Positions 1 through 64,000 of a DNA stretch of 64,000 bases are shown here, piece after piece. The stretch lies in NCBI GenBank assembly GCA_963724765.1, contig CAVRVY010000003.1, positions 992,001 to 1,056,000 of the forward strand, read 5' to 3'. Source of the stretch: an uncultured delta proteobacterium. GTDB taxonomy: Bacteria; Desulfobacterota; Binatia; Binatales; Binataceae. The stretch's first letter is position 1. Each line of letters starts with the position of its first letter. Made by a program: the position numbers and the translations under genes. Under the pieces are notes generated by a model, which did no database searches, had not been told where the DNA came from, and saw nothing but the letters and a program-made list of their open reading frames with translations.

Positions 1-1
1 C

Positions 2-586
2 GATATAATGCAGTTTCGCGTTTCGCACGCCGGCCCCAAGGACACGAGCGCACTTCCTGACTGTCTGCGTCCCGTGCCGCCGATACCGCAAGCCGAGGCC
101 GTCAAAACCCGCTCGCTCACCTTGATGGAACAGGACGATCTCGTCGGTAACGCGATGGTGATGCTGCTCAACGGTACTCACTGGAGCATGCCGGTTACCG
201 AGAACCCGGTGATCGATACGGTCGAAATCTGGAATCTCATCAATCTGACCGATGACGCTCATCCGATTCATCTGCACCTGGTGCGCTTCCAGATACTGGA
301 TCGACGGCGCCTGGACACCTTCGCCTATCAAAACCTGAAACAACTAAAGTTCAGGGGGCCGGCGATTGCTCCGGAGCCCAACGAAGCCGGATGGAAGGAT
401 ACCGTGCGGGCCAATCCGGGGATGGTCACGCGAATAATCGTTCGCTTTGCGGGCTACACCGGCCGTTACGTATGGCATTGTCATCTGCTCGAGCATGAGG
501 ACAACGAGATGATGCGGCCGTACGAAGTGCTTGCCCGAACCTCTGCTGAAAATTCCCTCCCAACCGAAGTCGAAAAGGCAGGATAG
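2..586 (+). CDS. Multicopper oxidase (CotA/bilirubin oxidase-like), C-terminal part; 5' end lies outside the window
   Basis: Copper-binding motifs HPIHLH and [14 protein letters not shown]; reading frame is open to the window edge. Confidence 0.9.
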
Positions 587-690
587 GCGGCAGGAAAGGG
601 CCCATGGGGCCGTTGTTGCAAATCCGCTTGTGAGCCTACAAACTTTCGCCAGCGTTCGAGACTGCGGCCGATGCCGCGGACGCCGAGTCA

Positions 691-728
691 AAATCCATCA
701 GGCAAATCTATCAGATAAAATTTATCAG
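691..728 (+). promoter_or_regulatory. Three imperfect AAATYYATCAG direct repeats including a Fur-box-like palindrome (GATAAA-A-TTTATC) upstream of fumC
   Basis: Repeats at 691, 704 and 718; palindrome at 714-726, just upstream of the fumC ribosome-binding region. Confidence 0.4.
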
Positions 729-755
729 GAGGGTTCTCCGAGGAAGGTTCCCGCC

Positions 756-2159
756 ATGGCAGACAAGCAAACATTCCGCACTGAAACCGACAGCATGGGC
801 TCAATCGAGGTTTCCGCCGAGCACTACTGGGGCGCGCAAACCGAGCGCTCGCTGCATCACTTCAACATTGGATCCGACCGGATGGCGCGTTCGATGATCC
901 GCGCCTTCGGCCTGCTCAAGAAGGCCACCGCCCAGGTCAACCAGGATTTGGGCAAGCTCGCCGCCGACAAGGCCCGGCTGATCGTGCAGGCGGCCGAGGA
1001 GGTTGCCTCGGGCAAGCTCGACGCCGAGTTTCCATTGCGCGTCTGGCAGACTGGCAGCGGCACCCAGACCAACATGAACGCCAACGAGGTCATCTCGAAC
1101 CGCGCGATCGAACTGGCCGGCGGCAAGATGGGCAGCAAAAAGCCGATCCATCCCAACGACGACGTCAATATGTCGCAGTCTTCCAACGACACGTTTCCGA
1201 CCGCGATGCATATCGCGGCGGCCGAGGAGATCGTCAACCTGCTGATGCCCGCGATGCAAAAGTTGCGCGACGCGCTCCACGCCAAGGCCGAGGAGTTCGC
1301 CGATATCGTCAAAATCGGCCGCACTCACCTGATGGACGCGGTGCCGCTGACGCTCGGCCAGGAATTCTCGGGCTACGTCGCCCAGCTCGACGCCGACTTA
1401 AGGCGTATCGACGCGGTGCTGCCCGACATCTACGAACTCGCGATCGGCGGCACCGCAGTCGGCACCGGCCTGAACACCCATCCCGAGTTCGCCGATCGCA
1501 CGGCGGCGAAGATCGCCGCGCTTACCGGGCTGCCGTTCGTCACGGCGCCCAACAAGTTCGCGGCGCTGGCCGCGCACGACGCGCTGGTGATGGCCAGCGG
1601 CGCGCTGCGCACGCTCGCGTGCTCGCTGGTGAAAATCGCCAACGACATCCGCTGGATGGGCTCGGGGCCGCGCTGCGGACTGGGCGAATTGCGGCTGCCG
1701 GAGAACGAGCCGGGCTCGTCGATCATGCCGGGCAAGGTCAATCCGACCCAGTCCGAGGCGATGACGATGGTCTGTCTGCAGGTGATGGGCAACGACACCG
1801 CGATCGCGGCGGCCGGCACCCAGGGCAATTTCGAGCTCAACGTCTTCAAGCCGCTCATCATCCATAACCTGCTGCACTCGATAACCCTGCTCGCCAACTC
1901 CTGCGTCTCGTTCACCGAGTTCTGCGTGCTCGGCATCGAGCCCGACCGCGAACGTATCGCAAGTTACGTTGCCAACTCGCTGATGCTGGTCACCGCGCTC
2001 AGCCCGCATATCGGCTATGACAAAGCCGCCAAGGTCGCCAAGAAGGCGCATGAGGAGAACACCACGCTGCGCCAGGCCGCCGTCGAGCTTGGATACCTCA
2101 AGCCCGAGGAGTTCGACCGCTACGTGCAGCCGAACAAGATGCTGGCGCCGGAGGCCTGA
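756..2159 (+). CDS. fumC: Class II fumarate hydratase
   Basis: RTETDSMG start, [23 protein letters not shown] signature; ATG at 756. Confidence 0.97.
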
Positions 2160-2213
2160 GCGCCAAGGAATGCCAGCAACCGCAAATTCGCAATCGCATC
2201 GGAGGAATCATTG

Positions 2214-2759
2214 ATGGAAAAGCTGCCGTCCGCCTACAAGCAGGTCGGACCCAACCGCTATCGCGAAGCCTATGGGCTCTTTTACGAGGACTTCACGCCC
2301 GGCGACGTTTTCGAGCATCGCCCCGGCCGCACGCTGACCGAGACCGACAATATCTATATGACGCTGCTGGCGATGAACACGCATCCGCTGCACTTCGACT
2401 CCGCCTACGCGAACGCGACGCAGTGGAAGCGGCCACTGATGAACTCGCTGGTCACCATTTCGGTGGTCACCGGGATGAGCGTGCACAGCACCAGCCAGAA
2501 CGCGGTCGCCAACCTCGGATGGGACAAGGTGCGGCTGGTCAATCCGGTCTTCGCCGGCGACACGCTCTACGCCGAGACCGCGGTGGTTTCCAAGCGCGAG
2601 TCCGGAAGCCGCCCCAGCCAAGGGCTGGTCACCGTGCATACGATCGGGATGAAAACCGACGGACAGACCGGACAGTCGGGAATCGTGGTGATCGAATTCG
2701 ATCGCACCTTTCTGGTCTACAAGCGCGAGCATTCACCGCTCGGCAACGCCAACTACTGA
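2214..2759 (+). CDS. MaoC-family (hotdog-fold) dehydratase
   Basis: YEDFTPGDVFEHRPGRTLTETDN, NTHPLHFD, PVFAGDTL; GGAGG RBS. Confidence 0.9.
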   Translation: MEKLPSAYKQVGPNRYREAYGLFYEDFTPGDVFEHRPGRTLTETDNIYMTLLAMNTHPLHFDSAYANATQWKRPLMNSLVTISVVTGMSVHSTSQNAVANLGWDKVRLVNPVFAGDTLYAETAVVSKRESGSRPSQGLVTVHTIGMKTDGQTGQSGIVVIEFDRTFLVYKREHSPLGNANY

Positions 2760-2784
2760 GCGCAGCCTCATCAGTGAGAAGATT

Positions 2785-3882
2785 GTGATCGCGAAAAACA
2801 TGCGCGCGCGCGGCCCGCTCGTTGCGCTCGCCCTGGCGGCGATTCTGATCGCAATCGCCGCGGCCTCCGCCGTGGCGGCTCAGAATCCATTCGCCGCGTT
2901 CCCAGCGGGGCTCGATCCCAATTCGATGCTGTTGCCGCCGCCCACCGAGGGCGGCCCGGTCAAAACGACCGTCGCGCTTCACGTGCTCAACCTCTCGAGC
3001 ATCAACGAGGTCACCGAGCGTTTTCAGTTGACCGGTTATCTGCTGGCGCAATGGCGTGATTCGCGCCTCACTTATCAGCCGGCTGGTCCCAACGACAAGT
3101 ACAGGACCCTCGCGACCGATTCGGTATGGCGGCCGCGACTTGTGATAATCAACGTGGTCGAACCGCGCCAGGTTTACGAAACCTCGATGCGGGTCGAGCC
3201 GGACGGGACCGTGTCCTACGTCGAGCGCTTCGATGCCCTCGTGACCTCCACTTTCCACCTCAAGTCCTTCCCCTTCGACGCGCAGAAGCTCGAAATCATC
3301 GTCCATCCGTTCACCGACCAGCAACAGTTCGTATCCTTCGTCCCCAGCTTGTTGCCGGTATGGACCGCGACCGAGTTCAACACCTACTCCTCGCTGGAGT
3401 CGTGGCATTTCGAATCGCTCACCTACGAGCTTGGCACGGCAGGGAGTCAATTCGGCGAACATGCGGTCGCCGAAGCCAGGTTCGAGATCGCGGTCCAGCG
3501 CCGCTACGGCTTTTACCTGTGGAAAGTGTTTTTGCCACTGCTGCTGATGGTGGTCGTCTCATGGTCGGTCTTCTGGTTCGATCCGCCCGAGGTCTCGAGC
3601 CAGGTAACCATAGCGGTGACGACCATCCTCACGATCATCGCGTTTGCGCTGGCGATCTCGTTGACCCTGCCGCGGGTGCCATATCTGACTTTCGCCGACG
3701 CCTTTTTTCTGACCTGCTACATCTTTGCCTTCGTGACGATGGTCGAGCTGACCGCAGTGCATATCGCCTATCGCAGCGACCGGCGCAAGGCGGCGGCCAG
3801 GATCCGCCAAACCGCGCGCTGGCTGGTACCGGCCGCCTTCATCGCGATCAATTCGATCCTGATCCTTCATTTTTTGACGTAA
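2785..3882 (+). CDS. Prokaryotic pentameric ligand-gated ion channel (GLIC/ELIC-like)
   Basis: Signal peptide, WRP motif, Pro-loop FPFD, four TM helices (M1 with FLP, M2-M3 loop LPRVPYLT). Confidence 0.9.
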   Translation: MIAKNMRARGPLVALALAAILIAIAAASAVAAQNPFAAFPAGLDPNSMLLPPPTEGGPVKTTVALHVLNLSSINEVTERFQLTGYLLAQWRDSRLTYQPAGPNDKYRTLATDSVWRPRLVIINVVEPRQVYETSMRVEPDGTVSYVERFDALVTSTFHLKSFPFDAQKLEIIVHPFTDQQQFVSFVPSLLPVWTATEFNTYSSLESWHFESLTYELGTAGSQFGEHAVAEARFEIAVQRRYGFYLWKVFLPLLLMVVVSWSVFWFDPPEVSSQVTIAVTTILTIIAFALAISLTLPRVPYLTFADAFFLTCYIFAFVTMVELTAVHIAYRSDRRKAAARIRQTARWLVPAAFIAINSILILHFLT

Positions 3883-4188
3883 TCCTTCCTGGCACTCGCC
3901 GGGTACTCGCCTGCATTATTCGCGGGAGGAGTGATGCGCGAGTCCTCTTCGACCTCTCTATGAAGCTGATGCGTCTTGGCCGGTCGCGGGCGACGACGTA
4001 ATTTCGTCTATAGTCTGTACTATTGGGCTATATCGGCTGTTACAGTCATTTCGAAAGATCTATGGCGAAGATATTCTGTTCCAGCCATTTGAATAGATTA
4101 TACAGTGTTGCTTAACGTCATCGTTAACGTATTATGTCCTTCCGTTTCGAGACGACGATTCGGCACGGCTGCCAAGGGGGAAAATACG

Positions 4189-6021
4189 GTGAGAACGATG
4201 ATGCGGCAATACTGGGCGTTTCGGCCGGGGATTGTGTGCATGGTCGCGATTTTGGCCCTGCCAGGCTTCTCGGCCGCACAGACGCATAGCATTACTTTCG
4301 TGAATCGATGCCTTCAGCAAGTCTGGCTCGCGGAATTGGCACCATCAGGCGCCGAGGTTGATCCGACGAATTGGGCACTTGCGCCAACGTGCTCGCCTGG
4401 CACTGGAGCGCCGAAAATCTGCGCACGGGCATGCGACGCAAATACTTACACGTGCAAGTGCACTAGCGACGCTGATTGCAGGTTTGGAGCGTCTGCCAGC
4501 ACTCAGACAGCGACGTGTGATGCCGGTCACTGCGTCAATTCGACTGAATTGCCTATCCCGGAGGGTTGGTCGGGCAGGTTTTGGCCGCGTACCAAATGCT
4601 CGGGCGCATCGAGCGACTTCACTTGCAAAACCGGTCAATGCGGCGATCCCGGGAATCTCGACTGCACCACGGTGAATAAGTCGGCGAATCGCGCAACTTT
4701 GTTCGAGATAACCACTGGCGGAACCAATGGGCTTGATAACTACGACGTGAGCCTCGTCAGCGGGTACAACCTTCCAATTAAGGTGATGCCAATCCTGCCA
4801 AGCGATGCGCCAAAATGGCAGAAGGACACTTCTTTTGCCGACCAGGCGCTGATTACTCAGACCATTAATACGAATAGCTTTCTCTTTAATAACATAGGCT
4901 CGGCCGGAACGAGCGGGAATACCAAACCTAAATTTCCCGCTAGGCGGTTTGCCACGGTCGCCGACGGTCCTTCTTTAATCTGGAACAATAATGGGCCGTC
5001 ATGCGAAACCGCGGGGTGCACCTCCGATCTTCGTGCCACCTGTCCCAAGACACTGCGGGTCAAGTCAGGTGCAGCGACGATTGCCTGCGATAGTCCGGCG
5101 GACGTATGCCCTGATGGCGGTTCAGCAAGCTGTAGTACGAATGCAATGTACTACGCATGCACCAATTACTTGGGTACACAGGACCTGTTCGGCAACAGCC
5201 TGACTCTTCAGTCTCCCAACGGCGATTCACCGGTCTGCTTTTCCCCAAAAGATTGTCAGCCCGGCACGACTTGCCTGCTGAATCCTACGTTCGTGAAGGC
5301 GCTCAATCCTCCTCTGCCAACCGGCGCCGGTGTTTGTACGCCGGTGATACAAAACGGCGGCTGCACACCGGGCAACGAGGGTAGCCCATGCGCCGCATTT
5401 CCATTTGTCGATTACACGTGCAACACGATTCAGCTTTCCCCAACCTCCCAAACCGCCGTGTGCCTGCCGCCAACCACTTCCGGCGCAGGCGACGTGGTCT
5501 GGAACGCGAACGTCTGGAGCGCAACTGCGACGAGCTGCACCGCGGGCGGCGGCCAGTGCACGGGTGCTCAGCAGCAGTGCCTCGATAGCAATATCGTCGG
5601 CAACGGACAGAAGGAGTGCTCGGCCTCGAGCGCAAGCTGCTTTTGTTACAATCCTAATCAATGTTCGGCAAGCCGCGGAACAAACGACGGATGCTCGCAG
5701 CCAGACACGTGCTTGAATAGCGATGGCGTTGCTGATGGTAAGTCCGACAACGGCACCACTGTCGACTGCAGCTCGACGACCTGCTATTGCGCGCCGCAGG
5801 CAATTTATCCAGGTACGTGCGGCCCCACGAACGCAGGGTGGCTCACGGCGGCGAGCTATCCCGGGGTAGGCACAGCCGGAGTGGGTTTCGAGAAATTTTT
5901 TAAATTCGCCTGCCCGACTGCATATGCCTACCAGTTCGACGACGCGTCGAGCGATTGGACCTGCAACAATACGGCTGACGATCTCGTGAACTACAAGGTT
6001 ATATTCTGTCCCGCATTGTAA
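4189..6021 (+). CDS. Secreted Cys-rich thaumatin-like (PR-5) protein with large insertions
   Basis: ITFVNRC, WSGRFWPRTKC, ATLFEIT, DNYDVSLVSGYNLP, FFKFACPTAYAYQFDD, YKVIFCP; signal peptide; GTG start inferred from upstream AAGGGGG. Confidence 0.85.
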   Translation: MRTMMRQYWAFRPGIVCMVAILALPGFSAAQTHSITFVNRCLQQVWLAELAPSGAEVDPTNWALAPTCSPGTGAPKICARACDANTYTCKCTSDADCRFGASASTQTATCDAGHCVNSTELPIPEGWSGRFWPRTKCSGASSDFTCKTGQCGDPGNLDCTTVNKSANRATLFEITTGGTNGLDNYDVSLVSGYNLPIKVMPILPSDAPKWQKDTSFADQALITQTINTNSFLFNNIGSAGTSGNTKPKFPARRFATVADGPSLIWNNNGPSCETAGCTSDLRATCPKTLRVKSGAATIACDSPADVCPDGGSASCSTNAMYYACTNYLGTQDLFGNSLTLQSPNGDSPVCFSPKDCQPGTTCLLNPTFVKALNPPLPTGAGVCTPVIQNGGCTPGNEGSPCAAFPFVDYTCNTIQLSPTSQTAVCLPPTTSGAGDVVWNANVWSATATSCTAGGGQCTGAQQQCLDSNIVGNGQKECSASSASCFCYNPNQCSASRGTNDGCSQPDTCLNSDGVADGKSDNGTTVDCSSTTCYCAPQAIYPGTCGPTNAGWLTAASYPGVGTAGVGFEKFFKFACPTAYAYQFDDASSDWTCNNTADDLVNYKVIFCPAL

Positions 6022-6056
6022 GCTCCTTGCGGGGAACGATCATCAAATGGCTCCGC

Positions 6057-6088
6057 GCCCTCTCCCGCAAATAAATGCGGGAGAGGGC
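6057..6088. repeat. 13-bp-stem hairpin (GCCCTCTCCCGCA/TGCGGGAGAGGGC), REP-like or terminator, between convergent genes
   Basis: Perfect inverted repeat with a 6-nt loop. Confidence 0.7.
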
Positions 6089-6302
6089 ATAAGACCGGTG
6101 TTCTGGGCCCAGCGGTCATAATGGAAATGCGGGCTCAAACCCCAAACGAGGCATCTCGACGGCATGGAGCGATCCTTTCCTTATCGCCCCTATTGCCCTT
6201 ATTGCCGGCGGCCGCTTTTGAATTTTAACTACCTGTACTCGGGTCAATGCGGCCAGGTCGGCTTCGAACCGCTGAATTGAGCGGTCGTTGGTATAACCAC
6301 TT

Positions 6303-7919
6303 TCACATCCTGAACACGCCGAAACCCGTCGCCGGCGGGATGCCCGCGTTGAGCGAGGCCGCGATCCCGAGCGCCAGCATCGCGCGCGTCTCCAGCGGAT
6401 CGATTACGCCGTCGTCCCAAAGGCGCGCGCTCGAGAAATAGCAACTCGATTCGTACTCGTACTTCGCCAGCGTCGGGCGCACGAACTCGGCCTGCTCCGC
6501 GGCCGTCATCGTCTGGCCCTGCGCCTTCAACTGTTCGAGTTTGACCGTTAGCAGCGTGTTGGCCGCCTGCTCCCCGCCCATCACCGAAATACGCGCGTTG
6601 GGCCACATGAAGAGCATCCGCGGCGAGTATGCCCGCCCGCACATCCCGTAGTTGCCCGCTCCGTTGGACGCGCCGATTATCACGGTGAACTTCGGCACCT
6701 GCGCGTTGGCCACCGCGTTGACCATCTTGGCCCCGTCCTTGGCGATTCCGCCTTGCTCGTAGCGCTTGCCGACCATGAAGCCGGTGATGTTCTGCAGGAA
6801 GAGCAGCGGGATGCGGCGCGCGCAGCAGAGCGCGATGAAGTGCGTCGCCTTGAGCGCCGATTCGCTGAACAGTACGCCATTGTTGGCGATAATTCCGACC
6901 GGGTAGCCGTAGACGCGCGCGAAGCCGGTCACCAGCGTGGCCCCGTAGCGCGGCTTGAACTCGTGCATCCGGCTGCCGTCGACCAGGCGCGCGATTAGTT
7001 CGCGCACCTCGTAGGGGCGCCGCGTGTCGCCCGAGACCACGCCGTAGATCTCGCGCGGGTCGTAATAAGGATCCTCAGGCTCCGCCTGCTGCAGCGCGTA
7101 TTCGAGGCCGGTGCGAGGGCCGAGGCTCTCGAAAATCGAGCGCGCGATCGCGAGGGCATGCTCGTCGTCGTCGGCCAGATGATCGCTCACGCCGCTCAGC
7201 CGCGTATGGACGTCGCCGCCGCCCAGTTCTTCGGCGGTGACTTCCTCGCCGGTGGCTGCGCGCACCAGCGGCGGCCCAGCGAGGAAAATCGTGCCCTCCT
7301 CGCGCACGATGATATTCTCGTCGCACATCGCCGGCACGTAGGCGCCGCCCGCCGTGCACGACCCCATCACCGCCGCGACCTGCGGGATTCCCGCGGCCGA
7401 CATCCGCGCCATGTTGTAGAAGATGCGCCCGAAGTGCTCGCGGTCGGGGAAGACCTCCGATTGCAGCGGCAGGAACGCGCCGCCCGAGTCGACCAGGTAC
7501 ACGCACGGGAGATGGTTCTGCAGCGCGATCTCCTGCGCGCGCAGATGCTTCTTGACCGTCATCGGATAGTAGGTGCCGCCCTTGACGGTCGCGTCGTTGG
7601 CCACCACCACGACCTCGCGGCCCTGCAGGCGCCCCACGCCCGTGACAATCCCGGCGCCCGGCGCCTCGTCGTCGTACATTCCCCACGCCGCCAGCGGCGA
7701 GAGTTCCATGAACGCGCTCTGCGGATCGAGCAGCTTCCTTATCCGGTCGCGCACCAGCAGCTTGCCGCGCTCCAGGTGGCGGCGGCGCGATTGCTCGGGG
7801 CCGCCCTGGCGCACGCGCTCGACCGCCTCGCGCAATTGTTTGACCGCCGCCTCCATCAGCGCGAAATTCTGCCGGTACTCCGGACTTGAGGTGTTGATGC
7901 GGCTCTCGATTCGTTCCAT
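6303..7919 (-). CDS. Acyl-CoA carboxylase carboxyltransferase subunit (methylcrotonyl-CoA carboxylase beta-like)
   Basis: [43 protein letters not shown]. Confidence 0.93.
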
Positions 7920-8044
7920 CGGCGTCCTCTCAGTTCGATCCTCTCGCGGCCCGGGCCTGATGCCTGCTGGGTCTACTTGGGCTAGATATTAGCTTGACCA
8001 AACGGGGGACCGCGAAGCGGTTCGAGGGGTGTTAGACAGCGCCG

Positions 8045-10396
8045 ATGCGTGACCGCGACCTGCGAGTGCTCGAGTTCCACAAGGTGATCGGATTGGTGGC
8101 CGCGCTAGCGACTTCCGAGCCCGGCCGCCGCGCCGTGGAAATGCTGAGGCCCTCGGGCGACCCCGCCGCGGTCGCCGTGCGGCTTCGCGTGACGGCCGAG
8201 ATGGTGTCGCTGCGCGCGCACGCCGGCGCTCTTCCGCTGCAGGAGTTCGCCGACCAGCGCGAAATCCTGCTCGCCGCCGCGCGCGAGGGCGCCGTGCTCG
8301 ACGGCGTCTCGCTGCTCAAGGTGCGCGACTTCGTGCTCGCGGCGCGCCACGTCGCGGCCTTCATGCGCTCGCGCGTGGAGCCCTATCCGCATCTCGCGGC
8401 GGCGGCGCAGAACCTGGCCGCGCCCAAGGAGTTGGCCGACGCGCTGCTCGGCGCGCTGGCCGAGGACGGCGGCCTGCTCGACGAGGCGAGTCCACAACTT
8501 TTGCGCCTGCGCAATCGGCTCCGCGCCGAGCGGGTCGAGCTCGAGGCGCGTCTGGCGCGCTCGCTCAACGCGTCGGGGATGGAGCCGTTCGTCTCCGATC
8601 ACCTGGTCACCGTACGCAATCATCGCTTCGTCCTGCCGCTCAAGCTTAACTACGCCGAGCGGCTGGAGGGAATCGTGCAGGACCGCTCGGTCTCGGGCGA
8701 GACGCTGTTCGTCGAACCGATGTGGGCGGTCGAGCTCGACAACCGCCTGATGATGCTCGAGCGCGAGGTCGAGGCCGAGGAGCGGCGCATCCTGGCGCAT
8801 CTGACCGCGATGATCCGCGGTTACGGCGCCGAACTGCGGCTGACGTTCGAGGCGATGGTCGCGCTCGACGCGCTTAATGCGCGCGCGATTTTCGCCGAGC
8901 GCCTGCGCTGCGTCGAACCGGTGCTCGGCGAATTCGAAGCGAGCGGCCTCGAACTCGTCGAGGCGCGCCATCCGCTGCTGATTGCCGGCGGGCGCGACGT
9001 CGTCCCGATCGATGTTCGGATCGCCGCCGGCCTACACGGCATCGTGATCTCCGGCCCCAACACGGGCGGCAAAACCGTCGCGCTCAAGACCATCGGGCTG
9101 CTCGCCCTGATGGCGCAAACCGGCCTGCTCATCCCGGCGCGCGAGGGCAGCCGCATCATCGTCTTTCGCTCCATCTTCGCCGATATCGGCGACGAACAAT
9201 CGATCGAGGCGAGTCTCTCCAGCTTCGCCGCGCATATCGCCAACCTGAGCGCGATGGCCGCCGCGCTCCAGGAGCCGGCGCTAGTCATTCTTGACGAGCC
9301 CGGCGAAGGCACCGACCCGGTCGAGGGCGCCGCGCTCGCGATTGGCTTGATGACTTACCTGGGGCGGCGGCGATGCCTGGTCGCGATTGCGACTCACTCC
9401 GCCGCGATCAAGCTTCATGCTTACTCGCGCGCGGGCTTCGAGGCCTCCGCCGTCGATTTCGACGCCGAGAACCTCCAGCCGCTCTATCGCCTCAAGCCCC
9501 ACACGATTGGCCAGAGCTACGGCCTCGCCGTGGCCGAGCGCCTGGGCCTGCCGGTTGAAATTGTGAGCGCCGCGCGCGAGGCGATGCCGGCCGGTGCGGC
9601 CGAAGTGGAGCGCGTGCTTAGTCTGCTCGAGGCCGAGCGCGAGGAGGTTCGCGTCGAAGCCGAACGCCTGCGTACCGAGCAGCAGCGCGCCGTCGAACTC
9701 GTGGCCGAGGCGCAGGAAGCGGCGCGCCGCGGGCGCGCGCGTATCGAGACCGAGCGCGAACGCGTCGTGGCCGAGGGCAAATCGCTAATCGCGGAACTGC
9801 GGCGCGAAAGCGCGACGCTCGCCGACGAAGTAAGGGCGGGGCGCAAGGCGCAGCGGGAGCTTGGCTCGATGCTCGGGCGGGCGGCGGAGCGGGTCGGGCA
9901 GATGGCGCCGAGCGCCGCCGAAGGCGCTGGCGAAGGCGGCGCGGCGCGTGAACCGCTCAAGGTTGGCGACCGCGTCGAGTTCGGCGATATCCAGGGCGAG
10001 CTTATCGCGTTGGACTCGGGACGCGCCGTCGTGAGCCGCGGCGGACTGCGCATCGAGGTCGCACCGGAAAGACTGCGCCGCGCGCAGAGCCGAAGTGCGG
10101 AGCGCGGCGCGCCCAAGGTCACGGTCAGCGCCGGGCCGGGTCCCGACGGCGGAGACAGCGAGCTTAATCTGATCGGGATGCGCACCGCAGACGCGCTCCG
10201 GCGGCTGGAGGAGTTCCTCGACCAAGCCTACCTGACCAACCGCGCCGAGGTGCGAATCGTGCATGGGATCGGCTCGGGCGCGCTCAAGAAGGCAGTCCAC
10301 GAATATCTGAGCGACTCGCCCTACTGCGCGGGCTTCCATCAGGCCGACCCGCATCGCGGCGGCGCCGGCGCCACAGTGGTCCAGCTCAATCTGTAA
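8045..10396 (+). CDS. mutS2: MutS2 with C-terminal Smr domain
   Basis: P-loop GPNTGGKT, DIGDEQSI, LDE, coiled coil, Smr IVHGIGSGAL...GGAGAT. Confidence 0.95.
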   Translation: MRDRDLRVLEFHKVIGLVAALATSEPGRRAVEMLRPSGDPAAVAVRLRVTAEMVSLRAHAGALPLQEFADQREILLAAAREGAVLDGVSLLKVRDFVLAARHVAAFMRSRVEPYPHLAAAAQNLAAPKELADALLGALAEDGGLLDEASPQLLRLRNRLRAERVELEARLARSLNASGMEPFVSDHLVTVRNHRFVLPLKLNYAERLEGIVQDRSVSGETLFVEPMWAVELDNRLMMLEREVEAEERRILAHLTAMIRGYGAELRLTFEAMVALDALNARAIFAERLRCVEPVLGEFEASGLELVEARHPLLIAGGRDVVPIDVRIAAGLHGIVISGPNTGGKTVALKTIGLLALMAQTGLLIPAREGSRIIVFRSIFADIGDEQSIEASLSSFAAHIANLSAMAAALQEPALVILDEPGEGTDPVEGAALAIGLMTYLGRRRCLVAIATHSAAIKLHAYSRAGFEASAVDFDAENLQPLYRLKPHTIGQSYGLAVAERLGLPVEIVSAAREAMPAGAAEVERVLSLLEAEREEVRVEAERLRTEQQRAVELVAEAQEAARRGRARIETERERVVAEGKSLIAELRRESATLADEVRAGRKAQRELGSMLGRAAERVGQMAPSAAEGAGEGGAAREPLKVGDRVEFGDIQGELIALDSGRAVVSRGGLRIEVAPERLRRAQSRSAERGAPKVTVSAGPGPDGGDSELNLIGMRTADALRRLEEFLDQAYLTNRAEVRIVHGIGSGALKKAVHEYLSDSPYCAGFHQADPHRGGAGATVVQLNL

Positions 10397-10531
10397 CCCG
10401 GCTGTTACTCGGCCGCGCATCTCTTACCCTCTAAAAACGCGCCGATTGGTTCCCGGCTTTCTGCCGTCCTCCACAAACGTCGTGTACTCGATTGGCGAAA
10501 GCGTGCGGGCTCGCAAAAACTTAAAAAAAGG

Positions 10532-10547
10532 AGTACAGCTCTGTACT
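10532..10547. promoter_or_regulatory. Perfect inverted repeat AGTACAG-CT-CTGTACT, putative operator of the cassette's HTH regulator
   Basis: Ends 8 nt before ATG 10556, following an A-rich tract. Confidence 0.55.
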
Positions 10548-10555
10548 AGATCTTT

Positions 10556-11056
10556 ATGGCAGAACAACACTTTGGGATCGGTAAAGCCGCCCACCTCAGC
10601 AAACTAGGGCGAGCAATGGTCGATTACCTCTGCCGCTCCAACGTCCTCGTGCCCTCCAAGGGCCCGCACCCGGGCCGGGGTAAGGGTCGCCAGTACAGTT
10701 TCGGTGACGTGGTGATGTTACGGGCGCTGAGCCACCTGCTGAAATCCGGCATATCTGTCGCTAAACTGAAGAAAGCGCTCGGAACACTGCGAGCCAGACA
10801 TCACGAGATTACCCTGGAGAAAGCCCCGAAGTATCTCGTTACCGACGGAACTCGGGTTTATTTCGATGACGGCGGGAACGCGGTCGAAGAGCTTTCGGCA
10901 AACGGCCAGATGGTGTTTGCGTTTATCATAAAGTTGAGTCAGGTTCGCGATGATGTGACGAAAGCTCTAAGCAGGTCCGAGACTACCGCGCACCGCAATC
11001 AGGCTGCGAACATACGCTCAGGTCGACGCCGCTCTCTCAACAAGGGCGCGAACTAG
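10556..11056 (+). CDS. MerR-like HTH transcriptional regulator, first gene of the accessory cassette
   Basis: FGIGKAAHLSKL...VDY...PS...GRGKGRQYSFGDV..LR....L...GIS is a typical MerR HTH pattern. Confidence 0.8.
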   Translation: MAEQHFGIGKAAHLSKLGRAMVDYLCRSNVLVPSKGPHPGRGKGRQYSFGDVVMLRALSHLLKSGISVAKLKKALGTLRARHHEITLEKAPKYLVTDGTRVYFDDGGNAVEELSANGQMVFAFIIKLSQVRDDVTKALSRSETTAHRNQAANIRSGRRRSLNKGAN

Positions 11057-11093
11057 TCTCCATCGCAGAAGTACCGACAATGGGGAGCACGTT

Positions 11094-11744
11094 ATGGTCT
11101 CGCAACAAGCGCTCGAAAAGGTCATGCAACTCTCGAACGCCACTTCCGGTCCTGACGGTCCGCGTGCAATCACCGTCCAAGAGCAGCTTCTCGCTCTGCA
11201 ATGGGCTCAGCTCAAACATGATGAGCTCTATCACAAGGAGATCACTCTTCTTCCCGTCGCCGATCGGATGAAGCATTTTGCCCTGCACATGGCGAAGTAC
11301 CTTGGTTATTTCGCCGAGGCCATCGATGCCGACAGCGACCGCTTTGAGCGGACGTTGGTCGACGCCTTCATCATTACGCTGGCGTCCGCGAACACGCTTA
11401 ACTTCGATCTCGGCAAAGCCCTCGGCTGGCAAGAAAATACAGCGCCAGTAAATTTCAAAGCGTTTGGCATTGAACTGGCGACACAGTGCTTCCCTCGAGG
11501 TGAGGATAAGACCTGGTTTCTAAAACAATTTGCTCGCCACTGCGGTCGGCTGGCCAAGGCTTGCGAATCGCTCGATCATGTCGAAAGCCACCCCTTTCGA
11601 GAGGCGATGCTCGCAAGCGTTCTAGATATGTTCAAACTCCTTGTCGCAGAAGGCACGGTTCATCAGATTGATCTTGTCAACAGAGCGAGGGAGCGCCTCC
11701 GTAGCGTGGAAACGAAGAACATCTTTTACAGCTACTATAAGTAG
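11094..11744 (+). CDS. Hypothetical all-alpha protein, probably two tandem MazG/NTP-pyrophosphatase-like repeats with degenerate acidic motifs
   Basis: Repeat 1 HMAKYLGYFAEA...TLVDAF...ANTLNFDL; repeat 2 ARHCGRLAKAC...SVLDMF...HQIDLVNRARERLRSVE, resembling GEL.EA...E.AD...GIDL..A..KL. Confidence 0.5.
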   Translation: MVSQQALEKVMQLSNATSGPDGPRAITVQEQLLALQWAQLKHDELYHKEITLLPVADRMKHFALHMAKYLGYFAEAIDADSDRFERTLVDAFIITLASANTLNFDLGKALGWQENTAPVNFKAFGIELATQCFPRGEDKTWFLKQFARHCGRLAKACESLDHVESHPFREAMLASVLDMFKLLVAEGTVHQIDLVNRARERLRSVETKNIFYSYYK

Positions 11745-11758
11745 CATCGGTAGACCGG

Positions 11759-12646
11759 ATGGCTTTCTGGAGCGGCGAGACTCTTCTCGACAAATTGCCG
11801 GGGCTGATTACTCCGTTCAACCCAGACAATATTGATTGCGCCTCATATACTCTGACGATCGGCCGCGAAATATACGTATCTCCGACCGAAGAAACGCCCG
11901 ATCCGAAATCCACGACAAAGAAGCTACTTGGGTCAGGTGAAGCTTTCTGCATTCCACCCGGGCAATTTGCATTTCTAGTGACCGAGGAGATCGTCACAAT
12001 TCCGCGCAATGCGATCGGACTGATTTCAATGAGGGCTAAGATCAAGTTCAAAGGCTTGGTCAACGTCTCAGGTTTCCACGTTGATCCCGGGTATAGAGGG
12101 CAGCTAACGTATTCCGTTTTTAATGCTGGACCTGCGACGGTCCATTTGGAACAGGGCGAGTCATGCTTTCTGATCTGGTATGCCTACCTCGACCGTGAAT
12201 CTGACAAGGTTAAGAATGATCCCATTCAGAGAGGCTTAAATCCGGACCGCATCAACAGCATTTCGGGTGAACTTCATTCTCTAGAGGCATTAGCGAAGAG
12301 CATTAAGTCTGCTGAGCTGTCATTTACCGACCGTCTGCATAGTCTCGATCAGACTCTCGCCGAGCGGCAACATCGTCTCGAGCAGTCAGTTGGCGAACGT
12401 ATGCATGCTGTCGAAAGCACTCAATCCTACTACAATGCGGTAACGTACATTGGAATTGCGATAGTAGCGGTGATCGTTGGTGCCTCTTTGGATAATTTCT
12501 TCCGTTCGCCATCTCCACCAGTGCAACTGGTGGTTCCGTCTACAGGCGCTGTCGCCGTGGTTCCATCCCCCAGTGTTCTCGCCTTGCCGTCCGCACACCC
12601 CCAACTTACGCAAGCTCCGCATTCTACCCCGTCAAACAGCAAGTGA
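11759..12646 (+). CDS. dCTP deaminase/dUTPase-fold protein with C-terminal coiled coil, TM helix and Pro/Ser-rich tail
   Basis: ASYTLTIG, IPPGQFAFLVTEE, GFHVDPGYRG, VFNAG; hydrophobic AVTYIGIAIVAVIVGASL at about aa 227-244. Confidence 0.85.
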   Translation: MAFWSGETLLDKLPGLITPFNPDNIDCASYTLTIGREIYVSPTEETPDPKSTTKKLLGSGEAFCIPPGQFAFLVTEEIVTIPRNAIGLISMRAKIKFKGLVNVSGFHVDPGYRGQLTYSVFNAGPATVHLEQGESCFLIWYAYLDRESDKVKNDPIQRGLNPDRINSISGELHSLEALAKSIKSAELSFTDRLHSLDQTLAERQHRLEQSVGERMHAVESTQSYYNAVTYIGIAIVAVIVGASLDNFFRSPSPPVQLVVPSTGAVAVVPSPSVLALPSAHPQLTQAPHSTPSNSK

Positions 12647-13674
12647 CCCGAGACGCTCTTCTCGAGAAGTATGCAGTGGTGACTCCGACCTATACGCCTG
12701 TGTTCGATAACTATTGGCAGTTCGCGGTTGAGCGCCAAGAGATGTTCTATCGTCGCCTCAACCATCCGATCGGGCCGTGGACCGACGACACCATTCTTCG
12801 CTCCTATCGGTTCACAAACGCGTATCGCGCCTCAGATCGCGTTAGCCAATATCTCATCCGAGAGGTCCAGTATCGGTCAGATCGGCTGCAATCGCCGCCG
12901 GAGCTGTTTTTTCGGACGTTGCTGTTCAAGATTTTTAACCGAATCGAGACTTGGGATGAAATCGAACGTGAGGTGGGTCCGGTTCTTTGGGAAAGAATCG
13001 ACCTTAACGTCATAGCGCGTGCGCTCGGATCGATGATGCAGCGCGGCATACCCGTCTACTCTGGAGCTTACATAATGCCCGCGCCACCGTTCGGCCGAAG
13101 CAGAAAGCACGAGAATCATCTCGCCCTTCTCGCGCGCATGATGGACGACAGGCTACCTGATCATCTGGAACGGGCCACCTCACTCAGACAAGTCTACGAA
13201 GCCCTGCTTGCGTACCCCGGAATTGGCTCCTTTCTCGCGTTCCAATACACGATCGATCTCAACTATTCGCTCCTCCTCAATTTCAGCGAGGGCGATTTCG
13301 TCGTCGCCGGACCCGGCGCGCTTGACGGTATCGCCAAGTGCTTCGAGAGCATTGGGAAAGCTGCTCCCGAAGATATCATCTCCTGGACCGCGGAGCGTCA
13401 GGACGCCGAATTCGCGCGACTCGGCCTGAGGTTTCAGGACTTATTCGGGCGTCCGCTCCAGCCCATCGACTGTCAGAACATTTATTGCGAAATCGCCAAG
13501 TACGCTCGTGTGTCGCATCCAGAGCTTGCCGGAGTCTCCGGCAGACGGCGTATCAAGCAAAAATTCCATCCAAATCCTCGCCCGATCCCGCCGCTCATGT
13601 ACCCGCCAAAATGGGGCCTCGCAGTTTCCGCGGAAATTGACAGGCGCGGGTCTGACCTGCGGGCCGGTTTCTGA
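12643..13674 (+). CDS. aGPT-Pplase1 / 5-hmdU DNA kinase helical-domain family protein (putative DNA base hypermodification protein)
   Basis: ERQEMFYRR..GPWTDDTIL..YRFTNAYRASDRVSQYL, YSGAYIM, HhH-like YPGIGSFLAFQY, VAGPGALDG, IDCQNIYCEIAKY; GTGA overlap with the upstream gene. Confidence 0.85.
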   Translation: MTRDALLEKYAVVTPTYTPVFDNYWQFAVERQEMFYRRLNHPIGPWTDDTILRSYRFTNAYRASDRVSQYLIREVQYRSDRLQSPPELFFRTLLFKIFNRIETWDEIEREVGPVLWERIDLNVIARALGSMMQRGIPVYSGAYIMPAPPFGRSRKHENHLALLARMMDDRLPDHLERATSLRQVYEALLAYPGIGSFLAFQYTIDLNYSLLLNFSEGDFVVAGPGALDGIAKCFESIGKAAPEDIISWTAERQDAEFARLGLRFQDLFGRPLQPIDCQNIYCEIAKYARVSHPELAGVSGRRRIKQKFHPNPRPIPPLMYPPKWGLAVSAEIDRRGSDLRAGF

Positions 13675-13681
13675 CGCCGAA

Positions 13682-16174
13682 CTAGTGGAACAGTTTATTC
13701 AGCGCACCGCCTAGCGGGTTGCTGCTCGAGGACCCGTTCTTGGAATTGCCGCCGAGGAATTTGTTGAGTAAGCTGCCCGCCTTCTTCTGCATCAGATGCC
13801 CGGCGGCGCGCTGAGCCAGGAACTGGATGTCCGGCTGCACCGAGGGCTTGGGCAACTGTCCGCTAATTCGCACCGGGATATCGATCTGCTTTTGATCGTT
13901 GGCCAGGTAAACCACGTTCTTTTTCTGGGACATCAGCTCGCCGCTCAGCTCCTTCGACAGCAGAAGATGCGCGTTCATGTCGATGTTCTTGTCCAGGTCG
14001 AACCATCCGTCGGCCAGCGCACTGTAATCGGGCGTCGACGCCTTGATGTCGTGCGAGGTGATTTTGGGCCCCTGGATCACACACGTCAGGCTTAACTCGG
14101 TCAGATTGGTGTCGGGCGAATTGAACAGCGTGGGATGACGCGCGACGATCGACGGCGTAATCAGCGTATTGATGCCCGGCAGGCCCTGCACTTTGCGCAT
14201 CGCCTGCGCGGCGATGTTGACGCCGATGAGCTTGCCGTTGGCGACCGCCATCTGGCCGTTGCCGCTAAGCGTCGGCTTGATCTTGTCAAAGGTGGCGCCG
14301 CGGCCTTCCACGCGCACCTGCCCCGTCAACTGCCCGCGTACCGTGTCGGCGGCCTTGGATTTCTGCGATACCAGCGCCTGTTGCAGGTCGATCCCGTGGA
14401 GATTCAGCCCCACATTGAAGACCGGCTCGGCGCCGAGCGTGGCCCGCGCGTTGCCGTCGAGCGTACCGCTGAAAGCTGCCACCTTGAGCGAGCTGATAGT
14501 CACGGCCTGCCCGCCATAAGTCGCGTCGACGGCGAGGTTGCGATACGCAATGTTTTGCGCAGTGCCGGAGGGCGACGTCACTCTCGCGGTCACCGTCGGC
14601 GCGGAAGTGCTGCCCCGGACCGTGCCTTTGACCGCCAGTTGGTCGAGGTGGTCGGCCGCCGTCCCGGGCTTGGGATTGGCGGTCAGCTCGGCCGGCTTCA
14701 CCACGTCGGCGCCGAAATCATAGCTCGCGACTATCGGCTGAATCGATTGCGCGTTGACCGTCAGCCTGGCGTGGCCCGATCCGAGGTTGAACGCCAACGG
14801 ACCCGCCACGGCGCTCTTGCCCGCCATCTTGATGTCGCCGCTGAGTCCGCCCACGATCGCGCGCTTGCCCGGCGGCGTGACGGTCACCGAGGCCAGGGTC
14901 ACGACGCCGTTTACCTCGGGCCGCTTTTGCACCAATTTGACCAGGGCATGAATCTCGGCCTTGCCCGAGGCATTGTACTTGCTGAGCGCGACCAGCATCT
15001 TGCCCATCGAGGCGAGGTCGAACCGATTGCTGTCCACCCGCGCACTGAGGTTCTGGCCGAGCTGAATCTGTCCAGCCTTGAGATTGAGGTCGCCGAGCAC
15101 GAGCGTCGCGCTCTGGATTTCGACCTGCGGCCCCGCTCGGCTGTCTTTTCGCGTTCCGACGGCCGCGAGCTTGAGCGGCACGCCCTCCGCCTTATCGAGC
15201 ACGCCGGTGTATATGACCTGGTTGCCGGTCAGGTCGGTCGTGAGGTTAAACGCTATCGTTTGGATAGTGCCGTCAACCTTGGCGCTGGCCGTGACGGGAT
15301 TGGTCAGCTTGAGTTCCGGCGGCAGCGCCTTGGCAATTTGCGGCACCGCCTTGAGCTGGGCCATCGTGAACGGTCCAAGGTCTAGGCTGAACGCGAGCGG
15401 TATGGCGCTCATATCGATCGCGCCGTTGGTGATTAAAGGCCCGACCTTGCCGGTTAGCGAAAGATTTTTAGTCGTGCCCAGCGCCGCCAAGCTCAGCTTG
15501 ATGTCGACCGGCGTACTGACGCCAAGATTCTCGACGTCCAGGTTGACCGCGCTCACCGTGACCGGCGCCGCGCCCGCGTCCTGATAAACGATCGTGGCAT
15601 CCTCGACGGTCAGGCTCGAGATCGACACTTCGCCGAGCGCTCCCGCGCCCGCCGACGGTTGTCCCGGGGGCTGCGCCTCAGTAAGCGGAGCTGCCTTAAG
15701 CGGCCGCGTGCCGGTGGCCGCCGGCGGCGTGGCCGGCGTGGGGGCCACGGGCTCGCCAGTGGAGGATTTCTTCCCGAGGCTGCCGACGTTCAATTGGCCG
15801 CGCTGGTTGCGGATGATGTGCACGACGGGCTGCTTGAGCGATACCTGATCGATCTCGACGCGGCGGCTCAGCAACGGCATCAACGCGACCCGCGCATAGA
15901 CATCCGCGGCCTCCACGAACGGCGTCTGGGAGAAATTCGGGTCATCCGCGATCGTGACACCGCGGAGATCAGCGATCACGCCCCATCCGAGGCTTGCGTG
16001 GATGTCCTGAACGTCGACCTTGCGGCCGACCGCGTCGCTGGCCTTGGTCAGGATGAGGCCCCGCTGCTTCTGGATGATTCCGTTGAGGTTGAGCACGGCG
16101 TAGAACCCTACCGCGATCACGACCACCACGACGATGCCGACCACGATGATGACTGTCCGGATGAGCTTGCGCAT
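13682..16174 (-). CDS. AsmA-family protein
   Basis: N-terminal TM anchor (MRKLIRTVIIVVGIV...), IADDPNFS..PFV.A, long beta-rich body, IPVRISG.L.KP C-terminus. Confidence 0.85.
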   Translation of the reverse strand: MRKLIRTVIIVVGIVVVVVIAVGFYAVLNLNGIIQKQRGLILTKASDAVGRKVDVQDIHASLGWGVIADLRGVTIADDPNFSQTPFVEAADVYARVALMPLLSRRVEIDQVSLKQPVVHIIRNQRGQLNVGSLGKKSSTGEPVAPTPATPPAATGTRPLKAAPLTEAQPPGQPSAGAGALGEVSISSLTVEDATIVYQDAGAAPVTVSAVNLDVENLGVSTPVDIKLSLAALGTTKNLSLTGKVGPLITNGAIDMSAIPLAFSLDLGPFTMAQLKAVPQIAKALPPELKLTNPVTASAKVDGTIQTIAFNLTTDLTGNQVIYTGVLDKAEGVPLKLAAVGTRKDSRAGPQVEIQSATLVLGDLNLKAGQIQLGQNLSARVDSNRFDLASMGKMLVALSKYNASGKAEIHALVKLVQKRPEVNGVVTLASVTVTPPGKRAIVGGLSGDIKMAGKSAVAGPLAFNLGSGHARLTVNAQSIQPIVASYDFGADVVKPAELTANPKPGTAADHLDQLAVKGTVRGSTSAPTVTARVTSPSGTAQNIAYRNLAVDATYGGQAVTISSLKVAAFSGTLDGNARATLGAEPVFNVGLNLHGIDLQQALVSQKSKAADTVRGQLTGQVRVEGRGATFDKIKPTLSGNGQMAVANGKLIGVNIAAQAMRKVQGLPGINTLITPSIVARHPTLFNSPDTNLTELSLTCVIQGPKITSHDIKASTPDYSALADGWFDLDKNIDMNAHLLLSKELSGELMSQKKNVVYLANDQKQIDIPVRISGQLPKPSVQPDIQFLAQRAAGHLMQKKAGSLLNKFLGGNSKNGSSSSNPLGGALNKLFH

Positions 16175-16385
16175 CACGAGATCCTTTCCCGCCCCGAGGA
16201 GAGTGTATTCTCCACCGAAGCGGGCGCTATGCCAACGCTGCGGCGGCTGTATGGCTCGGCCTTCTGTCGCGCGCGCGATTTTTTCAGGCCGGCCAGGGAG
16301 GCGGCATACCAGTGAAGCGGCATACGTCGTCGCGAGCGGCGCCATGATGCGTATCCTCGCAACAAACGGTAGGCTTTATTCTCAA

Positions 16386-17192
16386 ATGGCCAAGAGGCGA
16401 AAGACCCATCCGCCGCGCAAGGCCCCCGCACCCAGGCCGAAGGCCGAGAAGCCAGCCTTCAGCTCGCCGTTCAAGGACTTAAAGAAGCTGCTGGTCGAGC
16501 GGCCGCATCCCAAGACCCCCGACAAACCGTCGGGCAAGGCCCCGGCCAAAACCCCAGACAAAATCCCGGCGGCTGCCGTGGCCACGCCGATAGCGGAGTC
16601 AGAAGCGGCACTCGACGATGCCACGATGTTCCGCCAGGCCGTCGACGGGGTGCGCCGGCTGGGCGACCAGCGTCCTATGCGCATCGTCCCCAAGCATGAG
16701 GTGACGCTGGAAATCGTTAGCGAAGATGCCGAGGTTCTTGCACAGCTATCGGACCTGGTTTCCGGAGTGGGAGCCTTCGAGCTGACCGAGACCGAGGAAT
16801 ATACCGAGGGGACGCGCCTCGGTCTCGACCCGCGGCTGGTGACGCGCCTTCGCCGGTGTGAATTCGCGGTGCAGGCGCATATCGACCTTCATGGGATGAT
16901 CCAGGCCGACGCCAAGGCGGCACTCGAGGGATTTATCTTAAACTCGGTGCGCAAGGGACTGCGCGCGGTGCTGGTGGTGCACGGCCGCGGCCTGCGCTCG
17001 CCGGGCGGGATGCCGGTGCTCAAGCATGCCGCGTCTCAGTGGCTCTCGCACGGGCACATGGGCGGATACGTGCTGGCGTTTGCGACCGCGCGGCCGGCTG
17101 ACGGCGGTGCGGGTGCGATGTACGTGCTGCTCAGGCGGGATCGGCGTCGGGCCAAATTCGACGTTCTGCAAGGCGCCAAGCGCCGCGACTGA
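16386..17192 (+). CDS. Smr/MutS2 C-terminal domain protein (SmrA/SmrB-like)
   Basis: IDLHG, VVHGRGLRS..G.PVLK, AFATARPADGGAGAMYVLL. Confidence 0.9.
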   Translation: MAKRRKTHPPRKAPAPRPKAEKPAFSSPFKDLKKLLVERPHPKTPDKPSGKAPAKTPDKIPAAAVATPIAESEAALDDATMFRQAVDGVRRLGDQRPMRIVPKHEVTLEIVSEDAEVLAQLSDLVSGVGAFELTETEEYTEGTRLGLDPRLVTRLRRCEFAVQAHIDLHGMIQADAKAALEGFILNSVRKGLRAVLVVHGRGLRSPGGMPVLKHAASQWLSHGHMGGYVLAFATARPADGGAGAMYVLLRRDRRRAKFDVLQGAKRRD

Positions 17193-17271
17193 GTGGAAGG
17201 GCCGCTCCCGAGCAGCCGCCCCTACATCGGAGGGGCGGATTCTGCAGGGGCCGTTCGAGATCGGCCACTTC
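17193..17271. repeat. Degenerate GTAG-type REP-like palindromic doublet
   Basis: Minus strand GTAGGGGCGGCTGCTCGGGAGCGGCCC; plus strand GCAGGGGCCGTTCGAGATCGGCCAC. Confidence 0.4.
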
Positions 17272-17276
17272 AATTA

Positions 17277-17311
17277 CAAAAAGAAAACGGGGCCGGTCTA
17301 ACCAGCCCCGT
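17277..17311 (-). terminator. Rho-independent terminator of the atp F0 operon
   Basis: Minus strand ACGGGGCTGGT-TAG-ACCGGCCCCGT followed by TTTCTTTTT. Confidence 0.8.
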
Positions 17312-17352
17312 CTCCGAGTGTTCACTTTTACTGCAAAAGGCGAATTACTGGG

Positions 17353-17688
17353 TCAAATCTTGCCCTGCAGGATGAACGAGATGACCAGCGAGTACAGGGT
17401 CAACGACTCGACGAACGCGAGTCCGATAATCATCGGGACGAAGAGCTGGTTGGTGCTGTTGGGGTTACGCCCGATCGATTCCATCGCCGAGGCTGCCAGC
17501 TTGCCCTGGCCCACCCCGCATCCGAGCGCCGCGATACCGATACCGAGTCCGGCCCCGAGTCCGATAAGGCCCGCGCGCAAGCCATCGCCGCTGCCGCTGC
17601 TCCCAGCCGCCTGCGCCATCGCGAGCAGCGGACTCGCGAGCACCATCGCCGCCGCCATCGCGAGCCATGTTCCTAACCGTCGAATCAT
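17353..17688 (-). CDS. atpE: ATP synthase F0 subunit c with signal-peptide-like N-terminal extension
   Basis: GxGxG repeats, GQG, RNP loop, LAFVESL. Confidence 0.95.
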   Translation of the reverse strand: MIRRLGTWLAMAAAMVLASPLLAMAQAAGSSGSGDGLRAGLIGLGAGLGIGIAALGCGVGQGKLAASAMESIGRNPNSTNQLFVPMIIGLAFVESLTLYSLVISFILQGKI

Positions 17689-17841
17689 TACGTCTCCTCC
17701 TTGGTTTGCTCGCGGCCATCAGCCAGGTCCATGGCTCTTTTTTCTCCCCTCTATCCTCTTCCACCCCGCGAACCGGACCGAGCCTGGTCGCGAATTTTAT
17801 TGAAATCTTTCGGCGAGCTTTCAGCTTCGCCGGGCCGCACT

Positions 17842-18537
17842 CTATGAGTAATGCGAATGGCTCGCCATCCGGACGTACGAGATCGCCAGGATCACGAAGA
17901 CCAGGGCCTGAACGATACAGACGATCGAGCCCAGTGCGTAGAAGGCCAGCGGAATGACCAGCTTGGTGAGTCCCGTGAACAGCCCCAGCACCTTGTGGTC
18001 GGCGAACATGTTGGCGAAAAGACGGATGCCCAGCGAAAACGGGCGGAACAGATTGTCTGCCACCTCGATCACCACGAAGAACCACGCCAGCCACCACAGC
18101 GGGCCCAGGAAGCTGCGCAGGTAATACAGCCCCTGATGCCTGAAGCCCTGGTAGAGGTAAAAAACAAAGCAGATGATGGCGAGCGCGAAGGTGAGGTCGG
18201 TGTCGTTGGTTGGCGGCTCCATCCCCGGAATGAGGCCGAGGAAATTCGCCGTGAGAATAAACATGAACAGCGTGCCGAAGAAGGGAACGTAATGGCGCGC
18301 GCTGTGACCCTCGAGCACGCCGGCGACGAAGCCGTCGAGCCACTCCGTCATAACTTCGCCAACCGAACGCAGCGTGATTCCACTCTCGGGGACGGTTGGG
18401 TCGGCCGACTCAAACAACGCCCGCCGCGCCAGAAGCCCGAAAACGATCAGGATTCCCATCGCGATCCAAGTGCCGACCACAACCGGCGGGAGATGTACGC
18501 TGCGCGCGATGAGATCGACGAAATTGACCGGGTTCAA
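17842..18537 (-). CDS. atpB: ATP synthase F0 subunit a
   Basis: NFLGLIPG, RPFSLGIRLFANM, QALVF; TTG start after GGAGG. Confidence 0.95.
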   Translation of the reverse strand: MNPVNFVDLIARSVHLPPVVVGTWIAMGILIVFGLLARRALFESADPTVPESGITLRSVGEVMTEWLDGFVAGVLEGHSARHYVPFFGTLFMFILTANFLGLIPGMEPPTNDTDLTFALAIICFVFYLYQGFRHQGLYYLRSFLGPLWWLAWFFVVIEVADNLFRPFSLGIRLFANMFADHKVLGLFTGLTKLVIPLAFYALGSIVCIVQALVFVILAISYVRMASHSHYS

Positions 18538-18566
18538 GCTATCGCCTCCGCGTCGCGCCGAGACCG

Positions 18567-18968
18567 CTATGCGGTCCGCGAAACGCGCCAAGTTTCAACA
18601 AAGATCGCGCCCGGCCAGGTCAGGACGCCGAGCAGAAAGCCCGGAACGTTGATGTTGGTGCGGCTTAGGAGCCAGGCAACGACCGTAACAATAAACAGCA
18701 ATTTCAATGGCGCCGCAACAATCCCGAGCCGGTTGGCGCCACCGCTTTGTGTAGCCACCGCGATTATCCATCGGCCAACGAAGGTCAGCAGGAAAAGATT
18801 CGCGATCATCACCGCGCCGCCGACCGCGCATCCGAGCGCCGCCGCGGGCGAAGCCACCACGAGGAGCATCAAGCTGAGCGTCGCGGTCATCACGGCCGTC
18901 ACGCTCTGAATCCCGGCGATCGTCGGAACTGTCCACGTCATGCGATTAAAAATTCTTACGGCGATCAA
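18567..18968 (-). CDS. atpI: ATP synthase protein I
   Basis: Small four-TM protein directly upstream of atpB. Confidence 0.75.
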   Translation of the reverse strand: MIAVRIFNRMTWTVPTIAGIQSVTAVMTATLSLMLLVVASPAAALGCAVGGAVMIANLFLLTFVGRWIIAVATQSGGANRLGIVAAPLKLLFIVTVVAWLLSRTNINVPGFLLGVLTWPGAIFVETWRVSRTA

Positions 18969-19201
18969 AGACTTTTACGAAACGACCGCGTTTCGGCTAT
19001 CAGGCGATAAAATCCGAGAAACACGCCGCCCAGCAGCCCGACCAGGGTCCAGATGGAGCCGGTATGAAAATGGGCGTCGATGTAATAGCCGGCGATCGAG
19101 CCGCCGATGATCGGCGAGAAAAGCTCGGCTCCGATAGCGGCATAGCGCCACAGGTTCGGCTTTCCCTCCGATGATTCCTCCAAAGGCGGTTGCTCTGACA
19201 T
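18965..19201 (-). CDS. atpZ: AtpZ/AtpI-family two-TM protein
   Basis: G...GYYID..F.T..IWTLVGLLGG...GFY pattern; first gene of the atp operon. Confidence 0.8.
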   Translation of the reverse strand: MSEQPPLEESSEGKPNLWRYAAIGAELFSPIIGGSIAGYYIDAHFHTGSIWTLVGLLGGVFLGFYRLIAETRSFRKSL

Positions 19202-19233
19202 TCAGGACCTGCGGGACTTCAGGGCTCTAAAAC

Positions 19234-20523
19234 TTACGCGACCTCGGCCAGCGACTCACTCGCCGCGGCGACAGTCCGGTCGATATCGGCCTCGCTATGG
19301 GCCAGCGACACGAACATTGCCTCGAATTGTGCGGGCGGCAGATAGATTCCGCGCTCGATCATCGCGTGAAAAAACCGCGCGAACAACGCCGTGTCCGCGT
19401 GGCGCGCCTCTTCGGCCTCGCGCACGATCTCGACTCCCAAAAATGCCGTCACCAGTGAGCCTACACGATTTATGCAACCCTTGCGGCCCGAGCGGTCGAG
19501 CGCCTCGGCCATCCCGCCGCCCAACCGCGCCGAAACCGCCTCCAATCGCTCGTAAGTGCCGGGCCGCGCAAGGATTTCCAGCGTCTTAAGCCCTGCGCGC
19601 ACCACCATCGGGTTACCCGATAGTGTCCCCGCCTGATAAACCGGACCAACCGGCGCGAGCAGGTCCATCAAATCGGCCCGCCCCGCGACCGCGCCAATCG
19701 GCATCCCGCCGCCGATCACCTTGCCTAACATAATCAGGTCGGGCTCGGCGCCATACATCTCGTGCGCGGTACCGTAGCGCAGGCGAAAGCCAGTTATCAC
19801 TTCGTCGCAGATAAGCAGCGCGCCATGACGATGCGCCAGATCGCCCAAATCCTTCAGAAAGCCGGGCGCGGGTGCCACCACGCCCATGTTGGCCGCGACC
19901 GGCTCGACGATAACCGCAGCGATCTCGCGGGGTTCCGCGAGAAAATAGCGCTCCACCGCCTCCAGCGAGTTGTAGCGTGCGACCCGGGTCAGCGCGGCCA
20001 GCGCCTCCGGTACGCCGGCGCTGTCGGGCACGCCCAGGGTCATCACGCCCGAACCGGCGCGCACCAGCAGGGCGTCGCTGTGACCATGATAACAGCCGTC
20101 GAACTTGATGATGCGGGAGCGGCCGGTGGCCGCGCGCGCGAGGCGAATTGCGGTCATCCCGGCCTCGGTGCCGGAGCTAACCAGGCGCACTTTGCGCGCC
20201 ATCGGGATGGCAGCGCAGATACGTTCGGCGATCGCGATTTCCAGCTCGGTTGGAGCCCCGTAGCCGAAGCCGTGCGCGCCCTGTTCGGAGAGCGCAGCGA
20301 CGACCTCGGGATGGGCGTGGCCAAGGATCGCGGGACCGTAGGATCCGACGTAGTCGATGAAGCGGTTGCCGTCGGCGTCGGTCACGGTCGCGCCTTCGCC
20401 GTGCGCGATGAAGAGCGTAGTGCCGCCGACCGCTTTCCATGCGCGCACGGGAGAGTTGACCGCGCCGGGGATGACGGCGGCGGCGCGGGCGAGCAGCGCT
20501 GCGGAAATTTTCTTTTCGATCAT
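19234..20523 (-). CDS. hemL: Glutamate-1-semialdehyde 2,1-aminomutase
   Basis: IPGAVNSPVRA, SSGTEA, FDGCYHGH, DEVITGFR, GKVIGGGMP, YQAGTLSGNP. Confidence 0.96.
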   Translation of the reverse strand: MIEKKISAALLARAAAVIPGAVNSPVRAWKAVGGTTLFIAHGEGATVTDADGNRFIDYVGSYGPAILGHAHPEVVAALSEQGAHGFGYGAPTELEIAIAERICAAIPMARKVRLVSSGTEAGMTAIRLARAATGRSRIIKFDGCYHGHSDALLVRAGSGVMTLGVPDSAGVPEALAALTRVARYNSLEAVERYFLAEPREIAAVIVEPVAANMGVVAPAPGFLKDLGDLAHRHGALLICDEVITGFRLRYGTAHEMYGAEPDLIMLGKVIGGGMPIGAVAGRADLMDLLAPVGPVYQAGTLSGNPMVVRAGLKTLEILARPGTYERLEAVSARLGGGMAEALDRSGRKGCINRVGSLVTAFLGVEIVREAEEARHADTALFARFFHAMIERGIYLPPAQFEAMFVSLAHSEADIDRTVAAASESLAEVA

Positions 20524-20973
20524 GCTTGAGCTTTGCTCGCTAACATTTGCCGACCTGCCAGTCAAACATGCGTAACCGTCTCGTGTAGCAAGAAATTGCG
20601 CTTACACAACGGCTCCCAGAGCCAACGTGCGCGATCCGTGAAAATCACCGCGCAGCGACGCGATCGCAGGGTCAATTCCATTTTCACGATTCCTGAAAAA
20701 AATCGCGCGCTTGTGAACATGTGATCAATTTTACTTGAGCCATCTGTGCAAAGGGTCTATCACGTTCTCTTCGCCGACACACTTCACACGCGGACGCGCA
20801 TATCGCGCGCAAGCCGCCGTGGCGAGTGGCGTCAGGATCAAAGTGGCCGCAAGGCGCTCGATCTGCTCACTGGATTTTTTTGAACTTGAGTCCATTAAAG
20901 AGGACCGCGATGGCCCAGGTTGATAGACCATCGTGCGGTGCGCCGCATTACTGTCTGGCGACGAGGGGAAAGT

Positions 20974-20999
20974 AGCTTATCCACAGGTGTGGATAAGCT
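20974..20999. promoter_or_regulatory. Two perfect inverted DnaA boxes forming a 12-bp inverted repeat upstream of dnaA
   Basis: TTATCCACA at 20977-20985 and TGTGGATAA at 20988-20996. Confidence 0.92.
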
Positions 21000-21089
21000 T
21001 GTGCGTAATTCAGTCGGCGGCCTGCTCGATTCGGTGGGAGGACCGCGTGTCCCGGGTGATGGCTCATTGACTTCCGGGGGAGGGGAAAC

Positions 21090-22439
21090 ATGGAAGGTTT
21101 GTGGCAGAGAACTGCGGACCGGATACGAGATTCGCTGGGCCAGGTAGGATTCGAGACCTGGATTGGACCGCTAAACTTCCTGGGTATGCAGGGGCGCATC
21201 GCCACTATCGAAGCTCCCAACCGTTTTTTTCGCGACTGGGTAAGCGATCGCTATCTCGAACTGCTCCGCCAATCGCTCTCGGCGGAGGTCGGGCAGTCGG
21301 TCGACGTCAAGCTTACGCTGGGACTGGCCGGCAACAGCACGCTGCATGAGGCGGTGCGGCGCACGCTACCGCCGGCTGCCCCGACGGCCGAGGCGCCCAC
21401 GCGCGACCGCCATCCGCAACTCAATGAGCGCCACACCTTTAACGAATTCGTGGTCGGCTCGGCCAACCAGTTCGCCCATGCGGCGGCGCTGGCGGTCGCC
21501 AACCAGCCGGGCGTGAAATACAACCCGCTCTTCATCTATGGCGGGGTGGGCCTGGGCAAGACCCACCTGGTGACCGCGATTGGCCATCAGTTGTGGAACA
21601 GCGGCAAACGCAACGTGCTGTTCATGCCGGCCGAGCTTTTCATGAACGAGCTGATAACCTCGCTTCGGCGCGACCGGATGGGCGAGTTCAAGGAGAAGTT
21701 CCGCCGCGTCGACGCGCTCATCCTCGACGACGTGCAATTCCTGGCCGGACGCGAGCGGACGCAGGAGGAGTTTTTTCATACCTTCAACTCGCTGCACTCC
21801 GACAAGCATCAGATCGTGCTGACCTCGGACAAGGTGCCGCGCGAGATTCCGGGACTCGAGGAGCGACTGCGCAACCGTTTCGAGTCGGGGCTTATCGCCG
21901 ATGTCGCGCCGCCCGACCTCGAGACGCGGGTCGCAATCGTGCAAAAGAAGGCGGCGCACGACAGCATGAGTTTACCCTCCGACGTGGCGCTCTATATCGC
22001 GCAGAACGTCTCCTCCAACGTGCGCGAACTCGAGGGATGTCTCACGCGGCTGGCGGCGCTGGCCTCGATGGACCGTGCCCCGGTGACGGTGGAGTTCACC
22101 CGCCAGGCGCTCCACGACCTCATCCGCGTGCAGGACCATCGCCCCGGCATCGATGGCATTCAGAAGACGGTCGCCGACTTCTTCCATATCCGGCTGGTCG
22201 ACCTGAAGTCGAAAAAACGCACCCAACACATCGCGTTTTGCCGCCAGGTGGCGATGTACCTGTGCCGCAAGCTCACCGACAACTCGTTTCCGGTCATCGG
22301 CGAGCATTTCGGACGCGATCACTCCACCGTGATCCACGCTTACAACCTGATCGCGCGCCGGGTGGGCAACGATTCGGCCTTCCGCATGTCGATCGAAAAA
22401 ATCGAGCGCGAACTCAAGATCGATCAGCGGACCGCGTGA
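21090..22439 (+). CDS. dnaA: Chromosomal replication initiator DnaA
   Basis: YNPLFIYGGVGLGKTHL, LDDVQF, QEEFFHTFN, NVRELEG, GRDHSTV. Confidence 0.99.
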   Translation: MEGLWQRTADRIRDSLGQVGFETWIGPLNFLGMQGRIATIEAPNRFFRDWVSDRYLELLRQSLSAEVGQSVDVKLTLGLAGNSTLHEAVRRTLPPAAPTAEAPTRDRHPQLNERHTFNEFVVGSANQFAHAAALAVANQPGVKYNPLFIYGGVGLGKTHLVTAIGHQLWNSGKRNVLFMPAELFMNELITSLRRDRMGEFKEKFRRVDALILDDVQFLAGRERTQEEFFHTFNSLHSDKHQIVLTSDKVPREIPGLEERLRNRFESGLIADVAPPDLETRVAIVQKKAAHDSMSLPSDVALYIAQNVSSNVRELEGCLTRLAALASMDRAPVTVEFTRQALHDLIRVQDHRPGIDGIQKTVADFFHIRLVDLKSKKRTQHIAFCRQVAMYLCRKLTDNSFPVIGEHFGRDHSTVIHAYNLIARRVGNDSAFRMSIEKIERELKIDQRTA

Positions 22440-22685
22440 CGGCCTCTAACAACTCTGTGGAAAAGTCCTCTACAATAACCACAGTATCGACAGGAAGGGG
22501 GACGCAACGGCGGCGAGTGCGATTGCGGACTGGAGGCGATGCACCGTTTGCCCACTGGCAATCGTGCTACGATTACGAAGGGTTGCGCCGCCCATCAACA
22601 AATTCACAGGGCCTACTGCTATCTTAAAGATCTTTTAGATCTAATTAGATCTTAAGATCAGTAGAGCGCAGCGACGAGAGGATAA
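22440..22685. other. oriC: Probable oriC in the dnaA-dnaN spacer: degenerate DnaA boxes, GC motif, DnaA-trios and AT-rich GATC-repeat unwinding element
   Basis: TGTGGAAAA, ATAACCACA, GTATCGACA, CCATCAACA-AATTCACA-GGGCC-TACTGCTAT, then AGATCT x3 and AGATCA at 22628-22660. Confidence 0.8.
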
Positions 22686-23828
22686 ATGGAACTGGTAATC
22701 GAGCGCGCGGTGCTGCAGAGCAGCCTGTCGCTGGTTCAGGGAATCGTGGAGCGGCGCAACACGGTGCCAATCCTCGGGCACGTGCTGCTCGAGCCCAACG
22801 GCGCCAGCTTGCGTCTGGCCGCCACCGACCTCGAAGTCGGTATCCGCACCGAAATTCCCTGCCGCGTCGACAAGAAAGGCAGCGTCACGCTCAACGCGCG
22901 CAAACTATTCGAAATCGTACGCGAGGCCGAGGGTGCAGAGGTGGCATTCAAGTCGCTCGACAACGATTGGGTCGAGCTCAAGTGCGGGCGGGCGAAATTC
23001 AAAATGATGGGGCTCGATCCGCGGAGTTTCCCGGCGATGCCCAGCCAGGCGCAGGCGAAACCGCAGGGCGACGCCGCCCGCAGGGCGGTCAAAGGTGACC
23101 TCACGATCGCCACGCGCGTGCTGGCGACGATGATCGACAAGACCATCTTCGCCGTCAGCCCCGACGAAGCGCGCTACAACCTGGGCGGGGTGTTGGTCGA
23201 GGCGGCTTCCAAGGGCGTCGCCCGGATGGTCGCTACGGACGGGCATCGGCTCTCGATGATCGAACGCGAGGCCGAGGGTTTCGAGATGCAGGGCAACGCG
23301 ATCATCCCGCGCAAGGGCCTGGCCGAACTGCGCAAGCTGCTCGATCAGGAGGGCGAGGAGCAGGTGCAGTTGATGCTCGACGGGCAGCTCGCGTGGCTCA
23401 AGCGCGGCGCAACAGAGGTTTCGATGCGCCTGGTCGAAGGCGAATTTCCCGACTACCGGGGCGTAATCCCCAAGCAATCGAAGTACGCCGTCGCCGTCGG
23501 GCGCGACGCGCTGCTCAACGCGATCAAGCGGGCGGCGATTTTCTCCAACGAGCGCTATCACGGCGTCAAGCTGGGACTCGCAAGCGGCGCGCTGACCGTC
23601 TCTTCGACCAGCCCCGAGATGGGTGAGGCGAGCGAGACCATCGACGTCGATTTCAACGGCGACGAGTTCTCGATCGGCTTCAACGCCGCCTATCTAATCC
23701 AGGCGCTGGGCGTGATGCCGGCGGAGAGCGATGCCAGCCTGGGGCTCAGCGACGAAGTCAGTCCCGGCGTGATCAGTTCGTCGACGGACTCGCAGTTCAC
23801 CTACGTGGTGATGCCGATGCGGCTGTAG
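22686..23828 (+). CDS. dnaN: DNA polymerase III beta clamp
   Basis: ATDLE, ATDGHRL, RLVEGEFPDY, IGFN, YVVMPMRL. Confidence 0.98.
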   Translation: MELVIERAVLQSSLSLVQGIVERRNTVPILGHVLLEPNGASLRLAATDLEVGIRTEIPCRVDKKGSVTLNARKLFEIVREAEGAEVAFKSLDNDWVELKCGRAKFKMMGLDPRSFPAMPSQAQAKPQGDAARRAVKGDLTIATRVLATMIDKTIFAVSPDEARYNLGGVLVEAASKGVARMVATDGHRLSMIEREAEGFEMQGNAIIPRKGLAELRKLLDQEGEEQVQLMLDGQLAWLKRGATEVSMRLVEGEFPDYRGVIPKQSKYAVAVGRDALLNAIKRAAIFSNERYHGVKLGLASGALTVSSTSPEMGEASETIDVDFNGDEFSIGFNAAYLIQALGVMPAESDASLGLSDEVSPGVISSSTDSQFTYVVMPMRL

Positions 23829-23840
23829 GCTGGCACCGGG

Positions 23841-25781
23841 TCAGTGCCGGCCCTCGACCGCGTTGGCCGGCGGTACGGCGGCCGGTGACACGGCGACCAG
23901 GACTTCCTTGTTGAGCACGTGCTGGCGCGCCTCGAAGGGAAAAGCTTCCTCGCTGGCGACGACCTTGCTCGAGCCGTCAAGCTGATCTGCAAGGCCAACG
24001 CGGTCGCGCCGCCGCACGATCACCCATCGCAGCTTCCTCTCTAGCGCGTCGTGCTTCAACTTGCCCGCATCGTCGTAGTACGGGAGCGGATCCGGCAGGT
24101 CGAGGTAGTAGAGCGGACCGACCGTCTTATATAGCACCACGCCGGTAGTCGCCTGGCCCATCTGGCGGCGGATGTCTTCGGCGAAGCGCTTCTCGCCGCG
24201 CCACTTGTCAGCGGCGGGCATCGCGAAGATGAAAAGGTAAGCCAGGAAAAGCGTTCCGGCGACCGCAGTGGACGCCGCGACCTGCCGCGTGTCGAAGCGC
24301 TTGAGTGTGTAGAGCACCGCGAGCAGCGAGACCGCCCAGCAAATCGCATAAATAACGCGGTCCGGCGCCGGCGGCAGCGTCGCCATCGGTCCTTTAAAGA
24401 TCCATTGCGGTGGAATCATCACGATCGCGCCGCCGGCAACCGCAATCGCGATCACCGCGTAACCAAGGCCGAGCAGCCGGCGTCCCAGCGGCGAGAGCGC
24501 CTGGACCGGCGTGGCGAGCGTCCGCGCAACCAGCAGCGCTCCGGCCGGCAGAATCGGCAACAGGTAGTAGCTACGGCGCGATCCGGAGAGCGTGAAAAAG
24601 ATGAACGTCGCCCAAAAATAGATCAGCGCGAAGCGATGGCCGCGCTCAGCAGCGCTGGTTTGGCCGGCAGGCGGTTTGCGATGGGCCTCGGCAAGCGCGG
24701 CGGGCAGGAAGGCCGACCACGGCATCATCAGGGCAAAAATGACGTAGCAATAAAGATAGATTGGGCCGCGATGGTCGAACGGATGGAAAAACCGCACCAC
24801 GTTTTCGCGATACACCATCTCCAGACCCTTCTCGGAACCGGTGCGCGCGGCCGAGATCGCAAACGGCACGTAATAGACCGCCGCGCCGAGCGGAATCGCA
24901 ACCAACGATTTCCAGTTGAAGAGCCATCGGTTGCGCTCGATGAGCCATCCGATTCGCCCAACGACTGAGCCGCGCGAAAGCCGCCGTCCCAGTTCGGCCC
25001 ATCCGTCCGCCAGGCACGAGTATAACCCGAGCACCATCAACGGCAGCACGTAACCTAGCAGTCCCTTGGTGAGCGACGTCGCCGCCATCACCAGCCACAG
25101 TCCGACCACCCACCATCCGTCCTGCCGTTGCTCATTGCGCAGGAAAAGCGCGAACGCCGCCAACTCTCCCGTGACGGTTTCGACGTCGGCCGAGGCATGA
25201 CGTGAAAAAAAGACGAAGCTAAGGCTGGTGGCCAGGATGAGTCCCGAAAGCAATGCGCTGCGAGCGTCATAAAGGCGCCGCCCAACCAGCATCACCAGCC
25301 ATACGCCGAGCAGTCCGGCGATCGCGCAGGGCAGACGCGCCGAGGTCTCGTCGAGTCCTCCGGTCAACCTGGTCGCCGCGAGTACCAGCCAGTATGAACC
25401 AAGCGGCTTGTCGAAGTAGACCCGGCCGTTGATCGTCGGCCAGAAGTAGCGCGCCGTAAGACGCATCTCCCGCGCGATTTCGGCCCAGCGGAATTCCGAT
25501 GACCAAAGCGCGCGCGCCCCCAGTCGGGCAAAGAACATCACCGCCGCCAGCACCAGCACGGCAGTAGCGGCGGCGCGCCATGAGACGGCGTAACCGAAGA
25601 TCTCGATTGAGGCTTCGCGGGTCGCGTCGCCAGCCTGTGGCGATTTGCCGGCGGCGGAGGATGGCTCGGCGTCGATGCGCTCGTCGGCACGGCGCGGGTC
25701 GGCGGTACTTTCCATTTCGCGATCAGGTTCGCAGCCCGCTCCGCGGGGTTCAAGTACCCGCGCGAGCCGATGCGCGCTCAA
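23841..25781 (-). CDS. ArnT/PMT-like GT-C glycosyltransferase; true start may be 25715
   Basis: E.RWAEIAREM, YFDKP, ARLP, LTKG, YYLLP; multi-TM. Confidence 0.85.
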   Translation of the reverse strand: MSAHRLARVLEPRGAGCEPDREMESTADPRRADERIDAEPSSAAGKSPQAGDATREASIEIFGYAVSWRAAATAVLVLAAVMFFARLGARALWSSEFRWAEIAREMRLTARYFWPTINGRVYFDKPLGSYWLVLAATRLTGGLDETSARLPCAIAGLLGVWLVMLVGRRLYDARSALLSGLILATSLSFVFFSRHASADVETVTGELAAFALFLRNEQRQDGWWVVGLWLVMAATSLTKGLLGYVLPLMVLGLYSCLADGWAELGRRLSRGSVVGRIGWLIERNRWLFNWKSLVAIPLGAAVYYVPFAISAARTGSEKGLEMVYRENVVRFFHPFDHRGPIYLYCYVIFALMMPWSAFLPAALAEAHRKPPAGQTSAAERGHRFALIYFWATFIFFTLSGSRRSYYLLPILPAGALLVARTLATPVQALSPLGRRLLGLGYAVIAIAVAGGAIVMIPPQWIFKGPMATLPPAPDRVIYAICWAVSLLAVLYTLKRFDTRQVAASTAVAGTLFLAYLFIFAMPAADKWRGEKRFAEDIRRQMGQATTGVVLYKTVGPLYYLDLPDPLPYYDDAGKLKHDALERKLRWVIVRRRDRVGLADQLDGSSKVVASEEAFPFEARQHVLNKEVLVAVSPAAVPPANAVEGRH

Positions 25782-25915
25782 GCGCTTTCGGAATCGCGCT
25801 TGCGCGCGCCGCGATCGTCCTCGGAATTCTCCCCGGATAGAAACGCTGCTCCGGCGCGTGCTACCGTTAAAAACCTCCGGCCTCCGCCGGCAAGCTCCCG
25901 GGAGAGATGATCGCT

Positions 25916-28000
25916 ATGAGCGACGAGCACGGCCAAGAGGCCTCCGGGCGCAAGCCCAACCGCCTAATCAACGAGCAGAGTCCCTACCTGCGCCAGCACG
26001 CGCACAATCCGGTGGATTGGTACGCGTGGGGTGACGAGGCCCTAGCGCGGGCACGTGCGGAGAACAAGCCGGTCCTGCTCTCCATCGGCTATTCGGCATG
26101 CCATTGGTGCCACGTGATGGAGCGCGAGTCGTTCGAGAACGAACAGATCGCTCAGTTGATGAACGAAAACTTTGTTTCAATCAAAGTCGATCGCGAGGAG
26201 CGTCCCGACCTCGACCAGATTTACATGGATGCCGTCCAGCTCCTGACCGGGCGTGGGGGTTGGCCGCTCACGGTCTTCCTGACGCCCGACGGCGAGCCAT
26301 TTTACGGCGGCACCTACTTTCCGCCCGAGGATCGCCAGGGGATGCCCGGCTTTCCGCGTGTGCTGACCGCGATCGCCGACGCGTATCAGACGAAGCCCGC
26401 CGATATCCGTCAGAACGTCGAGCGCCTCGGCAAGGGGCTAGCGGGACTCGCGGAGTTCAATCCTGATGGCGGCGAGCTCAGGCCCGATATGGCGGAGACC
26501 GGAGCGCGCGCGCTGGCCGAGCATTACGACCGGATCAACGGCGGCTTGGGACACGCGCCCAAGTTTCCCAACAGTTTCGTGTTTTCGCTATTTTTGCGGA
26601 TGCATCAGGCGACCGGCGACCTCGAATTCGGCCACATAGTGCGCGAGACGCTGACCAAAATGGCCAAGGGCGGCATCTACGACCAGCTCGGCGGCGGATT
26701 CCATCGCTACAGCGTGGACGATCGATGGCTGGTGCCGCACTTCGAAAAGATGCTCTACGACAACGCGTTGCTGGCGCGGCTTTACCTCGACGCCGGCCGT
26801 GCGCTCGGCGAGCCCGAGTTCCTGACGGTGGCTCGCGAGATTCTCGATTACGTGCTGCGCGAGATGACCAGCCCCGAGGGCGGTTTCTACTCGACCCAGG
26901 ACGCGGACAGCGAGGGCGAAGAGGGCAAGTTCTTCGTCTGGACGCCCGCTGAGTCGCGGGCGGTGCTCGGTGAGGAGCTGAGCGCGGTTGCCGAGCGTTA
27001 CTTCGATATCACCGCCGAGGGCAATTTTGAGGGCGCCAACATCCTGCATCGCACGATCAGCATCGATGAGGCGGCCCGGCTGTTCAAAAAAACCCCGCAG
27101 GAGATGGAACGCGCGATCGGCGAGATTCGCCGCCGTCTGTTCGAGGCGCGCGAGCGGCGGATCAAACCGGCGCGCGACGAAAAAATCCTCGCCGCGTGGA
27201 ACGGGATGATGATCGGCGCGCTGGCCGAAGGCTTCCGCGCGCTCGGCGACGAGCGCTACCTGAGGGCGGCGGCGCGCGGCGCGGAGTTCGTGATGACGCG
27301 CCTGTGGGACGGCCACGCGCTCAGGCGCTCGTACAAGGACGGCGTCGCGCGTTTCAACGGCTACCTGGAGGACTACGCGCTGTTCGCGGACAGTCTAATC
27401 GATCTTTACGAAGCCTCGCTCGACGGCCGCTATCTCGACCTGGCGCGGACGATGGCCGACGCGATCCTCGAGCGCTTCCTCGATACCGAAAAGGGCGGGT
27501 TCTTCTTTACCTCGGCCAACCATGAGCGGTTGATTACGCGCTCGAAGGCGGTCTTCGACGGCTCGACCCCCTCGGGCAACAGCGCGGCGGTGATGGCGCT
27601 GCTGAGGCTTCACGGCTACACCGGCGAAGAGCGCTACTTCGTCGAAGCGCGGCGCACGCTCAGCCTGCTTCGCAGCTTCGTCGAGCAGCAGCCGTTCGCG
27701 TTCTCGCACATGCTCGAGGCGATCGACCTCTATCAGCGCGGTGCCGCAGAGATCGTGGTCGTGGGCGAGCGCGGCGCGGCCGGCCTGGAGGAATGGATCG
27801 AGCGGCTAGGCCTGCTCTACCTGCCCAACCGCGCGCTGTTCCTTGCTGACCCGCACGCTTCGGCCAGCGGCTTCGTGCCGGAGGCGGTGCGAGGCAAATC
27901 GCAGGTCGACGGCAAGTTGACCGCCTACGTGTGCCGCGAGCGTACCTGCACCGCGCCGATTACGTCGTTCGACGCGCTCAGGGGGGAGTTGGGAGGTTGA
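25916..28000 (+). CDS. YyaL/SPATA20-like thioredoxin-domain protein (DUF255)
   Basis: [49 protein letters not shown]. Confidence 0.93.
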
Positions 28001-28026
28001 GGGCCGGTGTCGGCTGAGTAGGCTGG

Positions 28027-28971
28027 ATGGCGATTCACGACGCAGCGCGACGCGCTGCTACGGCTGTATCTTCGGGGCCGCCGTTCGAGCCAATGGCGCT
28101 CAACCGGCCGGCTGTCGCCGCGCGCTCCGCGCTCAAAGTTGCGGTGTTGAACGCCGCCGGCGGCGCGGACCTCCACGCGATCCTCGCCTGTCTCGCGCGT
28201 CCGCCGCTGGCCGATGCGGGTACCCTGATGCTGTGCGAGGCGAGCTGGCGAATGCCGCGCCATCGGCTGGTCGAATTCGCGCCTGATCTCGCCGCGGCGC
28301 TCAAGATGAGTTTCGCATTCCTGCCATCGTTCGGACGTGTCGGAGGAGGCGGCGAGGTCCGTGCCATCGGCAATGCGATCCTGTGTGCGCAACCGCTCGA
28401 CGGCTTTCGTGCGGTTGCGCTGTCCAGGCCGCCGTTTCGGTTTCACCCGAACCCGCTGGTCGGCGCGCATCAGGGATTACTCGCGAGCATCAACGTCGGC
28501 GGCCGCCGCGTGACGATGGGAGTCGCGCATCTGGAGCGGCGATGGGATCCCGAGGGGCGCGGGCGGCAGATGGAAGATTTCCTGAGCGCGATTGGCAACG
28601 AGACGCCGGTCATTATCGGCGGCGACCTCAACACGACCACGATGGACATGGACCGGCGCTGGTCGCTGTTACGAGCGGTCGCGGCGATAGCCTTGCGTCC
28701 GAGGCGCTTTCGCGAGCCGCAGCCGTACGAGCCGCTTTTCGAGCGGATTAGCGCGCACCGATTTTCGATTGAAGGGGCAAATGTTCCGGCCGTGCCAACG
28801 TTCACCTTCAGCCGCCTGGTGCCGCCGCTCTGGCGGCCGAAGCTCGATTGGATCGCGGCGCGTGGAATCGAGCCGATGCAAGGATCGGCCATGGTCGTGC
28901 CCGCGCGCACTTCAATCGTGGGACGCAGAGTCTCCGACCACGACTTCGTCCTATGTAAATTCCGTCTGTGA
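28027..28971 (+). CDS. Endonuclease/exonuclease/phosphatase-family protein
   Basis: GNAIL, IGGDLNT, KLDWI, SDH. Confidence 0.85.
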   Translation: MAIHDAARRAATAVSSGPPFEPMALNRPAVAARSALKVAVLNAAGGADLHAILACLARPPLADAGTLMLCEASWRMPRHRLVEFAPDLAAALKMSFAFLPSFGRVGGGGEVRAIGNAILCAQPLDGFRAVALSRPPFRFHPNPLVGAHQGLLASINVGGRRVTMGVAHLERRWDPEGRGRQMEDFLSAIGNETPVIIGGDLNTTTMDMDRRWSLLRAVAAIALRPRRFREPQPYEPLFERISAHRFSIEGANVPAVPTFTFSRLVPPLWRPKLDWIAARGIEPMQGSAMVVPARTSIVGRRVSDHDFVLCKFRL

Positions 28972-29049
28972 TGGGCGGCGGGTTCGTCTCCTCGCGGTCA
29001 TCGGGTAAAATTACCTGGGTTCGATGAAATTGTCTGAGGAGTAAGTCTG

Positions 29050-29544
29050 ATGAGTGATTCCCGCACCGCGCCGGGCAGTTCAGCCGATCATTGGCGCGAC
29101 CACGGTGTCCAGGTGATCCCTGCCGACCAGCTTGACCCGGACACGGCACAGACGCCGGGGATGTCACGGGCGGCGGCGATCAACTACGCCCGCGCCGGAG
29201 CACAAAAGATCTGGGCTGGCACGGTGAAAATCCAGGCCAACGCGAAGACCGGCGCCCATCATCATGGAGAACTCGAAAGCGTCATCTACGTTGTCGCGGG
29301 CCACGCGCGGATGCGCTGGGGCGAACATCTCGAATACGTCGCTGAAGCCGGACCGGGTGATTTTATTTTCATCCCGCCGTTCGTGCCGCATCAGGAAATC
29401 AACGCTTCGCCTGACGCGCCGTTGTCCTGCGTGGTGGTGCGCAGCGGCCGGGAGGCAGTGGTGATCAATCTCGATATCGAGCCGGCCGAGCGCCCCGAGG
29501 CGGTGTTCTGGGTCGATCCAATTCACCGCCATCCACAGGGCTGA
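29050..29544 (+). CDS. Cupin-domain protein
   Basis: TGAHHHGELES...GPGDFIFIPPFVPHQE. Confidence 0.9.
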   Translation: MSDSRTAPGSSADHWRDHGVQVIPADQLDPDTAQTPGMSRAAAINYARAGAQKIWAGTVKIQANAKTGAHHHGELESVIYVVAGHARMRWGEHLEYVAEAGPGDFIFIPPFVPHQEINASPDAPLSCVVVRSGREAVVINLDIEPAERPEAVFWVDPIHRHPQG

Positions 29545-29555
29545 AAAAGCACCGC

Positions 29556-29771
29556 TTAGCCGCGCTTGCGGATCCGCTCGGCCTCGGCCAGCAGCGTCGG
29601 ATAGCCGAACGGCGGTTGAACGCCGCTCAAGTCGAGATTGCCGAGACGGCGCGAATTCGTAATCATCGCGCCCGCCGCGTTGGCTACCGCGGCCGCGGCC
29701 TCGTCCGTCAGCTCGTAGCCGTATAACTCGCGCGCCATCGCCTTGGCCGTCTGTGCCGTCAGTTTTGCCAT
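29556..29771 (-). CDS. Small protein downstream of the amidase, possibly a GatC/AtzG-like subunit
   Basis: 71 aa, strong RBS (GGAGGGAGG), helical, ends L..LDLSGVQP. Confidence 0.6.
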   Translation of the reverse strand: MAKLTAQTAKAMARELYGYELTDEAAAAVANAAGAMITNSRRLGNLDLSGVQPPFGYPTLLAEAERIRKRG

Positions 29772-29805
29772 CGCCCTCCCTCCCGTGATTCATTCATCGT
29801 TGTAA

Positions 29806-31194
29806 CTAAATCTTCGGCAGCGGCAGTGGGCCGCGCGCGAGTTCGTAAGCGTCGGCCACCTGCAACACCGTGATTTCGTCGAACGGCTTGCCGACGATCT
29901 GCATCGAGAGCGGCAGCCCGTCGTTCGAGAGCCCGGTTGGAATCGAAACCGCCGGCTGCCCGGTAGCGTTGAATGGTCCGGTGAAGCGCACCATGTTGGC
30001 GATCATGTCGTAAGACCGGTCGTCGATTCTTGGCGCGGCGGTCGCCTGCGACGGCGCGAGCAGGACGGCATGGTCCTGCAGCGCAGCGAGCGCCTCGGCC
30101 AGCATCAGGTTGCGCTCGCGCTGCGCGCGGACGTAGTTGACCGCCGTAATCGTCATCGAGGTTTCGATGAGCGAGCGGACGTCCGAGCCGTAGTCGCCGG
30201 GCCGCTCGCGTATCCACTGTTCATGAAATTCCAGGGCCTCGGCCATCAGCACCACCATCGTGACCAGCGAGCCCTCGATGAACGATGGGATCGAAACCTC
30301 CTCGACCGTCGCGCCCAGCGATCCGAGTTGCTTGAGCGCCGCGCTGAATGCCCGCGATACCGGCTCCGACACGCCGGTGTTGAGCTCACGGATTACGCCG
30401 ACGCGCATCCCCTTGAGGTCGCCGCCCAGCCGGCTGGTGTAATCGGGCACCGGCTCGCGGCTGGAGGTCGCGTCGTTAGGGTCGTAGCCGGCGATGACGT
30501 TGAGCATCAGCGCGGCGTCGCGCGCGGTGCGAGTGATCGGTCCGGTGTGGTCGAGCGAGTCCGACAGCGGCATCACGCCGTAGCGGCTGACGCGGCTCCA
30601 GGTCTGTTTGAGCCCGACGCATCCGCAGCACGCCGCCGGAATCCGAATCGAGCCGCCGGTGTCGGTCCCGATCGTCGCTGCCGCGGTGCGCGCGACGATC
30701 GCGGCGCCGGAGCCGCCGCTTGAGCCACCGGGGATGAGCTCGAGATCGTAGGGATTGTGGCAGGTGCCCCAATGAGGATTATTGCTGGACGCGCCGTAAG
30801 CAAACTCGTGCAGGTTGAGCTTGCCGAGCAGCACTGCGCCCGCCTCGCTAAGCCGCGTCCATACGGTCGAGTCGTGGTCGGGAACGAAGTCGCCCAGGAT
30901 TTTCGATCCGCCAGTGGTCAGGATGCCCTTGGTATAGCAGAGGTCCTTGAGCCCGATTGGCACGCCGTGAAACGGCCCGCGCCATCGCCCGGCGGTGATT
31001 TCCGTCTCGGCCTTGCGCGCCATCGCGCGCGCCACGTCGGCGGTCACCGTGATGTAGGAGTTGACGCGTTCGTCGACCGCCTCGATGCGATCGAGATAGG
31101 CCTGGGTCAGTTCGACCGGAGAGATTTCCCTGGCGCGCAGTTTCTGCGACAGCGCGGCCACGTCGAAATCGAGCAATGGGCTGGGATTGGCCAT
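29806..31194 (-). CDS. Amidase-signature family enzyme (GatA/AtzE-like)
   Basis: GVPIGLKD, GGSSGGS, GTDTGGSIRIPA. Confidence 0.95.
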   Translation of the reverse strand: MANPSPLLDFDVAALSQKLRAREISPVELTQAYLDRIEAVDERVNSYITVTADVARAMARKAETEITAGRWRGPFHGVPIGLKDLCYTKGILTTGGSKILGDFVPDHDSTVWTRLSEAGAVLLGKLNLHEFAYGASSNNPHWGTCHNPYDLELIPGGSSGGSGAAIVARTAAATIGTDTGGSIRIPAACCGCVGLKQTWSRVSRYGVMPLSDSLDHTGPITRTARDAALMLNVIAGYDPNDATSSREPVPDYTSRLGGDLKGMRVGVIRELNTGVSEPVSRAFSAALKQLGSLGATVEEVSIPSFIEGSLVTMVVLMAEALEFHEQWIRERPGDYGSDVRSLIETSMTITAVNYVRAQRERNLMLAEALAALQDHAVLLAPSQATAAPRIDDRSYDMIANMVRFTGPFNATGQPAVSIPTGLSNDGLPLSMQIVGKPFDEITVLQVADAYELARGPLPLPKI

Positions 31195-31328
31195 CGGTCA
31201 CCTCGCCGTGTGGATTGATCTTTCGCGGATGGGCGGGCGCGGCAGCGGGCCACCCGCCGTCCACGCGCGATACCCTAGCGCAATTTCTCGCGAAGGGGTG
31301 AGCGGCGCGCAGGCTCCCGGGCGATAGG

Positions 31329-33656
31329 CTACTTCAGGATGCCGCGGCGGCGGAGATCGGCGATCCGGTCGCGGTCGTAGCCGAGGTGGCGCGCGAGAAT
31401 TTCCTCGCTATGCTCGCCCAGAAGCGGCGCGGCGTGTTCGACCTTACCGGGCATCGCGGAAAACTTCGCCAGCGTGCCGGTCTGTACGACAGATCCCCAT
31501 TGCGAATGATGCAGCTCGGCGAGCAGCTCATTGGCATTGACCTGCGGATCGTCGAAGAGGTCGGCCGCGCGATGCGTGCTGAGCGCCGGGACGCCGGCCG
31601 CGGTCAACAACGCTAACGCCTGCGCACGGTCGACGGCTGCGAATGCCGCGGCGATCGCCTGCGCGAGCACGCCGTCCTCTTGCTCGCGCGCGGCCGCCGC
31701 ATACGGCGAATCGGCTGCGAGCTTGCACACGCGGCGCATCGCTTCCCACTGCGCCGGTTCCGCGACATGAACAAACAGCCACTCTCCATCGCGGCACTGG
31801 TAGGCGCGGCAGAGTGCCGAACGGCCACGGGATTCCGGCCGACCATTTTCCATATCGGGCCGGCCGTCGTAGAAGATGAATTCGCCCGCCTGGAAAGCCA
31901 TCGCGGACTGCAACAGCGAAGTTTCACAGGGCTGGCCGCGGCCGAGACGCTCGCGCGCGCGCAGCGCCAGCACGCATCCGAACGCCGACAGCATCGCGGC
32001 CCCGTAATCGCAGATCGCGCAAGTGAGATAGAGCGGCGGCTGATGGTGCCCGCCCTCGGCCGCCATCAGGCCCGAACGCGCCTGCAACAGCGGGTCGAAG
32101 CCGGGCTGGTTGTGTTCCGGGCCCCGATTGCCGAAGCCGTTGACCGACATGTAGATGAGGCGCGGATTGATCGCCGAGAGCGACTGGTAGTCCAGCTCAA
32201 AGCGGCGCATCCTGCCCGGCCGCAGATTCTCGACCACGATGTCGGCGCGGCGCACCAGGCCGTGGATTATCTCGCGCCCCTCGGGCGTGGCGAGGTCGAG
32301 CGAAAGCGCGCGCTTGCCCTGGTTCCATCCGAGAAAGCCGAAACCGAAGTGGCGGAACGCGTCGCCCTCGAGGCTTTCGATCTTGATCACGTCGGCGCCC
32401 ATCTGACCGAGGATCATCGGGCCGTATGAGCCGGCGATGTAGCTGCAGAAGTCGAGCACCAGCAGGCCGTCGAGCGGCCCGCGGTCGAATCTGCCGTCGC
32501 GCGGGGAGCCGTTGTGTGAGCGCGACGGCGGCGCGGCGAGCCATCCCTCGACGGTGCGATCATCTTTTGCCGCCGGCGCCGGCCCGGCGATTTCGCCCGG
32601 CGTGAGCTCGAGTCCCACCGCGATGCCGCCCTGGATCGTCGCGCCGAGCGTGGGATCGTCGATCGCGCGACGCATCCCGAGCGCGTCCACCTGCGGATGG
32701 TTGATGAATTCGCTGCGCGAGAGCACCGGCGCGCATGGAATGTCGTTCTCGCGCAGGATGCGGAGCCATTCTTCACGCGGGCGGGTCGAAATTATCTCCT
32801 GCAGCAGATCCTTGAGAGCTTGGCGATGCTGCGTAGGCACGCCCCACGGCGCGCCCTCGAAGCGGGGGTCGGAAACCAGTTCGGGCCGATCGATCGCCAG
32901 CGCCAGCTTGTTCCAGAACGTCACGTTGCCGCAGGCCACGAACAGATACTGGTCGTCGGCGGCGCGAAACAGCCGGTAGCAGGGAATCGGGCCGAGCGGG
33001 TCGAGCGGCCCTTCATACATGCGGGTCATGTTCTCGTGGCGCATGATGCCGCCGGTCTGGAGCGAAAATGCGCCGGCCAGTAGCGAAACCTCGACAACTT
33101 GTCCGCGCCGGTTTCCGCTGCCGCCATCGTCGCGCGCACACAACGCCGCGACCGCCGCGGTCGCGCCGAGCACGCCGGCCGAATAGCTAGCGGCGGGAAA
33201 ATGCAGCGCCACCGGATTTCCGCTGAGCGCCCACTGGCTGCCGTAGATGCCGCCGAGTGCGGAGGCTAACTCATCGCTGGCGTCGAAGTCGGCGAGCGGG
33301 CCGCGATTTCCGAGTGGGGGAACGTGCAGCACGACCAGGTGTGGATTGATGCGGCTGAGCGCTGCGCAATCGAGTTCAAGCTCGCGCATCCGCGCCTCAG
33401 TCCATCCGAACACCGCCACGTCGGCCCATCGAAGAAGGCGCTCGACCCGAGCGCGCTCGGCCTGGACGTCGAAAGACAGCGCGCGCTTGCTCCGATTCAG
33501 CGCGTGAAAGTGCGCCGTGCCGCGTCCGCGAGCGCCCCCTGGCGGTTCCACCAGGATGGCGCGCGCACCCTGCTCGGCAAGCAGCATCGCGGCATAGGCG
33601 GCGCCGTGGTTGGAGCTGAATTCGACCAGGTTGATGCCTTCGAGAGCCTTATTCAT
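31329..33656 (-). CDS. Family III CoA-transferase (CaiB/BaiF), two fused domains
   Basis: Two copies of the LAEQGA..I.VE / LGQMGADVIKIE and NRSKR / NQGKR motifs; APLLGEHS. Confidence 0.9.
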   Translation of the reverse strand: MNKALEGINLVEFSSNHGAAYAAMLLAEQGARAILVEPPGGARGRGTAHFHALNRSKRALSFDVQAERARVERLLRWADVAVFGWTEARMRELELDCAALSRINPHLVVLHVPPLGNRGPLADFDASDELASALGGIYGSQWALSGNPVALHFPAASYSAGVLGATAAVAALCARDDGGSGNRRGQVVEVSLLAGAFSLQTGGIMRHENMTRMYEGPLDPLGPIPCYRLFRAADDQYLFVACGNVTFWNKLALAIDRPELVSDPRFEGAPWGVPTQHRQALKDLLQEIISTRPREEWLRILRENDIPCAPVLSRSEFINHPQVDALGMRRAIDDPTLGATIQGGIAVGLELTPGEIAGPAPAAKDDRTVEGWLAAPPSRSHNGSPRDGRFDRGPLDGLLVLDFCSYIAGSYGPMILGQMGADVIKIESLEGDAFRHFGFGFLGWNQGKRALSLDLATPEGREIIHGLVRRADIVVENLRPGRMRRFELDYQSLSAINPRLIYMSVNGFGNRGPEHNQPGFDPLLQARSGLMAAEGGHHQPPLYLTCAICDYGAAMLSAFGCVLALRARERLGRGQPCETSLLQSAMAFQAGEFIFYDGRPDMENGRPESRGRSALCRAYQCRDGEWLFVHVAEPAQWEAMRRVCKLAADSPYAAAAREQEDGVLAQAIAAAFAAVDRAQALALLTAAGVPALSTHRAADLFDDPQVNANELLAELHHSQWGSVVQTGTLAKFSAMPGKVEHAAPLLGEHSEEILARHLGYDRDRIADLRRRGILK

Positions 33657-33793
33657 CAAAGCTGCTCCGCGTTAACTTGGCTTCGCGCGAACTGCGGGCA
33701 GTCGAAATTCTCACGAGGCGGGCGGCGCGTGCAAGCGCTCGAAAACAGCAGTTCCGTCATTGCGAGTGGCCGCACGCGGATGAATTCAACCCC

Positions 33794-33823
33794 GCATAAC
33801 GGTGGCGTAACCGGCGCTTAACC
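33794..33823 (+). promoter_or_regulatory. Pho-box-like site: three GCNTAAC direct repeats at 11-bp spacing
   Basis: GCATAAC 33794, GCGTAAC 33805, GCTTAAC 33816, upstream of the cluster that includes pstS. Confidence 0.6.
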
Positions 33824-33944
33824 TTTGCACTTTAAAACACCCCGCGTGGGCAGTATCCCTACGCGGGACCGCTGTCACTACGCTCAAAAAACTAGGCAAG
33901 GATGGTCGCGCTCGACTTGGGGCAGCGACAACGCAGGGGGTCAA

Positions 33945-34715
33945 ATGAAGCTAGGAGGAGTTGGTCGATTCGGGTTGGGACTGGTCGCTGGCGCAGCGCT
34001 GGCTATAGCCACGGGATGCGCCTCGACGGCCGGATGGGGTCCGACGCCGCCGGTGACGGCTACGTCGCCATCGGCGGGGCACGGGGCACCCCGATTCGCA
34101 GAGACGTCGGGACTAGGGGCTTTCACCTGGCGAGAGACCGAAGTGCCGCCATGGGTCCGCGTGCAGGACTGCGCGATCGTAGCGATCTCTTCGCCCGATC
34201 GCTGGGCCTGCCCTGACGGGAAGGTCTACACCAGCTCTGATCTAGCCCGGGCGCGGACCCGCGAGTATGAACTTCCGCCGCTACCGCCGCCAGCGCCCAT
34301 TGTCCTGACCGCATATCCGGAGCAGCCATCCGCGCCGGTGGAAAAGATGGTTCTGCGCGGCGTGCACTTCGATTTTAACAAGGCGGACATCCGTGCCCAG
34401 GACGCGGCCGTTCTGGACGAGGCCGCGGAAACCCTGAAGGCACACCCGGACGTGGCGGTCGCCGCAAATGGGTACTGCGACTCTATCGGCGGGGTTAGAT
34501 ACAACCTGAGGCTTTCTCAACGCCGGGCCGACGCAGTTGTGAGGTACCTGGCCGACCACGGCATCGCGGAAAGCCGACTGAGCCCGCACGGCTTCGGCAA
34601 GACGGACTTCGTTGCCAGTAACAGTACCGAGGAAGGACGCGCCCAGAACCGCAGGGTCGAACTGGTGCCGAACCAGGGCGGCGGGCGGGTGTTCATCATG
34701 GGAGTTCCACAGTAA
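33945..34715 (+). CDS. OmpA-family peptidoglycan-binding lipoprotein with an unrecognised two-Cys N-terminal domain
   Basis: Lipobox ATGC, VHFDFNKA, YNLRLSQRRA, GRAQNRRVE. Confidence 0.9.
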   Translation: MKLGGVGRFGLGLVAGAALAIATGCASTAGWGPTPPVTATSPSAGHGAPRFAETSGLGAFTWRETEVPPWVRVQDCAIVAISSPDRWACPDGKVYTSSDLARARTREYELPPLPPPAPIVLTAYPEQPSAPVEKMVLRGVHFDFNKADIRAQDAAVLDEAAETLKAHPDVAVAANGYCDSIGGVRYNLRLSQRRADAVVRYLADHGIAESRLSPHGFGKTDFVASNSTEEGRAQNRRVELVPNQGGGRVFIMGVPQ

Positions 34716-34752
34716 GCCGGCAAAGTCCGTTCCGGTCATCGCAGGGGGTCAA

Positions 34753-35091
34753 ATGAAGAGAGGACGAATTGGTCGATTCTGTTTGGCAGTGATCGCCGGC
34801 GCGACGCTGGGATTGGCCACCGGATGCGCATCGATAAACCTATCGAGGGCCGGATGGGGTCCGGCGCCGCCGAACACTGGCGCTCCGGTCGCGGCGCAGC
34901 AAGGCGCACCCCGGTTCACCGAGACTACCACGATGCACCTGACCGACAAGGAGCAGGCGGCGAAGCCGCCGTCGTGGATACGGGTGCAGGACTGCGCGAT
35001 CGTGGCGATCTCGACGCCGAGCCGCTACGCCTGCCCCGACGGCAAGGTCTACACCGGCACCGAGCTCTACCAGGCTCGGTCCGGCAGTTAG
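34753..35091 (+). CDS. Small lipoprotein paralogous to the N-terminal domain of the upstream OmpA protein
   Basis: Lipobox ATGC; shared W.RVQDCAIVAIS.P.R.ACPDGKVYT; identical leader GCAGGGGGTCAAATGAAG. Confidence 0.8.
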   Translation: MKRGRIGRFCLAVIAGATLGLATGCASINLSRAGWGPAPPNTGAPVAAQQGAPRFTETTTMHLTDKEQAAKPPSWIRVQDCAIVAISTPSRYACPDGKVYTGTELYQARSGS

Positions 35092-35220
35092 GCGGGATCA
35101 GTGAGATCGCCTGACAGCGCAAGCACATTGGGCCGCCGCAAGGGTGGCGGTAAGGCAGGTCGCCTCACGGCGACGGGGGTCAGTCGGTACAACGGCCGAA
35201 CAGCCGAGGAGAGAGGGTCA

Positions 35221-36978
35221 ATGAAACGTAAAAGGTTACATACTCTAGCGCTCGCGATCATAGTCGTCGGCGCCGTCGCCGCGGTGGGGCCGCAGCGCGC
35301 TGCCGCGCAGGTTCCGGGCAGCGGCGGAGTGAAGCTATGGGTCGACCAGCGGACCGGCCAGGTCTTCGTGCGGCCTGGCGCCGGGCGCGTTCCACTGTCG
35401 CTGACGACCGCGGATGAAAACACGATCGAGCAGCAGGTCGAGCAGAAGGTCCAGGCCAGGACCGACGCGCAGATAAAGGCGCAGGTCCAGCAGAGCGCCG
35501 CACAACTACAGGAGCAGAACCAGGTACTGGCAACTCAGGTCGAACAGATGGAGCCGGCCTGGAAGAGCTACATGGATGATTTCCATGACAAGTTCCGGCT
35601 GGGTGCGGTTTTCTACGGCGACTACCGTTTCTATACCAACACCGGGTTCCAGCCGCAGGAGTTGACCCAGTTGACCAACCTGGGTCCAGGCAACAACAAT
35701 TACAACTCGTTCGACATTACCCGCACCTATCTCAATTTCTTCTTCTTTCCGACCAAGGATTGGACGCTCCGCATAACGCCGAACATGTACAAGACTATCG
35801 GCTCGTCCAACAACAAGGTCGGCCAGACCACAGGGTTCGGCAGCAATCTGGACGGCGACCTCGGCGTGCGTATCAAGTACGCCTCGCTGGCGTACAGCGG
35901 GCTGTGGGACCAGGTTCCGATGCTCAAGGGTGGGACGGTTTCAATCGGCGAAATCCCCAACCCGCTGGTCGATTGGGAAGAGCAACTCTACGGATTCCGC
36001 TTTGTCAACCTGACACCGTGGAACTGGCTGAGCCTCTCTTCGACACAGGTCGGCGTGTCGATGCAAGGACCGGTCAAGTTCAACGATAAGATGTACTTCG
36101 ACTACGACATCGGCGCCTACGACAACTCGAGCTTTCACGCCTTCGAGCAGACCGACACCAAGCAATTCATGGTGCGCGGGAGCTTTTACCCGTTCGGCAC
36201 GAACTGGCGCTACGACGGACTGGGTATAACCGGTTTCTATAACTATGGCTACGGCAACACGGCGCCCGATACGGCGAATCTGCCGACGGCGCTTAAGGGT
36301 GGCGACGCGCACATCCAGAGGATCGCGGCGCTAGTGCATTACACCGCCTACAATTGGGGCTTGGCGGGCGAGTACGATGCAGGCCGCAACGCGTTCCAGG
36401 CTTCCAACCTGTGGTCCGGCAGCGGTCCGGCCGACGCGTTTGGCTTCCCGACCGGCAAGGCGATCACCTCGGGTACCTTCGCTGGCAACACCTGCGGCAA
36501 CAACACTACGGTCATTGTGAAGGGCAAACCAACAATCATCCAGCCTTGCTATCCGATATTTAACACCTTCGGACCGCAGGCGGATGCGCAAACGGCGATC
36601 CTCAACAATGGCCAGGCGGATCAGCAGGGTTTCGACTTCTTCGGGCATTTCCATATTCCGGAAACCCCACTCACCGCGTTCGGCATGTTCCAGTGGTTGT
36701 TGCCTAACACGAATTTCTCGAACGATCCTCTGGACTTTTACCGCTGGGTCTTCGGTATAAGCTACCAGTACAACGAGTATCTGCGCTTCGCAATCGACAA
36801 CCAGAACATCTCCTACTACCACAGCCAGCAGTCGATTCCGATCTCGGTGCTGAAACCCTTCGGCTATGCGCCGGGCGGCACTTTCAACGGCCAGACGCTG
36901 CCCAAGACCGGCAGCATCCCGGACATGGTGCAGCGCGATACGCACTCCATATTCGCCAACGTGGAGTTCAGCTACTGA
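35221..36978 (+). CDS. Outer-membrane beta-barrel porin, possibly for phosphate uptake
   Basis: Signal peptide, N-terminal coiled coil, FDITRTYLNF, aromatic C-terminus FANVEFSY; adjacent to pstS. Confidence 0.75.
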   Translation: MKRKRLHTLALAIIVVGAVAAVGPQRAAAQVPGSGGVKLWVDQRTGQVFVRPGAGRVPLSLTTADENTIEQQVEQKVQARTDAQIKAQVQQSAAQLQEQNQVLATQVEQMEPAWKSYMDDFHDKFRLGAVFYGDYRFYTNTGFQPQELTQLTNLGPGNNNYNSFDITRTYLNFFFFPTKDWTLRITPNMYKTIGSSNNKVGQTTGFGSNLDGDLGVRIKYASLAYSGLWDQVPMLKGGTVSIGEIPNPLVDWEEQLYGFRFVNLTPWNWLSLSSTQVGVSMQGPVKFNDKMYFDYDIGAYDNSSFHAFEQTDTKQFMVRGSFYPFGTNWRYDGLGITGFYNYGYGNTAPDTANLPTALKGGDAHIQRIAALVHYTAYNWGLAGEYDAGRNAFQASNLWSGSGPADAFGFPTGKAITSGTFAGNTCGNNTTVIVKGKPTIIQPCYPIFNTFGPQADAQTAILNNGQADQQGFDFFGHFHIPETPLTAFGMFQWLLPNTNFSNDPLDFYRWVFGISYQYNEYLRFAIDNQNISYYHSQQSIPISVLKPFGYAPGGTFNGQTLPKTGSIPDMVQRDTHSIFANVEFSY

Positions 36979-37000
36979 GATAGTTCTCGTTCCCCGGCCA

Positions 37001-37049
37001 CGGCGGCGGCGTGGATGAGTCCTCCCCGGCTCATCTGCGGCCGCCGCCG
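37001..37049. other. Long GC-rich intercistronic stem-loop between the porin gene and pstS
   Basis: CGGCGGCGGCGTGGATGAG ... CTCATCTGCGGCCGCCGCCG. Confidence 0.55.
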
Positions 37050-37135
37050 CATTTCTTCGGACAACCAGATGCTGTATGTAAGGGTTCAAAGGGCGAATAC
37101 AAAATAGTCTGCGGCAAAAAATAGAGGAAAAGCAA

Positions 37136-38197
37136 TTGAACGGACGGGTTCGCAGTTTGGCGGCGTATAGTTTTAAACCATCGATCCTGTTGTTGGGCGG
37201 AGCGATTGTTCTCGCTGTCGCCGCCCAGGTGTGTATCGCGGCGCTGCGCTTAACCGGAGCCGGCGCCACGTTTCCCTATCCGATGTATTCGAAGTGGTTC
37301 GACCAGTATCACAAACTGCATCCGGACATTGAGGTCAACTACCAGTCGATCGGATCGGGCGGCGGAATCAGGCAGGTGACTGACGGAACCGTCGACTTTG
37401 GCGCCACGGACGGCCCGATGAGCGACGAACAAATCAAGGCATTCAAGGATAAGCATCAGTTCGGCATCCTGCATTTTCCGACCGTGATCGGCGCCGTCGT
37501 TCCGTCCTATGACCTGCCGGGTGTCAAAGGGCCGCTCAACTTCACTCCCGAAATGCTCGCCGGAATTTTCCTGGGCAAGATCACGAAATGGAACGATCCG
37601 GCGCTGGTCAAGATCAACCCCGGCGCGGGCCTTCCCGATAGCGGCATCGTGGTGGCGCATCGCGCCGATGGCAGCGGGACGACCTACGTGTGGACTGACT
37701 ATCTGAGCAAAGTCAGCGATGAATGGGCCAAGAACGTCGGCAAAGGCACGGCGGTCAAATGGCCGGCCGGATTGGGCGGCAAGGGCAATGAGGGAGTCGC
37801 CGCGATCATCAAGAATACGCCGAACTCGATCGGCTACGTCGAACTGATCTATGCGCTGAGGAGCGACATGCCTTACGGCGAGGTGCAGAACAAGGCGGGC
37901 AAGTTCATCAAGGGCTCGCTTGCGACGGCCAGCGCCGCCGCGGCCGGGGTCAAGATGCCGGATGACTTCAGGGTGTCGATCACCAACTCCGCCGCATCCG
38001 ACGCCTATCCCATCACCAGCTTCACCTGGTTGCTGATCCCCCAAAAGATTTCCGATCCGGCCAAGAAAACGGCTATAACGAATCTGCTGAAATGGATTCT
38101 TACAACCGGCCAGGGGATGACCTCAAAGCTGTCCTACGCGCCGCTGCCGAAGGTGGTGGTGGACAAGGAACTGAGGGCCATATCGCTCATTCAATAA
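37136..38197 (+). CDS. pstS: Phosphate ABC transporter substrate-binding protein
   Basis: GAGATFPYP, NYQSIGSGGG, DFGATD, RADGSGTT, GKGNEGV, YPI. Confidence 0.96.
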   Translation: MNGRVRSLAAYSFKPSILLLGGAIVLAVAAQVCIAALRLTGAGATFPYPMYSKWFDQYHKLHPDIEVNYQSIGSGGGIRQVTDGTVDFGATDGPMSDEQIKAFKDKHQFGILHFPTVIGAVVPSYDLPGVKGPLNFTPEMLAGIFLGKITKWNDPALVKINPGAGLPDSGIVVAHRADGSGTTYVWTDYLSKVSDEWAKNVGKGTAVKWPAGLGGKGNEGVAAIIKNTPNSIGYVELIYALRSDMPYGEVQNKAGKFIKGSLATASAAAAGVKMPDDFRVSITNSAASDAYPITSFTWLLIPQKISDPAKKTAITNLLKWILTTGQGMTSKLSYAPLPKVVVDKELRAISLIQ

Positions 38198-38226
38198 GCA
38201 AGGGGTCGCGGCCGCATCTTTCAGGC

Positions 38227-38652
38227 GTGCCACGGCCGTCGCGTCGCGTGGCAGCGGCCTTCGCGCTGGCGGTGGCCGCACTGCTCGCCGGATGCTTCAT
38301 GCAGGAGACGCCGCAGCAGCGCGCCGAGCGGATCGAGCCGATGCTGGCGGCGGCCGGCTTCCACGTGCTGCCCGCCGATACGCCCGCGCGGCTCGCCGAG
38401 ACCCAGCGGCTGACGCCGCTCAAGGTCCGCTACTACATCGACAACGGCAAGCCGCGCTACTGGTTCAACGATCCGGTTAACTGCCACTGCGTTTACGTCG
38501 GCGGCGAAAAGAACTACCAGCAGTATGAGCAGATAAGGTTGAGCCAGCAGGCCGCCCGGCAGGAAAAGGAGGCGGCGGAGATGAACGAAGAGGCGGCGCA
38601 GCAAGAGCAGATGAACATGATGCTGTGGCCGGGCCCGTTCGTGATGTACTGA
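38227..38652 (+). CDS. Hypothetical lipoprotein
   Basis: Lipobox LAGC, LAAAGF, DP..CHCVYVG..NYQQY; start codon uncertain. Confidence 0.7.
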   Translation: MPRPSRRVAAAFALAVAALLAGCFMQETPQQRAERIEPMLAAAGFHVLPADTPARLAETQRLTPLKVRYYIDNGKPRYWFNDPVNCHCVYVGGEKNYQQYEQIRLSQQAARQEKEAAEMNEEAAQQEQMNMMLWPGPFVMY

Positions 38653-38811
38653 CCTCGCCCGCTAACCTGGCCTCGGGCGCGCGCTCAACGTGGGTCGCGG
38701 CCAAGTAATCGACGGCGCCATATACCTGCGGCAGCAAGTCGTCGGCGAAGCGGAGTCGGCGCTGCAGTCTCTGAGGATGAACGATTGCGGCAGAATTGCT
38801 CAAGCGAGCGG

Positions 38812-40038
38812 TTAGCGCGATACGGTATCGGTCAACGCCTGCCTCCGGGGCTGAGGCTCCATGGTTGCGTGCACCTTCATGCCGTTGCGCAAATCACCGC
38901 TGAAGGAAGCGACGACCAAATCGTTCATAGCCAGTCCCGAGGTGATTTCGATGTAGTCAGGACTGGTAATGCCGGTTCGGACTTGGGTCTCGGCCAATTG
39001 CCCGTTTTTAACCACGAAGACGGAGGCTTTCGAACCTTCCTGGTTAACCGCGGCGATAGGCAGCCGCATCGCATCGGGATGCGCAAGGAGAACGAGCTTT
39101 ACTTGCGCGTACATCCGCGGATAGAGCACCCCAGTGGGGTTGGCAATATCGATCTCGGTGAGCATGGTGCGAGTGCTAAGGTCAAGCGCCGTTGCATAGC
39201 GGCTCACTGAAGCGGTAACGGAAACGCCAGGCAAGTCGTCGAAGGTCAGAGTGGCGGGGGTGCCACGCCGGATGTAACGGCACCATCTTCCCGAGACGTA
39301 AACGTAAACCCGTAATTTGTCCATTTTAGCGAGGGTCAAAATGGGCCCTCCGCCAATTCGATGGCCGCCAGCGCCTTCGGTGGCACCCGGCGAGATTAGG
39401 GCCGAACTCTCGCTTACGCCAATGTCGCCGCCGCCTGCACGAACAAGGGCGCCGGGGTCGACAAAGCGCCCGGTGACGATTCCGTCGAAGGGCGCGACGA
39501 TACGGGTATAGCCAACCATCGTTTGGAGGGTATGAACCGAGGCCTGAGCCTGGCGGTACTTGGCGTTGGCGACGTCAACATCCTGTTGAGCGATCAGCCG
39601 CGCATCGGAGCTTTGCACGCGGCGCAACCTTTGGTAGGTAATCTGGTCAATCGCCATCCTGGCCTGCGCCTGTTCCAGGTCGGAATGAAGTTCAGGCACT
39701 TCAATTGTGGCGAGGACTTGGCCGGCTTTGACCCGATCACCCTTATCGACGGAAATCGAGGCTAAGTATCCTGTGACTTTGGAGTGTAAAGCAGCTTCGT
39801 AGAAGCCGACCAGGTCGCCCGGAAGCTCGATACTCAGCGACATTGGGCCGCGCTCGGGATGGATGACGCCGACCGTTCGTTCGGCTGGAGGCTTGGCGAT
39901 TTCTGGTTGCTTACCGCATCCGAGGAGGGCAAGGCCAGCGCAGAGCAAGACGAGCCCGGTCAATCCGCGGATGCCAAAAGTGCGGCCTCCGCTTTTACAG
40001 GAATGGAAAAAAGGCTCCTGAACTTGCTGGACGATCAT
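38812..40038 (-). CDS. RND efflux membrane-fusion protein
   Basis: Lipoyl-like halves VDKGDRVKAGQVLA and IVAPFDGIV; lipobox-like LLGC. Confidence 0.92.
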   Translation of the reverse strand: MIVQQVQEPFFHSCKSGGRTFGIRGLTGLVLLCAGLALLGCGKQPEIAKPPAERTVGVIHPERGPMSLSIELPGDLVGFYEAALHSKVTGYLASISVDKGDRVKAGQVLATIEVPELHSDLEQAQARMAIDQITYQRLRRVQSSDARLIAQQDVDVANAKYRQAQASVHTLQTMVGYTRIVAPFDGIVTGRFVDPGALVRAGGGDIGVSESSALISPGATEGAGGHRIGGGPILTLAKMDKLRVYVYVSGRWCRYIRRGTPATLTFDDLPGVSVTASVSRYATALDLSTRTMLTEIDIANPTGVLYPRMYAQVKLVLLAHPDAMRLPIAAVNQEGSKASVFVVKNGQLAETQVRTGITSPDYIEITSGLAMNDLVVASFSGDLRNGMKVHATMEPQPRRQALTDTVSR

Positions 40039-43000
40039 TGCGAGTTTCCATCCTTCGGCGACGCTGCTGGCGTTTGCTTAAGCGAGTAGAAGAGTTCCCA
40101 CAAGCTCGGCACCAGAAAGAGCGTCATCACAAGCGAGACCGTAAGGCCGCCGATTACCGAGCGCGCCAGCGGCGCGGAAGCTGCCGAGCCGGGCTCGAGC
40201 GCCATGGCCAGGGGCGCGAGGCCGGCGACTGTGGCCAGCGAGGTCATGAGGATGGGCCGCATGCGGATTCGCGCCGCCTCGACCGCGGCGTCGCGCAGCG
40301 GATGGCCAGCGAGGCGGCGCTCATTGGCGAAATCGATGAGCAGGATGGCGTTGGAGACGACGATCCCGATCATCACGATGACGCCCATCATCGATTCGAC
40401 ATTGATCGTGGTGTGGGTGGCCCAGAGCATCCAAGCCACGCCAATCAGGCCCATCGGCACCGAAAAAAGAAAAATCAAAGGATCGAGCCACGAGCTGCTC
40501 TGCGCCACGCCAACCAGATAGACAACGACGACGGCGAGCAAGAACCCGCCCTCCATGCTTTTGAAGGTCCTCTGCATGTTGACCACCGAGCCGCGAAAAT
40601 AAACTCTGACGTTGCGCGGCGGCTGCAAATTCTTGAGAGCCCGCTTCACGGCGTCCAGCGTACCGCCCAGGTCGCTGGTGCGAGGCGAGATCAGCACGTC
40701 CACGACGCGCTGGATGTTGTAGTGATCGGCTTCGGAAGGATAACGCGTTGGCCGCACGGTGGCGACGTCGCCGAGCAGAATGGATTGCTCATGACCCATG
40801 GCCGCGTCGCCCGGGGAACGGGCACTGGTGTAATTGTAGTCGTGATAGTTCGAACCAAGCCGAGTGCCGACTGGAATATCCAGGAGGGTGTGGAGCGAAT
40901 TAATATGTTCCTCGAAGTACTGGGCACTCAGATAGTAATCGTCCCCGTTGCGCGGGTCGATCCAGATGGACGGCTTGATCATGTTATTGCTATTAAGCGC
41001 GGTGATCAAATTGGTGATCACGGAGCGTTCCGTTATGCCCAGGCGCGCGGCTTTGGTGCGGTCCACGTTGATGTTCAAGGTGGGATAGCCGGCCACCTGC
41101 TTGATCATCAGCTGGCCCACTTCAGGCACCGAATTCAGCCGGGCTTCGACTTCGCGCGCAGTGGCGAACAGGGGCCCATAGTCCTCGCTCATGGGAGCGC
41201 TAAGCTGCACATTGATTGGCGCGCGCTCCCCGAAGTCGAGCACGGCGTCGACGATGCTGCCGGAGCTGAAGAACGTTTTTACGTTCGGCATTTCGCGGGC
41301 GATGGCTGAGCGTACCGCCTGCCGATAGTATGCGGTCGGCCGCTTGTGTCCGCTACGCAGGGCCACCATTATCTGGCCGGTGTCTTCGCCGGAATTCGGC
41401 GTATAGAGCGCCGAGATGTTGGGGACGACGCCCAGATTCGCGACGACATTTTCCAGATCAGACGGAGGCACTACACGATGAATGAGGGCGTTGATTTGCT
41501 GCGCCGTCATCGAGGTGAGTTCGAGCCGGGTGCCGACCGGCGTAACGATACTGATGGTGAACTTGCCGGAGTCGGTTTCCGGGAACATTCTAGTTCCAAG
41601 CCGTGGGAAGATGAACATCGAAGCAACGAATACTACGAGCGCCCCGCCGATTAGCAGGAACTTATGATTCATGGTCTGGTCGAGCAATGCGGCAAAACGC
41701 CTGGAAAACCGTTGGTAGCCCCGGTCGAAGGCCGCCAGGGGCCCGCGCCGATTATCAACGCCGGTTTTTTCGCGTTCCTCAGCCTGCCGGGCCTCTTCAG
41801 GATTAAGCAAGCGCGCGCAATAGATCGGAATAATCGACATCGAAACAATGTACGAGGCAACCATTGAAAAGAAGACCGCCAGCGCCAGGGCGCTGAAAAG
41901 CCTTTTGCTTACACCGAAGAGAAAAATCACCGGCAGGAAGACGACAATAGTGCTGATGGTCGATGCGAGGACCGCATAGGTCACTTCTCCAGCACCGTCG
42001 GCGGCCGCTTGTTCGGGTTTCTTGCCCATCGCGAGATGGCGGTTGATGTTTTCCAGCACGACGGTGGAGTCATCAACCAGGCGGCCGATCGCGAGTGTGA
42101 ACCCGCCGAGGGTCATGAGATTGATGGTTTGATCGCTTAGCGAGAGGCCCACCACGCCCGCCAGAATCGACAGCGGTATCGACAGGAAAATAGCGAAGGT
42201 GGATCGGAAGCTTCCGAGGAAGATGAGAATCATCAGCGAGGCGAGCAATGCGCCTGACACCGCCTCGTGTTCGAGCGCATGGACGGCGTCCAGGATGGTT
42301 CCGGCCTGGCTGAAGAGGGTTCCCACCTTCATATTGGGCGGCAAGCCAGTGACTTTTTGAACCGCATGCTTGACGCCGTCGATGACAGCCAAGGTGTTGG
42401 CGCCGGTTTGCTTGAAGATGGGAATATAGACGGAGGGTTTGCCGTCGATCAGCACCTGGTTGTACTGGATCGCGGAGGCCTTCTGTGCGTGGCCAATATC
42501 GCCAAAGTAGGTCGGTGCCTGGCTTGGACCGATCTTGATCGGGACGTGATTGAGCGCCTCGGCGGTGGGAATCTGAGCGTTAGAATAGATGTACCAGTCG
42601 TATGGACCGATTTTGGCATCGCCCGACGGAAGGATTTGATTGGTCGCGTTGATGGCGTTTACGGCATCATCCAGTGTGATGCCCTGGGCCTGAAGCTTCT
42701 GACGGTCAACATAGGCCATGATCTGGCGAATTTTGCCGCCGAACGGATAGGGCACCGAGGCACCTTCGACGGTGGCCATGAAATTGCGGACATTGTAGCG
42801 GCCTTCGTTCTGCAACTCGGTTTCGCTGTAAGGACCCGAGACCGTAACGAGGATTACTGGAATCGAGGACGAGGCGTTGTACTCCAAGACCAGCGGCGGC
42901 AAGGTACCCGGCGGCATCAACCCCAGGTCGCCCATGGCGAGCGTTGCCAGATTGGCGGCGCCGACACCGATATCGACGTCGGAATGGAAGTACACGGTGA

Positions 43001-43265
43001 TCGCACTGACGCCCGGAATGGAACGCGACTCGATGTGTTCAATGCCGTTGCCGAGAGTGAAAAAGCGCTCGTAACGGCTGGTAATATCCTGCTCCATCGC
43101 GAGCGGCGCGAATCCAGGATAAAAGGTCGCCACAACCGCGGCTTTGATATAGAGGCGGGGAAAGACGTCAACCGGCATCTGCGCGAACGCCATCACACCG
43201 AGGATCGTGATCAACAGTGCCGCGACGATAATTATATGTGGCTGGCGTAACGAAAACTGCGGCAT
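40035..43265 (-). CDS. RND efflux permease (AcrB/CusA/NolG-like)
   Basis: PVDVFP, GRLVDDSTVVLEN, NAILLID, RMRPILMTS. Confidence 0.95.
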   Translation of the reverse strand: MPQFSLRQPHIIIVAALLITILGVMAFAQMPVDVFPRLYIKAAVVATFYPGFAPLAMEQDITSRYERFFTLGNGIEHIESRSIPGVSAITVYFHSDVDIGVGAANLATLAMGDLGLMPPGTLPPLVLEYNASSSIPVILVTVSGPYSETELQNEGRYNVRNFMATVEGASVPYPFGGKIRQIMAYVDRQKLQAQGITLDDAVNAINATNQILPSGDAKIGPYDWYIYSNAQIPTAEALNHVPIKIGPSQAPTYFGDIGHAQKASAIQYNQVLIDGKPSVYIPIFKQTGANTLAVIDGVKHAVQKVTGLPPNMKVGTLFSQAGTILDAVHALEHEAVSGALLASLMILIFLGSFRSTFAIFLSIPLSILAGVVGLSLSDQTINLMTLGGFTLAIGRLVDDSTVVLENINRHLAMGKKPEQAAADGAGEVTYAVLASTISTIVVFLPVIFLFGVSKRLFSALALAVFFSMVASYIVSMSIIPIYCARLLNPEEARQAEEREKTGVDNRRGPLAAFDRGYQRFSRRFAALLDQTMNHKFLLIGGALVVFVASMFIFPRLGTRMFPETDSGKFTISIVTPVGTRLELTSMTAQQINALIHRVVPPSDLENVVANLGVVPNISALYTPNSGEDTGQIMVALRSGHKRPTAYYRQAVRSAIAREMPNVKTFFSSGSIVDAVLDFGERAPINVQLSAPMSEDYGPLFATAREVEARLNSVPEVGQLMIKQVAGYPTLNINVDRTKAARLGITERSVITNLITALNSNNMIKPSIWIDPRNGDDYYLSAQYFEEHINSLHTLLDIPVGTRLGSNYHDYNYTSARSPGDAAMGHEQSILLGDVATVRPTRYPSEADHYNIQRVVDVLISPRTSDLGGTLDAVKRALKNLQPPRNVRVYFRGSVVNMQRTFKSMEGGFLLAVVVVYLVGVAQSSSWLDPLIFLFSVPMGLIGVAWMLWATHTTINVESMMGVIVMIGIVVSNAILLIDFANERRLAGHPLRDAAVEAARIRMRPILMTSLATVAGLAPLAMALEPGSAASAPLARSVIGGLTVSLVMTLFLVPSLWELFYSLKQTPAASPKDGNSQ

Positions 43266-43803
43266 CTTTTCAAGTACTCCCGGCCAGAGGTTAGTTCGAA
43301 TCCAAAGCGCCGTTCAACGATCGAAGGACGTGGATTTCCGCTTGCGGCAGAGCCGAAGAAGCCAGATAGCCGAGAGTCGAGACAACGACGAGTAAGCCAC
43401 GCGCCAGCTGGATGGTCGAAAGCTCGCGGGGCGGGATGACCTGGCGCACCGCGTTCTCCACCTGTTACGCCGCCGCGCGAAGCAGCCGCATAAGGGTGCG
43501 GTCTGGCTGTAGGGATCTCTGTCGTCGGCGCGGCTGGGAGCGATTCGGAGACCGCAGCATTCGCATTCGCGGCGGCGCGGCCGTCCCGCGCGGCAAAGGG
43601 CTCGGCGCGGTCGGCGCGAAAGGCATTGCCTGCCATCGGAGCCGATTCTATCATCGCTCGTCCGTTCGGCAACCCGCCCGGTTGACCCTCCGATAACCCG
43701 CGGCGCTGCGGGGCGCCGACGGGTTTCGATACGCGCGTATTCGCCAATCCTCGGGCGCGTCGCGGCGCGCGGTGGCACAATGGTGTGGTAGGATCGTCAG
43801 GCC

Positions 43804-45843
43804 GTGGCCGACAAAGTGATCGTCCTGCGCCCTGCGCGCAAGGAAGTTGATGAGCGCAGCTTCCGCATCAAGTACGCCGAACTGCTCAATCCCTCGCAGC
43901 TCGCCGCCGTGACCCATCGCGAAGGCCCCATCCTGGTTATCGCCGGCGCCGGCTCGGGCAAGACGCGCACGCTGATTTACCGGGTCGCACGGCTGATCGA
44001 AAGCGGTGTCCCGCCAGGCGCTATCCTGCTGCTGACCTTCACCCGGCGCGCGTCGCAGGAGATGTTGCGGCGAGTCGAGCACCTGGTCGGCGATCGCACG
44101 CGCGCGGTGGCCGGCGGCACCTTTCACTCCTTCGCCAACCTGACGCTGCGCCAGTTCGGCTCCGCAATCGGGCTCAAACCCAATTTCACCATTCTCGACC
44201 GCTCGGACATGGAGGACGTTGTCAACCTGCTGCGGACGCGGATGGGCTTGGGCTCGCGCGATCGCCGCTTTCCCAAAAAGGGCGCCATCACCGAAGCGAT
44301 CAGCATGGCGCGCAACAAGCGGCGCGAGTTGGGTGAAGAGATCGAACTCGACTTTCCGCATCTCGCCGAGCATCGCGATGACCTCGTGCGGTTGGCCGCC
44401 GCTTACGACGCCTACAAGCGAGAGCGCGGATTGCTCGACTACGACGACCTGCTCTACCGCTTGGCCGAGCTGCTCGAGCAGCACGACAACGTCCGCCGGC
44501 GCCTCGGCGAGACTTACCGCTACATCATGATCGACGAGTACCAGGACACCAACCTGATCCAGGCCGAGCTGGTGCGGCTGCTCGCCGCGACCCATCGCAA
44601 CGTGATGGCGGTGGGCGACGACGCGCAATCGATCTATTCGTTTCGCGGCGCCAACTTCCGCAACATCATGGACTTTCCGGAAATCTTCCCCGGCGCGCGC
44701 GTCGTCAAGCTGGAACAGAACTACCGCTCGCTGCAGGGCATCCTCGACGTCGCCAACGAGGTCATCTCGCGCGCCGCCGACAAATACACCAAGGTGCTGG
44801 CCGCCGAGCGCCGCGGCGAGTTCCGCCCGCTGCTGATTCGCGCGCAGGACGAGCACATGCAATCGCGCTTTGTCGCCGAGCGCATCCTGGAGTTGCGCGA
44901 GCAGGGCGTGGAGCTGGGCGAAATCGCGGTGCTGTTCCGCTCCGGCTTCCACTCCTTCGACCTCGAACTCGAACTGCAGCGCCGCGACATCCCGTTCATC
45001 AAGCGCGGCGGCTTCAAGTTCATCGAGACCGCCCATATAAAAGACGTGCTCGCGCATCTGCGCGTGATCGTCAATCCCACCGACGCGGTGTCATGGCTGC
45101 GCGCGCTGATGCTGGTGCCCGGAGTCGGCCATCGCCGCGCCGAGCGCCTGATCGAGGAAATCGTCGCCGCGCCCCAGCCCGAGCAGGCGCTGATGCGCGC
45201 CGCCGAGTCGATCGGCGGTGCTACGCGCTCAAGCGGCGGCGCGGGCGCCGGTGGAACAGCCGCGGCTGCGGAGCGGCTCGCCGCCCTGCTGGCGGAGTTG
45301 CGGCGCGACACCGAAGCGCGACCCGCCGACCAGATTGCGCGGACGCTCGAGTACTACCTGCCGCTGATGCGCGAGAGCTACCCGGACGACTATCCCAAGC
45401 GCGAGCGCGACCTCGAACACTTCCAGACCATCACCGAGCGCTACCGCAGTCTCGAATCGATGCTGGCTGACGTGGCGCTCGAACCGCCCAACGATTCGCT
45501 GGGCGACGTGCTCGCGGTCGAGCCCGAGGAGGGCTACCTGACGCTCAGCACCATCCACTCGGCCAAGGGGTTGGAGTGGCGCGTGGTGTTTTTGATCTGG
45601 GCCGCCGACGGGCGCTTCCCCGGCCCGCAGAGCGTCGGCGCGGAGGAATTGGAAGAGGAGCGCCGCCTGATGTACGTCGCCAGCACACGCGCGCGCGACG
45701 AATTGTACATCTCGTATCCGATTCACATGTTCGACCGCGCGATGGGTTACACGCTCGGCCGCGTGTCGCGGTTTCTGGAAGATGTTTCGGGCGAGGTCCT
45801 GCCTACCGCCTCGCTCCAGGAGTCCGACGAAGAGCCGGGTTGA
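43804..45843 (+). CDS. UvrD/PcrA/Rep-family ATP-dependent helicase
   Basis: AGAGSGKT, DEYQDTN, VGDDAQSIYSFRGA, LEQNYRS, TIHSAKGLEW, EERRLMYVA. Confidence 0.95.
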   Translation: MADKVIVLRPARKEVDERSFRIKYAELLNPSQLAAVTHREGPILVIAGAGSGKTRTLIYRVARLIESGVPPGAILLLTFTRRASQEMLRRVEHLVGDRTRAVAGGTFHSFANLTLRQFGSAIGLKPNFTILDRSDMEDVVNLLRTRMGLGSRDRRFPKKGAITEAISMARNKRRELGEEIELDFPHLAEHRDDLVRLAAAYDAYKRERGLLDYDDLLYRLAELLEQHDNVRRRLGETYRYIMIDEYQDTNLIQAELVRLLAATHRNVMAVGDDAQSIYSFRGANFRNIMDFPEIFPGARVVKLEQNYRSLQGILDVANEVISRAADKYTKVLAAERRGEFRPLLIRAQDEHMQSRFVAERILELREQGVELGEIAVLFRSGFHSFDLELELQRRDIPFIKRGGFKFIETAHIKDVLAHLRVIVNPTDAVSWLRALMLVPGVGHRRAERLIEEIVAAPQPEQALMRAAESIGGATRSSGGAGAGGTAAAAERLAALLAELRRDTEARPADQIARTLEYYLPLMRESYPDDYPKRERDLEHFQTITERYRSLESMLADVALEPPNDSLGDVLAVEPEEGYLTLSTIHSAKGLEWRVVFLIWAADGRFPGPQSVGAEELEEERRLMYVASTRARDELYISYPIHMFDRAMGYTLGRVSRFLEDVSGEVLPTASLQESDEEPG

Positions 45844-45880
45844 GGGCAGGATTTCCAGCAGCCGCCGCCTACTATGCAGC

Positions 45881-46390
45881 TCAGTTCGCGCGAGCAGTCT
45901 TCGGCTTATCCGGGTTGACGAGAGGATACTGGAGCTGCGCGATAACGTCGTTCAAAGAGTTCTTTGCGTCGCCCGCAAGCTCCAGTTGCGCGAATCTGTT
46001 CAGCGCCGACTCGTGAACCACCATCGAATGCGCAACCTCGCGCTCGCTATCCGGAGCGGCGCTCTCAACCGCGCGAAACTTTTCGAGATACCAATTGGTG
46101 ATCCCCGCAATTTCCTCCATATGCTGAAGCCAGGACTTTGACGCATAGCCCTTGGCGAACTCCGCAACCCGCTCGCTCACATCCACCTGCACAATGCTCA
46201 GGCCAAGCTGCGTCAGGAATGGCCGCAATCTGGCTTTGGTTTCTGTTTCAAGCTGAAGAAGCGTCCCCCACTTGTATCGGCGCTCCGCGTTCTCTTCGAG
46301 GCCGACATAACTGGCGAAAACCGCTTCTCCCAATACCTCACCCTGGTACAGGAATTCGTTCACCGCACTGAGATATTCGGTTCGGTTCAT
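45881..46390 (-). CDS. Hypothetical ferritin-like helical protein
   Basis: YQGEVLGE...QLE.ET...HE pattern. Confidence 0.6.
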   Translation of the reverse strand: MNRTEYLSAVNEFLYQGEVLGEAVFASYVGLEENAERRYKWGTLLQLETETKARLRPFLTQLGLSIVQVDVSERVAEFAKGYASKSWLQHMEEIAGITNWYLEKFRAVESAAPDSEREVAHSMVVHESALNRFAQLELAGDAKNSLNDVIAQLQYPLVNPDKPKTARAN

Positions 46391-46647
46391 TTTTGTCCTG
46401 CCCCCATCGATTCGGCAGTAGGATAAACCGTCTCTATTCAAGGTTCAATCGAGTAACTAATTGCTCCGCGCGGCGCGGCTGCCGATCAGTCGCCGAAAAG
46501 ATGGCGGCGATCGGCCGCGTCGAACGGTTTATCGGGCCCGCAAAATCCCTGGTCGGGCATTTGCGCGGTTCCCTGTGCGACCCGTGGCAGCGCCCGCGCG
46601 CGGCGCGCGTCAGCTTCCGGTTCTGGCGACCCGCATAGAGCCAGCGC

Positions 46648-47115
46648 TTACTTGACGTACAGGAAAATCCCCTCGTAGATGAGCGCCGGCTTCTCCTGTC
46701 CTACCACCTCGACCTGAGTCTCCGTCGTGACCTGCGTTCCCTGCGGCTTGGGTTCGACCGCGACCACCCGCGAGCGAGCATGGACCTTGGCGCCAGCCGG
46801 GACGGGCGAGATGAAGCGCAGCTTGTTCGCGCCGTAGTTGACTACGTTGCGGAAGCTCGTGACGTTCCACTCGCGCGGGATTTCGAAGGCGGGTATGAGG
46901 CTGAGCGTGAGAAAGCCGTGCGCGACCGGCGTCTTGAATGGGCTCTCGCGCTTGGCGCGTTCGATATCGACATGGATCCATTGATGGTCGCCGGTCACGT
47001 CGGCGAACTGGTTGATCTTGTCCTGCGTCACGTCGATCGGTTTGCTCCAGGCGCTGAATTCCTGGCTGACCTTCGAGCGAAGTTTGTCGATGTCGTCAAA
47101 GCGGATGTTCTCCAT
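46648..47115 (-). CDS. MaoC/NodN-like dehydratase
   Basis: FADVTGDHQWIHVD, AHGFLTLS, NYGANKLRF. Confidence 0.92.
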   Translation of the reverse strand: MENIRFDDIDKLRSKVSQEFSAWSKPIDVTQDKINQFADVTGDHQWIHVDIERAKRESPFKTPVAHGFLTLSLIPAFEIPREWNVTSFRNVVNYGANKLRFISPVPAGAKVHARSRVVAVEPKPQGTQVTTETQVEVVGQEKPALIYEGIFLYVK

Positions 47116-47208
47116 GGCCTTCCTCCCGTAGCGATACGCGATTGTCCTGGTTTTGTGCGCGTGAGCAAAGCAGCGCGAAAGTTTGAAAGAATAGTTGCAC
47201 GCGCGTCC

Positions 47209-47766
47209 TCAAGCCCCCTGGGCGCCTGCTGCGGCTTTGGCAGATGCGCGAGCGGACGCGCCCCGATCCAGCGATACCGCCGGCTTGCGCGCGCGCGCAA
47301 GCCGCGTCTTGAGCGCAGCCTGTGCGCCCGGTCCGGGAATCATCTTTGCGTCGAGCCATCCGATCGAACGGCCGTCGCGGCTGGTAACGCGGACTTCGAT
47401 CGGCTGGGCGCTGGCGCGGTCGACCACGATCACCGGAACCCGGTCGGGTCCGACTACCCACTGGTCGCCCCATTCCCTAAGCGCCATCAAGACCGGAAAC
47501 AGCGCGCGCCCCTTTTCGGTCATTCGGTATTCGACGCGCCGCGCGTCGTCGGGAACGACGGAGCGCTCCAGAATTCCGCGCGCGACCAGCTTTTTAAGGC
47601 GCGCGGCGAGAATATTGCGGGCGATCCCAAGGTTGCCCTGGAACCGGTCGAAACGCCGCGTGCCCATCAAGGCCTCGCGCACGATCAGGAAGGTCCACCA
47701 CTCGCCGATCTGCTCGAGCGCGCGGGCGATCGAGCAATTCATGTGGGCGAAGGTCTTGCGCCGCAT
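47209..47766 (-). CDS. HxlR-family winged-helix regulator
   Basis: CSIARALEQIGEWWT, RRFD, EYRMTEKG, WG. Confidence 0.92.
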   Translation of the reverse strand: MRRKTFAHMNCSIARALEQIGEWWTFLIVREALMGTRRFDRFQGNLGIARNILAARLKKLVARGILERSVVPDDARRVEYRMTEKGRALFPVLMALREWGDQWVVGPDRVPVIVVDRASAQPIEVRVTSRDGRSIGWLDAKMIPGPGAQAALKTRLARARKPAVSLDRGASARASAKAAAGAQGA

Positions 47767-47769
47767 CAG

Positions 47770-47788
47770 GTAAGCGTAACACGCTTAC
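47770..47788. promoter_or_regulatory. Inverted repeat GTAAGCGT-AAC-ACGCTTAC, putative HxlR operator
   Basis: Perfect 8-bp arms immediately upstream of the regulator's start codon. Confidence 0.55.
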
Positions 47789-47818
47789 GTTTCATGATGC
47801 AACTTATTTTGACCCTCC

Positions 47819-47905
47819 CGGTAGAGGCGGTTCTAGAGACATTTAGAACCGCCTGTAGACCCCCACCTCAATCCTCCCCCACGACAATTGGGGGAGGAAG
47901 TTAAG
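47819..47905 (+). repeat. Dispersed ~87-bp two-hairpin intergenic repeat, copy 1
   Basis: AGGCGGTTCTA/TAGAACCGCCT and CCTCCCCCA/TGGGGGAGG stems; similar to the reverse complement of 57287-57372. Confidence 0.75.
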
Positions 47906-47962
47906 TGTGAGTCAAGACTGTGATCGACCGGGGGCGTGCGGGCCGCCGCGATGAAACCGCGC

Positions 47963-48931
47963 TTACGCGGCCGCCTGCGCGAGGCGTGCGTAGTGGGCCG
48001 CGATCTCGCGTCCGATGATCTCCACCTGCTGCGCCCAGGCTTGCGGCTCGGCCACCGGCCATAGGACGAACTTGTCCAGGCCCAATGCGATATACTCGTC
48101 GACCCGCTTGATGACGTCCTCGGGTGAGCCGAATACAGTGCGGCTGAAAAACTCTTCGCCGCCGCGGTCGAACGAGCGCACCACCGGCTCCAGTTCGGCC
48201 CTGGCGCGCTCGCGCGAGGGGCCCAGGCGGCAGAGCAGAATCAGGCCCGACTCGATACGCGCGTTGGCCCGCCCGTATTCGGCTGCGTAGCCGCGGATGG
48301 CAACCATGTTGCGCGCGAATTCCTCCGGCGTAAGGAAGGAGGCGAAATAACCGTCGGCCATCCGCGCCGTGCGCCGCAGCGCCGCCTCCGACTTGCCGCC
48401 GACCCAGATGTCGATCGTGCCCGAGTCGTTGTTGGTGCGCCGCGCCGGATGCGGCTCGAGCGTTACGTTGTCGAAATTGAAGAAGCGGCCGTGATGGCTC
48501 ACGTTGGATTGGGTCCACACCTTGCGCAGCACGTCGACGCCCTCGTCCAGGCGCCGCCCGCGCGTCTCCAGCGCAATCCCGGTCGCCGCGTAATCGGCCA
48601 GGTTCGCCCCGGTGCCGACCGCCATCACCATCCGCCCGTGCGAGTAGTAGTCGAGCGTCGCGAACGACTTGGCCACCGTCAGCGGATGGCGCAGGTTGAG
48701 CAGCAGCACGCTGGGGCCCAGCTTGATGCGCGAGGTGCGCGAGGCGAGCACCGCTAGGGTTGCGACCACGTCGAGTTCGGGCGAGGGTGACAGCAGATGG
48801 TCCGAGAGCCAGAAGGAGTCGAGTCCCCAGTCCTCGGCCTTCTCGGCCACGTGCACGATGGTTTCTGGCGTCGGCATCCCGAGCCGCCAAAGGCCGAATC
48901 CGACCCCGATCTTGACCTGCTTCATAACCAT
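47963..48931 (-). CDS. LLM-class flavin-dependent oxidoreductase
   Basis: AEDWGLDSFWLSDH, TSRIKLG, ATLD..S.GR, IWVGG. Confidence 0.9.
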   Translation of the reverse strand: MVMKQVKIGVGFGLWRLGMPTPETIVHVAEKAEDWGLDSFWLSDHLLSPSPELDVVATLAVLASRTSRIKLGPSVLLLNLRHPLTVAKSFATLDYYSHGRMVMAVGTGANLADYAATGIALETRGRRLDEGVDVLRKVWTQSNVSHHGRFFNFDNVTLEPHPARRTNNDSGTIDIWVGGKSEAALRRTARMADGYFASFLTPEEFARNMVAIRGYAAEYGRANARIESGLILLCRLGPSRERARAELEPVVRSFDRGGEEFFSRTVFGSPEDVIKRVDEYIALGLDKFVLWPVAEPQAWAQQVEIIGREIAAHYARLAQAAA

Positions 48932-48980
48932 CTCTCCTTAACTATGACCCCTCTCGTTTAGCCGGATAGTACCATAGCGG

Positions 48981-49757
48981 ATGCCCGCCGGATCGGGTAA
49001 TCTGTCGCCGGTGAGCGAGCTTGGAGTAACCGTATTGGGCGCGGGCGATGCCTTCGCAAGCGGAGGCCAGCTTCAGGCCGGCTACGTTATCGAAGCCGAC
49101 GGAGCGCATATTCTGATGGAAGCCGGGCCGACGTTGCTCCCGGCGCTCAAGCGCGCCAGGATCAATCCCGCCGATCTCGACTTCATTCTTATCAGCCATC
49201 TGCATGGCGACCATTTCGCCGGGTTGCCCTTCCTGATGCTGCAGTACATGTGGGAGAGCCCGCGCAAGCGCATACTGACCATCGCTGGCCCGCGGCATCT
49301 CGAGCAGCGCACCCGTGCACTCTTTCATAACATGTATCCTGGTATGAATACGCACCCACTGATGCGCAAGCTGAGGTTCGTCGAGCTCGAGGCCGGACGG
49401 ACCGTGCGCGTGGGCCCGGCGCGCGTCGCCACCATCCGCACGCCGCATACCAAGCCCGACGTATCGCTCGCGCTGCGGGTGACCATCGGCGGCAGATCGT
49501 TGGCGTTCTCGGGCGACAGCGGATGGACCGACGAACTGGTGAAAATTAGCGCGGGTGCGGATTTGTTCCTGTGCGAGTGCACTTACTTCGAGAGCAACCA
49601 TCTCGAGTTCCATCTCAACTACCCGACCATCGAACGCAACCGCGGCCGCTTCACGGCCAAGCGCATGATCCTGACGCATCTGGGCCGCGAAGTGCTCGAG
49701 CGCCATGGCGATGTCGGGATGGAGATGGCGAAAGACCTGATGAAAATCACCGCCTGA
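48981..49757 (+). CDS. MBL-fold hydrolase (RNase Z-like); start possibly GTG 49011
   Basis: SHLHGDH, FSGDS, LTH. Confidence 0.88.
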   Translation: MPAGSGNLSPVSELGVTVLGAGDAFASGGQLQAGYVIEADGAHILMEAGPTLLPALKRARINPADLDFILISHLHGDHFAGLPFLMLQYMWESPRKRILTIAGPRHLEQRTRALFHNMYPGMNTHPLMRKLRFVELEAGRTVRVGPARVATIRTPHTKPDVSLALRVTIGGRSLAFSGDSGWTDELVKISAGADLFLCECTYFESNHLEFHLNYPTIERNRGRFTAKRMILTHLGREVLERHGDVGMEMAKDLMKITA

Positions 49758-49913
49758 TGGGCCGATGAAAATCACCACCGACGGCCTTTGAGCCGCGCCC
49801 GCGGGCTGGCTATGCTCGTGGGTGGGCGGTTGTCCACCCGCGCGCCGGTTTTCGACCCGGCGTGCCGCGGCGGCCCGCGCAAACAAGTAAGAAAAGAACA
49901 AAGGAGCCTCCCG

Positions 49914-50687
49914 ATGGGTATCGCGGACGGCAAGCGCGCGCTGGTAGTCGGCGTCGCCAACGACAAAAGTCTCGCCTGGGCGATCGCGCAGGAACTCAAA
50001 GCGCAGGGCGCGGAGATCGCGCTCACTTACCAGGGCGAGGTGCTGGAGAAGCGCGTACGCCCGCTCGCCGAATCGATCGGCGCGCTGGTGGTCGGCGAGC
50101 TCGATGTCACCAACGACATTCAGATCGGGCTCACGATGGCGGAGCTGCGCGAGCTCTGGGGCGGACTCGACATGCTGGTCCACGCGGTCGCCTTTGCCGA
50201 TCGCGAAGATCTGCGCGACCGCTTTCTGACCGTGAGCCGCGGCAACTTCGCCAAGGCGCTGGAGATAAGCGCATACTCGCTGGTGGCGCTGGCGCGCGCG
50301 GCCGAACCGTTGATGGAAGCGCGCGGCGGCGGCTCGGTACTGACACTTAGCTACCTTGGCGCGGTGCGCGCGGTGCCCAACTACAACGTGATGGGGGTGG
50401 CCAAGGCGGCTCTGGAAGCCTGCGTACGCTATCTCGCGGTCGATCTCGGGCCGAAAAACATCCGCGTCAACGCGCTCAGCGCCGCGCCCGCGCGCACGCT
50501 CTCGTCCTCGGCCATCCGCGACTTTTTCACCATGGCGCATGAAGTCGAGGAACGCTCGCCGATGCGCCGCGGGATGAAGACCGAGGAGGTCGGCAAGATG
50601 GCCGCCGTTATGCTGAGCGATCTTTCCAGCGGCGTCACTGGCCAGACCGTCTACGTCGACGTCGGCTACAGTATCGTGGGCCTGTAA
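49914..50687 (+). CDS. fabI: Enoyl-ACP reductase
   Basis: GVANDKSLAW, ISAYSL, YNVMGVAKAALE, VDVG. Confidence 0.93.
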   Translation: MGIADGKRALVVGVANDKSLAWAIAQELKAQGAEIALTYQGEVLEKRVRPLAESIGALVVGELDVTNDIQIGLTMAELRELWGGLDMLVHAVAFADREDLRDRFLTVSRGNFAKALEISAYSLVALARAAEPLMEARGGGSVLTLSYLGAVRAVPNYNVMGVAKAALEACVRYLAVDLGPKNIRVNALSAAPARTLSSSAIRDFFTMAHEVEERSPMRRGMKTEEVGKMAAVMLSDLSSGVTGQTVYVDVGYSIVGL

Positions 50688-50743
50688 ACGCCGCCGCAAG
50701 CGCGTCGGCGCGAACATAAATTTTTAGAAGGAGTAGTAGGGCG

Positions 50744-51520
50744 ATGGCGATTATTGCAGTGCCCCAGCTCACGGACAATTACGCCTACCTGGTGATCAAC
50801 GGCGCGAGCAAACAGTGCGGCGTGGTCGACTGCTCCGAGGCGGACAAGGTGCTGGCCGAGGTAGGCCGGCGCGGGCTCAAGCTGGTGGCCGTGCTGCCGA
50901 CGCATTGGCATGCCGACCACGTCGGCGGCAACCAGGCCCTGGTGCGCGCAGTCCCCGGAGTGCGGGTTTATGGCGCGCGCGGCGAGGAGGGGCGGATTCC
51001 GGCGATGACCGACGAGGTCGATAACGGCGACGAAGTCGCGGTGGGACCGATTCGCGGGCGCGTGATTGGAATCCCCGCCCACACCAGCGGCCATATCGCC
51101 TACTATTTCCCCGCGCTCAAGGCGGTGTTCACCGGCGACACGTTGTTCATCGCCGGATGCGGCCGGGTGTTCGAGGGCAAGGCCGACACGATGGTGGCCT
51201 CGCTCGGCAGGCTCGCCGCGCTGCCCGACGACACGCAGGTCTACTGCGGCCACGAGTATACGGAGAAGAATTTGCAATTCGCGCTGACGCTCGAGCCCAA
51301 CAACGCGGCGCTCAAATCTAAGTACGAGTGGACGCGCAAGACGCGGGCCGAGGGCAAGTTTACGATTCCCTCGACTATCGGCGACGAGAAGCGCTTCAAC
51401 CCGTTCCTGCGCACCGATAGCGCGGAGTTGCGCGCAAGCCTCAGGAAGATCGACCCGTCAGTGGGCGACGAGCCGGTCGCTATTTTCGCCAAGACCCGTG
51501 AATTGAAAGATCGGTTCTGA
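50744..51520 (+). CDS. gloB: Hydroxyacylglutathione hydrolase
   Basis: DNYAYL, THWHADHVGG, HTSGH, GDTLF..GCGR, CGHEYT, NPFLR. Confidence 0.93.
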   Translation: MAIIAVPQLTDNYAYLVINGASKQCGVVDCSEADKVLAEVGRRGLKLVAVLPTHWHADHVGGNQALVRAVPGVRVYGARGEEGRIPAMTDEVDNGDEVAVGPIRGRVIGIPAHTSGHIAYYFPALKAVFTGDTLFIAGCGRVFEGKADTMVASLGRLAALPDDTQVYCGHEYTEKNLQFALTLEPNNAALKSKYEWTRKTRAEGKFTIPSTIGDEKRFNPFLRTDSAELRASLRKIDPSVGDEPVAIFAKTRELKDRF

Positions 51521-51806
51521 CGCGCGCGGAAATCTCAAAGTCCGATCCTACTCTCAGTAATAATGTGCGCCAGCAAGACGGCTGGCTCGCTGCCCGGCCG
51601 GCGTCCCTTGCGGAGTCGCCGAAGAGCGCACCGGCGATGGGAACGGCTCAGCTCGATGCGCACGGCGGCGGCGTGGCGCATGACTGGGCCCCAGATACTC
51701 GTGCTACGCAGTCAAAGCGATAAATAAGCGAAAGCGAACTGCGCTCGCGATTGCTATGTGCAGAGAAAAAGAGCGCGATATGGATGTAATAAGGATAATA
51801 AAACCA

Positions 51807-51835
51807 TTGACATTTTTCGATCTTGGATTTAACCT
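51807..51835 (+). promoter_or_regulatory. Sigma70-type promoter of the Flp pilin gene
   Basis: TTGACA-N17-TAACCT with an AT-rich upstream element. Confidence 0.7.
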
Positions 51836-51887
51836 CCAAGTCATCAGCGTTTAAACGGTTGCGCCTTTAACCGAGGAGAATGTGCTT

Positions 51888-52079
51888 ATGGGATCTGCCC
51901 AGGTACTTTTCATTCGTGCTAGGGAGGCGGTGGCTCGTCGCCTTGGCGGACAGACCATGGTCGAGTACGCCATGATCATCGCTTGCATCGGTGTCGTCGC
52001 TTGGGGCGCCTACAACCTAATGGGGCATGACATCGGTTCGCTGGCGAGCGGAATCGATTCGGATTTGACCAGCGCATAA
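51888..52079 (+). CDS. flp: Flp/type IVb pilin
   Basis: Prepilin motif G|QTMVEY followed by a hydrophobic helix; GAGGAG RBS. Confidence 0.88.
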   Translation: MGSAQVLFIRAREAVARRLGGQTMVEYAMIIACIGVVAWGAYNLMGHDIGSLASGIDSDLTSA

Positions 52080-52178
52080 CGTACGCGGGTCAGCCGCTCA
52101 CGCATGCGCTTGCGTCGCATGCACAACTTGTTTGGCTGACGGGCTCGGCGACCGCGCGAACCGCTGCCGGACAGAGTC

Positions 52179-52206
52179 AAAAACCCGCCCGATGGGGCGG
52201 GTTTTT
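52179..52206. terminator. Bidirectional Rho-independent terminator
   Basis: AAAAACCCGCCC-GATG-GGGCGGGTTTTT. Confidence 0.88.
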
Positions 52207-52356
52207 GCTTTGGCGAAGCGGCTAAAATGAAACGATTTTACGTCGAAATCCGCTTAATTATGGCTGCTTCTATTAAAAAGTTCGTGACCGAATAATACTA
52301 GCTCCCAGTGCACGAGCGCGCCTTGTCCTTGATGCTGTACCGCCGATCGAAGGGTC

Positions 52357-53475
52357 CTAAGGGTTGGCGGCCGGCGCGTGCCCGAGCTGGTCAGCGTCAA
52401 GGCCTTGGAAGTGTGGCAGCACCTCTTCCGCCATCAGGCGCATCGACTTGAACCACGGCTCGGGATCGTCAGCGTAATCGAAGGTGAAGTGCAGTAGCGT
52501 GCCGAAGCCGCCGAGCTCCTTGTACATCTGCGAGAGCTTGTCGCGCACCGTGCGCGGCGATCCGACCAGCCATCCGTGGTCGGCCAGGTACTCGGGTGTG
52601 ACCGCGTCGTCGCGCACCGAGGGGTCATGCTTGAGATACTTGGTGAACTGAAAATCCGCCATGAGCGGCAGCAGGTACTCGCGCATCATGCGGCCCATCA
52701 TGCTGCCGACGCAGTTGCGATGGGCCTCCTCATCGGTGTCGGCGACGAAAATCTCGCGCACGATTCGCCAGTCATGCCGGCTCGGCCGCCGTCCGCCGCG
52801 CCGCGCGCCTTCGAGCACCGCATCCCAATGCGTGGCGACGTAGCCCGGACTCATGTTGAGGCTGAGCGGCATGAAACCATGCTCGCCGGCGAGCTTGAGC
52901 GTTTCCGAGCCGGGGTTGAGGCCGGCGATTCCGATCGGCGGATGCGGCTGCTGCAGCGGCCGCAAATGATGGCCCAGCGTGCGGAACATCGGCCCCGGCA
53001 CGTTCACGCTCCAGAACTTGCCCTTGTACTCGACGCCGTCGCTGTCGCGCTCCCATACCTTGAGCATGATCTCGAGCGCCTCGCGCGTCATGTCGCGGTT
53101 GACGCCCTTCATGCCGTCGACGCAGAACAACTGCCAGTCGCTCGGCAGGCCGCCGGCGCCGATGCCGAGCATGTAGCGGCCTTCAGCGAGATGGTCCATG
53201 TAGGCGACGCGGCAGGCGAGCTCGGCCGGATGATGGTACGGCAGAAGGTGGGCGCCGGGCGCGAGCTTGATCTGGCGCGTCTGGTTGAGCGCCTGCGCGA
53301 TTAGCAGGTCGGGCGCGGGATTGGGCTCCCATCGCGAGGTGAAGTGCTCGCCGATCCACGCCTCGCTATAACCCAGGCGGTCGGCTTCGCGCAGCACGGC
53401 GAGGTCCCATTGTTGTCCGGCCAGCAGGCCGCGCTCCGGCGGATGCGACGGCATCAAAAAAAGTCCCAGTTGCAT
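52357..53475 (-). CDS. LLM-class flavin-dependent monooxygenase
   Basis: MQLGLFLMPSHPP, EAWIGEH, LPYHHP, DH...GR; ATG at 53475. Confidence 0.9.
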   Translation of the reverse strand: MQLGLFLMPSHPPERGLLAGQQWDLAVLREADRLGYSEAWIGEHFTSRWEPNPAPDLLIAQALNQTRQIKLAPGAHLLPYHHPAELACRVAYMDHLAEGRYMLGIGAGGLPSDWQLFCVDGMKGVNRDMTREALEIMLKVWERDSDGVEYKGKFWSVNVPGPMFRTLGHHLRPLQQPHPPIGIAGLNPGSETLKLAGEHGFMPLSLNMSPGYVATHWDAVLEGARRGGRRPSRHDWRIVREIFVADTDEEAHRNCVGSMMGRMMREYLLPLMADFQFTKYLKHDPSVRDDAVTPEYLADHGWLVGSPRTVRDKLSQMYKELGGFGTLLHFTFDYADDPEPWFKSMRLMAEEVLPHFQGLDADQLGHAPAANP

Positions 53476-53516
53476 ACCATCTCCTGTATCGGCGCCCGGC
53501 TTGGCGCGCACCCGCC

Positions 53517-53831
53517 CTACTTCAGTCCCGAGAATTCCGCCGGTGTCATGATCTTGTTGCTCTGGCTGACCACCAGCGCGCGCAGCTTGGGCACGATCGC
53601 CGCGCGGCGCGGATCGCGTCCCCAGGCGGACCACTTCTGCTGGCGCTCGTTCAGATCGTTGAAGGCCCACAGATGAACCAGCTCGTTGAGCGGTCCGATG
53701 TCCGTCGACCAGTAGCCGAGTGGCTTGAGTCCGTGCTCGGCCAGGATCGGCAAGAGCTCCTCCTTGGTGATCTGGATGTACTGCGGCGCACCGCCCAGCA
53801 CCAACGTGTAAGTCCGAAGTTCGTAGATCAT
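53517..53831 (-). CDS. NIPSNAP-family protein
   Basis: MIYELRTY...GYW.TDIGPLN..VHLW. Confidence 0.9.
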   Translation of the reverse strand: MIYELRTYTLVLGGAPQYIQITKEELLPILAEHGLKPLGYWSTDIGPLNELVHLWAFNDLNERQQKWSAWGRDPRRAAIVPKLRALVVSQSNKIMTPAEFSGLK

Positions 53832-53872
53832 CGCGCACCTCTTCCCTTCTTATATCAGCCCTTGTCCTTATG

Positions 53873-54703
53873 TCAGCCTTTGCCGCCGGCGCCTTTGGCC
53901 CCGGGCCATGACATCGCCGCCGCCAGGCCTTCGAGCGCGAGCCCATGGCCGAGGTCGTCGAGCATCAGGCGCTTGAGCTGCTGGGTTATGGCGACGCGCG
54001 CGTAGCGCACCGTTAGCGGCGGCTTGGCGACGACTAGCTGCGCCAGTTCCCAGGCGCGCGCGACCAGGCGCTCGCGAGGCACGACCTCGCTCACCACGCC
54101 CAATTCCAGCGCCTCGCGCGCCGAGAGCTTTTGTCCTGTTAGCAAAAAGTAGCGGCCGCGATTGGGTCCCAGCACCAGCGGCCATACCACGTGCACGCCG
54201 TCGCCCGGCACGATGCCGTTGGGAAAGTGCGGCGCGTCCTGAAACGCCGCGTTCTCCGAGGCGATCACGATGTCGCACAGCACGGCCAGCTCGGCATGGA
54301 TCAGCGCCGGGCCGTTAACCGCCGCGATAATCGGCACCTCGATGTTGAGATGGTTCATCAGGAGGTACTTGCCGTCGTTATAGATGTGATCCCAGGTCGT
54401 GGTGCGGACGCCCGCGTGCGGCGGCGGTGCGGGCTCGCCGCTGGGGGTCTTGCCCACCGGAGCGCCGCGGCCGCCGCCATGGTCGACCTCGGCGCAAAAC
54501 GCGTCGCCGGTGCCGGTGATGATGACGCAGCGGTTTCCGTGGTCGCGCGCGACGTCGTAAAATGCGTACGACAGCTCCTCGTGCGGCGGCCCGCCCCACC
54601 TTAGCGGGCCGTCCTCGCTGTGCAGCGTCATCTGAACAATGCCGTCGCGGCGTTCCATCGTGACGTGCTTGTACTTGTTCTGGTACTCCTCGAACTTGCT
54701 CAT
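53873..54703 (-). CDS. Enoyl-CoA hydratase/isomerase (crotonase) family
   Basis: ITGTGDAFC, PIIAAVNG, GIVPGDG, SAREALELG. Confidence 0.9.
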   Translation of the reverse strand: MSKFEEYQNKYKHVTMERRDGIVQMTLHSEDGPLRWGGPPHEELSYAFYDVARDHGNRCVIITGTGDAFCAEVDHGGGRGAPVGKTPSGEPAPPPHAGVRTTTWDHIYNDGKYLLMNHLNIEVPIIAAVNGPALIHAELAVLCDIVIASENAAFQDAPHFPNGIVPGDGVHVVWPLVLGPNRGRYFLLTGQKLSAREALELGVVSEVVPRERLVARAWELAQLVVAKPPLTVRYARVAITQQLKRLMLDDLGHGLALEGLAAAMSWPGAKGAGGKG

Positions 54704-54865
54704 CCCGGTGCCTCTCCTGTTGCTCGCTCGTCGTGCGGACGCGAATCGATGGGCCGCATCCTACTAAACTGCGAGCCGCACGGTTAGCGGCGCGGCCTTG
54801 CCAGCGGCGCGGGTTGGAAGCAGAGTAGGAACGCCTTAGAGCCACGCATCTCAGGTAAGAGGGCC

Positions 54866-55744
54866 ATGAACACCGGACGGCGCGAGCGCATCATCGACGA
54901 GCAACAGGCCGCGGCCTGGATCGAAGACGGGATGACCGTTGCGATCGGCGAGCCCGCGCCGATGGCGCTGGTGCGCCGGATCATCCGGCGCGGCGTGCGC
55001 AATCTGACCGTCGTGGCCAGCGGTTTCGCGCTCGATATGCTGATCGCGACCGGATGCGTGCGCAAGACCGTGAGCTACTACTCCGGCGGCGGTCCGGGCA
55101 TTCCCGTATTGCCGTCGTTTCGGCGCGCGGCCGAGCGCGGCGAAATCGAAGTCTGGGAATGCGAAGAGGGCATCCTGTGCGCCGGGCTGCAGGCCGCGGC
55201 GCAGATGCTGCCGTTCATGCCGTGGCGCGGCGGCCTCGGCACCTCGCTGCCGCAGATAAATCCCGACCTCAAACTGTTCCGCGATCCGATTGGCGGCGAA
55301 GAATTGATTGCCGTGCCGCCGATCAAGCCGGACCTGACGCTGCTGCACGCGGCGGCCGCCGACGCCTATGGCAACGTGCGTCATCTCGGGGGCCCCGGAT
55401 GGCTCGACCTGTTCCAATACCGCGCCGCCGACCGCACCATCGTGCAGGTCGAGCAGGTGATCGCCAACGAGGAAATCCGCGCTGACCCGTGGGCGACGAC
55501 CATCGCCGCCGCCGACGCGATCGTGCGCGCGCCCTTCGGCGCGCATCCGTTTTATAGCCGCGGCTTTTACATCACCGACGGCCCGCATCTGCACGCCTAC
55601 CTGCGGGCCGCCGAAAAAGGCGCCGGCGGCGACCGCGCCGCGCTCGAAGACTACCTGGACCGTCACTGCCACAAGCCTGAGGGCCTCGCGGACTATCTCG
55701 AAACGATCGGCATGAAGCGGCTGCTCGAGTTGCACGAATACTGA
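54866..55744 (+). CDS. Family I CoA-transferase subunit A (GctA/IpdA-like)
   Basis: IEDGMTVAIG, PMALVR.I, LPFMP.RG..G, AD.YGN, PFGAHP. Confidence 0.88.
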   Translation: MNTGRRERIIDEQQAAAWIEDGMTVAIGEPAPMALVRRIIRRGVRNLTVVASGFALDMLIATGCVRKTVSYYSGGGPGIPVLPSFRRAAERGEIEVWECEEGILCAGLQAAAQMLPFMPWRGGLGTSLPQINPDLKLFRDPIGGEELIAVPPIKPDLTLLHAAAADAYGNVRHLGGPGWLDLFQYRAADRTIVQVEQVIANEEIRADPWATTIAAADAIVRAPFGAHPFYSRGFYITDGPHLHAYLRAAEKGAGGDRAALEDYLDRHCHKPEGLADYLETIGMKRLLELHEY

Positions 55745-55789
55745 TCGCGAATTTCGGTCCCGAACTCCGATTCAAGGAGCCGCACGCGC

Positions 55790-56413
55790 GTGGCGGAAGA
55801 AAAAAAATACTCGGGCAGGCTGATGGCATTGCTCGCATTCCTGCCCTGGCTGGTCTACATCTTCGCCTCCGGCGGCAACCACTGGGGCGTGGCGACGGCC
55901 GGCGGCACGGTCATGTGCCTGGTCTATCTCGCGGTGCGGCGTCGGCAGGACTCGATCAAGCTGATGGACTGGACGACGCTGGCCTATTTCGTCACCGCAT
56001 CGATCCTGATGATCGGCCTGCACTCGACGGCCCTTCCGGCCTACCAGATGATGGTCATCTGGTCGTTCTATGCAATCGCCGGATGGGCATCGGTCGTTCT
56101 GGGAAGGCCGTTCACCGCCGCCTATGCGCGCGAGGAACAACCGCCCGAAGTCTGGGACCTCCCGATCTTTCATCGGCTCAACTGGATTATGACGCTTTTT
56201 TGGTGTGGTCTGTTCAGCGTCAACGTCGGCTTCGGCGTGATCGCCGCGATGGTCGGCGGTAACCTGGGCAGGCTGGTGGCGGGATTCTTGATCCCGACTG
56301 GATTGCTGATCTACGGCTTCGTTTTCACCATGCGCTTCCCGATGCGCTACGTGGCGCGCGTCAATGCCAGTGGCGCGCCCGGCGAAAGCGCCGATAGCAC
56401 ATCGACCGCATAA
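55790..56413 (+). CDS. Hypothetical multi-TM membrane protein
   Basis: About six hydrophobic segments; GRPFT..YARE..P...W..P.F...N motif. Confidence 0.75.
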   Translation: MAEEKKYSGRLMALLAFLPWLVYIFASGGNHWGVATAGGTVMCLVYLAVRRRQDSIKLMDWTTLAYFVTASILMIGLHSTALPAYQMMVIWSFYAIAGWASVVLGRPFTAAYAREEQPPEVWDLPIFHRLNWIMTLFWCGLFSVNVGFGVIAAMVGGNLGRLVAGFLIPTGLLIYGFVFTMRFPMRYVARVNASGAPGESADSTSTA

Positions 56414-56472
56414 CGCGTGCGCCGGATCGAACGGAGCATCAGGCAGCATCACGGATCAGTCGCGAGGACAGC

Positions 56473-57279
56473 ATGGCGAGCGAATATGGCGTGCACGACG
56501 AATACGGCGTTCAGGAATTGATGGCGGTGTTCCTCGCGCGCGACCTCAACGACGGCGAGCTTTTGCGCGTCGGCGTCGCGATGCCGGTGGCCGAGGCGGC
56601 GGTGCGCCTGGCCCATCTGACTCACGGCCCCAACATGGAACTGGTTTTTCTCGGCGGGCGGATGAACGTCGCCGACCTCGAAACCATTCCGATGCCCGCG
56701 TTCGGATGGGACCGGCGGGTGGTGCGCTGGACCGAGTCGTATAGTGACACCGGCCATCGTTTCGACCGGCTCAAGGACTGGAGCAACCACGTCTTCTTCA
56801 TCGGCGGCGTCCAGGTCGACCGCTTCGGCAACACCAATCTTATCGGTATCGGCTCCGATTACCGTCATCTCAAGTTCCGCGGACCCGGCTCGGTCGGCAC
56901 GCCGACGCTCAGCACCCATGTCGGCCGCTACTACATCGTGCTCAACAGCCACAGCCCGCGCCTGCTGGTCGAGCGCTGCGACTATATCAGCGCCTACGGA
57001 TGGGGCAGCGGCGGCGCCGATGCGCGCCGCAAGCTGGGACTTCCGGGCGGCGGCCCAAAGTACGTCGTGACGCCGCTATGCGTGATGGACTTCGAGGAGG
57101 AGACGCGGCGGATGCGCTTGCGCTCGCTCCATCCGGGCGTCAGCGCCGCGGCGGTGCGTGAGAGCACCGGATTCGAGTTGGTGATTCCGCCGTCGGTGCC
57201 GACGACGGAGCCGCCGACCGCCGAGGAGTTGCGCGTTTTGCGCTCGCGCGTCGACACGGCCGGCCGCCTGCGCCGTTAG
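56473..57279 (+). CDS. Family I CoA-transferase subunit B (GctB/IpdB-like)
   Basis: QVDRFGNTN, VVTPLCVMDF, SLHPGV, TGFEL, PTAEEL. Confidence 0.88.
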   Translation: MASEYGVHDEYGVQELMAVFLARDLNDGELLRVGVAMPVAEAAVRLAHLTHGPNMELVFLGGRMNVADLETIPMPAFGWDRRVVRWTESYSDTGHRFDRLKDWSNHVFFIGGVQVDRFGNTNLIGIGSDYRHLKFRGPGSVGTPTLSTHVGRYYIVLNSHSPRLLVERCDYISAYGWGSGGADARRKLGLPGGGPKYVVTPLCVMDFEEETRRMRLRSLHPGVSAAAVRESTGFELVIPPSVPTTEPPTAEELRVLRSRVDTAGRLRR

Positions 57280-57286
57280 GCTTCGA

Positions 57287-57372
57287 CTAATTCCCTCCAC
57301 CAATTGTTTTGGGGGAGGTTTCGGGTGGGGATCTATAGACGTTCTGAATGTCTCTGAGAACCGCCTCTTCCG
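57287..57372 (-). repeat. Dispersed two-hairpin intergenic repeat, copy 2 (inverted, more degenerate)
   Basis: Reverse complement CGGAAGAGGCGGTTCTCAGAGACATTCAGAAC...CCTCCCCCAAAACAATTGGTGGAGG aligns with 47819-47905. Confidence 0.75.
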
Positions 57373-57424
57373 CATTAGCATCTCGCGCTTCGGCGCTCTC
57401 ACGACGGAGAACACTCGCCTCAAC

Positions 57425-58195
57425 CTACTCCGGCAAGCCTCCAACGCGCGAAAAGACTGCGTGCCAGTTCGCACGGAACCACGGAGTACCATCGCGCCGG
57501 CCGAATACCTGTCCGCGTACCAGCATCGCGCCGCCGCCCTGGATGTCGCAGTCCAGGATGGTTTCTTCGTCGACCGCGAACGTTTGGCTGCCGAAGTGGC
57601 GATGGACGTAAAATTCTTCGAAGTGCAACAGTGCGCGCATCCGCGCCGCGTCGCGGCCATCAGTCGAAACAAGATCCATCCGCCCAATGGGATTGATGAT
57701 TTTCGTGTTGCGCTCCATGCCGACCTGGCTGAATGTCAGCTCGAACGGCCCGCTCCCGACGCGCTGGTAACAGATGCGATAAGTCTTCGCTGTCCAGGGA
57801 CCGACATTGGGCGCGCCAGGCATCCGCTGGATTGAATCGAGGTAGCTGATTTCTCCCTGCCAGCATCCGCGGAATATGGCCGGCAGAATCGGCTTAGCGT
57901 TCAGCATCGATGCCGGCGGTGGCGGTAGTGGCGAAGGCGAAGGGGCTTGCGGTGGCGGCAACTGTGGCTCGGGAGTCGGCGGCGACGGCGTGGGGGTAAT
58001 CGCGGACGGGATTTCCTCGAGCTGCTGGGAGGGCGGCAACGGCGGCCGTGCGGTCGGCGCCGGGCGCGGGCGGAAACTCGGTTGCGACTGCGGCACTGGC
58101 GGCGGCACTTCCAGCGACTGCTGCGCCTGCGACGCTCGCGGCGCCAACATCAACACTACCGTCGCGAGCACTACCAGCCCGGCCCCCCGCCCCAT
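57425..58195 (-). CDS. Secreted hypothetical protein with a Pro-rich linker and C-terminal beta domain
   Basis: Signal-like segment ending ASQA, long poly-Pro region, FRGCWQG; start uncertain. Confidence 0.65.
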   Translation of the reverse strand: MGRGAGLVVLATVVLMLAPRASQAQQSLEVPPPVPQSQPSFRPRPAPTARPPLPPSQQLEEIPSAITPTPSPPTPEPQLPPPQAPSPSPLPPPPASMLNAKPILPAIFRGCWQGEISYLDSIQRMPGAPNVGPWTAKTYRICYQRVGSGPFELTFSQVGMERNTKIINPIGRMDLVSTDGRDAARMRALLHFEEFYVHRHFGSQTFAVDEETILDCDIQGGGAMLVRGQVFGRRDGTPWFRANWHAVFSRVGGLPE

Positions 58196-58344
58196 CGCCT
58201 TTGCCGCCTGCAACAAGACTTTCCCGATCTCAATTATCAATGGTACAGCGTTGGTTGGGTAGAGGCTCGCCCGGAGCCGCTCGAATGTCACGCGGACTGG
58301 CGCTCTTTGGCGGCCGGCCGCGATCGCAATGAGGATCGACACAG

Positions 58345-59100
58345 ATGAAACTCAAAGGAAAAGTGGCTCTGATAACCGGGGCCGGATCGGGAATGGGCAA
58401 GGCGACCGCGCTCCTGTTCGCGAGCGAGGGCGCAAAAGTCGCGGCGGCCGATATCAGCGAGGACGCGGTCGAAAGCGTCGCGCGCGAAATCCGTAAAGCC
58501 GGCGGCGAAGCGATCGCAATCGGCGCCGACGTGGCAAAATCCGAGGACGTGCAGCGGATGGCCGCGGCGACGGTCGAGCGCCTGGGGCCGCCCAACGTGC
58601 TCTATAACAACGCCGGCATCGAGGGCGAAACGAACTTCCTCGCCGAGACCAGTGAGGCCGCCTTCGACAAGGTCATCGCGATCAATCTGCGCGGCGTGTT
58701 TCTCGGAATGAAGTACGTGCTGCCGCACATGGTGAAGCTCGGCGCCGGCTCGGTCATCAATCAGGCCTCGATCGCCGGGATGGTCGCGATCCGCGGCAGC
58801 GCGGCCTACTGCGCCTCGAAGGCCGGAGTGATCGCGCTCACACGCGTGGCGGCCTTCGAGTACGGCCGCTACAACATCCGCGTAAATTGCATCTGCCCGG
58901 GCGCGATCGAAACGCCGATGGCCGAGCGGATCAGGCAGGGCGAGCCGCCGCGGCCAAGTTCGGTCAAGCGGATTTCCGTATTCAATCGGATGGGGCTGCC
59001 CGAAGAGATCGCGAAGGTCGCGCTGTTCCTCGCGAGCGACGACGCGTCATTCGCAACCGGCGCGCCGTTCGTGATCGATGCGGGCTGGACGGTGAGCTGA
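58345..59100 (+). CDS. SDR-family oxidoreductase
   Basis: TGAGSGMG, NNAG, YCASK. Confidence 0.93.
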   Translation: MKLKGKVALITGAGSGMGKATALLFASEGAKVAAADISEDAVESVAREIRKAGGEAIAIGADVAKSEDVQRMAAATVERLGPPNVLYNNAGIEGETNFLAETSEAAFDKVIAINLRGVFLGMKYVLPHMVKLGAGSVINQASIAGMVAIRGSAAYCASKAGVIALTRVAAFEYGRYNIRVNCICPGAIETPMAERIRQGEPPRPSSVKRISVFNRMGLPEEIAKVALFLASDDASFATGAPFVIDAGWTVS

Positions 59101-59140
59101 ACCGCCCGGGCGCGATACGGCGTCGCTCAGCCAGCTCAGC

Positions 59141-60817
59141 TCAACATTGTCCCGAGCGCAGCACCTGCCCCGGCATCGCGCCGCTCGCGCGACCGTGCTC
59201 GTAGAGCACCCGCCCGTTGACGACCGTGTACTCGATCCCCTCGGCGGGCATCACCAGGCGTCGTCCGCCGCCCGGCAGATCGTGCTGCATGCGCGCTCGC
59301 TTGGCCGAACCGACGGTATTGTAGTCGAAGATCGCGATGTCGGCGGCGAGGCCGGGGCGCAGACGGCCGCGCCGTTGGATGCCGAAAAAGTCGGCCGGCT
59401 GCGACGTGATACGCTTGACCGCGTGCTCGAGCGTCAGCGCCTGGCGCTCGCGCACCCACTTGCCGAGCAGGTAGGTGCAGTAACCGGCGTCGCACAGCAT
59501 GTCGACGTGCGCGCCGCCGTCGGACAGCCCGAGCATCGTGCGCGGGTCGCCAATCAGCCGCCCGATTCCCTCCTCGTGGTACTGCGCCATCGTGTACTGG
59601 ATGTTGAGGTCGTCCTCCAGCGCGAGGTCGAGGAACGTATCGAGCGGGTCGCGGCCGCGCTCGGCGGCGATCTCCGCGACGTTTTTGCGCTCAAGCCCTT
59701 TGAGCGCGGGGCTCGCGGCCTCGAGCACTTCGACGCGATGCCATTTGCCGTTGAACAGATGCGGCCGTGTCAGCTCCTTGCGGAAGGAATCGCGAAATGC
59801 CGGGTCGGCGTAAATCCGCTTTTGCGCCTCGGGCGGCTGGTTGAAGACGGGGTTCCACGTCTCCATGTCGGCGAAGCTGAAGGGGTTGCGCAGATCGATC
59901 TGCACCACGAACGGCTTGCACAGCACCTGCGGCACGCCGCCGCGCCTGATCAGCGGCTCCAGGCGCTTGAGCGTCTCTTGCGCGTACTCGGGCCTGTCCG
60001 GCCGCGACGCCATCGCAAGCCAGGTCACCGGGCGCGCGCTCTCCGCGAGCAGAAAGTCGAGTAGTTGATATTCGTCGTCGAGCACCTGGCCCGCGCGGCG
60101 CGTGAGCGCGATTTCGATCGCGCCCTTGCCGAGTTCCTTGAGCACGTTGGAACACGCCTTGAGCTCGTCGCGGCTGGCCAGGCGGCAGGCGAGCGGTTGG
60201 CCGCGAAAGCCGATGTGCTGCGCCAGCGTGGTGGTGGAAAAGCCCATCGCGCCCGCCGCCATCGCCTCGTGCAGCAGCGCCGCGATGCGCTGGGTCTCGT
60301 TGGGCGACGCCGCGCGCTCCATCGATTCCTCGCCCATCACGAAATGGCGAAACGGTGTGAGCGGAGCGAGAAAGCCGACGTTGATTCCGACGCCGCGGCG
60401 CTCGGCCGCGTCCATGAACTCGGGAAAACTCACCCAGTCCCAGGTGATGCCCTTGCTCAGCGCGTCGAACGGAATCGCCTCGACGTTGACCAGATCCCAT
60501 GCCGCGATCTCGTGAACCTCAGGCTTGCACGGCGCGATCCCAACTCCGCAGTTGCCCATCACGACCGAGGTCACGCCGTGCCACGAGGTGCAGGTGAGCA
60601 GCGGGTCCCAGCAAATCTGCGCGTCGTAGTGGGTATGCGGATCGACGAAGCCCGGCGCGACGATTAGTTCACCGGCGTCGATGGTGCGCTGCGCGCCGCC
60701 GCTGACCTTGCCGATTTCCGCGATCGTTCCATCCTTGATCGCGACATCCGCGCGCACTCGCGGAGCGCCGGTGCCGTCGACCACGGTGCCGTTTTTGATT
60801 ACGAGGTCGTATGCCAT
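59141..60817 (-). CDS. Amidohydrolase (N-acyl-D-amino-acid deacylase-like)
   Basis: PGFVDPHTHYD, GNCG, SDGGAH, G..AD. Confidence 0.9.
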   Translation of the reverse strand: MAYDLVIKNGTVVDGTGAPRVRADVAIKDGTIAEIGKVSGGAQRTIDAGELIVAPGFVDPHTHYDAQICWDPLLTCTSWHGVTSVVMGNCGVGIAPCKPEVHEIAAWDLVNVEAIPFDALSKGITWDWVSFPEFMDAAERRGVGINVGFLAPLTPFRHFVMGEESMERAASPNETQRIAALLHEAMAAGAMGFSTTTLAQHIGFRGQPLACRLASRDELKACSNVLKELGKGAIEIALTRRAGQVLDDEYQLLDFLLAESARPVTWLAMASRPDRPEYAQETLKRLEPLIRRGGVPQVLCKPFVVQIDLRNPFSFADMETWNPVFNQPPEAQKRIYADPAFRDSFRKELTRPHLFNGKWHRVEVLEAASPALKGLERKNVAEIAAERGRDPLDTFLDLALEDDLNIQYTMAQYHEEGIGRLIGDPRTMLGLSDGGAHVDMLCDAGYCTYLLGKWVRERQALTLEHAVKRITSQPADFFGIQRRGRLRPGLAADIAIFDYNTVGSAKRARMQHDLPGGGRRLVMPAEGIEYTVVNGRVLYEHGRASGAMPGQVLRSGQC

Positions 60818-61008
60818 TGGGGGAAGTCCCTCCCTCGCGCGAAGTGAAGGCCTCTCTTCTTGTATCCAGCGCGCCCACTTGCGGGCAAGCCGCGGCGCCC
60901 GGAATTAGTGGGTTGGTTTGTCCCTTGGGTGAACGGCCGCTACCGTGGTATTCGATGGAGCGTCGCCCGCACGCGACGTAAATCCAGCACTTGCCAGCGG
61001 AGGCCACG

Positions 61009-61863
61009 ATGTCGACGACCTTTGGCGCGATGATGTTTCCGACCGACTACGCGATCCAGCCGATCGAGCTGGCGCGCGCAGTCGAGGACCGCGGGCTCGA
61101 TTCGCTCTACTTCCCCGAGCATACACATATTCCGACCAGCCGGCGCAGCCCGTGGCCCGGCGGCGGCGATCTTCCCCAGGAATACTGGCATACGCATGAC
61201 CCTTTCGTGGCTCTGGGAGCGGCCGCCGCGGCGACCAAACGCATCAGGCTTGGCACGGGAGTGTGCCTGGTGATCGAACGCGATCCGATCGTGTTGGCCA
61301 AGGAATGCGCCTCGCTCGACTTGATTTCGGGCGGGCGCCTGGTGTTGGGAATCGGCGGCGGATGGAACGCCGAGGAGATGGAGGATCACGGCACGGATTT
61401 CCGCAAGAGATGGGCGCTGCTGCGCGAGCGGATTTTGGCGATGCGCGCCATCTGGACCAAGGATCCGGCCGAGTTCCACGGCGAGTTCGTCAACTTCGCG
61501 CCGATGCTGGCGTTTCCCAAGCCCGTGCAAAAGGGCGGTCCGCCGGTGCTGCTGGGCTCGGAGGCCAAGCGATGCTTCGAGCGGGTGGTCGACTACTGCG
61601 ACGGATGGATGCCGATTTACCGGCGCAACCATACGCTGGCCGACGGAGTGAAACAGTTGCGCGAGGCGGCGAGCCGTGCCGGCCGGCGCTTCGAGTCGCT
61701 GACGCTTTCGATCTTTGGCGTGCCGCCGCGCGAGGACGAGGCGAAGAAGCTTATCGAGATCGGGTTCCATGAACTTATTTTTGCGTTGCCGCCGGCCCCG
61801 GCCGACAAGGTGCTGCCGATGCTCGATAGCTACGCGGCAATCAAAAGCAAGCTCGCCGCATAA
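61009..61863 (+). CDS. LLM-class (F420-dependent type) oxidoreductase
   Basis: PEHTHIP, DPFVAL, SLD..SGGR, GWN.EE, PKPVQ..GPP. Confidence 0.9.
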   Translation: MSTTFGAMMFPTDYAIQPIELARAVEDRGLDSLYFPEHTHIPTSRRSPWPGGGDLPQEYWHTHDPFVALGAAAAATKRIRLGTGVCLVIERDPIVLAKECASLDLISGGRLVLGIGGGWNAEEMEDHGTDFRKRWALLRERILAMRAIWTKDPAEFHGEFVNFAPMLAFPKPVQKGGPPVLLGSEAKRCFERVVDYCDGWMPIYRRNHTLADGVKQLREAASRAGRRFESLTLSIFGVPPREDEAKKLIEIGFHELIFALPPAPADKVLPMLDSYAAIKSKLAA

Positions 61864-61915
61864 TCGTCGATCCCGTTCGGCGCGATCACTCGGCGCGTAA
61901 CGGAGGTTGCTTGCG

Positions 61916-62695
61916 ATGGGACGCCTCGATGGAAAAGTCGCTCTGATCGTGGGCGGAGGCGCCGACGGGCCGCCCAACGCGGGCGAGACGCTTTCGATCG
62001 GCAATGGGCGCGCAACTGCGATCCTGTGCGCTCGTGAGGGCGCCGCGGTGATGGTCGCCGACCGCTCCGTGACGCTGGCCGGCGAGACCGCCGAGGCGAT
62101 TCGCGCCGAGGGCGGCCGCGCCGACTCGGTCGCCGCCGATGTCACGCGTGAGGACGACTGCCGCCACGCCTGCGAGGCCGCGGTGCGCGCCTGCGGCAAG
62201 CTCAACCTGCTGGTCAACAACGTCGGGATCGCAATCGGCGGCCGCCTGCTCGAGACCACTATCGAGCAGTTCGACACGATGTCCAACGTCAACGTGCGCG
62301 GCCAGTTCCTGATGATGAAGTATGCGGTGCCCGAGATGGCCAAGGCCGGAGGCGGCGCGATCGTCAACGTTTCCTCGCTGGCCGCGATTCGCACCGGCTC
62401 GGGCCTGCCCTACGAGACCACCAAGGCGGCGCTGCTCGGGCTCACCCGCTCGGTCGCGGTCACACACGCGCGCGACAAGATCCGCGTCAACACGATCCTG
62501 CCGGGGTTGATCAACTCCTCGATGGTGCGCCGGCTGGTCGGCGACCGCGAAGAGCGCGTCGCGCCGCGCATCCCGATGCGCCGCCAGGGCACGCCGTGGG
62601 AGATCGGCAAGGCGATCGTTTTCCTGCTCTCCGACGACGCGTCGTATATCACCGGCACCGAGCTAATCGTCGACGGCGGCCTGAGCGCTCGCTAA
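61916..62695 (+). CDS. SDR-family oxidoreductase
   Basis: VNNVG, YETTK, YITG..L.VDGG. Confidence 0.9.
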   Translation: MGRLDGKVALIVGGGADGPPNAGETLSIGNGRATAILCAREGAAVMVADRSVTLAGETAEAIRAEGGRADSVAADVTREDDCRHACEAAVRACGKLNLLVNNVGIAIGGRLLETTIEQFDTMSNVNVRGQFLMMKYAVPEMAKAGGGAIVNVSSLAAIRTGSGLPYETTKAALLGLTRSVAVTHARDKIRVNTILPGLINSSMVRRLVGDREERVAPRIPMRRQGTPWEIGKAIVFLLSDDASYITGTELIVDGGLSAR

Positions 62696-62801
62696 GCCGT
62701 CGCTCTCGGTAAAGCGCGTGTTTGAACCCCGCCGCGGGGAGCAATAGATTTGGAATCTGGCGCCGCCAGGCTTTAAAGGGACCGCGGAGGCAGGCCGTCC
62801 G

Positions 62802-63572
62802 ATGAAACTGTTCACTTTTGCGACCAGTCCATACGCGCGCAAGGCCCGAATGGTGCTGGAGTACAAGGGGATCGAGTGCGAGATGGTCGAGCGATGCTAC
62901 TCGCTCGATCGCAAGCCGGACTTGCGCGACGCGAGCGAGCGCGCCGAGGTCCCGGTGCTGGTGCTCGACGACGGCCGCGCTATCGCGGACTCCACCATCA
63001 TTTGTGAGTATCTCGAAGACGCCCATCCGAGGCCGCCGGTGTTTCCCGCCGATCCCTTTGAGCGCGCGCGGATGCGCGCGATAGATGATCTGTGCGACCG
63101 TACTTTCGACGCGACCGTCTTTGGCTATTTCCTCGGCGTCGTGCGGTCGGCGGCGCCCGAGTCCAAGGCGATGCAAGACGCCGGGCGCGCCGAGTTCAAG
63201 GCGCTGCTTGCGCGGCTGGAGAGCGAACTGGGAGGCCGCGATTATTTCTGCGGCGCCGCGCTCTCGCTCGCCGACTTCGCCGCCATCTGCCACCTGCCGG
63301 TCGCCCGTGTGATGCACCTTCCGATGAATGAATTTCCCCGCCTGGCGGCTTGGGAGAAACGGATGCGCGCGATTCCGTTGGTCGCCGCCGACCTCGAGAG
63401 CGCGCGCAAGGCGATGGCCGAGGGCAATATCGCCGACGAGTTCGAGGGCCCCGACGGCCGCGTCCATTGGCGCGACAGTCGGTTGGAATGGCCCATCCGG
63501 CACGGCTTTGTCGATTTCATTGCGCGCGAATTCCATGCAGGTAAGATGATGTTTCCGCCCGACGCGTCGTAA
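62802..63572 (+). CDS. Glutathione S-transferase-family protein
   Basis: SPYARK, VPVL..DDG..I.DS..ICEYLE, SLAD, FPRL..W. Confidence 0.9.
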   Translation: MKLFTFATSPYARKARMVLEYKGIECEMVERCYSLDRKPDLRDASERAEVPVLVLDDGRAIADSTIICEYLEDAHPRPPVFPADPFERARMRAIDDLCDRTFDATVFGYFLGVVRSAAPESKAMQDAGRAEFKALLARLESELGGRDYFCGAALSLADFAAICHLPVARVMHLPMNEFPRLAAWEKRMRAIPLVAADLESARKAMAEGNIADEFEGPDGRVHWRDSRLEWPIRHGFVDFIAREFHAGKMMFPPDAS

Positions 63573-63624
63573 GAACGCGCCGCGCCCGGACGCAAGCTCA
63601 GGCAAGTCCACGAGGAGCGTATCG

Positions 63625-64000
63625 ATGCCCGTCGCCTACATCCCCCGCACGCGCGAGCTTTACAACGCCTACACGCCCTATCGATGGGTCGTGAATGAAG
63701 AGCCGCCGCCGTGGACGCCGCTAAAAAAACCGCTTGCGCAGTGCAAGGTCGCGCTGATGAGCTCGGGCGGCGTGCTCTACCGCGACCAGCCGCGGTTCCA
63801 TCGCGAGGACGCGAGCTACCGGCTCATCCCCAAGAACGCGCGGCGCGACGAACTCAGCGTCTGGCATTTCGGCTATCCCACCAGGGACGCCGAGAAGGAT
63901 CCCAACTGCGTTTTTCCGCTTGAGCGGATGCGCGAGTTCGAAGCCGACGGCCGTATCGGAGAGCTGTGCGATCCGGCGTTCACTTTCATGGGCGGAGTAT
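63625..64000 (+). CDS. Glycine/sarcosine/betaine/proline reductase component B (GrdB/PrdB-like), N-terminal part truncated by the window end
   Basis: Manual translation MPVAYIPRTR...PWTPLKKPLAQCKVALMSSGGV...DASYRLIP...HFGY...KDPNCVFPLERMRE...GRIG...FMG; GAGGAG RBS; absent from the ORF track because there is no stop. Confidence 0.8.
   Translation, partial: MPVAYIPRTRELYNAYTPYRWVVNEEPPPWTPLKKPLAQCKVALMSSGGVLYRDQPRFHREDASYRLIPKNARRDELSVWHFGYPTRDAEKDPNCVFPLERMREFEADGRIGELCDPAFTFMGGV

What the first reader, a model, noticed from the sequence alone, without database searches (positions are those of the whole stretch)
11759..12646. dCTP-deaminase fold lacking its catalytic residues, fused to coiled coil and TM helix: possible nucleotide sensor-effector
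Seen: the nucleotide-binding HVDPGYRG motif is intact. By manual alignment to E. coli Dcd, GRSSLARLGL reads MRAKIKFKGL (Ser111 to Ala, Arg115 to Phe), DPGWSGCIVLEFYN reads DPGYRGQLTYSVFN (Glu138 to Ser), and the motif-4 Gln is missing (GESCFLIW). After the domain come about 55 aa of heptad-like sequence, one TM helix (about aa 227-244) and a Pro/Ser tail. Known: Dcd and dUTPase are soluble trimers that need these residues. Inference: a trimeric dNTP-binding receptor that passes a signal to, or oligomerises in, the membrane, or an enzyme with altered chemistry.
Basis: partly seen in the sequence, partly recalled or inferred. Interest (0 to 1): 0.78.

Follow-up and report, generated by a model that had tools for sequence, protein, structure and literature searches.

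The report
Membrane-anchored dead dUTPase-like defence subunit
This gene encodes a dUTPase/dCTP-deaminase-shaped protein that has lost the residues for both known reactions and is tethered to the membrane by a helical stalk, and it belongs to a small mobile gene cassette that probably protects bacteria against phages.

Summary
The ORF at 11759-12646 (+, 295 aa) has a confident Dcd/dUTPase fold (Z about 21). It lacks the Dcd catalytic residues. It also lacks dUTPase motifs I, II, IV and V, and keeps only motif III and the base hairpin. A long helix with 11-residue repeats follows, then one TM helix and a Pro/Ser tail.

These losses are fixed across 126 family sequences, while a new set of pocket residues is nearly invariant.

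The family is large: 768 clusters at 50% identity. It always has this architecture.

In 73 of 80 genome loci it sits with two partner types:
- an HMUDK_hel or UDG-like protein;
- a MazG/MazG_C or p216 protein.

The window carries the minimal form, MerR-p216-DcdTM-HMUDK_hel. This is a 3.2-kb low-GC insertion, not found in 40 relatives.

Related cassettes lie beside Gabija, restriction-modification (RM), AbiE and Shedu genes. They share HMUDK_hel, TS, TIR and Nmad2 with DS-4, an experimentally validated E. coli defence system.

A homotrimer model passes its controls.

Best reading, about 0.4: a non-catalytic, membrane-tethered sensor of deoxyuridine-type nucleotides that acts as the output subunit of an anti-phage module. 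A tether role and altered chemistry remain open.

The parts
10445..13681 (.). 3.2-kb low-GC insertion (cassette) between the MutS2 and AsmA-like genes
   Evidence: Same-genus genome G005 has 35 bp where the window has 10445-13681 (blastn). GC3 of the island genes is 0.53-0.66, against 0.76-0.85 for the flanking genes. GC is 0.55-0.57 against 0.62-0.70. The DcdTM gene was not found in any of 40 relatives at E<=1e-20.
10534..10547 (+). Palindrome GTACAG-CT-CTGTAC just upstream of the MerR-family gene. A candidate operator, untested.
   Evidence: Read directly from the sequence. No test was run.
10556..11056 (+). MerR-family HTH protein (166 aa), the presumed regulator of the cassette
   Evidence: Pfam MerR_1 at E 2.9e-6, 27.7 bits against a cut-off of 21.6. 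No homologue was found in any of the 80 related loci.
11094..11744 (+). p216, a 216-aa protein of unknown family. It occupies the gene slot that MazG/MazG_C fills in most related cassettes.
   Evidence: It has no Pfam, NCBIfam or PADLOC family, and matches phrog_19333 at 2.6e-16. It has 959 homologues, all named hypothetical. It occurs next to DcdTM in 13 of 80 loci. An Atlas feature search gives a lead only: dUTPase_2 at 0.91 and MazG at 0.88. hhalign against MazG/MazG_C is not significant. Invariant His/Asp/Glu positions were seen in alignment A7.
11759..12193 (+). DcdTM beta domain (aa 1-145), Dcd/dUTPase fold. It lacks the catalytic residues and keeps motif III.
   Evidence: VIA-align gives Z 21.1 to 2qxx_A, and Z 20.8 with rmsd 1.5 A over 147 of 147 residues to 8y1w.
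12242..12433 (+). DcdTM helical stalk (aa 162-225), with 11-residue repeat units
   Evidence: AF2 gives a single helix at 162-247. The trimer model shows contacts every 3-4 residues from 175 to 222. The number of repeat units ranges from 1 to 5 among 64 homologues, at spacings that are multiples of 11.
12437..12493 (+). DcdTM transmembrane helix (aa 227-245)
   Evidence: Kyte-Doolittle 19-residue window scores 2.04. A comparable segment is present in 64/64 and 125/126 homologues.
12494..12646 (+). DcdTM Pro/Ser-rich tail (aa 246-295), predicted extracytoplasmic, plus the stop codon
   Evidence: pLDDT is below 60. Family tails have a median length of 26 aa and are 22% Pro, 15% Ala, 13% Ser and 9% Thr. 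The K+R bias favours an N-in topology.
12643..13674 (+). HMUDK_hel protein (343 aa): the helical domain of 5-hmdU DNA kinases, without a P-loop kinase domain. Its start overlaps the DcdTM stop (GTGA).
   Evidence: Pfam PF18723 at E 5.1e-105 over residues 18-296. No Walker A motif. The overlap was read. A homologue lies within 6 kb of DcdTM in 66 of 80 loci.

Best explanation
SHOWN BY SEQUENCE, MODELS AND COMPARISON.
- The gene encodes a pseudo-enzyme of the Dcd/dUTPase fold. It forms, by prediction, a homotrimer held on a trimeric helical stalk. It is tail-anchored in the inner membrane, with the nucleotide-type pockets in the cytoplasm.
- It is one gene of a mobile module with three constant members: this protein; a DNA-base-directed protein (HMUDK_hel, or a UDG-superfamily protein in its place); and MazG/MazG_C, or p216 in its place.
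- The window carries the minimal module plus a MerR-type regulator.

INFERRED.
- The module is an anti-phage system of the same broad kind as DS-4 of DeWeirdt et al. 2026. DS-4 has TS, a kinase, HMUDK_hel, TIR and Nmad2, and was validated in E. coli.
- Within it, DcdTM is the sensing and output subunit.
- Its inter-subunit pockets keep the deoxyribose and pyrimidine side (D109, Y/F112, N122). The triphosphate and catalytic side has been rebuilt (K96, H107, C27, E7).
- These pockets bind, without turning over, a deoxyuridine-type nucleotide that appears or accumulates during infection. Candidates are dUMP, dUTP or a 5-modified dU nucleotide. The source would be the phage or, in larger cassettes, the TS-like enzyme.
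- Occupancy is passed down the in-register stalk to the three TM helices. This perturbs the membrane, or releases or activates the partner proteins, and stops the infection.

ODDS. About 0.75 that it is a non-catalytic, membrane-tethered subunit of a defence-type module. About 0.4 for the specific chain from nucleotide sensing to a membrane output.
For: Catalytic loss.
- Dcd residues E138, S111, R115, H121 and R126 are replaced. dUTPase motifs I, II, IV and V are also replaced.
- Over 126 distinct family sequences there is no Glu at the E138 position, no Arg at the R115 position, no Asp at the motif I position, no Gln at the motif IV position, and 1 Ser at the S111 position.
- D109, K96 and S174 are in 126/126. 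H107 and N102 are in 125. W4 is in 125. C27 is in 122. E7 is in 118.

Fold. Z is 20-21 to Dcd, Dcd-Dut and archaeal dUTPases, and Foldseek E is 2.5e-12.

Trimer.
- ipSAE is 0.79 (median of 3 runs) against a best control of 0.00.
- The runs agree in at least 69% of contacts, and partner pLDDT is 71-78.
- In the tool's calibration, 20 of 30 proteins solved as pairs of one chain reached the mark, and 1 of 23 solved as single chains did.
- The interface joins residues 1-8 and 25-29 of one chain to 86, 109-111 and 144 of the next. The stalk touches every 3-4 residues from 175 to 222.
- Solved Dcd and dUTPase trimers exist, so the beta-domain part of this pass may come from likeness to them.

Membrane.
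- A TM helix is present in 125/126.
- There is more K+R before the TM than after it in 95 of 125 sequences, and the reverse in 7.

Constant architecture.
- 768 representatives score E<=1e-30, and the top 150 are 132-362 aa long.
- No fused form longer than 517 aa was found.

Context, over 80 loci.
- HMUDK_hel or UDG: 76.
- MazG/MazG_C or p216: 74.
- Both: 73.
- TS-like: 66.
- The same minimal triad occurs on an Acinetobacter 26-kb plasmid.

Link to defence.
- DS-4 holds TS, adenylate kinase, HMUDK_hel (PF18723), TIR and Nmad2, and is listed as validated and replicated (supplement passages; text).
- In 5 of 80 loci DcdTM sits with a ThsB-type TIR plus Nmad2.
- Neighbours include Shedu, AbiE, Gabija, DISARM-like helicase, and Type IIG and Type III RM genes. 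PADLOC hits at E<1e-20 fall in 11 of 42 loci scanned; no baseline was run.

Mobility. 0 of 40 relatives carry the gene. The insertion is clean. GC3 is foreign. Nine plasmid records carry family members.

Housekeeping. The genome has a separate canonical Dut.
Against: - No experiment exists on this family, and no nucleotide binding is shown.
- The four island proteins hit no PADLOC model.
- The TM helix is weakly conserved (0.51) and has no invariant polar residue. That suits a plain anchor.
- Stalk length varies from 1 to 5 repeat units. A strict allosteric wire might not tolerate that, although whole 11-residue units keep the register.
- In 5 loci a TIR protein is also present and could be the real effector.
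- The minimal triad holds no recognisable signal-making enzyme.
- The biochemical roles of p216 and HMUDK_hel are unknown.
- The defence-island enrichment has no control.
- Defence by DS-4 was seen only in supplementary rows and one sentence of text, and its mechanism is unknown.
Confidence: 0.4

Rival explanations
1. Membrane tether or scaffold. DcdTM does not kill or signal. It holds the DNA-directed partner (HMUDK_hel or UDG-like) and the MazG/p216 partner at the inner membrane. There they meet phage DNA or nucleotides at the site of genome entry, which gives a spatial way to tell self from non-self.
For: - TM and tail are the least conserved parts (0.51 and 0.34, against 0.81 for the domain), and stalk length is variable.
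- A DNA-base-directed partner is almost always present (76/80), as is a MazG/p216 partner (74/80).
- The DcdTM stop and the HMUDK_hel start overlap in the window.
- Precedent: SNIPE, a constitutively membrane-bound defence nuclease that cuts phage DNA during injection (abstract read).
Against: - A mere tether would not need an invariant pocket: D109 and K96 in 126/126, H107 and N102 in 125/126.
- Gene adjacency to HMUDK_hel is not conserved, since most loci place MazG and ACPS between them.
- No binding between the proteins was tested.
Confidence: 0.22
2. Enzyme with altered chemistry. The rebuilt inter-subunit site (C27, H107, D109, E7, K96, N102) catalyses a new reaction on a pyrimidine nucleotide. 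One possibility is a Cys-dependent step on a 5-substituted dU nucleotide. The substrate could instead be membrane-associated. The reaction would feed or complete the pathway formed by the TS-like, MazG/MazG_C and HMUDK_hel proteins.
For: - Residues of catalytic type are nearly or fully invariant. The trimer model puts 25-29 and 1-8 of one chain against 109-111 of the next.
- The other genes of the larger cassettes are enzymes. The TS-like protein matches CMP 5-hydroxymethylase at E 5e-4 and TS at 5.8e-4, and its invariant Cys aligns with the position I recall (from no call) as the TS-family catalytic Cys. MazG and MazG_C were found.
- Cys plus Glu chemistry on C5-substituted uracil is proposed for aGPT-Pplases (passage read).
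Against: - All metal, phosphate and water ligands of both known reactions are gone.
- A tail anchor and a long stalk are unusual for a nucleotide-pool enzyme.
- The window's cassette lacks the TS-like and MazG_C genes. Neither was found in the 97%-complete genome with single-protein queries. No pathway is therefore evident here.
Confidence: 0.15
3. The cassette is not a defence system. It is a DNA-base modification or repair pathway for the cell's own DNA, and DcdTM is an accessory subunit of it.
For: - Proteins of the HMUDK_hel type are named 'putative DNA base hypermodification protein' in RefSeq (name seen in the supplement row).
- TS-like, MazG and UDG are classic nucleotide and DNA metabolism folds.
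- The phage pathways that use 5-HMUDK modify DNA.
Against: - Distribution is patchy and mobile: 0/40 relatives, and MazG/MazG_C in 5 of 301 genomes of one order.
- Family members occur on plasmids.
- Neighbours are Shedu, AbiE, Gabija and RM genes.
- XRE plus M78 peptidase regulators are present.
- TIR partners occur.
- The DS-4 relative was validated as a defence.
- The window's HMUDK_hel has no kinase domain.
Confidence: 0.1
4. Regulatory pseudo-dUTPase. Like the phage dUTPases that bind the SaPI repressor Stl, DcdTM binds the cassette's repressor (MerR here, XRE elsewhere). It sequesters the repressor at the membrane or releases it, depending on nucleotide occupancy.
For: - Solved dUTPase-Stl complexes exist (titles of 7pwx and 8p8o).
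- Cassettes nearly always carry an HTH regulator: XRE in 59/80, and MerR in the window.
Against: - The regulators are not homologous between variants. MerR166 was found in 0 of 80 loci.
- XRE pairs with its own M78 peptidase, which already explains its control.
- No interaction was tested.
Confidence: 0.07
5. An ordinary housekeeping dCTP deaminase or dUTPase, as the database names say.
For: - Sources name the family 'dCTP deaminase'.
- No other Dcd-like gene passes the cut-off in this genome.
Against: - It scores below both curated cut-offs.
- The catalytic residues of both enzymes are absent in 126/126.
- The genome has a canonical Dut.
- The gene was not found in any of 40 relatives.
- It carries a TM anchor.
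Confidence: 0.02

Closest known systems
E. coli dCTP deaminase Dcd (PDB 1xs1) and bifunctional Dcd-Dut enzymes (2qxx, 4xjc, 1pkk)
   Same: Same beta fold: Z 19.8-21.1 over about 160 residues. Same predicted trimeric assembly with pockets between subunits. The D128 and W131 equivalents are kept.
   Different: E138, S111, R115, H121 and R126 are all replaced. The C-terminal lid is replaced by an 85-residue helix that includes a TM segment. The score is below the TIGR02274 cut-off.
Archaeal Dcd-like dUTPases (Thermococcus pacificus 8y1w, 'P45' 9ln0/9ln3)
   Same: Best sequence and structure match: E 7.5e-11, Z 20.8, rmsd 1.5 A over 147/147 residues. They also lack the Dcd glutamate.
   Different: They keep the motif I Asp, motif II RSS..R and motif IV R..Q, whereas the window protein has T, RAK..F and S..L. 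Their chains are 147-156 residues long, with no room for a stalk or TM helix.
DS-4 ('NTTI') of DefensePredictor (DeWeirdt, Mahoney, Laub, Science 2026; PMC13092281)
   Same: It contains a stand-alone HMUDK_hel protein of about 340 aa (PF18723) and a thymidylate-synthase-family protein, as most DcdTM cassettes do. It also has TIR plus Nmad2, as 5 of 80 DcdTM cassettes do. The same paper lists MazG, MazG-C, dUTPase and UDG domains among predicted, unvalidated systems.
   Different: By its gene list, DS-4 has no Dcd/dUTPase-fold protein and no MazG. The window's cassette has no TS, kinase, TIR or Nmad2. The DS-4 mechanism is unpublished in what I read. I could not see Fig. 6F, so I cannot tell whether one of its predicted systems is this cassette.
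Known 'dCTP deaminase' anti-phage defence (PADLOC dCTPdeaminase)
   Same: It is a defence acting on the pyrimidine dNTP pool.
   Different: The fold and architecture differ. A reference protein labelled dCTPdeaminase in the paper's supplement carries P-loop nucleotide kinase and APOBEC/CDA-type domains (passage). The window protein hits no PADLOC model at E<=0.1.
Ligand-gated TM effectors of signalling defences (CARF-TM effectors such as those of Panoptes or Cam1, Cap15, PycTM, Macro-TM ThsA)
   Same: The architecture has the same logic: a cytoplasmic nucleotide-binding domain joined to one or a few TM helices in an oligomer.
   Different: The sensor fold is unrelated. No cyclase or other signal maker is seen in the minimal cassette. 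These comparisons are recalled, except that a CARF-TM effector paper (PMC13577387) was seen as a search listing only.
Phage dUTPase-Stl signalling (SaPI derepression)
   Same: It is a precedent for a dUTPase fold used as a signalling protein rather than for catalysis. dUTPase-Stl complexes are solved (titles).
   Different: Those dUTPases are active, soluble and phage-encoded. Beyond the PDB titles this rests on recall.

Membership tests
dCTP deaminase (Dcd, TIGR02274) | Trimeric dUTPase-like beta fold | tested here: met
   Z 19.8-21.1 to Dcd and Dcd-Dut structures. Trimer model ipSAE 0.79 against a best control of 0.00.
dCTP deaminase (Dcd, TIGR02274) | Catalytic Glu138, Ser111, Arg115 and His121 (E. 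coli numbering) | tested here: not met
   These positions read S119, A93, F97 and N102. Over 126 family sequences there are 0 Glu, 1 Ser, 0 Arg and 0 His at them.
dCTP deaminase (Dcd, TIGR02274) | Score over the curated equivalog cut-off | tested here: not met
   73.2 bits against a cut-off of 92.8.
Trimeric dUTPase (TIGR00576 / NF001862) | Motifs I (Asp), II (Arg-Ser), IV (Arg..Gln) and V (C-terminal Gly-rich arm) | tested here: not met
   Motif I is T31, motif II is RAK..F, motif IV is S..L, and motif V is replaced by the helix. Over 126 sequences there is no Asp at the motif I position and no Gln at the motif IV position. The score is 26.2 bits against a cut-off of 102.55.
Trimeric dUTPase (TIGR00576 / NF001862) | Motif III Asp and aromatic residue (deoxyribose side of the pocket) | tested here: met
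   D109 in 126/126. Position 112 is Y in 88, F in 37 and W in 1.
HMUDK_hel-centred nucleotide defence cassettes (DS-4-like) | Stand-alone HMUDK_hel (PF18723) protein in the operon | tested here: met
   Window 12643-13674 matches at E 5.1e-105. The DS-4 protein has PF18723 over 27-324 of 340 aa (supplement passage).
HMUDK_hel-centred nucleotide defence cassettes (DS-4-like) | TS-family enzyme, nucleotide kinase, TIR and Nmad2 partners | tested here: not met
   None is in the window's cassette. c2 and MazG/MazG_C homologues were not found in the genome with single-protein queries. Among related loci, TS-like is in 66/80, MazG_C in 61/80, TIR in 5/80 and Nmad2 in 6/80.
HMUDK_hel-centred nucleotide defence cassettes (DS-4-like) | Protection against phage when expressed | not testable with these tools
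   A bench test is needed. No RNA run is listed as a holder either.
Ligand-gated TM defence effectors | Ligand-binding domain fused to TM helix or helices in an oligomer | tested here: met
   This covers architecture only.
Ligand-gated TM defence effectors | Cognate signal-making enzyme in the operon, and membrane damage on activation | tested here: inconclusive
   No cyclase-type gene is present. A ThsB-type TIR is present in 5 of 80 loci. Membrane damage is not testable here.

The most novel reading that the evidence does not exclude
A dead dUTPase-fold trimer on a helical stalk is a new class of tail-anchored, nucleotide-gated membrane sensor and effector. It reads deoxyuridine-type nucleotides, possibly 5-modified ones typical of phages with non-canonical thymidine. 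It triggers the response of a widespread, so far uncharacterised anti-phage module. The constant partners of that module are an HMUDK_hel or UDG-like protein and a MazG/p216-type protein.
Probability: 0.3. Interest if true: 0.8.

Novelty: new variant of a known kind. Interest (0 to 1): 0.62.

Why it matters
Databases name about 770 sequence clusters of this family 'dCTP deaminase', although none keeps the residues for that reaction or for dUTP hydrolysis. Those annotations are wrong in kind.

The family marks a recurrent, mobile gene module. The module is tied by shared parts to a defence system that was validated in E. coli without a known mechanism. Working out what the dead, membrane-tethered dUTPase fold binds could show how this group of nucleotide-centred systems senses infection. 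In particular it could show whether they target phages that use dU, 5-hmdU or hypermodified thymidine.

It would also add a new sensor fold to the known set of nucleotide-gated membrane proteins.

Tried and rejected
Family and homology searches that gave nothing.
- PADLOC gave no hit for any of the four island proteins at E<=0.1.
- The search for related loci with the single protein found no relative, because its peptide patterns were too specific. The alignment query worked.
- No fused form over 517 aa was found. This is weak evidence, as the tool itself says.
- For p216: Pfam on 11 members showed no recurring family. PDB profile searches gave only E 0.55-0.8 to an NTP pyrophosphohydrolase. 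hhalign against MazG/MazG_C gave probability below 1%. Homology of p216 to MazG is therefore not shown.
- The HMUDK_hel profile found no credible relative in the PDB.
- An Atlas search for DcdTM, leaving out its own Pfam families, found nothing at or above 0.8.

Structure prediction.
- Prediction of HMUDK_hel or p216 was not possible.

Mutual exclusion of DcdTM and TIR/Nmad2.
- This idea was tested and rejected. They co-occur in 5-6 of 80 loci.

Expression and population data.
- No RNA holder is listed.
- Contigs of four soil or peat metagenome runs cover the island and bridge both junctions. No empty-site joint was seen.

Island structure.
- No flanking direct repeats or att-like sites were found.
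- Promoter and terminator scans were no better than shuffles.

Literature.
- Searches found no paper describing this family.
- One candidate preprint contained none of the search terms.
- Burroughs et al. 2015 and Iyer et al. 2013 are not held. These may discuss such cassettes, and a prior description there cannot be excluded.
- The PDF supplement and the figures of PMC13092281 could not be read.

Earlier findings.
Full report
THE GENE AND ITS FOLD

The ORF at 11759-12646 (+) encodes 295 aa. It matches Pfam DCD at E 3.7e-17. It stays under the curated NCBIfam cut-offs for dCTP deaminase (73.2 against 92.8 bits) and for dUTPase (26.2 against 102.55).

An AlphaFold2 model built on 64 homologues has mean pLDDT 84.8. 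It shows a beta domain at 1-143 and a single helix at 162-247.

Foldseek and VIA-align place the domain firmly in the Dcd/dUTPase fold:
- Z 21.1 to M. tuberculosis Dcd-Dut;
- Z 20.8, rmsd 1.5 A over 147 of 147 residues, to Thermococcus pacificus dUTPase with dUMP;
- Z 19.8 to E. coli Dcd.

CATALYTIC RESIDUES

It adds H121 to N102 and R126 to H107.

The closest relatives are archaeal dUTPases that themselves lack the glutamate, so I also compared the five dUTPase motifs:
- motif I Asp is T31;
- motif II RSS..R reads RAK..F;
- motif III (D109, Y112) is kept;
- motif IV R..Q reads S..L;
- motif V is replaced by the helix.

The same genome encodes a canonical 148-aa Dut that passes its cut-off (183.8 against 103 bits) and shows all five motifs to the eye.

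Over 126 distinct family sequences the losses are universal. No sequence has Glu, Arg, Asp or Gln at the E138, R115, motif I or motif IV positions.

A different set of residues is fixed:
- K96, D109 and S174 in 126/126;
- H107, N102, N122 and W4 in 125;
- C27 in 122;
- E7 in 118.

This is purifying selection on a rebuilt site, not decay.

STALK, TM HELIX AND TOPOLOGY

The best hydropathy window is aa 227-245 (KD 2.04). A comparable segment exists in 64/64 and 125/126 homologues.

Lys and Arg are more frequent before the TM than after it in 95 of 125 sequences, and the reverse holds in 7. Tails are short (median 26 aa) and rich in Pro, Ala, Ser and Thr. This indicates a tail-anchored protein with the domain in the cytoplasm.

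The stalk holds 11-residue repeat units. Most homologues have one, the window has three by eye, and others have up to five. Spacings are always multiples of 11.

Conservation falls along the protein: 0.81 in the domain, 0.70 in the stalk, 0.51 in the TM and 0.34 in the tail.

TRIMER

Three copies of aa 1-250 gave ipSAE 0.79 (median of three runs), against 0.00 for the best of three controls. The runs agreed in at least 69% of contacts, and pLDDT was 71-78.

The tool's calibration counts are 20 of 30 proteins solved as pairs of one chain and 1 of 23 solved as single chains, and they hold only roughly here.

Dcd and dUTPase trimers are solved, so the pass for the beta domain may reflect that likeness. 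The stalk contacts (175 to 222, every 3-4 residues) have no such template.

The invariant N-terminal FWSGE and the D26-C27 pair of one chain touch residues 109-111 of the next. The new conserved residues therefore line the inter-subunit pocket.

THE FAMILY

An exhaustive profile search of 1.84 billion representatives found 768 with E<=1e-30, 1257 with E<=1e-10 and 3742 with E<=1e-3. The best 150 are 132-362 aa long.

The word-indexed search gave 3637 hits. All 120 listed carry PF22769 and are 220-344 aa long, and where they are named they are called 'dCTP deaminase'. No long fused form was found.

By record titles the 80 genome loci come from Alpha-, Beta- and Gammaproteobacteria, Acidobacteriota, Binatia, Actinomycetota, Gemmatimonadota, Eremiobacterota-type bins and Flavobacteriales.

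Nine plasmid records hold family members. Phage records hold only canonical Dcd or dUTPase at about 30% identity.

GENE CONTEXT

In genome contigs, 436 stretches encode a relative, and I studied the best 80 with 6-kb flanks. Component counts by tblastn:

| Component | Loci of 80 |
|---|---|
| HMUDK_hel | 66 |
| UDG-superfamily protein | 10 |
| HMUDK_hel or UDG | 76 |
| MazG with MazG_C | 61 |
| p216 | 13 |
| MazG/MazG_C or p216 | 74 |
| One of each pair | 73 |
| TS-like protein | 66 |
| M78 peptidase | 63 |
| XRE | 59 |
| ACPS | 45 |
| Small carrier-like proteins (three families) | 40, 10 and 9 |
| C1 peptidase | 19 |
| TIR | 5 |
| Nmad2 | 6 |

Of the loci without partners, L043, L047 and L077 are cut by contig ends.

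The TS-like protein has no Pfam hit. A 33-sequence profile finds CMP 5-hydroxymethylase at E 5e-4 and thymidylate synthases from 5.8e-4. Of 28 hits, 26 are TS-family proteins. Its invariant Cys aligns with the position that I recall, from no call, as the catalytic Cys of that family.

The window has the minimal form: MerR166, p216, DcdTM and HMUDK_hel. Three of the 80 loci and an Acinetobacter 26-kb plasmid share the p216-DcdTM-HMUDK_hel triad.

The window's HMUDK_hel is the helical domain alone. No Walker A motif occurs in any of the four proteins.

MOBILITY

The four genes form a 3.2-kb block with GC3 of 0.53-0.66, against 0.76-0.85 in the flanking genes.

The same MutS2/AsmA junction varies within the genus:
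- a same-genus genome has 35 bp there;
- a second has 325 bp;
- a third holds an unrelated 285-aa ORF.

The gene was not found in any of 40 relatives: 16 of the genus, 8 more of the family and 16 of the class. Their completeness ranged from 74 to 100%.

MazG/MazG_C occurs in 5 of 301 sampled genomes of one alphaproteobacterial order.

LINK TO DEFENCE

DeWeirdt et al. (PMC13092281) list among 42 validated systems one with a 5-hydroxymethyluracil kinase domain and a thymidylate synthase (text passage).

[quoted passage not shown] It is marked as replicated, with a row for phage lambda.

The same text names MazG, MazG-C ('a predicted nucleotide kinase'), dUTPase, aGPT-Pplase and, in the figure legend, UDG among predicted and unvalidated systems. 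It credits Burroughs et al. 2015 with earlier predictions. I could not read that paper or the figure.

DcdTM cassettes are tied to DS-4 by shared parts. In Pseudomonas syringae pv. cilantro the order is DcdTM, HMUDK_hel, MazG/MazG_C, ThsB-type TIR, Nmad2, next to a SLOG plus TIR pair.

Three genomes with MazG/MazG_C but no DcdTM carry these combinations:
- UDG, MazG/MazG_C, Nmad2 and TIR;
- MazG/MazG_C, UDG and Nmad2;
- MazG/MazG_C, UDG and TS-like.

Neighbours of DcdTM cassettes include Shedu on a conjugative Bradyrhizobium plasmid and AbiE inside the cassette in four loci.

I scanned 115 flanking ORFs of at least 250 aa, out of 181, drawn from 42 of the 80 loci. Twenty had PADLOC hits at E<=1e-10, in 14 loci. 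Fifteen had hits at E<1e-20, in 11 loci. These hits include Gabija, a DISARM-type helicase, Type III and Type IIG restriction-modification genes, SIR2 and AbiT. I ran no baseline, so this is suggestive only.

WHAT IT MOST LIKELY DOES

Shown: a non-catalytic (by known chemistry) Dcd/dUTPase-fold protein, predicted to be trimeric and tail-anchored, with a conserved rebuilt pocket. It is always found with a DNA-base-directed partner and a MazG/p216-type partner, in a mobile cassette.

Inferred: the cassette defends against phages, and DcdTM is its nucleotide-sensing, membrane-coupled subunit.

I put about 0.4 on sensing of a deoxyuridine-type nucleotide passed through the stalk to a membrane or partner output.

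Points against this reading:
- the weakly conserved TM helix;
- the variable stalk;
- the co-occurrence with TIR in a few loci;
- the lack of any signal-making enzyme in the minimal triad.

The rivals are a passive membrane tether for the partner proteins (0.22; SNIPE is a precedent for membrane placement as a way to target phage DNA, abstract read), a new enzymatic activity of the rebuilt site (0.15), a DNA-modification pathway rather than a defence (0.10), a repressor-binding regulator (0.07) and a normal Dcd or Dut (0.02).

NOVELTY

Six full-text searches found no paper that describes a Dcd/dUTPase-fold pseudo-enzyme with a stalk and TM helix. The two Aravind-group papers most likely to touch on it are not held. 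One 2026 paper predicts, without validation, systems with some of the same domains.

I rate it a new variant of a known kind. The fold is known, and the defence theme is known in a related system. The architecture and role are uncharacterised.

Noticed in passing
L008:940-1251, L059:6709-7062, L052:2221-2547 (related loci), with ACPS at L003:5464-5883(-): Most large DcdTM cassettes carry a 4'-phosphopantetheinyl transferase (Pfam ACPS, in 45/80 loci). They also carry one of three families of proteins of about 100 aa with an acyl-carrier-like DS(L/K) motif, in 40, 10 and 9 loci. A carrier protein with its own PPTase inside a nucleotide-centred cassette is unexplained. The carrier assignment is by eye only, since Pfam gave no hit.
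   Followed up: partly
L083 (Bradyrhizobium elkanii plasmid pK03D-1) 2503-4205; cluster c9 in 19/80 loci: A papain-family C1 peptidase lies next to a protein that RefSeq names 'protease inhibitor I42 family'. That protein is homologous to my M78/ImmA-like cluster. Together with the XRE regulator, this suggests a protease-based switch for the cassette.
   Followed up: no
L045, L050, L053, L056, L059, L065, L069, L073, L076, L083: A UDG-superfamily protein takes the place of HMUDK_hel in 10 of 80 loci, with otherwise the same partners. This hints that HMUDK_hel has a DNA-base-directed role like that of a glycosylase.
   Followed up: partly
window 12329-12433 (aa 191-225 of DcdTM): The stalk contains 11-residue repeats of the type xRxHxxExxxx. 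The copy number differs between homologues (1 to 5), always in whole units.
   Followed up: partly
window 12278-12280 (Ser174 of DcdTM): Ser174, at the top of the stalk, is invariant in 126/126 sequences. Given the PPTase in many cassettes, a modified serine is conceivable. Nothing was tested.
   Followed up: no
window 10397-10444 and 13675-13690; L093:4092-4949: The MutS2/AsmA-like junction is a variable spot in this genus. It is 35 bp in one relative and 325 bp in another. A third holds a 285-aa ORF that looks by eye like a SAM-dependent methyltransferase. The window holds the 3.2-kb cassette there.
   Followed up: partly
window 11094-11744 (p216): The p216 family has an invariant His/Asp/Glu-rich set of residues (H42, D43, H47, H61, H65, D90, E158, D161, H162, E164). 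This looks like a metal site. The family has about 960 members, no name and no Pfam model.
   Followed up: partly
L033:10645-12647(-): In Pseudomonas syringae pv. cilantro the DcdTM cassette lies after pheT, next to a SLOG (LD_cluster2) plus TIR_2 gene pair. The site looks like a small defence island.
   Followed up: no
window 16134-17192 (+): An ORF of 352 aa whose C-terminal part looks by eye like an Smr domain lies two genes from MutS2, whose C-terminal part also looks Smr-like to the eye. Not tested with any tool.
   Followed up: no
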